In this document: positions 1 through 32,000 of the stretch, in pieces
How the letters are laid out: each line of letters starts with the position of its first letter
Position numbering within the stretch: position 1 is the first letter of the stretch
Source: Longivirga aurantiaca
GTDB lineage: Bacteria > Actinomycetota > Actinomycetes > S36-B12 > CAIYMF01
Direction: 5' to 3'
DNA: 32,000 bases
Assembly: GCF_042660085.1 (NCBI RefSeq)
Contig: NZ_JBHSTI010000008.1
Coordinates: 960,001-992,000, forward strand
Made by a program: the position numbers and the translations under genes
Notes under the pieces: model-generated
Database searches by the model: none
Seen by the model: only the letters and a program-made list of their open reading frames with translations
Told to the model about the DNA's origin: nothing

Positions 1-136
1 CGAGGTCGTGATGACCGTGCCCGAGTCCCAGATCGTCGAGACCCTCGTGGAGATGGCGCTCGAGATGGCCGAGGAGATGGGCGTCGACCCCGAGAGCGGC
101 GAGGCCACCGGCCCGGTCGTCGTCCCGGTCGGCTGA
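1..136 (+). CDS. ispG: 3' end of a CDS cut by the window edge; C-terminus resembles 4-hydroxy-3-methylbut-2-enyl diphosphate synthase (IspG/GcpE)
   Basis: Frame open from the window edge to TGA at 134-136. The translation ...TVPESQIVETLVEMALEMAEEMGVDPESGEATGPVVVPVG resembles the actinobacterial IspG tail as I recall it (VPE.QIVETL.EEA..AEEMG). Position upstream of the GNAT/proS/rimP-nusA block matches known actinobacterial synteny. Only 45 aa are visible. Confidence 0.5.
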   Translation, partial: EVVMTVPESQIVETLVEMALEMAEEMGVDPESGEATGPVVVPVG

Positions 137-137
137 C

Positions 138-1058
138 TCAGCCGCGCAGCAGGTCGGCGAGCGCGCGCAGGCCGGATCCGTCCTCGCGCTCCCATCCGGC
201 CATCAGCTCCGGCAGGGGCGCGGGCAGCCGGCAGACGAGCCGGCGGTGCACGGGCCGGATCCGCAGCAGCCAGTCGCGGAGGTCGCGCAGGTCGGCACCC
301 CTCTCCGGCTCGACGTAGAGGCGTACGCCGTCGACGATCGACGACTCGTCCTCGATCCGCCGCATCGGGCAGGTCTCATGGGCCGCGAGCAGCGCAGCGC
401 GCGCGTCGCGGACCGTGTCGTGCAGCTGCTCCGGGCCCACGCCGTACGGGATCGCGGTGATCACGAGGTGCCCGCCCTCGGCGCGGATCGTGCTGTCGAC
501 CGTGAGCGTCACCTCTCGCCCGGCGCGAAGCCCCGCGAGGTCGCCACTGATCTCGCACCCGGTCGGCAGCGCGGGCGGGCCGAGGTCGGCGCGACCTGCC
601 AGCAGCGCACCCACCACCGACGCCGGGTCGTACGGCGGATGCGCTCCTCCGCGGAAGAGCGTGCCCTCCACCAGGCCGAGCGGGACGGGTCCGACCTCCT
701 GCCGCTCGGACGCGAGGGCGAGCGCCCCGACGGGGGAGAGCCGCACGTCGACCTGCTCCGGGTCGGCGGGCCCGGCGTCGCGCGAGCCGGCGTTGCCGAG
801 CAGCTCGACCAGCGGCAGGTGCACCGACCAGGGGACGCCTCGTCGCACGAGGCGGGCGTAGGCGTCGCGCGGGTCGGCCCCGCTCCGCTGCGCCACCACC
901 TGGAGCACGCGCGCGCAGACCACCGGCTCGCCGGCGTCGTCCGCACCGAGCAGGTCGACGGCGTCGAGCAGGGCGGCCTCGACCGAGTCGAGACCGGTGC
1001 GCGTGCTGACCACGACGTCCGTCACGGGGAGACGGTACGGCGAGGTGCCCTTCGTCAC
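138..1058 (-). CDS. Truncated GyrA/ParC N-terminal (breakage-reunion: winged-helix plus tower) homologue lacking the catalytic tyrosine; function unknown
   Basis: 306-aa ORF with a GTG start at 1058 and high GC3. It aligns by eye to E. coli GyrA residues ~40-340. ARVLQVV...DAYARLVRRG..HLPLVELLGNAGSRD matches SARVVGDV...AVYDTIVRMAQ..RYMLVDGQGNFGSID. LPTGCEISG...HLVITAIPYGVGPEQL matches FPTAAIING...IIVHEIPYQVNKARL. IEDESSIVDGVRLYVE matches LRDESDKDGMRIVIE. The HPHGD and AAMRYTE motifs are not conserved. Confidence 0.7.
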   Translation of the reverse strand: MTKGTSPYRLPVTDVVVSTRTGLDSVEAALLDAVDLLGADDAGEPVVCARVLQVVAQRSGADPRDAYARLVRRGVPWSVHLPLVELLGNAGSRDAGPADPEQVDVRLSPVGALALASERQEVGPVPLGLVEGTLFRGGAHPPYDPASVVGALLAGRADLGPPALPTGCEISGDLAGLRAGREVTLTVDSTIRAEGGHLVITAIPYGVGPEQLHDTVRDARAALLAAHETCPMRRIEDESSIVDGVRLYVEPERGADLRDLRDWLLRIRPVHRRLVCRLPAPLPELMAGWEREDGSGLRALADLLRG

Positions 1059-1137
1059 AGCCGTCGATCGCCCTGCCCGGTCGCCGCGCGCGAGATATTA
1101 CTAGCGGGTAACATAGGGATCGATCAAGGAGGTCGCC
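1059..1137. promoter_or_regulatory. Compact divergent promoter region between the GyrA-like gene and the small His-rich ORF
   Basis: This is the only AT-rich patch in the first 3 kb (gagatattactagcgggtaacatagggatcgatcaagg). A TAATAT -10-like hexamer lies on the minus strand (1100-1095). A TAACAT -10-like hexamer lies on the plus strand (1109-1114). GATCGATC palindrome at 1119-1126 and AAGGAGG SD at 1126-1132. Hexamers were assigned by eye only. Confidence 0.35.
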
Positions 1138-1356
1138 ATGACCAGCACCCTGCACCTTCCGCCCGCCGTCGAGCACGCCGCGCACGAGGTCGTCCACCAG
1201 GCAGGGGCCGTGACCCACCAGGTTGCCGTCGCCGCGCACGGGATGACCGATGCTGCGCACCACCTCGGCGATGCCGTCGTCGACGTGCTGCTGTCGCCGC
1301 TCACCCCCGACCTCGCCGACTTCCACGTCGAGTTCACCGAGGACGACATCCTCTGA
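1138..1356 (+). CDS. Small His-rich acidic protein (72 aa), no recognised family
   Basis: The ATG is preceded by a near-perfect SD (AAGGAGG, 5-nt spacer). 66 of 72 codons end in G or C, as in real genes of this window. It contains 10 His, many spaced as HxxxH or HH (AVEHAAHEVVHQ, AAHGMTDAAHHLGD). A hairpin follows it. Confidence 0.7.
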   Translation: MTSTLHLPPAVEHAAHEVVHQAGAVTHQVAVAAHGMTDAAHHLGDAVVDVLLSPLTPDLADFHVEFTEDDIL

Positions 1357-1400
1357 CCCGTCCGCCCTCCGGCGATTCGCCCCCGATCTGGTTGCCTCTC

Positions 1401-1445
1401 GCCGCGATTGGTCGTGAAGTAGCGACCAATCCGGGGCCAGATTCA
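1401..1445. repeat. Left copy of a ~45-bp inverted repeat flanking the DUF559 gene; contains a 9-bp hairpin and probably acts as a bidirectional terminator
   Basis: gccgcgattggtcgtgaagtagcgaccaatccggggccagattca. Internal stem 1406-1414 (gattggtcg) pairs with 1423-1431 (cgaccaatc), with an 8-nt loop. It matches the reverse complement of 2484-2528 at 35/45 positions. It lies between the convergent small ORF and the DUF559 gene, whose stop codon (1443-1445) forms the last 3 nt. Confidence 0.75.
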
Positions 1446-2405
1446 TCGGGTTCTCGCGTCCCTGAGCGCCTCGGTCACGCGTGCCACGACGCGTTGTGGC
1501 GCGCCCCACGTCTCGTCGGAGGTCCAGCGCACGAAGCGGTAGCCCATGCGTCGGAGCGAGTCCTCGCGCACCTTCTCCGCGCGGAGCGACTCGCGGTCGC
1601 GCAGTTTGCCCCATCCGTCTGCCTCGCCGATGACGCGCAGCGTGCGCCACAGGAAGTCCAGGGGGTAGCGTCGGCCGTCGTCGTCGACCACCCACGCCTG
1701 CAGCTCGGGACGGGGCAGATCGGCCTCGATGAACAGCCCCCTCGACGCCGACTCGAGCGGTGTCTCGGCAAGGCGGTCGGCCGCCTCGATCGCGCGCCGC
1801 AACCCCGCCCGGCCGTAGACGAACCGTGTCCGGTCGAGGGCCCCGTACAGGTCGCGCCGCGGCACGCTCCGGAGTGCCGCGTCGAGCACGACCAACGCCT
1901 CGGGGAGGGGCCGGAACCGAGCCAGGTCGATCGCGGTCCTCGCGACCGACGTCACCGGGAGTCCGTACGCCGCATGTCGGTCCTCCTCGGCGACGTCGGC
2001 GATCCACAGATGCGCTCCACGCATGATCCGGCCGTGCCGCGCACTGGTGATCTGCACCTCCTCCGGCACCCGCGGACCCGGCCTCATCGTCGGCTGATGC
2101 AGCAGCAGCCCGGCGGACTCGCGCGACACCCAGGCTTCGGCGTCCATGGCCGCGAGAATCCGCACCGCGAGGGCGACGTGGAGTTCGCGCTCGGCGAGAG
2201 GATCTCCACCGCTCCCGAGGCCCCTGTCGATCGGTACGCCGACCACGCCGTGCCGGAAGCGCACGAGGGTGCCGGCCTCGACCGCGGCGCGGACCTGGCC
2301 GCGCGTAAGTCCGGAGGCGAGGACGGCGGCCACGGGGTGCGGGCCCTCACCGAGCAGGGACAGGACCGCGGCGGCGGTCTCCTGGGTGCGATGGATGGGC
2401 GGCAC
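1443..2405 (-). CDS. AbiEi_4-like wHTH N-terminal domain fused to a DUF559 (Vsr/PD-(D/E)XK-like endonuclease fold) domain
   Basis: The N-terminus (GLTRGQVRAAVEAGTLVRFRHGVVGV) is typical of the AbiEi antitoxin-like wHTH. The C-terminus (YPLDFLWRTLRVIGEADGWGKL...EKVREDSLRRMGYRFVRWT) is the DUF559 core with D...E.DG..K. The start is uncertain: GTG at 2405 gives 320 aa, GTG at 2459 gives 338 aa. The upper part of the 546-aa track ORF is an out-of-frame extension over the GNAT gene. Confidence 0.8.
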   Translation of the reverse strand: MPPIHRTQETAAAVLSLLGEGPHPVAAVLASGLTRGQVRAAVEAGTLVRFRHGVVGVPIDRGLGSGGDPLAERELHVALAVRILAAMDAEAWVSRESAGLLLHQPTMRPGPRVPEEVQITSARHGRIMRGAHLWIADVAEEDRHAAYGLPVTSVARTAIDLARFRPLPEALVVLDAALRSVPRRDLYGALDRTRFVYGRAGLRRAIEAADRLAETPLESASRGLFIEADLPRPELQAWVVDDDGRRYPLDFLWRTLRVIGEADGWGKLRDRESLRAEKVREDSLRRMGYRFVRWTSDETWGAPQRVVARVTEALRDARTR

Positions 2406-2483
2406 GGCGTCATGGTGGGTGGGTCCGTCGTACCCCCGCTGCCGCCGTCCACAGGGCACCGGCCACCGGATCACTGGGGGGCG

Positions 2484-2528
2484 TGAATCTGCCCCCGGTT
2501 GGGTCGTGACTTCACAACACAACGCGCC
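2484..2528. repeat. Right copy (inverted) of the ~45-bp repeat flanking the DUF559 gene
   Basis: tgaatctgcccccggttgggtcgtgacttcacaacacaacgcgcc. Its reverse complement aligns without gaps to 1401-1445 (35/45 overall; 27/32 in the core 2484-2515 vs 1414-1445). Its own stem 2498-2506 / 2515-2523 gives 7 Watson-Crick pairs, 1 G-U and 1 mismatch on the minus-strand transcript. It sits in the divergent intergenic region between the DUF559 and GNAT genes. Confidence 0.75.
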
Positions 2529-2580
2529 GAGACACGACGAAATCGGGGGCAAGAGCCCGAGACGGCGCGGGTCCGGCAGG

Positions 2581-3441
2581 ATGTGCGGCGTGACGACGGC
2601 GACCGCGGGCGTGCTCCGCGTGCTCGGGCCGCGCGACCTCGCCGAGGTCCGCGCCCTGCTCGCCCGCGACCCGGTCTCGCACTGCTTCGTCGCCTCGCGC
2701 GTGCTCACCAGCGGCCTCGACACGTGGCGCATGGGCGGCGAGCTCTGGGGCTGGACCGAGGACGGCGAGCTCACCTCGCTGCTGTACCTCGGCGCCAACC
2801 TCGTCCCGGTGGAGACCACTCCCGAGGCCCGCCGCGCCTTCGCCGACCGGTGCCGCCGGATCGGACGCCGCTGCTCCTCGATCGTCGGCCCGTACGACGA
2901 CGTCGCCGTCCTCTGGTCGATGCTCGCCGACTCCTGGGGCCCGGCCCGCGACATCCGAGCGTCCCAGCCGGTCATGGTGATCGAGCGCGACGCACCCGTC
3001 CGCGTGCCTGCCGACCCGCTCGTGCGCCGCGTGCGCGAGGACGAGATCGACATCCTCATGCCCGCGTGCGTGGCGATGTTCACCGAGGAGGTCGGCGTCT
3101 CGCCCCTCGCCGGCGGCGGGGCCGACCCCTACCGCGCCCGTATCGCCGAGCTCGTCCGCTCGGGCCGCGCCTTCGCGCGGATCGAGGACGGCCGCGTCAT
3201 CACCAAGGCCGAGGTCGGGGCGGTCGGCGACGGCGTCTGCCAGGTGCAGGGCGTGTGGACCGCGCCCGAGCTGCGCGGCCGCGGGCTCGGGCTGGCCGCG
3301 ATGGGCCAGGTGGTGTCGCTGGCTCGCGAGATCACGCCCACGGTGAGCCTCTACGTCAACGACTTCAACGTCGTCGCGCGGCACGTCTACGAGCGCGTCG
3401 GCTTCCACCAGACGGCCACCTTCTCGACCGTCCTGTTCTGA
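2581..3441 (+). CDS. GNAT family N-acetyltransferase with a DUF4081-type N-terminal domain
   Basis: The C-terminal half carries the acetyl-CoA motif (QVQGVWTAPELRGRGLGLAAMGQVV...YVNDFNVVARHVYERVGF). The N-terminal half (LRVLGPRDLAEVRALLARDPVSHCFVASRV) resembles DUF4081. Start taken as ATG 2581; the upstream part of the 431-aa track ORF overlaps the minus-strand gene. Confidence 0.8.
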   Translation: MCGVTTATAGVLRVLGPRDLAEVRALLARDPVSHCFVASRVLTSGLDTWRMGGELWGWTEDGELTSLLYLGANLVPVETTPEARRAFADRCRRIGRRCSSIVGPYDDVAVLWSMLADSWGPARDIRASQPVMVIERDAPVRVPADPLVRRVREDEIDILMPACVAMFTEEVGVSPLAGGGADPYRARIAELVRSGRAFARIEDGRVITKAEVGAVGDGVCQVQGVWTAPELRGRGLGLAAMGQVVSLAREITPTVSLYVNDFNVVARHVYERVGFHQTATFSTVLF

Positions 3442-3487
3442 CCTCCGCGCGGCGGGATCACCGCCGGGCATGGGGGAGGATGGTCGG

Positions 3488-4738
3488 ATGCTGCACCGTC
3501 CCGCCTCCGACTCCCTGTGGGCGGACCGGGACTTCCGGCTCTACTGGGTCAGCCGCGTCATCTCGTACGCCGGCGGCACGATCACGTACGTCGCCGCGCC
3601 CATCCTGGTGTACGCGCTCACCGGTTCCGCGCTGCTCACCGGCGTCACCGCGGCGACGGAGGGGCTGCCGTACCTCCTGTTCGGCCTGTTCGCCGGCGCC
3701 CTGGCCGACCGCGTCGACCGCCGCCGGGTCATGGTCGGCTCCGACCTCATCAACGCGGTCGTCCTCGCGACCGTGCCGATCGCGGCCGCCCTCGGGCGGC
3801 TGACCGCGGCGCACGTCATCGTCGTCGGCCTCGTCACGATGACGGTCTTCGTCTTCTGGGACGCCGCCAACTTCGGCGCGGTGCCCACCCTCGTGGGCAG
3901 GGACCGCATCCGCGAGGCGAACAACGCCGTCTGGGGCGCGACCCAGGTGTTCGACGTCGTGCTCCCCGGCCTGGTCGGACTGGTCGTCGCCTGGCTGGCG
4001 CCGTCGACCCTCTACTGGGTCAACGCGTTCACGTTCCTCGCGAGCGCTTTCCTCGTCCGCGGGATCGTGCGCAACCTGTCGGGCGAGCGCGACCCCGACG
4101 CGGGCCGGCTGCGCGAGGACGTGCTCACCGGCCTGCGCTGGCTGTGGGGCCACACCACGCTGCGCACGATGACGTTCATCGGCACGACCGTGTCGTTCAG
4201 CATGGGCGCGGTCATGGGTCAGCTGGTGCCGTTCGCCGACCAGGTGCTCGGCATCCGGCAGGGCGACGTACGGCTCGGGGCGGTGTTCGCCGTCTTCAGC
4301 CTCGGCGGACTCGTGGGCACGCTCGCGAGCCGGTGGCTGCGGCCCTTCACCGCTGCCCGGGTGAGCCTCGTGAGCACGTCGTTCATGGCGGTGCTGATCG
4401 TGCTCATCCCGTGGCCGAGGGACTACCGCGTGACCTTCGTGCTCGTCTTCCTGTTCGGAGTCGCGAACCTCATCAGCGTCGTCAACAACATCACCTTCCG
4501 CCAGGAGGAGACGCCCGAGGACATGCAGAGCCGGGTCAACACCACCGGCCGGATGCTCAGCTGGGGCCTGGGCGCCCCGGCGGGCGCCCTCGTCGGCGGC
4601 ATCGTCGCGCACGCCTACGGCCCGGCGCTCGGGATGGCGTCCGGGAGCATCGTCGTCATCGTCGGCGTCGCGCTCGGATGGACCTCCTCGCTCGCCCGGA
4701 TCCCCGCCCGGCGAGATCTCGTACGCGACACCGCCTGA
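3488..4738 (+). CDS. MFS transporter (MFS_3 / EntS-like subfamily)
   Basis: About 12 hydrophobic segments. The motif [13 protein letters not shown] follows TM2. ATG 3488 has a GGAGGA SD 8 nt upstream; an alternative in-frame ATG lies at 3470. Confidence 0.85.
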
Positions 4739-4794
4739 GCGGCCGATATCCTCGGGGTCCGCTCGCCCGCCCGTCCTGTCACCTGGAGACCCCT

Positions 4795-6558
4795 GTGCTG
4801 CTCCGCATGTCGTCGCTGTTCCTGCGCACCCTGCGCGAGGACCCCGCGGACGCCGAGGTGCCGAGCCACAAGCTCCTCGTGCGTGCCGGCTACGTGCGCC
4901 GTGTCGCGCCGGGCATCTTCACCTGGCTGCCGCTCGGCTACACGGTCTACCGCAACGTCGAGCGCATCATCCGCGCCGAGATGGATGCGGCGGGCTTCCA
5001 GGAGGTGCACTTCCCGGCGCTGCTGCCCCGTGAGCCCTACGAGGCCACGAACCGCTGGACCGAGTACGGCGCCGGCCTGTTCCGTCTGCAGGACCGCCGC
5101 GGCAACGACTTCCTGCTCGGCCCCACGCACGAGGAGATGTTCACGCTCCTCGTGAAGGGCGAGTACTCGTCGTACAAGGACCTGCCGCTGTCGATCTACC
5201 AGATCCAGACGAAGTACCGCGACGAGGCGCGTCCCCGCGCCGGCATCCTGCGCGGCCGCGAGTTCGTGATGAAGGACTCCTACTCCTTCGACGTCGACGA
5301 CGCCGGCCTGCAGGTGTCGTACGACAAGCACCGCGCTGCCTACCAGTCGACGTTCGAGCGGCTCGGCCTCGACTACGTGATCGTGTCGGCGCAGTCCGGT
5401 GCGATGGGCGGCTCGGCGTCGGAGGAGTTCCTCGCGCCCTGCGAGAGCGGCGAGGACACCTATGTGCGCTGCACGTCGTGCGACTACGCGGCCAACGTCG
5501 AGGCCGTCGTCACGCCCGTGCCCGACGCGGTCCCGTACGCCGATGCGCCCGCGGCCCACGTGGAGGACACGCCCGACACCCCCACGATCGACACGCTCGT
5601 GGCGGCCGCGAACGCCGACCACGCACGCCCCGACCGCGCCTGGACGGCGGCCGACACGCTGAAGAACGTCGCGTTCCTGGTGGCGCTGCCCGACGGCACG
5701 TCGTACCCCCTCGTCGTCGGCCTGCCCGGCGACCGCGAGGTCGACATGAAGCGCCTCGAGGCCGTGCTGCAGCCCGGCGAGCCCACGCCGATGGACGACG
5801 TCGAGCTGAAGAAGCACCCGCTCATCGTGAAGGGCTACCTCGGCCCCGAGGTGCTCGGCGAGGAGTCCGCGAGCGGCATCCGCTACGTCGTCGACCCGCG
5901 CGTGGTCGAGGGCACCCGGTGGATCACCGGCGCCAACGTGCACGGCAAGCACGTGTTCGACCTGGTCGCCGGTCGCGACTTCACGCCCGACGGCACGATC
6001 GAGGCCGCCGAGGTGCTGCCCGGCGACGTCTGCCCGCGGTGCGCGTCGGCGCTCGAGCTGGCCCGCGGCATCGAGATCGGCCACATCTTCCAGCTCGGTC
6101 GCAAGTACGCCGAGGCGCTCGACCTCAAGGTGCTCGACGAGAACGGCAAGCAGCAGGTCGTCACGATGGGCTCGTACGGCATCGGTGTCTCGCGCGCGGT
6201 CGCCGCGATCGCCGAGCAGAGCTTCGACGAGCTCGGCCTGTGCTGGCCGCGCGAGGTCGCGCCCGCCGACGTCCACCTGGTGGCCACCGGCAAGGACCAG
6301 GCCGTCTACGAGTATGCCGAGACCCTCGCCGCGGGCCTCGTGGCCCAGGGGCTGCGCGTGATCCTCGACGACCGCAAGCAGGCCTCGCCCGGGGTGAAGT
6401 TCAAGGACTCCGAGCTCGTCGGCGTCCCGACCATCGTCGTGGTCGGCAAGGGCCTCGTGGACGGTGTCGTCGAGCTCAAGGACCGCAAGTCCGGCCAGCG
6501 TGCCGAGCTCGCCGCCGACGGTGCGCTCGACGCGATCGTCGCGGCCTGCCGCGCATGA
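4795..6558 (+). CDS. proS: Proline--tRNA ligase (bacterial type with INS editing domain)
   Basis: (V)[48 protein letters not shown] matches the ProS N-terminus. Class II motifs are present ([37 protein letters not shown]). GTG 4795 has a GGAGA SD 5 nt upstream. The 5' 1.3 kb of the 1013-aa track ORF is read-through over the MFS gene. Confidence 0.95.
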
Positions 6559-7301
6559 CCACGGTCGAGGCCGTCGTCTTCGACTGGGGCGGCACCCTCA
6601 CGCCCTGGCACGAGATCGACCTGGTCGCCCAGTGGTATGCGTACGCCCAGGTCTACGACCCCGTGCACGGTGCTGAGCTCGCGCGTCGGCTGTTCGACGC
6701 CGAGGAGTCGTTCTGGCAGCGCCAGCGCGCGTCCTTCGGCGCGGAGGGCACGGGGCACCTCGCGGGCGTGTTCGAGCGGGCCGGCATCGACACCTCGACC
6801 TGGCAGCACCGCGACGCGCTCGACGCCTACCTCGACGCGTGGGACCCGCACACCCACACGAGCCCCGAGGTGGTGCCGCTGCTCGAGGGGCTGCGCGCCG
6901 ACGGTCTGAAGGTCGGCGTGCTGTCGAACACCATGTGGCCCAGGTCCTTCCACGAGCAGGTGTTCACGCGCGACGGCGTCCTGCCCCTGATCGACGGCGC
7001 GGTCTACACGAGCGAGACCCCGGTCGGGAAGCCGCATGCCGACGCGTTCGCCCTCGCGCTGGCGGCCGTCGGTGTCGCTGACGCGAGCCGGGTCGTGTTC
7101 GTCGGCGACCGCCCGTGGGACGACGTCCACGGCGCGCAGCAGGTCGGCATGCGCGCGATCCTCGTTCCGCACTCGGACATCCCCGACCACCAGCAGGTGC
7201 CGGTCGACGTCACGCCCGACGCCGTGGTGCAGAGCATCGGCGACGTGCTCGACGTCGTCCGCGCCTGGAACGCCGAGGCCGTGCGCGCCACCGGCGCCTG
7301 A
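6555..7301 (+). CDS. HAD-superfamily hydrolase (subfamily IA-like)
   Basis: Motif I is VVFDWGGTL (DxG variant). It also has LSNT, K in GKPHADAF, and [14 protein letters not shown] (motif IV). The ATG overlaps the proS stop (ATGA at 6555-6558), implying translational coupling. Confidence 0.8.
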
Positions 7302-7309
7302 CCGCCTCG

Positions 7310-8110
7310 ATGGACACCGTCCTCGGCGTCACGCCGCTCGTGCTGGTGGCGCTGCTGGGCGCGGCCATGCTCGCGGGCTGGGTCGACGCGGTGTCCGGCG
7401 GCGGCGGTCTCGTGCAGCTGCCCGCGCTGCTCGTGGCGCTCCCCGGTGCCGAGCCCGCCACGGTGCTCGGCACCAACAAGGCGTCGTCGATCATCGGCAC
7501 CTCCGCGGCCGCGCTCACCTACCGCCGGGCCGCCGTCACCGATGTCGGCACGGCCGTGCGCATGGCGGCAGCGGCCTTCGTCGGGTCGGCCTGCGGCGCG
7601 GCGCTCGCCACGCGGGTGCCCGGCTCGCTGTTCCGCCCGCTCGCGCTGGTGCTGCTCGTCGTCGTCGGGCTGTGGACGTTGCTCCGCCCGAACCTGGGGG
7701 ACACGCAGGATCTGCGCTGGCACGGCACCGAGTCGCATGCGCGGCACGGCATCGCGGCGCTCGCGCTCGGCGCCGGCATCGGCCTGTACGACGGCGTGTT
7801 CGGCCCCGGCACCGGCACGTTCCTGGTGTTCGCGCTGGTCTCGCTGCTCGGCTACTCGTTCCTCAACGCCTCGGCCATCGCCAAGGTCGTCAACGTCTCG
7901 ACCAACCTCGCCGCGCTCATCGTGTTCGGCCTCGGCGGGCACGTGCTCTGGGCGCTGGGCCTCGCGATGGGCGCGGCCAACCTCGTCGGGGGAGTGGTCG
8001 GCGCGCGGACCGCGGTGAAGCGCGGATCGGGCTTCGTGCGGATCGTGTTCCTCGTGGTCGTCGGCGTACTCCTCGTGAAGCTCGGCAGCGACGTCCTGCG
8101 CGGCGAGTAG
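7310..8110 (+). CDS. TSUP (TauE/SafE) family anion-exporter-like membrane protein
   Basis: 266 aa with ~8 hydrophobic segments. Family-typical repeats are present: VDAVSGGGGLVQLPALL and YDGVFGPGTGTFLVFALV. Confidence 0.8.
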   Translation: MDTVLGVTPLVLVALLGAAMLAGWVDAVSGGGGLVQLPALLVALPGAEPATVLGTNKASSIIGTSAAALTYRRAAVTDVGTAVRMAAAAFVGSACGAALATRVPGSLFRPLALVLLVVVGLWTLLRPNLGDTQDLRWHGTESHARHGIAALALGAGIGLYDGVFGPGTGTFLVFALVSLLGYSFLNASAIAKVVNVSTNLAALIVFGLGGHVLWALGLAMGAANLVGGVVGARTAVKRGSGFVRIVFLVVVGVLLVKLGSDVLRGE

Positions 8111-8113
8111 CCC

Positions 8114-8173
8114 GCCTCACGCACCGAAGCTCCAGAAACCGCAGCCGGTTTGTGGCACCTACGTGCGTGAGGC
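8114..8173. terminator. Bidirectional intrinsic-terminator-like nested hairpin between convergent TSUP and YkgJ-like genes
   Basis: Outer 11-bp perfect stem gcctcacgcac (8114-8124) / gtgcgtgaggc (8163-8173). Inner stem aaaccg (8136-8141) / cggttt (8146-8151), loop cagc, flanked by A-run and T-run (ccagAAAccg...cggTTTgtgg), which is the bidirectional terminator geometry. Confidence 0.6.
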
Positions 8174-8773
8174 GCGGGCGGCGACCGCTGCGGCGACCAC
8201 GTCGGCGTCCGCCGGCGGTGCGGCAGCGAGGAAGACCTCGTGCACCTGCACGGCGAGCACAGCGAGGGCCGTCGGGTGCGGCGGCCGCACGTCCTCGGGC
8301 AGCAGCCCGGCGTGCGCGGCCAGCCAGCGCCCCGCGGCGCGCACGGCGTCGTGCGCCGCCACGTCGGCGGCGGACGGATGGTCGAACTCCCACCGTCCGG
8401 CGCGCTCGGCCACCGCCGGCTTGTCGGCAGGCACACCCGCGGCGGGGAAGACCCGGCAGTCGTACGTGCGGCACGTCATCGGCCGCTCGGCGTAGATCGT
8501 GCAGCCGCGCTCGCCCAGCATCGGGCAGCGTCCGCGCTCGTCGTACGGCAGCAGGTGCGAGCCCGGGAGGAACGGCGCGGGGAACAGCAGCTCGGCCGGG
8601 ATGACCGAGCGCGCAGCGGTGTCGGAGGGCGTCACGAGCACGAACTGGGACGACGTGCAGCAGCCGGTGCAGGTGCCGCACGGCACGTCCGACTCGCCCT
8701 CGCCCCGGAGCGCAGGGCCGATCGTGCCGAGCCACACGGTGAAGGAGCCCGCGGCGACGGCACCGTCGGTCAT
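8159..8773 (-). CDS. YkgJ family (UPF0153) cysteine-cluster protein
   Basis: CGTCTGCC (the CxxCxxCC signature), then C..LGERGCTIY..RP..CR.YDC. The ATG at 8773 overlaps the stop of the upstream gene (ATGA). The longer 245-aa track ORF is an Arg-rich extension into that gene. Confidence 0.8.
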   Translation of the reverse strand: MTDGAVAAGSFTVWLGTIGPALRGEGESDVPCGTCTGCCTSSQFVLVTPSDTAARSVIPAELLFPAPFLPGSHLLPYDERGRCPMLGERGCTIYAERPMTCRTYDCRVFPAAGVPADKPAVAERAGRWEFDHPSAADVAAHDAVRAAGRWLAAHAGLLPEDVRPPHPTALAVLAVQVHEVFLAAAPPADADVVAAAVAARASRT

Positions 8774-9198
8774 GTCGCGCCGTTCCAGACCGGCGCCTTC
8801 CCCGACCAGTCCACGCAGCGCACGGCGCACTCCTGCGCCACCAGCGCCGCATCGAGCCGGCGCTGGGTGTCGGCCGCGGCGGCGAGCCCGGCCCACTGGC
8901 CGGCCAGCCGGTCCTCGACGAGAGCGGCGAGCCTGCGGGCGCTCAGGGCATCGTCGACCTCAAAAGGCGGGGTGTACGCCGGGGCCGCGGCGCGCGGTGT
9001 GCCGCCGAGCAGCGTGATGCGCGCACGGAGCCTGTCGCGGTGCGCGCGGTGCCGCGCCATGTCGTCGAGCGCCTCGGCAGCGCCGTCGGCGTCGAGCCGG
9101 GCGGCCACGAGGCCGTAGGCGTAGACGGCGGAGTCGGTGCCGTCGAGCACGTCGTCGAGGCGCTCGATCTCTGCCTCGTTGGAGGGGGACGCGGTCAC
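8770..9198 (-). CDS. Ferritin-like DUF4439 domain protein, with no signal peptide
   Basis: LDDVLDGTDSAVYAYGLVAARL...HRAHRDRL...LEDRLAGQW matches the DUF4439 pattern (the Rv2844-like Ala-rich protein next to rimP in mycobacteria). The GTG at 9198 overlaps the upstream stop (GTGA). Confidence 0.7.
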   Translation of the reverse strand: MTASPSNEAEIERLDDVLDGTDSAVYAYGLVAARLDADGAAEALDDMARHRAHRDRLRARITLLGGTPRAAAPAYTPPFEVDDALSARRLAALVEDRLAGQWAGLAAAADTQRRLDAALVAQECAVRCVDWSGKAPVWNGAT

Positions 9199-9761
9199 GA
9201 TGCCATCGCCTCCAGCATCGCGGCGGCGCCGGCGCACCCGGCGCCCGCGAGCGCCACCACCCGGGCGAGCTCGGGGTCGACGGCGCTCACGCACTGTGTC
9301 GCGCGGCTCGCCGCCGCGGCCTGCTCGGCGTCGAGCAGGGTCGCGACGATCCCGGCCCTGCTGCTGGGCAGGGTGGGGGTGCTCGACGGCGACGCTGTGG
9401 GCGGGGGCGACGTCGACGCCGAGCCCTCGGCCGTGGCGAGCGCGCTCGGCGGCAGCGAGGCCAGGTCGTCGGGGTCGATCGCCTGGCGGTACGCCTTGTG
9501 CCGCTCGCCGACCAGGGCGACGGCTGCGCCGTCGGAGGCGCCGAGGGCGGCCGCGGCCGCCGCGTAGAGGTCGACGAGGCCCGACTCCGAGCGGCCGATC
9601 TCCGCGCGCAGTCTGCGGTCCGGGTCCTCGGGGCCACCTGGGTCGGTCGGGGCGGGCTGGCCCGGATCGGTCGTGCAGGCCGTGAGCGCGGGCGCGAGAA
9701 GCGCGGCCCCCGCGGCGGCGGCGGACCAGCGCAGCGCGTCGCGGCGGGTCGGGTTCGGCAC
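9195..9761 (-). CDS. Tat-signal lipoprotein, Ala-rich, ferritin-like/DUF4439-related
   Basis: From GTG 9761 the protein begins MPNPTRRDALRWSAAAAGAALLAPALTAC. This gives a twin-arginine motif (TRRDAL), a hydrophobic region and a lipobox (LTAC). A purine-rich GAGAGAG lies upstream. A Pro/Ser/Thr linker sits mid-protein. Upstream residues of the 284-aa track ORF are Arg/Pro-rich and unlikely to be coding. Confidence 0.7.
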   Translation of the reverse strand: MPNPTRRDALRWSAAAAGAALLAPALTACTTDPGQPAPTDPGGPEDPDRRLRAEIGRSESGLVDLYAAAAAALGASDGAAVALVGERHKAYRQAIDPDDLASLPPSALATAEGSASTSPPPTASPSSTPTLPSSRAGIVATLLDAEQAAAASRATQCVSAVDPELARVVALAGAGCAGAAAMLEAMAS

Positions 9762-9946
9762 GTCCGCGACTCTCTCACGACCTGCGCGCAGACCTGGAGC
9801 GGGATGCGTCCGGTTCGGGGCGCGCGTCGGCGCGGGTACCCTGGTCGTCCGCACCACCTGCACGTACAACCAGCACGCACAACAGGACCCGACAACAGCA
9901 CAGCCCGACCGCGCTCGCCGCGACCGTCGGGCGCCAGGAGGCCACC

Positions 9947-10570
9947 GTGGCTGCACAGCCGCCTCGTCCCGCGAAGGGCCGTCCCCAGGGCGGATCCCGC
10001 CGCCCGGACCCTGCCCGCCGCGATGCCCAGGTCCAGCAGGTGGTCGCACTCCTCGAGCCCGCCGTGCAGGCGACCGGCGTCGATCTCGAGGACGTCGAGA
10101 TCCGCACGGTCGGCCGTCGCATCGTCGTCCGTGTGCTGGTCGACTCCGAGACCGGCGTGAGCCTCGACCAGGTGGCAGCGGCCTCCACCGCCGTCTCCGA
10201 GGCCCTCGACACCGACGACCCGTTCGGCGACGAGCCCTACACCCTCGAGGTGTCCTCGCCGGGCGTCGAGCGGCCCCTCACCCTGCCGCGCCACTGGCGC
10301 CGCAGCATCGGCCGCCTCGTCGCCGTCACCACCACCCAGCACGAGCAGGTCACGGGCCGCATCACCTCGGTGTCCGACACCGAGGTCGAGCTCGAGATCG
10401 ACGTGAAGGGCCGCACCAGCCGCCGGACCGTGGCGCTCGCCGACATCACCAAGGCGGTCGTGCAGGTCGAGTTCAGCCGCAAGGGCGAGCCCGAGCCCGA
10501 CGACACGACCGACGACGCCGACGGCGACGACGACGCAGACGAGCTCGACGACCAGGACGAGGAGGACTGA
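9947..10570 (+). CDS. rimP: Ribosome maturation factor RimP, with a polyacidic C-terminal tail
   Basis: [17 protein letters not shown]...[24 protein letters not shown] is the RimP core. GTG 9947 has an AGGAGG SD 6 nt upstream. It lies immediately upstream of nusA. Confidence 0.9.
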
Positions 10571-10571
10571 C

Positions 10572-11570
10572 GTGGACATCGACGTCAGCGCACTGAAGGC
10601 GCTCGTCCGTGAGAAGGAGCTGTCGTACGACCTCATCGTCGAGACGCTCGAGCAGGCGATGCTCCTCGCGTACCACAAGACCGAGGGCTCGGCGCAGCGC
10701 GCACGGGTCGAGGTCGACCGCAAGACGGGTCACGTCATCGTGTGGGCCCGCGAGGACGACGTCGACGGCGTCCCGGGTCGCGAGTACGACGACACGCCGG
10801 ACGGCTTCGGCCGTGTCGCCGCCACGACCGCCCGCCAGGTGATCCTGCAGCGCCTGCGCGAGGCCGAGGACGACGTCACCTTCGGGGAGTTCGCCGGCAC
10901 CGAGGGGGACCTCGTGTCGGGCATCGTGCAGCAGGGCAGCGACCCGCGGCTCGTGTTCGTCGACCTCGGCAAGATCGAGGCCGTCCTTCCGCCGCAGGAG
11001 CAGGTGCCGGGCGAGAAGTACGTCCACGGAACGCGCCTCAAGTGCCACGTGGTGCAGGTGTCCAAGACGCCCAAGGGTCCGCGCGTCACCGTCTCGCGCA
11101 CGCACCCCAACCTCGTGAAGGCGCTGTTCGCCCTCGAGGTGCCCGAGATCGCCGACGGCTCGGTGCAGATCGCGGCGATCGCCCGCGAGGCCGGCCACCG
11201 CACGAAGATGGCCGTCTACTCGAACGTGCCCGGGCTCAACGCCAAGGGCGCGTGCATCGGCCCGATGGGTGCCCGGGTGCGCGCGGTCATGGCCGAGCTG
11301 CACGGCGAGAAGATCGACATCGTCGACTGGTCGGACGACCCGGCCGAGATGGTCGGCAACGCTCTGTCACCGGCGCGGGTCACCTCGGTGACCGTCGTCG
11401 ACCTCGCCGCCCGCTCCGCCCGCGTCGTCGTGCCGGACTACCAGCTGAGCCTCGCGATCGGCCGCGAGGGCCAGAACGCCCGGCTCGCCGCCCGCCTCAC
11501 CGGCTGGCGGATCGACATCCGGCCCGACACCGCGACGACGGGGCCGGACGACACCGGACGCGAGGCGTGA
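10572..11570 (+). CDS. nusA: Transcription termination/antitermination factor NusA (no AR1/AR2 repeats)
   Basis: The NTD, S1 ([10 protein letters not shown]) and KH1/KH2 ([36 protein letters not shown]) are present. GTG 10572 lies 1 nt after the rimP stop and is preceded by GAGGAGGA. Confidence 0.95.
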
Positions 11571-11677
11571 TCGGCGGGGGCGCCGGAGGGGTAGACTTCC
11601 CCACGACCGGTAGCCCGGTTCCCCCTGACGCCGCCCCGCGCGGTGCAGGCGCGCCCTCCCGCGGGCGTCGCACCCCG

Positions 11678-11992
11678 GTGCGTACGTGCGTGGGGTGCAG
11701 GGAGCAGGGCGGCCGATCCGACCTGGTGCGCGTGGTCGTGGTCGACGGACTCCTCGTCCCCGACCCCCGGGCGCGCGCCGCCGGACGAGGTGCCTGGCTG
11801 CATCCCGACCCGGTATGTCTCGACCTCGCCGAGCGACGGCGGGCGCTGCCGCGGGCCCTCCGGGTCCCCGGCCCGCTCGACACCCGCGCGGTGCGGGACG
11901 AGATCGAACGGCGAGCAGCACGACCAGCACCATCAGAACTGACCACCGTCCACCCACGATCGGGAGCAGAACAGGACATGAGCACCCGATGA
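11678..11992 (+). CDS. ylxR: YlxR/DUF448 family RNA-binding protein
   Basis: (M)RTCVGCREQGGRSDLVRVVV...GRGAWLHP...CLDLAERRRALPRALR is the YlxR signature. Start chosen at GTG 11678. The in-frame GTG at 11567 (GTGA overlap with the nusA stop) adds 37 codons with markedly lower GC3 (8 of 37 end in A/T). The last 26 codons are also atypical (15 end in A). Confidence 0.75.
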   Translation: MRTCVGCREQGGRSDLVRVVVVDGLLVPDPRARAAGRGAWLHPDPVCLDLAERRRALPRALRVPGPLDTRAVRDEIERRAARPAPSELTTVHPRSGAEQDMSTR

Positions 11993-12070
11993 ACGCCCAG
12001 CGATGAGCGTGTCCGTGCACGTCTGAGTGGTCCGGTACGAACCCGTCCCGGACCAAAGAGCAGGAGAACT

Positions 12071-14866
12071 GTGTCGAAGGTCCGGGTCTACGAGCTCGCC
12101 AAGGAGCTCGGAGTCGAGAGCAAGGCCGTCGTGGCCAAGCTCCAGGAGATGGGTGAGTTCGTCCGATCGGCGAGCTCCACCATCGAGGCGCCGGTGGTCC
12201 GGCGTCTTCGGGAGGCGTTCCCCGCCGCCCCGGCGGCCGCCCCCAGCAAGGCACCCGCCAAACCCAAGCCCGCCCCCGCGGCACCGGCTGCCCCCGCGGC
12301 GCCCGAGGCCCCGGCGGCTCCCGCTGCTGCCGCACCCGAGGCGCCCGCCGCCCCGGCTGCTCCGGCTGCGCCCGTGCCCGGTCCGGCGGCCCCCGCCGCC
12401 CCGGCAGCGCCCGAGGTCTCGGCCCCGGCCGCGTCGGCGGCACCCGCGCCGGCCGCCCCCAAGGCGCCGCGTCCCGGCAACAACCCGTTCATGGACCGCA
12501 GCGCCGAGGCGCCGCCGCGTCCGGCCGCCCCCGCGGCGCCCGGTGCCGCGCCCGGCGCCCCGCGTCCGGCGCGTCCGGGCAACAACCCCTTCACCGACCG
12601 CACCGGCGGCGTCGAGGGCGCACCGCGCCCCGTCCCGCGTCCCGGCGGCGTCCCCGGTGCCCCGCGTCCCAACCCGGGCATGATGCCGGGCCAGCGCCCG
12701 GGACGTCCCGCAGGTCCCGGCCGTCCGGCCGGCCCCGGCGGTCCCGGTGCCGGTCGTCCGGCCCCCGGCGGCGCAGGCCGTCCCGGTGGCGGCGCAGGCC
12801 GTCCCGGTGGCGGCGGCTTCGGCGCACGTCCCGGCGGTGCTCCCGGCGGTGGCGGCGGCGGATTCGCCGGTCGTCCCGGCGGTGCTCCCGGCGGCGGCGG
12901 CTTCGGCGGTCGGCCCGGTGCCGGTGGTCGTGGCACCACCGCGGGTGCGTTCGGCCGTCCCGGCGGCAAGCCGGCGCGCGGTCGCAAGTCCAAGCGTGCG
13001 AAGCGCCAGGAGTTCGACAACATGTCGGCTCCGTCCATGGGCGGCGAGATCCGTCCCATGGGCCAGGGCCAGACCATCCGTCTGGCGCGCGGCTCGTCCC
13101 TGACGGACTTCAGCGAGAAGGTGGGCGTGCCCGCGGGCGTGCTCGTCACCGTGATGTTCAAGCTCGGCGAGATGGTGACCGCGACCCAGTCGCTGTCCGA
13201 CGACACGCTGATGCTGCTCGGCACCGAGCTGAACTTCGACGTCCAGGTGATCAGCCCGGAGGACGAGGACCGCGAGCTGCTCGAGCGCTACGACCTCGAG
13301 TTCGGTGAGGACGAGGGTGACGAGTCCGACCTCGTCGCGCGTCCGCCGGTCGTCACGGTCATGGGTCACGTCGACCACGGAAAGACCCGCCTGCTCGACG
13401 CGATCCGCAACACGAACGTGATGGGCAAGGAGGCCGGTGGCATCACCCAGCACATCGGCGCCTACCAGGTCGTGGCCCGTGCCGACAGCGACGCGCCCCG
13501 CGCCATCACCTTCATCGACACCCCGGGTCACGAGGCGTTCACCGCCATGCGTGCTCGTGGTGCCCAGGTCACCGACATCGCCATCCTCGTGGTGGCGGCC
13601 GACGACGGCGTGAAGCCGCAGACGATCGAGGCGCTCAACCACGCCAAGGCCGCCGACGTGCCGATCGTGGTCGCGGTCAACAAGATCGACAAGGAGGGCG
13701 CGGACCCGGCCAAGGTGCGCGGCCAGCTCACCGAGTACGGCCTCGTCCCCGAGGAGTACGGCGGCGACACGATGTTCGTCGACGTCTCCGCCAAGGGCGG
13801 GATCGGCATCGACGAGCTGCTCGAGGCCCTCCTGCTCACGGCCGACGCCGCCCTGGACCTGCGGGCCAACCCGCACCAGGACGCGCAGGGCGTGTCGATC
13901 GAGGCCCACCTCGACCGTGGCCGTGGCCCGGTCGCGACGGTGCTCGTCCAGCGCGGCACGCTGCGCCCGGGCGACTCGATCGTGGTCGGCGACGCCTACG
14001 GCCGCGTGCGCGCCATGCTCGACGAGCACGGCAACACGCTCGAGGAGGCGCTGCCCGCGCGTCCGGTGCAGGTGCTCGGCCTCACGGCCGTGCCCGGCGC
14101 CGGCGACAACATGCTCGTGGTCGAGGACGACCGCACCGCCCGTCAGATCGCCCAGACCCGTGCGGCGCGCGAGCGCAACGCGGCGCTGGCGCAGGCGCGC
14201 GGCCGCCGTACCCTCGAGGACTTCCTCAAGTCCCTCGAGCGCGGCGAGGTCGAGGAGCTCAAGCTCATCCTCAAGGGCGACGTGTCCGGCTCGGTCGAGG
14301 CGCTCGAGAGCGCGCTCGTCGCGCTCGACATCAGCGAAGAGGTCAGCCTGCGCGTCATCGACCGCGGTGTCGGTGCGATCACGCAGAACGACGTCAACCT
14401 GGCCGTCGCGTCCGACGCCGTCATCATCGGCTTCAACGTCCGGCCGGCCGAGCGGGTGCAGGAGATCATCGACCGCGAGCGCGTCGACGTCCGCTACTAC
14501 TCGGTCATCTACCAGGCGATCGACGACGTCGAGGCGGCCCTCAAGGGTCTGCTCAAGCCGGTCTACGAGGAGGTGGCTCTCGGCACCGCCGAGATCCGCG
14601 AGGTCTACCGCTCGAGCAAGTTCGGCAACATCGCCGGCTCGCTCGTGCGCACGGGCCTCATCCGCCGCAACGCCAAGGCGCGCCTCCTGCGCGACGGTGC
14701 GGTCGTGGCGGACAACCTCACCATCGAGTCGCTGAAGCGGTTCAAGGACGATGCCACCGAGGTCCGCGAGGGCTTCGAGTGCGGTATCGGCCTCGGCTCG
14801 TTCAACGACGTCAAGGTCGACGACGTGATCGAGACCTTCGAGATGCGCGAGAAGCCGCGCGTCTGA
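12071..14866 (+). CDS. infB: Translation initiation factor IF-2
   Basis: [31 protein letters not shown] (IF2_N). A ~280-aa Pro/Ala/Gly-rich linker follows. Then the GTPase domain ([28 protein letters not shown]) and C-terminal domains. GTG start with an AGGAGA SD. Confidence 0.97.
12770..12811 (+). repeat. Perfect 21-bp tandem duplication inside the infB low-complexity linker
   Basis: ggcgcaggccgtcccggtggc occurs at 12770-12790 and again at 12791-12811 (encoding GGAGRPG twice). It is followed by two longer imperfect copies encoding F(G/A)(A/G)[11 protein letters not shown]. Confidence 0.85.
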
Positions 14867-14894
14867 CGCTGACCGTCATCTCTGGGAGGACGTC

Positions 14895-15188
14895 GTGTTC
14901 GTGGGTTCCCTCGAGCTCGACGTCCTCCTGGGGGACGTCAGGTCCCTCAAGCAGAAGCGGAGCCTCGTCCGTCCGGTCGTGGCCGAGCTGAGGCGACGGC
15001 TCGACGTCAGCGCGGCGGAGGTGGGTCACCAGGACCTGCACCGCCGTGCGGTCATCGGGGTCGCTGTCGTCGCGGCCGACCCCGCGCACTGCACCGAGGT
15101 GCTCGACGACGCCGAGAGGCTCGTCGCGGGGCACCCCGAGCTCGAGCTGCTCTCCGCCCGACGGGCGCTGCGCGGCTCGGACGACTGA
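14895..15188 (+). CDS. DUF503 (YlxP-like) protein
   Basis: 97 aa; FVGSLELDVLLGDVRSLKQKRSLVRPVVAELRRR is typical of DUF503. It holds the conserved position between infB and rbfA. GTG start with a GGGAGGA SD. Confidence 0.8.
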   Translation: MFVGSLELDVLLGDVRSLKQKRSLVRPVVAELRRRLDVSAAEVGHQDLHRRAVIGVAVVAADPAHCTEVLDDAERLVAGHPELELLSARRALRGSDD

Positions 15189-15251
15189 CCGCACGACCGG
15201 CACCACCCGCACCAGGCTCAGGTCCCACGGACCGCACGAGAGGATCCACCC

Positions 15252-15842
15252 ATGGCCGACCCCGCCCGCGCCCGCAAGCTCGCCGACCGCATCAAGGTGA
15301 TCGTCGCGGAGACGCTCGAGCAGCGCATCAAGGACCCGCGCGTCGGCTTCCTCACCATCACCGACTCGCGGGTCACCGGCGACCTCCATGACGCGACGGT
15401 CTACTACACCGTCTACGGGTCCGACGAGGAGAAGGCCGGCACCGCCGCCGCGCTCGAGAGCGCCAAGGGCGTGCTGCGCAGCGAGATCGGCAAGCAGACC
15501 GGCGTGCGGTTCACCCCCACGCTCACCTTCGTCGCCGACGCCGTGCCCGAGAACGCCGCCGCGATCGAGGACCTCCTCGCCGTCGCGGCCGCAGCCGACG
15601 CCGAGGTGCACGAGAAGGCCGCCGCCGCGCAGTACGCGGGCGAGGCCGACCCCTACAAGAAGCCGCGCGACCTCGAGGACGACGACGCAGGGGACGCAGA
15701 GGACGCAGAGGTCGACGAGGACGACGACGAGGACGACGAGGCCGGTGACGAGCTCGAGGACGACCTCGACGACCTCGACGGGCTCGAGGACGACCTCGAC
15801 GACCTCGAGGAGCTCATCGAGGACGAGGAGCGCCAGGCGTGA
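15252..15842 (+). CDS. rbfA: 30S ribosome-binding factor RbfA, with a ~60-aa polyacidic C-terminal extension
   Basis: [49 protein letters not shown]...PTLTFVAD is the RbfA core. The tail is D/E-rich ([54 protein letters not shown]). Confidence 0.93.
15752..15808 (+). repeat. 30-bp-period tandem duplication in the rbfA acidic tail
   Basis: gctcgaggacgacctcgacgacctcga occurs at 15752-15778 and identically at 15782-15808 (encoding [10 protein letters not shown] and [10 protein letters not shown]). Confidence 0.85.
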
Positions 15843-16852
15843 GCTGGAGCGCGGCACCGACGGAGACCGACTGGCAGCGCGCGATCGACGCGCTCACCTC
15901 GGGCGGCCCCGTCCTGCTGCTCGCGCACGTCTCGCCCGACGCGGACGCGCTCGGATCGGCGCTCGCGGCCGGCCTCGCCCTCGACTCGCGCGGCGTCGAC
16001 GTCGTCGTGTCGTTCGGCGACGACCCGTTCGTGGTGCCGCGCGTCCTGCGCACCCTGCCCGGCCAGCACCTGCTCAGAGCGCCCGCCGAGGTGGGGGAGC
16101 GGCCGGTCGTGGCGTCGTTCGACGTCTCCTCGATCGAGCGCCTCGGCGTGCTGCAGGCGGCGGCCGAGGCGGCCGAGACCCTCGTGGTGGTCGACCACCA
16201 CGCGTCGTACACCGGTTTCGGCGGCATCCACCTCGTGGACGTGAAGGCGCCCGCCACCGCGGTGCTCGCGCTCGAGATGGTCGACCGGCTCGGCGTCGAG
16301 GTCGGCATCGACATCGCCACCGACGTCTACTCCGGCATCGTCACCGACACCGGGTCGTTCAAGTACTCCGCCACCACCGCCGACACCCACCGCACCGCGG
16401 CGCGGCTGCTCGAGACCGGTCTGCCGCACGACGTCGTGGCCCGCCACATCTACGACGACGAGCCGTTCGGCGTGCTCAAGGTGCTCGGCGGCGCGCTGGA
16501 CCGCGCGACCCTCGAGCCCGGCGCCATCGGCGGCCTCGGCCTCGTGCACACCTGCGTGAGCAAGGCCGTGCGCGACGAGCACGGGCTGCCCCTCGACGCC
16601 GTCGAGCGCGTGATCGACGTCCTGCGGATCGCGACCGAGGCCGAGGTCGCCCTCGTCCTCAAGCAGGACGACACCGGCGCGTGGCGCGCGTCGATGCGCA
16701 GCAAGGGCAAGGTCGACGTCTCGCAGGTGGCGCTCGGGCTCGGCGGCGGCGGCCACCGGTTCGCGGCGGGCTTCACGGGCGGCGCCGACCACCAGCAGGT
16801 GCTCGACGACGTCCGCGCAGCTCTCGACGCGGTCGCCCGCCAGGAGCTGTGA
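15839..16852 (+). CDS. nrnA: DHH/DHHA1 phosphoesterase, NrnA/CnpB-like (nanoRNase / pAp phosphatase / cyclic-dinucleotide phosphodiesterase family)
   Basis: [11 protein letters not shown] (DHH motif I/II), VVDHH (motif III), and [11 protein letters not shown] (the DHHA1 GGGH motif). The GTG overlaps the rbfA stop (GTGA). Same position as Rv2837c in mycobacteria. Confidence 0.88.
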
Positions 16853-16853
16853 G

Positions 16854-17753
16854 ATGGGGCGTGGCGACACACCGCGCACGCGCACGGCTCCGGACGGCAT
16901 CGTCGTGGTGGACAAGCCCGCCGGGATGACCAGCCACGACGTCGTCGCCCGGGTCCGCCGCCTCGCCGGCACCCGCAAGGTCGGCCACGCGGGCACCCTC
17001 GACCCCATGGCCACGGGCGTGCTGATCCTCGGGATCGAGCGCGCCACGAGGCTTCTCGGGCACCTCGCGCTCACCGACAAGGCGTACGACGCCACGATCC
17101 GCCTCGGTGTCTCGACCGTCACCGACGACGCCGAGGGCGAGGAGACCGCCCGCACCGACGCCTCAGCCATCCGCGACGACGCGATCGCCGCAGGTGTCGC
17201 CGCCCTCACGGGGCCGATCGAGCAGCGGCCGTCCGCGGTCAGCGCGATCAAGGTCGACGGAGTGCGCAGCTATGCGCGGGTGCGCTCGGGCGAGGACGTC
17301 GAGCTGGCGGCCCGCCCGGTGACGGTGTCCCGCTTCGTCGTCCTGGAGACGCGCCGCGGCGACGGCGTGGTGGACCTCGACGTCACGGTGGTCTGCACGA
17401 GCGGCACCTACGTCCGCGCGCTCGCACGCGACCTCGGCGCATCGCTGGGCGTCGGCGGCCACCTCACGATGCTGCGGCGCACGCGCGTCGGTCCGTTCGG
17501 CCTCGACGCCGCCCGCACGCTCGAGCAGCTCGAGGAGTCGTTCGACCTCGTGCCGCTCGGCGACGCGGTCGGTGCGTCGTTCCCGCGCGCCGACGTCGAC
17601 GAGGCAACCGCTGCGACGGTGCTGCACGGCGGGCGCATCGCCTGTGCCGACGGCCTCGCGGGCCCGGTCGGCGTCTTCGGCCCGGACGGCGCCGTGCTGT
17701 CGGTCGCCGAGCCCGTCGACGGGCTGCTCAAGCCGCTCGTCGTCTTCAGCTGA
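16854..17753 (+). CDS. truB: tRNA pseudouridine(55) synthase TruB
   Basis: GIVVVDKPAGMTSHDVVARVRRL.GTRKVGHAGTLDPMATGVLILGI contains the catalytic Asp motif (HAGTLDP). A PUA-like C-terminus is present. Confidence 0.95.
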   Translation: MGRGDTPRTRTAPDGIVVVDKPAGMTSHDVVARVRRLAGTRKVGHAGTLDPMATGVLILGIERATRLLGHLALTDKAYDATIRLGVSTVTDDAEGEETARTDASAIRDDAIAAGVAALTGPIEQRPSAVSAIKVDGVRSYARVRSGEDVELAARPVTVSRFVVLETRRGDGVVDLDVTVVCTSGTYVRALARDLGASLGVGGHLTMLRRTRVGPFGLDAARTLEQLEESFDLVPLGDAVGASFPRADVDEATAATVLHGGRIACADGLAGPVGVFGPDGAVLSVAEPVDGLLKPLVVFS

Positions 17754-17824
17754 GCGATCCGGCCGTTCTGGCCCCGCGCTGGCCTCGCCAGGCTGATCCT
17801 GGGCTCACCAGCGAGGAGGTCACC

Positions 17825-18301
17825 ATGGACCGAGAGGGCGCGAGCGCGGTCGTCCACCTGCCCGGCGCCGGCCGCCGCATCGACATGGGCGCGTTCGGCA
17901 TGACGGTGAAGGCGGACGCCGAGCTCACGGGCGGCGCATTCAGCCTCCTGGAGGCGACCGAGCCCGCGGGCTTCGGTCCGCCGATGCACGTTCACGAGGA
18001 CGCCGGCGAGGCCTTCTACGTGCTCGAGGGGGAGTACCACGTCCTCATCGAGGACGAGGAGCACACGTGCCCTGCAGGCTCGTTCGTCTACGTGCCCGCG
18101 GGCATGGTGCACGGCTTCCGCGTGGGGCCCGTGCCGAGCCGCAAGCTGAACATCTACAGCCCGTCGGCGATGGTCGGGTACTTCGACGAACTCGCGGGCG
18201 CCGTTGCCGGAGGCATCGTGCTCGACGACGACGGGCTGGGCGCGATGGCGCTGCGGTACGGCATGCATGTGCTCGGGCCCGTACCCGAGGGCTACGCGTG
18301 A
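17825..18301 (+). CDS. Cupin domain protein (quercetin-dioxygenase-like, single cupin)
   Basis: Cupin motif 1 is PPMHVHEDAGEAFYVLEGE. Motif 2 is GSFVYVPAGMVHGF. The ATG is preceded by a GAGGAGG SD. Confidence 0.8.
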   Translation: MDREGASAVVHLPGAGRRIDMGAFGMTVKADAELTGGAFSLLEATEPAGFGPPMHVHEDAGEAFYVLEGEYHVLIEDEEHTCPAGSFVYVPAGMVHGFRVGPVPSRKLNIYSPSAMVGYFDELAGAVAGGIVLDDDGLGAMALRYGMHVLGPVPEGYA

Positions 18302-18414
18302 GAGGTGCCGCCGGTCATCCGACGCCGAGCGGTCCAGCCGTCGGTCGCGCCCGGTGTCGGTCGCGCCGCGGCTCCGGTTCATGAGGCGTGCGGCCGTGCT
18401 GGCAAGGTAGCCCC

Positions 18415-19368
18415 GTGCAGATCTGGCGCTCGCTCGACGAGGTCCCGGCCGACCAGCCGCCCTCGGTCGTCGCCATAGGGGTGTTCGACGGCGTGCACTA
18501 CGGCCACCGCGTCGTGGTCGGCAAGGCCGTCGCGCACGGCCGCGCCCTCGGTGCGCCGGTGGTCGTCATCACCTTCGATCCGCACCCCGACGAGGTGCTG
18601 CGCCCCGGCACGCACCCGGGCCTGCTCTCCACCATCGAGCAGCGCTGCGAGCTGCTCGGCCTGATCGGTGCCGACGCCGTGTGCGTGGTGCCGTTCACCC
18701 GCGACCTCGCGTCGATGACGCCGGAGGAGTTCGTCGACCACGTCTTGGTCGAGCGCTTCCACGCCAGCGCGGTCACGGTGGGGGAGAACTTCCGCTTCGG
18801 ACGTCGCGCCTCGGGCGACACCGAGACGCTGTCCGAGCTCGGCGTCGACCGCGGCTTCGTCGTCGATGCGGAGCCCCTGGTCTCCGGCGAGGGCGGTGTC
18901 TGGTCCTCGACGTACATCCGCGGCCTCATCCGCGCGGGCGACGTCGCGTCGGCGGCGTACTCCCTGGGCCGCCCGCACCGGCTCGAGGGCGCCGTGGTGC
19001 ACGGCGACAAGCGCGGGCGCGAGCTCGGCTATCCCACGGCCAACGTCGCGACCACCCCGCACGCGGCCGTCCCCGCGGACGGCGTCTACGCGGCCTGGCT
19101 GGTGCTCGACCCGTACGGCGACGCCCCGCGCTACCCCGCGGCGGTCAGCGTCGGCACCAATCCGACCTTCGACGGCGTCGAGCGGCGGGTGGAGGCGTAC
19201 GTGCTCGACGTCGACGACTTCGACGTCTACGGCCGGCACGTGGCCCTCGACTTCGTCGAGCGCATCCGCGGCCAGGTGAAGTTCGACGGCATCGAGCCCC
19301 TCATGGCCCAGATGGCCGCGGACGTCGACGCCACGCGCCTCGTGCTGGGCGACGGCAACGGTGGCTGA
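18415..19368 (+). CDS. ribF: Bifunctional riboflavin kinase / FMN adenylyltransferase
   Basis: VVAIGVFDGVHYGHRVVV (FAD synthetase HxGH-type motif), FRFG, then the kinase domain (GDKRGRELGYPTAN, VGTNPTF, EAYVLD). GTG 18415 is preferred. The track start at 18388 adds 9 codons, including rare ones. Confidence 0.93.
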   Translation: MQIWRSLDEVPADQPPSVVAIGVFDGVHYGHRVVVGKAVAHGRALGAPVVVITFDPHPDEVLRPGTHPGLLSTIEQRCELLGLIGADAVCVVPFTRDLASMTPEEFVDHVLVERFHASAVTVGENFRFGRRASGDTETLSELGVDRGFVVDAEPLVSGEGGVWSSTYIRGLIRAGDVASAAYSLGRPHRLEGAVVHGDKRGRELGYPTANVATTPHAAVPADGVYAAWLVLDPYGDAPRYPAAVSVGTNPTFDGVERRVEAYVLDVDDFDVYGRHVALDFVERIRGQVKFDGIEPLMAQMAADVDATRLVLGDGNGG

Positions 19369-20569
19369 GAGCCCCGAGGTCCGTGCCACCGAGAGGTGGT
19401 TCATCCGGCAGGGCCTCCCGCTGTTCGTCGAGGAGTACTCCGCCGGCCGCGACGTCTGGACGCGCGCGGTCCCGGCGCTGGTGGCGCTGTTCGTGCTCAG
19501 CGTCGTCACGACCATCGGAGGCGCCCGCACCCTCGGCGGGGGCCTGGCCCTGGCCGGCGGGGTGGCTGTCGCGCTGGGCGGCTACGTCCTGCTCAACCGG
19601 CGGGCGGGCCGCCCGGCGCTCGCGCTGCCCCAGCACCTGGGCCTGGGCTGGGTCGGCGCGTTCGTCCTCGTCCCCTCCCTGCTCACCCTCCTCGCCGAGC
19701 GCGACCTCGCGCTGTTCCTCAGCAGCCTCGTCGGCGGCGTCCTCCTCCTCGGCCTCGTGTACGTCGTGACGCGGTACGCCCTCGTCGCACAGGTGTCGTG
19801 GGCGCTGCGCTGGACCTTCCGCCGGCTCTCGAGCGTGACGCGGCTCATCACCCGCGTGCTCCCGCTGATGCTGCTGTTCATCACGTTCCTGTTCATCAAC
19901 ACCGAGGTGTGGCAGGTCGCGGGCACGATGAACGCGGCGGTGCTGTGGGGGAGCCTCGCCGTCTTCGCCGCCGTCGGGGTGCTGTTCATCGTCGGCCGCA
20001 GCCGCGAGGAGTTCGGCGGCATCGAGGTGAGCACCGACCGCGACGAGGTGCTCGTGCTCACCCAGGGCACGCCGATCGCCGACGTGGCCCCCGGGCTGGA
20101 CGACCTCGAGGTGCCGGTGGCCATCCGGCGGAGCCAGCGGGCCAACCTCGTCGCCGTGATGGTCACGGCCCAAGCCGTCCAGGTGGCCCTCGTCGGCATC
20201 GTGGTCTGGGCGTTCTTCGTGCTCTTCGGCTCGGTCGCGATCAGCATCCCCGTGCAGGAGGCGTGGCTCGGGTCCCTGGCCCCGATCGAGAATCTCGTGC
20301 CGCTGTGGGACGGTCACGGCGTCACCCGCCAGCTGCTGCGCGTCGCGACGTTCCTGGGGGGCTTCGCCGCCTTCTACGCCACGGTCTACGCCGCCAACGA
20401 CGGCGTCTACCGGGAGAACTTCGTGGCCCGGATCAGCTCGACCGTGGAGCGGGCGGTGGCGGTCCGCCGGGCCTACGTCGCCCTCCGCCGTCGCGAGGGA
20501 CTGCCTGTCGACGTCCCGGTCGAGCGGCACACGCACCCCGTGGGCCACCACGACGAGCTCGACGACTGA
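19361..20569 (+). CDS. Integral membrane protein of unknown function (~8 predicted TM segments)
   Basis: 402-aa ORF with gene-like GC3. Hydrophobic segments include AVPALVALFVLSVV, LALAGGVAVALGGYVLL, WVGAFVLVPSLLTLL, LSSLVGGVLLLGLVYVV, LPLMLLFITFLFI, LWGSLAVFAAVGVLFIV, VALVGIVVWAFFVLFGSV and FLGGFAAFYATVYAA. The GTG start overlaps the ribF 3' end by 8 nt. I do not recognise the family. Confidence 0.7.
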   Translation: MAESPEVRATERWFIRQGLPLFVEEYSAGRDVWTRAVPALVALFVLSVVTTIGGARTLGGGLALAGGVAVALGGYVLLNRRAGRPALALPQHLGLGWVGAFVLVPSLLTLLAERDLALFLSSLVGGVLLLGLVYVVTRYALVAQVSWALRWTFRRLSSVTRLITRVLPLMLLFITFLFINTEVWQVAGTMNAAVLWGSLAVFAAVGVLFIVGRSREEFGGIEVSTDRDEVLVLTQGTPIADVAPGLDDLEVPVAIRRSQRANLVAVMVTAQAVQVALVGIVVWAFFVLFGSVAISIPVQEAWLGSLAPIENLVPLWDGHGVTRQLLRVATFLGGFAAFYATVYAANDGVYRENFVARISSTVERAVAVRRAYVALRRREGLPVDVPVERHTHPVGHHDELDD

Positions 20570-20738
20570 GGTGGCACCGGCCCTGACCTGCGGTTTCGCC
20601 GTCCAGGGCCGTTTTGGGCCCTCAGCCCGGCGCTGGTAGCCTGACCTCTGACGACCGCGGGGTGGGCGCCCTGCGGATCGCGACTCTCCAGTGTCTGCGC
20701 GCCCGCGCGGACCGTGACGCGCCCACGAGGAAATCTGC

Positions 20739-21008
20739 ATGTCGCTCGACACCGCGACCAAGAACGCCATCATCGCCGAGTACGCAACCACTCCTGGTGA
20801 CACCGGCTCCCCCGAGGTCCAGATCGCGCTGCTCACGCGTCGCATCAACGACCTCACCGAGCACCTGAAGATGCACAAGCACGACCACCACAGCCGCCGC
20901 GGTCTGCTGCTGCTCGTGGGTCAGCGTCGTCGCCTTCTCCAGTACCTCACCAAGAAGGACATCAACCGCTACCGCGCGATCATCGAGCGCCTCGGCATCC
21001 GCCGCTAG
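20739..21008 (+). CDS. rpsO: 30S ribosomal protein S15
   Basis: 89 aa: [46 protein letters not shown] is canonical S15. Confidence 0.97.
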
Positions 21009-21014
21009 CACCCA

Positions 21015-21053
21015 CGAAGGGCAGCGACTCCACCCGCGAGTCGCTGCCCTTCG
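21015..21053 (+). terminator. Perfect 16-bp GC-rich hairpin just after rpsO (attenuator/terminator and probable processing site upstream of pnp)
   Basis: cgaagggcagcgactc (21015-21030), loop cacccgc, gagtcgctgcccttcg (21038-21053). There is no trailing U-tract, as is common in actinobacteria. Confidence 0.65.
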
Positions 21054-21338
21054 GCTCACCCGCACTCCGGTAGAACCGTGAGTGCACGCACGACCCACAA
21101 CTGAACACGCGCCGCTGAAGACCAGCGCGCGACACCAGGGAAGATCGTGGGGCGACCGCCCCGGAGAAGCCCACAGTCGTCGGTCCTCGGTAGTGGCATC
21201 CGGGCACGTCGCCCCCCGCGCAGGAGCGGGAGCGGCTGGCAGCCCGGGCGCTTCGATCGAAGACCGGCCTCCTGCCGACTGCAGGCCTGCTCCAAGCGCT
21301 CGCCCCTCGACGTCCCACGACGTACGAGGAGGGCACCC
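21054..21338 (+). promoter_or_regulatory. Long structured pnp leader, at the location described for the Actino-pnp RNA motif / PNPase autoregulatory leader
   Basis: 285 nt of non-coding sequence with several local hairpins. These include 21062-21086; ggggcg/cgcccc at 21149-21162; the cttcgatcgaag palindrome at 21251-21262; and gcaggcctgc at 21281-21290. A possible stem (21302-21309 with 21325-34) covers the SD AGGAGGG at 21327-21333. The motif assignment rests on position, not on a covariance-model match. Confidence 0.45.
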
Positions 21339-23576
21339 GTGGAGGGTCCCGAGATCCACACGTCCGAAGCTGTCATCGACAACGGCAGCTTCGGCACCCG
21401 CACCATCCGCTTCGAGGTGGGCCGTCTGGCCCAGCAGGCCGCCGGCTCCGCCGTCGCCTACCTCGACGACGACACGATGCTCCTGTCGGCGACGACCGCC
21501 GGCAAGCACCCCAAGGAGCAGTTCGACTTCTTCCCGCTCACGATCGACGTCGAGGAGCGGATGTACGCAGCGGGTCGCATCCCCGGCTCGTTCTTCCGCC
21601 GCGAGGGCCGGCCGTCCGAGGACGCGATCCTCACCTGCCGCCTGATCGACCGCCCGCTGCGCCCCTCGTTCGTCAAGGGCCTGCGCAACGAGATCCAGGT
21701 CGTCATCACGGTGATGTCGCTCAACCCCGACCACCTGTACGACGTCGTCGCGATCAACGCCGCGTCCATGTCCACCCAGATCGCCGGCCTGCCCTTCAGC
21801 GGCCCGATCGGCGCCACCCGCGTCGCCCTCATCAAGGGCCAGTGGGTCGCCTTCCCGTCGCACAGCCAGCTCGAGGAGGCCGTGTTCGACATGGTCGTCG
21901 CGGGCCGCATCGTCGGCGACGACGTCGCGATCATGATGGTCGAGGCCGAGGCCACGTCCAACACGATCGAGCTCGTCAAGGGCGGCGCCGCCGCGCCGAC
22001 CGAGGAGGTCGTGGCCGAGGGCCTCGAGGCCGCCAAGAAGTTCATCAGGATCCTGTGCGACGCGCAGAGCGAGCTCGCGGCCAAGTCCACCAAGGAGACC
22101 CGCGAGTTCAACCTCTACCCGGAGTACCAGGACGACGCCTTCGCGGCCGTCGAGGGTGCTGTCTCCACCGAGCTCGCCGCCGCTCTCACGATCGCCGGCA
22201 AGCAGGAGCGCGAGTCCGAGCTCGACCGCGTGAAGGAGCTCGCGTCCGAGCGCCTCGCCGGCCAGTTCGAGGGTCGCGAGAAGGAGATCGGCGCCGCGCT
22301 GCGCTCGCTCACCAAGAAGCTCGTGCGCAAGCGGGTGCTCACCGAGAAGGTGCGCATCGACGGCCGTGGCCTCACGGACATCCGCACGCTGTCGGCCGAG
22401 GTCGACATCATCCCGCGCGCGCACGGCTCGGCGCTGTTCGAGCGCGGCGAGACCCAGATCCTGGGTGTCACCACGCTGAACATGCTCCGCATGGAGCAGC
22501 AGCTCGACACGCTCTCGCCCGAGACGCGCAAGCGCTACATGCACAACTACAACTTCCCGCCCTACTCGACCGGTGAGACCGGCCGCGTGGGCTCGCCCAA
22601 GCGTCGCGAGATCGGCCACGGTGCTCTTGCCGAGCGCGCCCTCGTCCCGGTGCTGCCGACCAAGGACGAGTTCCCCTACGCGATCCGTCAGGTGTCCGAG
22701 GCCCTCGGCTCCAACGGCTCGACCTCGATGGGCTCGGTCTGCGCCTCGACCATGTCGCTGCTCAACGCCGGTGTGCCCCTCAAGGCCCCCGTCGCCGGCA
22801 TCGCCATGGGCCTCATCTCCGACGAGGTCGACGGCAAGACCGAGTACGTCACCCTCACCGACATCCTCGGTGCGGAGGACGCCTTCGGCGACATGGACTT
22901 CAAGGTCGCCGGCACCAAGGAGTTCGTGACGGCCCTGCAGCTCGACACCAAGCTCGACGGCATCCCCGCCTCGGTGCTCGGTGGCGCGCTCACCCAGGCC
23001 CGCGACGCCCGTCTGGCGATCCTCGAGGTCATGCTCGAGGCGATCGACGTGCCGGACGAGATGTCGCCGTTCGCGCCGCGGATCATCTCGATCCAGATCC
23101 CGGTCGACAAGATCGGCGAGGTCATCGGGCCGAAGGGCAAGATGATCAACCAGATCCAGGACGAGACCGGCGCCGAGATCACGATCCAGGACGACGGCAC
23201 GATCTACATCGGTGCGACCGACGGCCCCAAGGCCGAGGCCGCGCGGGCGCTGATCAACGCCATCGCCAACCCGCACATGCCCGAGATCGGCGAGCGCTAC
23301 CTGGGCACCGTGGTCAAGACCACGACGTTCGGCGCGTTCATCTCGCTCATGCCGGGCAAGGACGGCCTGCTGCACATCTCCAAGCTCCGCGGGCTCGCCG
23401 GCGGCAAGCGCGTGGACAACGTCGACGACGTCGTCTCGATCGGGCAGAAGGTGCTCGTCGAGATCTCCGAGATCGACGCCCGCGGCAAGCTGTCGCTGTC
23501 GCCGGTCGAGGATGGCTCGGACGCTGCTCCGACCGCCGAGGCCGACACCGAAGACGTCGTCAGCACTGAGGCCTGA
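21339..23576 (+). CDS. pnp: Polyribonucleotide nucleotidyltransferase (PNPase / GPSI)
   Basis: From GTG 21339: [37 protein letters not shown]. Two RNase PH domains follow ([10 protein letters not shown]; [13 protein letters not shown]), then KH ([13 protein letters not shown]) and S1 ([20 protein letters not shown]). AGGAGGG SD 7 nt upstream. The 5' 64 codons of the track ORF lie in the leader. Confidence 0.97.
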
Positions 23577-23605
23577 TCGTCTCGATGGCACCGTCTCGCA
23601 CGAAC

Positions 23606-23640
23606 GCAGAGGGCACGCGGCACAGCCGCGTGCCCTCTGC
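23606..23640 (+). terminator. Perfect 15-bp hairpin 30 nt downstream of the pnp stop
   Basis: gcagagggcacgcgg (23606-23620), loop cacag, ccgcgtgccctctgc (23626-23640). No U-tract. Confidence 0.55.
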
Positions 23641-23646
23641 GCGTGA

Positions 23647-25725
<2,079 letters not shown>

Positions 25726-25795
25726 CCCGCGATCAGGCCCTCGGCCTTCCCCGGTGATCGGGGCGCCCGCCCCGTCCGTGCGTCAGGATGGCGCC

Positions 25796-26611
25796 ATGAC
25801 CGCGACGACGACGGACCCTGCGGCGGCTGCGGCCGACGAGCCCTACGTGACGCGCACCGACTCCGGCGGCGTGGCCACCCTCACGCTCAACCGCGGGGCT
25901 CGGTTCAACCCGCTCTCGCGCGCCATGCTCGAGGCCCTCGACGCCGCCCTCGCCACGATCGGCGACGAGCCGTCCGTCCGCGCCGTCGTCCTCGAGGGCT
26001 CCGGCCGCGGCTTCAGCGCCGGGCACGACCTGGGCGAGATGCGCAGCCACGTGGGCGACGACGACTGGCAGCAGGAGCTCTTCGATGCGTGCAGCGTCGT
26101 CATGCTGCGCCTCACGCAGATCCCGCAGCCCGTCATCGCCAAGGTCGACGGCATCGCGACCGCGGCCGGCTGCCAGCTCGTCTCGATGTGCGACCTCGCG
26201 GTGGCGAGCGAGGGCTCGCGCTTCGGCCTGCCCGGCGTCAACATCGGCGTCTTCTGCTCCACCCCGGCCGTCGGCGTCGCCCGCAACGTCGGACGCAAGC
26301 GCGCGATGGAGCTGCTGCTCACGGGCGAGATGGTCGACGCCGCAACGGCTCTCGACTGGGGCCTGCTGAACGCCGTGGTCCCCGCCGACCAGCTCGACGC
26401 CGCGGTCGCGCGGTTCACCGACGTCATCACCAGCCGCAGCGCAGCCGTGATCGCCAACGGCAAGCGCACCTTCTGGGCGCAGATCGACCAGCCGCTCGCC
26501 TCGGCGTACGAGACCGCCGGCCGCGCGATGGTCGCCGACCTCGCCGGTGAGGATGCGGCGGAGGGCATCGACGCCTTCCTGCAGAAGCGCCGCCCCGTCT
26601 GGCGCGGCTGA
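25796..26611 (+). CDS. Enoyl-CoA hydratase/isomerase (crotonase) family protein
   Basis: LTLNRGARFNPLSRAMLEAL, GRGFSAGHDL, PVIAKVDGIATAAGCQLV..CDL, and GLPGVNIG are crotonase-fold signatures. Confidence 0.88.
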   Translation: MTATTTDPAAAAADEPYVTRTDSGGVATLTLNRGARFNPLSRAMLEALDAALATIGDEPSVRAVVLEGSGRGFSAGHDLGEMRSHVGDDDWQQELFDACSVVMLRLTQIPQPVIAKVDGIATAAGCQLVSMCDLAVASEGSRFGLPGVNIGVFCSTPAVGVARNVGRKRAMELLLTGEMVDAATALDWGLLNAVVPADQLDAAVARFTDVITSRSAAVIANGKRTFWAQIDQPLASAYETAGRAMVADLAGEDAAEGIDAFLQKRRPVWRG

Positions 26612-26614
26612 GGC

Positions 26615-27196
26615 TCAGGCCGCGCGGCCCTGCTGCCACCAGCGCTCGACGGCGAGCGCGGCCTGGTCGAACGCCTCCGAGCGCAGGAAGAAGTCGGGGG
26701 AGTGGGTCGTGATGGTCGTCGCGATCTCGTCGCCGTCGCGCATCACCACCACCATGCGCTCGCCGTCCGCGCGCGGCCCGAGCCCGAGCACGCGCACGCG
26801 CTCGACCACGCGGCGCACGTCGACGACGTCCACCCAGTCGCACTCGTACGCCGACCGCACCCGGTTCTGCTTGAGCGATCGGTCGTTGGCGTACACGCCC
26901 ACCGACAGGATCCGAGCCGTGAGCAGGTAGAGCACCATCAGCGGCAGCGCCGCCACCGCGAGCACGGTGAGCTTGGCCGGGAACGTGCGGGCGACCGTCA
27001 CGGCCAGGACCACGGCGAGCGACGCCCAGGCGGTCGTGAAGGCCAGCACCACCACCAGCGCCGTACGCCACGGCCCGGGCCGGTGCAGCCGGATGTACGC
27101 CGACTGCACGTAGTCGCCGTCGACCGGGCGGTGGCGGTCGGGGTCGCGGTCGAAGACCCGGAAGAGGGGCTTCGGCCTGCGCGGGTCGTCGGTCAC
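26615..27196 (-). CDS. Membrane protein with two TM helices and a C-terminal bacterial PH-like (bPH_6-type) domain
   Basis: 193 aa. Two hydrophobic helices (ALVVVLAFTTAWASLAVVLAV, LTVLAVAALPLMVLYLL) precede a ~90-aa soluble domain (VGVYANDRSLKQNRVRSAYECDWVDVVDV...VVVMRDGDEI) resembling the 2TM+PH architecture. The family assignment is tentative. Confidence 0.55.
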   Translation of the reverse strand: MTDDPRRPKPLFRVFDRDPDRHRPVDGDYVQSAYIRLHRPGPWRTALVVVLAFTTAWASLAVVLAVTVARTFPAKLTVLAVAALPLMVLYLLTARILSVGVYANDRSLKQNRVRSAYECDWVDVVDVRRVVERVRVLGLGPRADGERMVVVMRDGDEIATTITTHSPDFFLRSEAFDQAALAVERWWQQGRAA

Positions 27197-27229
27197 GGCT
27201 CCATCATCACCCGAGGTCGGCCGTGCGGC

Positions 27230-27547
27230 CTACGCCGCGAGGCCGAGCGCCCGGAGCGCTGCGGCCGTTCCAGCGGCGACGAGCACGACGACGAGGAACG
27301 GGGCCCGAAGGAGAAGGGCCACGGCTGCGGCGGCGAGCCCCGCGAAGCGGGCGTCGAGCACGAGCGTCTGCCCGGCGGCGAAGGTCTGCACCGCGACGAG
27401 CGCCGTGAGCAGCGCGATCGGCAGGTAGTCGGACACCGACAGCACCAGGGGCTTGTCGAGGAAGCTGTGCGGCACCGAGTGCCCGGCGAGCTTCAGCGCG
27501 TACGCGAGCAGCGACCCCAGGATCACCGCCCACCAGATGGGGGTCAT
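27230..27547 (-). CDS. azlD: Branched-chain amino acid exporter small subunit AzlD
   Basis: 105 aa, hydrophobic (MTPIWWAVILGSLLAYALKLAG...). Its ATG overlaps the azlC stop (ATGA). The long 339-aa track ORF upstream of this Met is an out-of-frame reading of azlC. Confidence 0.8.
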   Translation of the reverse strand: MTPIWWAVILGSLLAYALKLAGHSVPHSFLDKPLVLSVSDYLPIALLTALVAVQTFAAGQTLVLDARFAGLAAAAVALLLRAPFLVVVLVAAGTAAALRALGLAA

Positions 27548-28272
27548 GCCGCCTCCGCCTGACGCTCGAGCTTCTCGCGCACGGCCGACACGCCGGCCAC
27601 CACCGCGACGACGGCGGTGAGCAGCACGGGCACGCCCGGCTGCAGGAACGGCGTGAGCGCGAGCGCGACTGCCGCGGACACCACCGCGACCCCGATCGAG
27701 CGCCGGTCGACCAGCCGCGGCCAGACGAGGGCGAGCAGCCCGGCCCCGATTGCGGCGTCGAGGCCGTACGTGCGCGGGTCGCCGATGAACCCGGCGCCGA
27801 ACGAGCCGGCCAGCGTGGCGAGGTTCCAGAGCACGAACACCGACAGCCCGGTCGCCCAGAACGCCAGGCGTTCGGCGCGCAGCGTCTCGCCCGGCCCGGA
27901 CCGGCCGATCGCCATCGCGGTCGACTCGTCGATCGTGAGCTGGGCCGCGACGAGGCGACGCCGGCCGCGCACGTCGAGCACGGGCGCCATCGACAGCCCG
28001 TAGAACGCGTTGCGCACACCGAGCAGCGTGCTCGTGGCCACCGCCGACGACACGCCGCCGCCGGCGGCGAGCACGCCGACGAGCGCGAACTGCGACCCGC
28101 CCGTGAACATCACCACCGACAGGATCTGCGCCTGCAGCACCGAGAGCCCGCCGCCCACCGCGAAGGCTCCGAACGAGATGCCGTACGCCGCCGTCGCGAA
28201 CCCCACGCCGATCGCGTTGACCACGATCGCGCGCCGCTCGCGCGGCCACTCGGGAACGAGTGCGGCCCTCAC
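27544..28272 (-). CDS. azlC: AzlC family branched-chain amino acid exporter subunit
   Basis: 242 aa. GISFGAFAVGGGLS..QAQILSVVMFTGGSQFALVG and LGVRNAFYGLSMAP are AzlC signatures. GTG start. Confidence 0.85.
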   Translation of the reverse strand: MRAALVPEWPRERRAIVVNAIGVGFATAAYGISFGAFAVGGGLSVLQAQILSVVMFTGGSQFALVGVLAAGGGVSSAVATSTLLGVRNAFYGLSMAPVLDVRGRRRLVAAQLTIDESTAMAIGRSGPGETLRAERLAFWATGLSVFVLWNLATLAGSFGAGFIGDPRTYGLDAAIGAGLLALVWPRLVDRRSIGVAVVSAAVALALTPFLQPGVPVLLTAVVAVVAGVSAVREKLERQAEAA

Positions 28273-28294
28273 GGCCGGACCTGGTCCACCGGGG

Positions 28295-28960
28295 TCACTG
28301 CGGCTCCGGCGGGATGCCGTCGTCCACCGGGCCGACGTGGTCCACGAGCCACTCGACCAGGGGCGTCATCGCGCGCCACAGCCCTCGCACCTTGGTGAGC
28401 GCGGTGCGCGTGCCCGCCCAGGCCGGGATGCCGAGCTGCTTCTCGACCGTGACCGAGCGGTGCCGCAGCAGGTCGAGGTGCGGGTGGTCCTCGGGGACTC
28501 CTCGGGGCCGCGTCTTCATGACGTCGCCGCCGAGCTCGAGGCCGCCCCTCTTCGCCGCCGCGAGCGCCTGCTGGAGGCTGGCGACGTTGGGGGAGTCGAC
28601 CGCATCGCGCCAACGCTGGAGCTGCTTGCCCTCGCCGCTGTACCAGCCGCCCGCCACGAACAGGCCGTTGCGGGAGACCTGGACGTACCAGCCCATGCCG
28701 TCCTCGGCGCCCACGAAGCCGCCCTGGTGGTCCTTGAACGGCGTCTTGTCCTTGCTGAACCTCACGTCGCGGTACGGCCGGAAGAGCGACGCCGTGCCGA
28801 ACTCGTCCTCGAGCTCGGCGAGCAGCGCGGCCAGCGGCTCCTTCACGAACGCGTCGTACTCGTGCTTGTGCGCCGTCCACCACGTCTTGGTGTTGTCGGC
28901 CGACAGGCCCTCGTAGAACTCGAACGCCTCGGCCGGGATGCCGGTGAATCGGTTCGTCAC
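28295..28960 (-). CDS. DUF2461 (TIGR02453) family protein
   Basis: From GTG 28960: VTNRFTGIPAEAFEFYEGLSADNTKTWWTAHKHEYDAFVKEPL...FRPYRDVRFSKDKTPFKDH...GWYSGEGKQLQRWRDAV is a very typical DUF2461 sequence. The upstream part of the 318-aa track ORF overlaps the GNAT gene out of frame. Confidence 0.85.
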   Translation of the reverse strand: MTNRFTGIPAEAFEFYEGLSADNTKTWWTAHKHEYDAFVKEPLAALLAELEDEFGTASLFRPYRDVRFSKDKTPFKDHQGGFVGAEDGMGWYVQVSRNGLFVAGGWYSGEGKQLQRWRDAVDSPNVASLQQALAAAKRGGLELGGDVMKTRPRGVPEDHPHLDLLRHRSVTVEKQLGIPAWAGTRTALTKVRGLWRAMTPLVEWLVDHVGPVDDGIPPEPQ

Positions 28961-28970
28961 GTGAGGGACC

Positions 28971-29525
28971 CTAGTCAGCGAGCGTCGCGCCGAGACGCAC
29001 CTGGCGCAGAGAGGCAGTGCCGGGGCCGGAGTCCATCGTGCGGCTGCCGCCGTCGTCGGCGAAGCCCGCCGACTCCAGGAACCGCAGGCGGACGCGGTCC
29101 TTGTCGCCGGACCACGTGATCGCCTCGGTGTACCCGTGGCGACGCAGGTGGTCGATCGATGCCGCCAGCAGGCGCGACCCGTGCCCGGCACGCGTGTGGT
29201 CGGGGTCGACGACGAGGTCGACGATCTCGCCGACCGTCCCGGCCGTGGCACCCGAGCCGCCGGCCGGGGCGGCCACGGCGTACCCGACGATCGCCGCGCC
29301 CTCGGTAGCGACGAGCACCGCGTGCCGAGGCGTGGGCGGAGCGGTGATCGAGCGCTTCCAGTCGTCGGCGACCGCGAGGGGCGAGAGCTGGTCCAGTGCC
29401 TGCTTGGGGAGCACGTCGGCGTACTGCCGGCGCCAGGCCGCGAGCATGACCGCGCCGACCGAGAGCGCGTCCTCGGCGCGGGCGGGGCGTACCGAGACGT
29501 CGGCTGCTGGGGTCTGATCCGTCAT
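28971..29525 (-). CDS. GNAT family N-acetyltransferase
   Basis: 184 aa. VRPARAEDA..., IVDLVVDPDHTRAGHGSRLLAASI (the Q/RxxGxG/A-type acetyl-CoA motif), and FLESAGF. GAGGA SD 7 nt upstream of the ATG. Confidence 0.85.
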   Translation of the reverse strand: MTDQTPAADVSVRPARAEDALSVGAVMLAAWRRQYADVLPKQALDQLSPLAVADDWKRSITAPPTPRHAVLVATEGAAIVGYAVAAPAGGSGATAGTVGEIVDLVVDPDHTRAGHGSRLLAASIDHLRRHGYTEAITWSGDKDRVRLRFLESAGFADDGGSRTMDSGPGTASLRQVRLGATLAD

Positions 29526-29554
29526 GGGGACATCCTCGTGGGTACGGTGCAGGT

Positions 29555-30697
29555 GTGCGTGTGGTGGTGGTCGGAGCCGGTGCCTGGGGCCTCCCTGCCG
29601 CCGCCGAGCTCGCGCGCCGCGGCCACCAGGTCGTGCTCCTCGACCGCCACGGCGCCGCCGGTCAGCTGGGGTCGTCGTCCGGGCCGACCCGGCTGTGGCG
29701 GCTCTCGCACCCCGACCGGCTGCGCGTGCGGCTGGCGCAGCGCTCGGTGCAGGCCTGGGAGCGGCTCGAGCAGGACAGCGGCATCACCGCCATCCTGCGG
29801 CGCGGCCTGCTCTGGCGCGACGACGTCAGCGTGCCGCTGGTCGCGGACGCGCTCGCCGCCGAGGGCGTGCCGCACACCGTCGTGGAGCCCGGCGACGTCG
29901 CCTCGTTCTTCCCCGGCCTGCGCGCCGACGGACGGCACGCCGTGTGGCAGGAGACCGCCGGGCCCGTGCTGGCCCGTGCCGCGCTCGACGCCCAGGCAGG
30001 CCTGTTCGCGATGGCGGGCGGCCGCATCGTCGTGGGCCCGGTGGTCCGCGAGGTCGACACCTCGGGCGACGACGTCGTGCTGCGGTACGCCGACCACCGC
30101 GAGATCCGCGCCGACCGCGTCGTGCTGGCGCCGGGCGCTGGCGCCGGACGCCTCCTGGAGGCGCTCGGCATCGACGTCGCGATGAGCCCCGTCCTCGAGC
30201 AGGTGTGCCACGTCGGTCACCCCGGGGCCACCGACGACCTCCCGTGCCTGTACGACGGCCCGCTCGGGGACGAGCCGGGCATGTACGCCATGCCGACGCC
30301 CGGACGCGGCTACAAGCTCGGCATCGACCAGCCGCTGCGCGCCTGGCGCGAGGACGACATCGACCGGGTGCCGAGCCCCGAGGTGTCGGCGCACATCTCC
30401 GAGCGCGTGCGCCGCAACTTCGCCGTCCTCGACCCCACGGTGCTCGACGCCCAGGTGTGCACCTGGACCGACTCGCCGGACGGCCGCTTCGTGATCGACG
30501 TCGTCCGCGACGGCCGCGTCGTGATCGCGTGCGGCGACTCGGGCGAGGGGTTCAAGTTCTCCGCGCTCATGGGCCTCGTGCTCGCCGACCTCGCCGAGGG
30601 CAGCGACGCCGATCAAGACGTCGCCGCGTTCTCGCTCGCCCGGTTCGCCGACGGGTCCGGCGCCGCGTCCCCCGACGGGCACGTGCTCGGCCGCTAG
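29555..30697 (+). CDS. FAD-dependent oxidoreductase (DAO family; monomeric sarcosine oxidase / N-methyltryptophan oxidase-like)
   Basis: MRVVVVGAGAWGLPAAAELARRGHQVVLLDR is a GxGxxG dinucleotide fold. C-terminal ...ACGDSGEGFKFSALMG resembles the MSOX-type (G)HGFKF motif. The GTG start has a TACGGT -10-like hexamer ending 6 nt upstream, so it is probably leaderless. Confidence 0.8.
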   Translation: MRVVVVGAGAWGLPAAAELARRGHQVVLLDRHGAAGQLGSSSGPTRLWRLSHPDRLRVRLAQRSVQAWERLEQDSGITAILRRGLLWRDDVSVPLVADALAAEGVPHTVVEPGDVASFFPGLRADGRHAVWQETAGPVLARAALDAQAGLFAMAGGRIVVGPVVREVDTSGDDVVLRYADHREIRADRVVLAPGAGAGRLLEALGIDVAMSPVLEQVCHVGHPGATDDLPCLYDGPLGDEPGMYAMPTPGRGYKLGIDQPLRAWREDDIDRVPSPEVSAHISERVRRNFAVLDPTVLDAQVCTWTDSPDGRFVIDVVRDGRVVIACGDSGEGFKFSALMGLVLADLAEGSDADQDVAAFSLARFADGSGAASPDGHVLGR

Positions 30698-32000
30698 GCC
30701 GCGGGGCGCTCGACCGACTCGGCGATGCGCTCGGCCTGGACGAGCCGCAGGTCCGGGTCGAGGTCCCGCGCGTCGAGGTGCGGCGCCCCGGCGGACCCCG
30801 GCACGGCCGGGTCGTCGAGATGGCGCAGCACCGGCAGGAACGCCGTCGCCACGGACACGACGAGCAGCAGCGACGTCATGAGCAGGAAGACCGGCTGCGG
30901 CCCCCAGGCCTCGATCAGCGGCCCGGCCACCAGGTAGCCGAGCGGCCCGGCCGCGTACGCCGCTGAGCCCATGACGCCGACGACCCGGCCGCGCATGGCC
31001 TCTGGCGTGCGGTTCTGCATCGCGAGGTTGGTGATCGGGTTGATGGCGCCGAAGAAGATGCCTGTGAGCACGCTGAGGGCGAGCATCACGCCGTACGACG
31101 GCAGGAACGCCATGCCCAGCACGGGGATCGAGGTGAGGATCAGGCTCGCGACGAACGCGGGGCGACGGCGGAAGCGGTGCCCGAGCGCCGCATAGCCGAG
31201 CGCGCCGATCACGCCGCCGGTGCTCATCGCCGTGATGAGGAGGCCGAGCTTGGCGGGCTGGTCCATCTCGTTGAAGATGACCGGCAGGACGACACCCTCG
31301 ATCGGGAGCCAGACGCCGACGAGCAGCGAGGTCAGGATCGCCATGCTGCGCAGCACGCGGTCGCGCCAGAGGAACCGCAGCCCCTCGCGGGTCGAGGTCC
31401 AGAGGCCCTGCGGCCGGTGCGCCATCGCGGGTCGACCGCCGCCGGGCATGCGCGTGGTCGCCATCGCGAGGGCGCTGACGGCGAAGACGCCTGCGGTGAC
31501 CCAGAAGGTCGTCGTGGTGCCGATGAGGCCGATGAGGACGCCGCCGATGCCGGGGCCGAGGAGGTAGGCGAAGCCGTACGCGCTCTCGTGGATCCCGTTG
31601 GCCCGGGCCAGAGGGACGCGGGCCCGTCGGGCGGCCTCGGGCAGCATCGTCTCGCGCGCCGTGAGGCCGGCCGGGTCGAAGACGGCGCCGAGGGCCGCGA
31701 CCGCGAGCAGGACGCCGAAGTCGAGGCCCACCGTGACGGCGAGGATCGGGACGAGGGCGACGCTCGTGAGCGAGAGGAGGTCGGCCACCACCGAGACCGC
31801 TCGGCGGCCGACCATGTCGACGATCGTGCCGGCGAACAGCATCGACACGAGCAGCGGCAGCGCGGTGACGGCCGCGACGACGGCCGTGAGGCTCGCGTCG
31901 CCGGTGGTCTCGAGGACCAGCCACGGGAACGCGACCATCGAGATGCCGTTGGCGGTGCCGGACAGCACCGTGGTCGTCTCGAGGACGACGAACGGCCGCC
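30694..32000 (-). CDS. MFS transporter (MFS_3-like), 5' end beyond the window
   Basis: Hydrophobic 12-TM-type sequence with the motif AGTIVDMVGRRAV. The reading frame stays open to the window edge (…PFVVLETTTVLSGTANG…), so the true start probably lies past 32000. Confidence 0.8.
   Translation of the reverse strand, partial: RPFVVLETTTVLSGTANGISMVAFPWLVLETTGDASLTAVVAAVTALPLLVSMLFAGTIVDMVGRRAVSVVADLLSLTSVALVPILAVTVGLDFGVLLAVAALGAVFDPAGLTARETMLPEAARRARVPLARANGIHESAYGFAYLLGPGIGGVLIGLIGTTTTFWVTAGVFAVSALAMATTRMPGGGRPAMAHRPQGLWTSTREGLRFLWRDRVLRSMAILTSLLVGVWLPIEGVVLPVIFNEMDQPAKLGLLITAMSTGGVIGALGYAALGHRFRRRPAFVASLILTSIPVLGMAFLPSYGVMLALSVLTGIFFGAINPITNLAMQNRTPEAMRGRVVGVMGSAAYAAGPLGYLVAGPLIEAWGPQPVFLLMTSLLLVVSVATAFLPVLRHLDDPAVPGSAGAPHLDARDLDPDLRLVQAERIAESVERPAA

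Follow-up and report, generated by a model that had tools for sequence, protein, structure and literature searches.

Lineage-specific palindrome pairs flank AbiEi–DUF559 nuclease genes and may be binding sites of the proteins themselves

In the 32-kb stretch of Longivirga aurantiaca DNA considered here (hereafter the window), a gene that appears to join an AbiEi-like wHTH to a DUF559 nuclease is enclosed by two copies of an inverted repeat. A first-pass annotation made from the sequence alone saw in this arrangement the terminal inverted repeats of a small mobile cassette, and offered as alternatives that the repeats are operators for the protein's own wHTH domain, that they pair the 5′ and 3′ ends of the mRNA, or that they belong to a genome-wide REP-like terminator family. 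This raises the question of what the repeats are, and of why they accompany this gene.

The inverted repeat is confirmed as genuine, and it is longer than the 45 bp originally described. The earlier counts were reproduced exactly, both for 1401–1445 against the reverse complement of 2484–2528 (35/45 identical) and for the core, 1414–1445 against 2484–2515 (27/32), and the ungapped match runs on to 1379–1445 against the reverse complement of 2484–2550, where 52 of 67 positions are identical. When both flanks were shuffled 300 times, the best 67-mer match was 36 and no shuffle attained 52; compared in direct orientation, the copies agree at only 23/45 positions. Each copy also holds a hairpin, as had been noticed, formed on the left by an inner stem (Table 1) and on the right by 22-nt arms (2490–2511 and 2530–2551) with 82% complementarity, and folding z-scores of the copies are −2.3 to −3.6. 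The 45-bp repeat is the core of two ~70-bp composite palindromes, one upstream (U) and one downstream (D) of the gene. Degenerate patterns made from either repeat half found no copy in the 32-kb window beyond these two (chance expectation 0.01). An Rfam 15 scan of the whole window at the gathering score gave no match at the repeats, returning only Actino-pnp and Guanidine-II elsewhere, and a sigma-70 promoter and T-tract terminator scan, uninformative at 73% G+C, gave no promoters and two weak terminator-like sites in U.

Table 1. Features of the nuclease locus, in window coordinates.
Feature	Position	Strand	Remark
72-aa ORF	1138–1356	+	convergent on nuclease gene; no family match
Downstream (D) palindrome copy	1377–1447	.	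between convergent 72-aa ORF and nuclease gene
D outer half-stem GCCCCCG	1379–1385		
D degenerate half-site	1386–1396		
D inner hairpin ATTGGTCGTG / AAGT / AGCGACCAAT	1407–1416 / 1421–1430		
D outer half-stem CCGGGGC	1431–1437		
D gene-proximal tail CAGATTCA	1438–1445		contains stop codon
AbiEi-like module + Vsr/DUF559 PD-(D/E)XK nuclease, 320 aa	1443–2405	-	GTG start 2405, TGA stop 1443–1445
-10-like hexamer CACCAT	2412–2417	-	-12 to -7 from start codon; putative function
Conserved motif TGTGGAC	2447–2453	-	-48 to -42 from start; between U and promoter
Upstream (U) palindrome copy	2482–2552	.	ends 29 nt short of divergent GNAT start
U tail TGAATCTG	2484–2491		gene-facing
U half-sites, GTCGTG-type			two direct, one inverted
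DUF4081/GNAT acetyltransferase gene	2581–3441	+	divergent from nuclease gene

The copies are placed with respect to the gene as first reported, the left one containing the TGA stop codon and the right one lying upstream of the candidate starts. Because the true start is GTG 2405, the right copy ends 78 nt before it; this start is assigned because its MPPIHR N-terminus is conserved and the frame is shifted between orthologues farther upstream, and the same two observations rule out GTG 2474 and GTG 2459. The gene is monocistronic, with a convergent neighbour on one side and a divergent neighbour on the other. The promoter region of the GNAT gene overlaps or abuts the U element. No gene for a DUF1814 (AbiEii) toxin was found, either in the window or among the annotated neighbours of the family loci. 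Of 17 distinct family loci whose starts align well, 12 have a −10-like CANNNT hexamer (A−11, T−7) 7 nt ahead of the start codon, and this pattern implies a putatively leaderless mRNA starting at the GTG. Most palindrome-bearing loci have TGTGGA at a position between −46 and −54; TGTGG is found within −130 to 0 in 29/38 of them, the background rate being 0.1 per 130 nt.

The proposed fusion is upheld by Pfam, PADLOC and Foldseek, which agree on an AbiEi-like module (wHTH plus AbiEi C-terminal domain; approximately residues 20–215) followed by a DUF559/Vsr-like nuclease domain (approximately residues 215–320). The window protein matches DUF559 and MTES_1575 in Pfam, DUF559 at 21.6–21.7 bits (cut-off 20.6) and with 39/40 family members also matching; PADLOC AbiEi HMMs span residues 30–215 (E = 2.8e-8); and the AlphaFold model (pLDDT 92) retrieves AbiEi 6y8q (E = 8.5e-5), I-Bth0305I 3r3p, Vsr 1cw0 and 3hrl in Foldseek. 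Pfam AbiEi_4 is matched by 30/40 family members, the window protein falling below the cut-off, and NCBIfam has no model for the protein. The nuclease domain superimposes on 3r3p with a TM score of 0.77–0.79 (normalised to 3r3p) and an rmsd of 2.8, and a profile search matches 3hrl at E = 5.6e-5 with DF and EADG of the DF...EADG motif aligned. Residues E214, E218, S219, S221, D250, G260-E261-x-D263-G264 and K267 are invariant, and the predicted catalytic motif (D...E-x-D-G) is intact. No domains other than AbiEi-like and DUF559 ones were found in the protein, and hence no transposase domain of the DDE, HUH, serine recombinase or tyrosine recombinase kind.

The same architecture recurs across the AbiEi–DUF559 fusion family, which numbers 4,167 cluster representatives at E ≤ 1e-30. 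Among 74 homologous loci with both flanks, 43 have matched palindromes on either side of the gene, scored as a repeat between the two flanks that exceeds the 99th percentile of a null drawn across loci. Their arms have a median length of 26 bp and their spacers of 14 nt; the median distance from the end of U to the start codon is 58 nt, and that from the stop codon to the beginning of D is −1 nt. Each copy comes close to a perfect palindrome, and stem positions are ~92% Watson–Crick across palindromes that are otherwise unrelated in sequence, being matched within a locus and different between lineages. The relative orientation of U and D varies, direct comparison scoring higher in some loci (L038, L059, L061, L027, L035, L057, L037) and inverted comparison in others (the window type, L077, L056, L101, L084). 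Repeat, gene and repeat do behave as one unit, as the first-pass annotation supposed: both copies are kept in orthologues at 74–98% protein identity, and distant homologues have matched palindrome pairs of their own. In Nakamurella, arrays of a short palindrome lie on either side of the nuclease gene. Nakamurella leprariae (GCA_016918035.1), with locus L112, is a cultured carrier of a family gene. Many family contigs are merely 1.1–2 kb long, because the palindromes break short-read assemblies right at the gene.

The arms of these palindromes are constrained as sequence, beyond structure alone. U and D are 0.84 identical in their arms and only 0.61 in their loops, which are largely randomised, so that in most loci the element as a whole has not been copied recently. 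The four arms of a locus change in concert: within one locus they are ~0.89 identical, and between orthologous loci arms are 0.71–0.83 identical. A GTCG[CT] core is present in 41% of arms versus 13% of the background. The U element of the window and its orthologous copy in L021 are 93% identical, non-pairing positions included, compared with 76% for the gene interior. Mismatches in the stems show no G·U strand bias, with transversion-type changes as common as transition-type ones, and the inner hairpin covaries within the window clade.

Few copies were found away from the gene. A scan of 185,579 species genomes yielded, among the matches listed, the pattern in one related representative MAG, GCA_050251215.1, and one chance match, in Corynebacterium and inside a coding region; the MAG has three matches, two of them flanking copies and one solo. 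Across 304 kb of family flanks there are only 3 extra palindrome copies, and outside the cassette the 74 kb of window-type sequence (the window plus L104 and L105, relatives represented by 21-kb loci) contain none. Solo copies with an intact asymmetric tail occur in L022, L034 (twice) and L035; that of L022 lies between convergent genes, and one of those in L034 falls between the purL stop codon and the point where the following gene starts. One MAG encodes two paralogues, each with its own palindrome type. Other long palindromes occur in these genomes at about one per 10–20 kb; they are unrelated, and in the long loci no second paralogue lies beside them.

The nuclease gene keeps to a single chromosomal location (ispG/GNAT), and it evolves more rapidly than the genes beside it. 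In the family as a whole there are three or more such sites, namely ispG/GNAT, mpa/trmI and that of L034, where the nuclease gene is at 9989–11029 and def and purL are in the locus. Cassettes with similar interiors in every case have outside flanks that resemble each other still more closely, meaning that they have been passed on vertically at a fixed locus; the orthologous position persists down to ~45–53% protein identity, and in one lineage 10 independent metagenome contigs have the gene in identical orientation and position. An inversion switch was also considered and rejected, since the promoter lies inside the bracket and those 10 contigs show a single orientation. An empty site exists in the ispG–GNAT interval of a relative (L108/L109), where both gene and palindrome are missing; thus the repeats belong with the gene. 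The relative in question is distant (GNAT 69% identical), such that ancestral absence and loss are indistinguishable. The family is absent from the phage collection searched, and the plasmid collection gave a single distant match, a Tsukamurella (pseudo)plasmid record with housekeeping genes and without flanking palindromes. By eye, the ends of the window's element have no obvious target-site duplication.

Among the three alternatives first put forward, operators appear to fit best. We suggest, with roughly even confidence, that the palindromes are the protein's own binding sites, flanking its transcription unit for autoregulation or insulation. The suggestion is favoured because arms and spacers have the same geometry as in published AbiEi operators, AbiEi recognising two inverted repeats of 23 bp with 3 bp between them and Rv2827c binding 23-bp repeat pairs 13 bp apart, one monomer per repeat (PMC7319586). 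The family-wide bracket and the complete AbiEi-like module are consistent with it, as are the sequence constraint on the arms, their fixed positions and the tie between palindromes and gene. The AbiEi-like module would bind the palindromes as in AbiEi operators, one monomer per ~23–26-bp arm, with the upstream pair of sites just 5′ of the promoter, in the promoter region of the divergent neighbour, and the second pair on the stop codon. Protein at both ends might connect them, as a bridge or a loop spanning the whole transcription unit, or might keep outside transcription from entering, and a potentially harmful nuclease would in this way be kept tightly autoregulated and insulated. The D copy probably doubles as a hairpin terminator between the convergent genes. 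The unit probably entered the ispG/GNAT interval once and has been inherited vertically since, and the protein and its four arms would have co-evolved quickly.

The likeness to AbiEi antitoxins of type IV AbiE TA systems (S. agalactiae AbiEi, M. tuberculosis Rv2827c) extends to the wHTH plus AbiEi C-terminal domain, to lineage-specific site sequences, and to paired inverted repeats of ~23 bp, separated by a short spacer, beside the promoter of the gene itself (PMC7319586), the sites here being predicted ones. The AbiEi family is represented by COG5340 and by the Pfam entries PF13338, PF09407 and PF17194. AbiEi genes, however, stand in an operon with an AbiEii (DUF1814) toxin, while the window gene is instead fused to a Vsr/DUF559 nuclease; and, unlike in AbiEi systems, its upstream site (U, roughly −80 to −145) lies 5′ of the core promoter with no overlap, and a second matching pair of sites lies on the stop codon. 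We know of no characterised AbiEi system in which a second operator is placed precisely where a 1-kb gene ends. Also weighing against the operator reading, autoregulation explains neither the solo copies at non-promoter places (L022, L034) nor the presence of an invariant nuclease domain, and change of all four arms by point mutation and selection alone would be slow; a copying mechanism may be involved.

Copying is central to a second explanation, which we consider somewhat doubtful, namely that the palindromes are REP/RAYT-like or self-maintaining. The nuclease would act on its own palindromes, possibly as cruciforms or hairpins; repair of the nick or cut would copy one arm, or one palindrome, onto another, homogenising the arms and occasionally seeding solo copies; and the gene would be the vertically inherited partner of a small palindrome population. 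In REP/REPIN–RAYT systems, a vertically inherited single-copy gene is flanked by cognate palindromes, the repeat types are specific to each paralogue, and the repeats number tens to hundreds of copies. Here, likewise, a nuclease-type gene that is vertically inherited is flanked by cognate palindromes, effectively single-copy per type; the two paralogues in one MAG have distinct types; and occasional intergenic copies keep their asymmetric tail. The concerted change of all four arms, the invariant nuclease motif, the fact that the nearest solved nuclease folds are those of a homing endonuclease and the mismatch nickase Vsr, and the arrays around the Nakamurella gene are also in its favour. Against it stand the tiny copy numbers (3 in the MAG; 3 extra per 304 kb; 0 in 74 kb outside the cassette), with 2–4 copies per genome region rather than dispersal in many, the randomised U and D loops, and a wHTH plus PD-(D/E)XK protein in place of the HUH Y1 transposase; the hosts, moreover, are Actinobacteria, and cutting of the palindromes by the nuclease is purely hypothetical.

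The part of this scheme that concerns the enzyme can be stated more narrowly. A sequence-targeted, Vsr-like nickase or nuclease acting on arm mismatches or cruciforms of its own palindromes could, through gene conversion, keep the arms of a locus identical while lineages diverge fast, and leave solo copies; we regard this too as doubtful. The C-terminal domain shares its fold with I-Bth0305I (an EDxHD/Vsr-like homing endonuclease), E. coli Vsr and the DUF559 protein NGO0050 (3hrl), and with the last of these also the DF...E-A-D-G motif. The window gene differs in being free-standing, outside any intron or intein, its product has an AbiEi module fused to it, and no partner cytosine methyltransferase is encoded nearby.

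That the repeats are the ends of an active mobile cassette, a transposon or homing cassette whose protein binds them and excises or moves the unit, now seems quite unlikely. The unit is compact, its repeats abut the promoter and the stop codon, the family occupies several chromosomal sites and the empty ispG–GNAT site is free of palindromes. Nucleases of the PD-(D/E)XK type are used by Tn7 (TnsA) and include homing endonucleases, a point in favour of the cassette to which the 3r3p fold match lends support. The first-pass proposal nevertheless fails on the more-alike flanks of every similar cassette pair, the depth to which orthologous position is kept, the uniform metagenome contigs, the phage absence and plasmid near-absence, the variable orientation of the copies, and the want of a strand-transfer enzyme or a visible target duplication. 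Insertion sequences with terminal inverted repeats and the IS200/IS605 group, with subterminal hairpins, are likewise compact, with structured repeats at both ends and one of them reaching the stop codon; unlike them, the window unit has no transposase of any known class and no sign of recent movement, and the IS200/IS605 reading was rejected on its defining features. Integron attC cassettes share an imperfect palindrome of ~60–70 nt right after the stop codon and an ORF between two such sites. The R′/R″ core consensus sequences of attC are GTTRRRY and RYYYAAC. By eye no such cores are present at the element ends, which are GCCCCCG/CGGGGGC or lineage-specific, and no integron integrase is among the called genes of the loci examined; unlike integron cassettes, moreover, the cargo is always of the AbiEi–DUF559 family and has its own promoter. 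An attC/integron origin was rejected on these three grounds.

The remaining two proposals are, like the active transposon, poorly supported. That matching hairpins at the two ends of the mRNA pair with each other or stabilise the transcript we judge very unlikely: because D overlaps the stop codon its transcription is certain, and it forms a strong hairpin, the arms are complementary across lineages and the inner hairpin covaries, but with a gene that appears leaderless U would lie outside the transcript, making 5′/3′ pairing unlikely, and the mismatches have no sense-strand G·U bias, the repeats no Rfam match, and hairpin function alone does not require U and D to share sequence. Highly improbable, finally, is a chance association with a generic genome-wide REP or terminator family, for which one could cite the position of D, and of one solo copy, between convergent genes, where a terminator is expected, and the frequency of other long palindromes, but which is at odds with the scarcity of copies in all our scans (flanking copies only in the window and in relatives' 21-kb loci), the position of U between divergent genes, the missing T-tract, and a pairing with the gene that recurs in 43/74 loci with a lineage-specific sequence each time.

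Those portions of the literature on DUF559, MTES_1575, AbiEi and REP/RAYT that we consulted contain no description of a palindrome-bracketed AbiEi–DUF559 architecture. The family thus gains a concrete cis-partner, a lineage-specific palindrome pair that appears to co-evolve with the protein, and with it several questions become testable: what the AbiEi-like module targets, why a nuclease is tethered to it, and how diverging arms stay matched. A practical effect is that short-read assemblies are broken by the palindromes exactly at AbiEi–DUF559 genes. If the palindromes are indeed operators at both ends of the gene, they would represent an unusual walling-off of a dangerous gene. If the nuclease instead acts on them, this would be a second, independent invention of the REP/RAYT type of relationship, and the partnership of nuclease and palindrome would be of a new kind in Actinobacteria, functionally analogous to REPIN/RAYT systems but assembled from unrelated components.

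The inverted repeat reported by the first-pass annotation (1401-1445 against the reverse complement of 2484-2528, 35/45, with 27/32 in the core) was exactly reproduced on realignment and is longer than first noted, matching without gaps at 52 of 67 positions between 1379-1445 and 2484-2550; the best 67-mer match across 300 shuffles of both flanks was 36. Patterns from either repeat half match only these two sites in the 32 kb of the window (0.01 expected by chance). Both copies, here U (upstream) and D (downstream), are hairpin-prone on their own, as had been stated, and they bracket the nuclease gene, the TGA of which indeed lies inside D (see table). U is upstream of the gene as proposed, ending 78 nt before the GTG start; the longer candidate starts once considered are ruled out because a 98%-identical homologue is likewise 320 aa long, the N-terminus MPPIHR is conserved, and orthologues differ by a 1-nt indel directly upstream.

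Features of the window and of related loci (L numbers: loci from metagenome contigs, MAGs and genomes used in comparison)
Locus	Feature	Coordinates	Strand	Details
Window	306-aa ORF	138-1058	-	PRK05561 (NCBIfam) E=1.9e-8, far under cut-off; DNA_topoisoIV (Pfam) E=1.5e-3
Window	72-aa ORF	1138-1356	+	no family match
Window	D	1377-1447
Window	nuclease gene	1443-2405	-	GTG start 2405, TGA stop 1443-1445
Window	CANNNT hexamer	2412-2417
Window	TGTGGA(C/T)	2447-2453
Window	U	2482-2552
Window	DUF4081/GNAT gene	2581-3441	+
Window	GAC/GAG-rich stretch	15708-15806		imperfectly palindromic
Window	Guanidine-II (mini-ykkC) match	15754-15798		36.1 bits, gathering score 32
Window	Actino-pnp leader	21179-21268		57.8 bits
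L002	contig end	3462
L004	hairpin			GGTACCCGC...GTCGTCACC
L013	contig end	1455
L014	hairpin			GCTGCGCAAAACGTCGTATCC
L015	hairpin			TCTGCGAATCCGTCGTTTCC; stems 96%
L015	17-nt palindromes	3840-3856, 5033-5049		ATGAAGGCGACCTTCAT / ATGAAGGTCGCCTTCAT
L029, L034	59-nt palindrome	13587-13645 (L029), 19522-19580 (L034)		TTCCGGATGAATGTGGCAGGACTCCGC-TCTT-...
L034	nuclease gene	9989-11029
L034	extra copies	5407-5473, 11407-11467
L035	extra copy	1558-1619
L108	Fic/VbhA pair	10871-11678
L112	duplicated 87-nt unit	11075-11250		short palindrome (TGCGCCGGTGATCCGGGGCGCAGGCTGTTGATCGGGGCCGCAGCAGATGCTG.GGGTCGGTGGGTGCTGCGCCGCAGTTGTGCGACT), then GGGGCGCGGCTGCACA repeats

The protein had been described as an AbiEi-like wHTH fused to DUF559, and Pfam, PADLOC and Foldseek together support both halves. 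DUF559 scores 21.6 bits (threshold 20.6) in the window protein, with MTES_1575 sub-threshold; across 40 family members Pfam finds DUF559 in 39, MTES_1575 in 32 and AbiEi_4 in 30. PADLOC AbiEi models span residues 30-215, i.e. the wHTH and the AbiEi C-terminal domain. The AlphaFold model (40-sequence alignment as input) has a pLDDT of 92; Foldseek matches its N-terminal two thirds to Streptococcus agalactiae AbiEi (6y8q) and its C-terminal domain to the catalytic domain of the homing endonuclease I-Bth0305I (3r3p; TM 0.77-0.79, rmsd 2.8), as well as to Vsr and the DUF559 protein 3hrl. Nuclease residues invariant across the family are E214, E218, S219 and S221 (ESPLESxSRG), D250 (DF) and G260-E261-A-D263-G264 with K267, a signature that aligns with the DF...EADG core of 3hrl. 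Neither an AbiEii toxin gene nor a methyltransferase was found near the nuclease gene in the window or in annotated neighbourhoods of relatives. The family is very large, comprising 4,167 cluster representatives (50% identity) at E<=1e-30; it has no match in the phage collection and only one in the plasmid collection, a so-called plasmid bearing housekeeping genes.

In orthologues L001-L003 (98, 77 and 74% protein identity), as in L021, L104 and L105, the neighbouring genes are unchanged and both repeat copies are present; at 45-53% identity (L004, L014, L015) two matched long hairpins also bracket the gene, quite different in sequence from those of the window. We compared the 250-nt flanks of 74 family loci (one metagenome scan plus loci found earlier); at 43 of them the two flanks matched each other with scores (15-47) exceeding the 99th percentile of a cross-locus null (threshold 14.5). 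The elements are near-perfect palindromes with median arms of 26 bp and spacers of 14 nt; median distances are 58 nt from the end of the upstream one to the start codon and -1 nt from the stop codon to the beginning of the downstream one. The direct orientation of the two copies outscores the inverted in L038, L059, L061, L027, L035, L057 and L037, and the inverted outscores the direct in the window type, L077, L056, L101 and L084; therefore the family trait is two palindrome copies, not terminal inverted repeats. In L015, a paralogue at an mpa/trmI site, 17-nt palindromes ~18 nt outside each long hairpin extend the flank-to-flank repeat to ~93 nt. Contigs carrying family members are often just 1.1-2 kb long and stop at a palindrome or within one (L013; L002, within the loop of D); the palindromes evidently break short-read assemblies, hiding the gene's context in metagenomes.

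Of the 31 palindrome-less loci, most fall in a more distant subfamily that conserves another upstream region. In L051, L055, L062, L066, L069, L076, L085 and L089 (33-37% identical to the window protein) this is a ~70-nt stretch ~75 nt upstream of the gene (ATATCACC..AAACGCACGCC..ACCGGGCAAATCGGACAG.AAAGCGGCCGTTTCGTATGAAATGTCAG), possibly a cis element of a different kind. In the cultured Nakamurella leprariae (L112), whose family member is more distant again, arrays of a short palindrome (GCGCCnGnGATCCGGGGCGC) lie on both gene flanks, and the remaining 20 kb of the locus lacks this palindrome; downstream of the gene an 87-nt unit is tandemly duplicated.

Within a locus the four arms are ~0.89 identical, against 0.71-0.83 for arms of orthologous loci, and lineage-specific substitutions repeat in all four (GGGCAG in L064, GGACGG in L097). 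Between U and D, arm identity is 0.84 and loop identity only 0.61, so their likeness is upheld in the arms rather than left over from recent copying of an entire element. Next to the loop, 41% of arms have a GTCG[CT] core (background 13%); the arms are thus homologous family-wide, with hypervariable outer parts. In the window clade U is 93% identical, unpaired positions included, between orthologues whose genes are 76% identical, and D is conserved much less. Elements of the window type have three half-sites resembling GTCGTG, one of them inverted relative to the other two, and the variable tetranucleotides of these partly covary. If the nuclease acted on the palindromes, as part of a REP/RAYT-like or self-homogenising system, this would account for the four arms changing together, the role of the invariant nuclease and the solo copies described below; the tiny copy numbers and the diverged U/D loops speak against such a system, and we consider it unlikely, though the strongest of the alternatives.

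The position between DUF4081/GNAT and ispG is common to the window clade, L004, L014, L024, L025, L027, L031-L033, L039 and L111, loci whose palindromes are mutually unlike. In every pair of cassettes (gene plus both palindromes) with similar interiors, conservation is higher beyond the palindromes than between them (interiors 74% and flanks 81-86% for L064/L097; 70% and 84-90% for L057/L058; 71% and 83-90% for L004/L032); the unit is hence inherited vertically, and it evolves faster than its housekeeping neighbours. The first-pass proposal of terminal inverted repeats of a mobile cassette, as an active element, is thus improbable, given also the varying orientation of the copies. A second site lies between mpa and trmI (L015, L026, L028) and a third in L034, a locus with def and purL, and one MAG holds two paralogues with two palindrome types; whole units were thus duplicated or moved in the distant past. 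An empty site also occurs: in a relative with a 69%-identical GNAT the ispG-GNAT gap is 96 nt, with neither gene nor palindrome, suggesting that the palindromes arrived together with the gene. The same relative (L108) carries an inserted Fic/VbhA toxin-antitoxin pair that separates GNAT from the MFS gene; the neighbourhood takes small insertions at several intergenic points. Confined to the window clade (L001, L021, L104, L105), two adjoining ORFs, the 306-aa one weakly similar to the N-terminal part of GyrA/ParC, separate ispG from the cassette; in L004 and L014 the cassette directly abuts ispG.

Most palindrome-bearing loci carry TGTGGA(C/T) at about -48 from the start. The motif, as (C)TGTGGA(C/T)G, is kept even where palindromes are unrelated (L015, L029, L034, L037, L038, L040, L043, L057, L058, L068 and others) and is reversed (TCCACAG) in some loci; it resembles a CRP-type half-site, and a 16-bp site starting there would centre at about -41, with no second half-site conserved. 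A CANNNT hexamer (A-11, T-7) occupies -12 to -7 in 12 of 17 well-aligned loci. In actinobacterial leaderless genes such a hexamer puts the transcription start at the start codon. The mRNA is thus predicted to be leaderless, with U upstream of the promoter and outside the transcript and D in the transcript's 3' end. U is also 1-80 nt from the divergent GNAT start in syntenic loci and therefore may affect that promoter too. Among some 50 distinct palindromes ~92% of stem positions are Watson-Crick; sense-strand G.T is not in excess among mismatches (10 vs 14 in U, 18 vs 16 in D) and transversion-type mismatches are as common as transition-type, so selection on a strand-specific RNA is not apparent from these counts. 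Pairing of the mRNA 5' and 3' ends, raised earlier, is on both grounds very unlikely.

Elsewhere in the window, Rfam finds a clear Actino-pnp leader and a Guanidine-II match that may be spurious, as the stretch around it resembles acidic coding repeats.

Searching 185,579 species genomes for a degenerate 20-base pattern gave, among the matches listed, three in a related MAG of the Nanopelagicales: the two that flank the gene (L021) and a solo copy (L022) with obgE on one side and a small convergent ORF on the other; a Corynebacterium match inside a coding region is a chance one. The 304 kb of DNA flanking the 43 palindrome-bearing loci hold only three extra copies, two in L034 and one in L035; in the window, as in two 21-kb loci from close relatives, there are none besides the flanking ones; with hardly any copies away from the gene, a generic genome-wide REP or terminator family is the least credible proposal. 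Extra copies bracket small neighbours, a 110-aa ORF before purL (L034) and a 93-aa ORF (L035), and a further copy lies in a divergent def/ABC-ATPase promoter region. The remaining long palindromes of these genomes bear no sequence relation to those of the cassettes, and most have 3-7 nt loops, as ordinary terminators do. An unrelated near-perfect 59-nt palindrome, far from the cassettes and conserved between two contigs of one metagenome (L029, L034), is a candidate terminator or may represent a different repeat family.

In published AbiEi operators a 3-bp gap separates two inverted repeats of 23 bp; in those of Rv2827c, paired 23-bp repeats are spaced by 13 bp. Each repeat takes one monomer, and there is no binding by non-cognate proteins (PMC7319586). 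The family palindromes, likewise paired repeats, share this geometry, stand beside the promoter of a gene for an AbiEi-like module and change in step with this fast-evolving protein, so it is most economical to take them as putative binding sites of the protein itself. We give about even chances to a fuller scheme, the functional steps of which we infer: the AbiEi-like module would bind the palindromes beside its own promoter; with the second matching site on the stop codon the sites would bracket the whole transcription unit; bound protein would bridge or loop the nuclease gene, or insulate it as a roadblock; and D would double as a terminator between convergent genes. Reading the palindromes as own binding sites does not explain how the four arms change together, what the invariant nuclease does or why there are solo copies. 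Full-text searches of openly accessible literature returned no description of AbiEi-DUF559 genes with flanking palindromes. Relative to AbiEi-type protein/operator pairs, what is new is the fused nuclease and the second matching, gene-bracketing site on the stop codon, and there is a moderate chance that the finding is something more unusual than a variant of that type.
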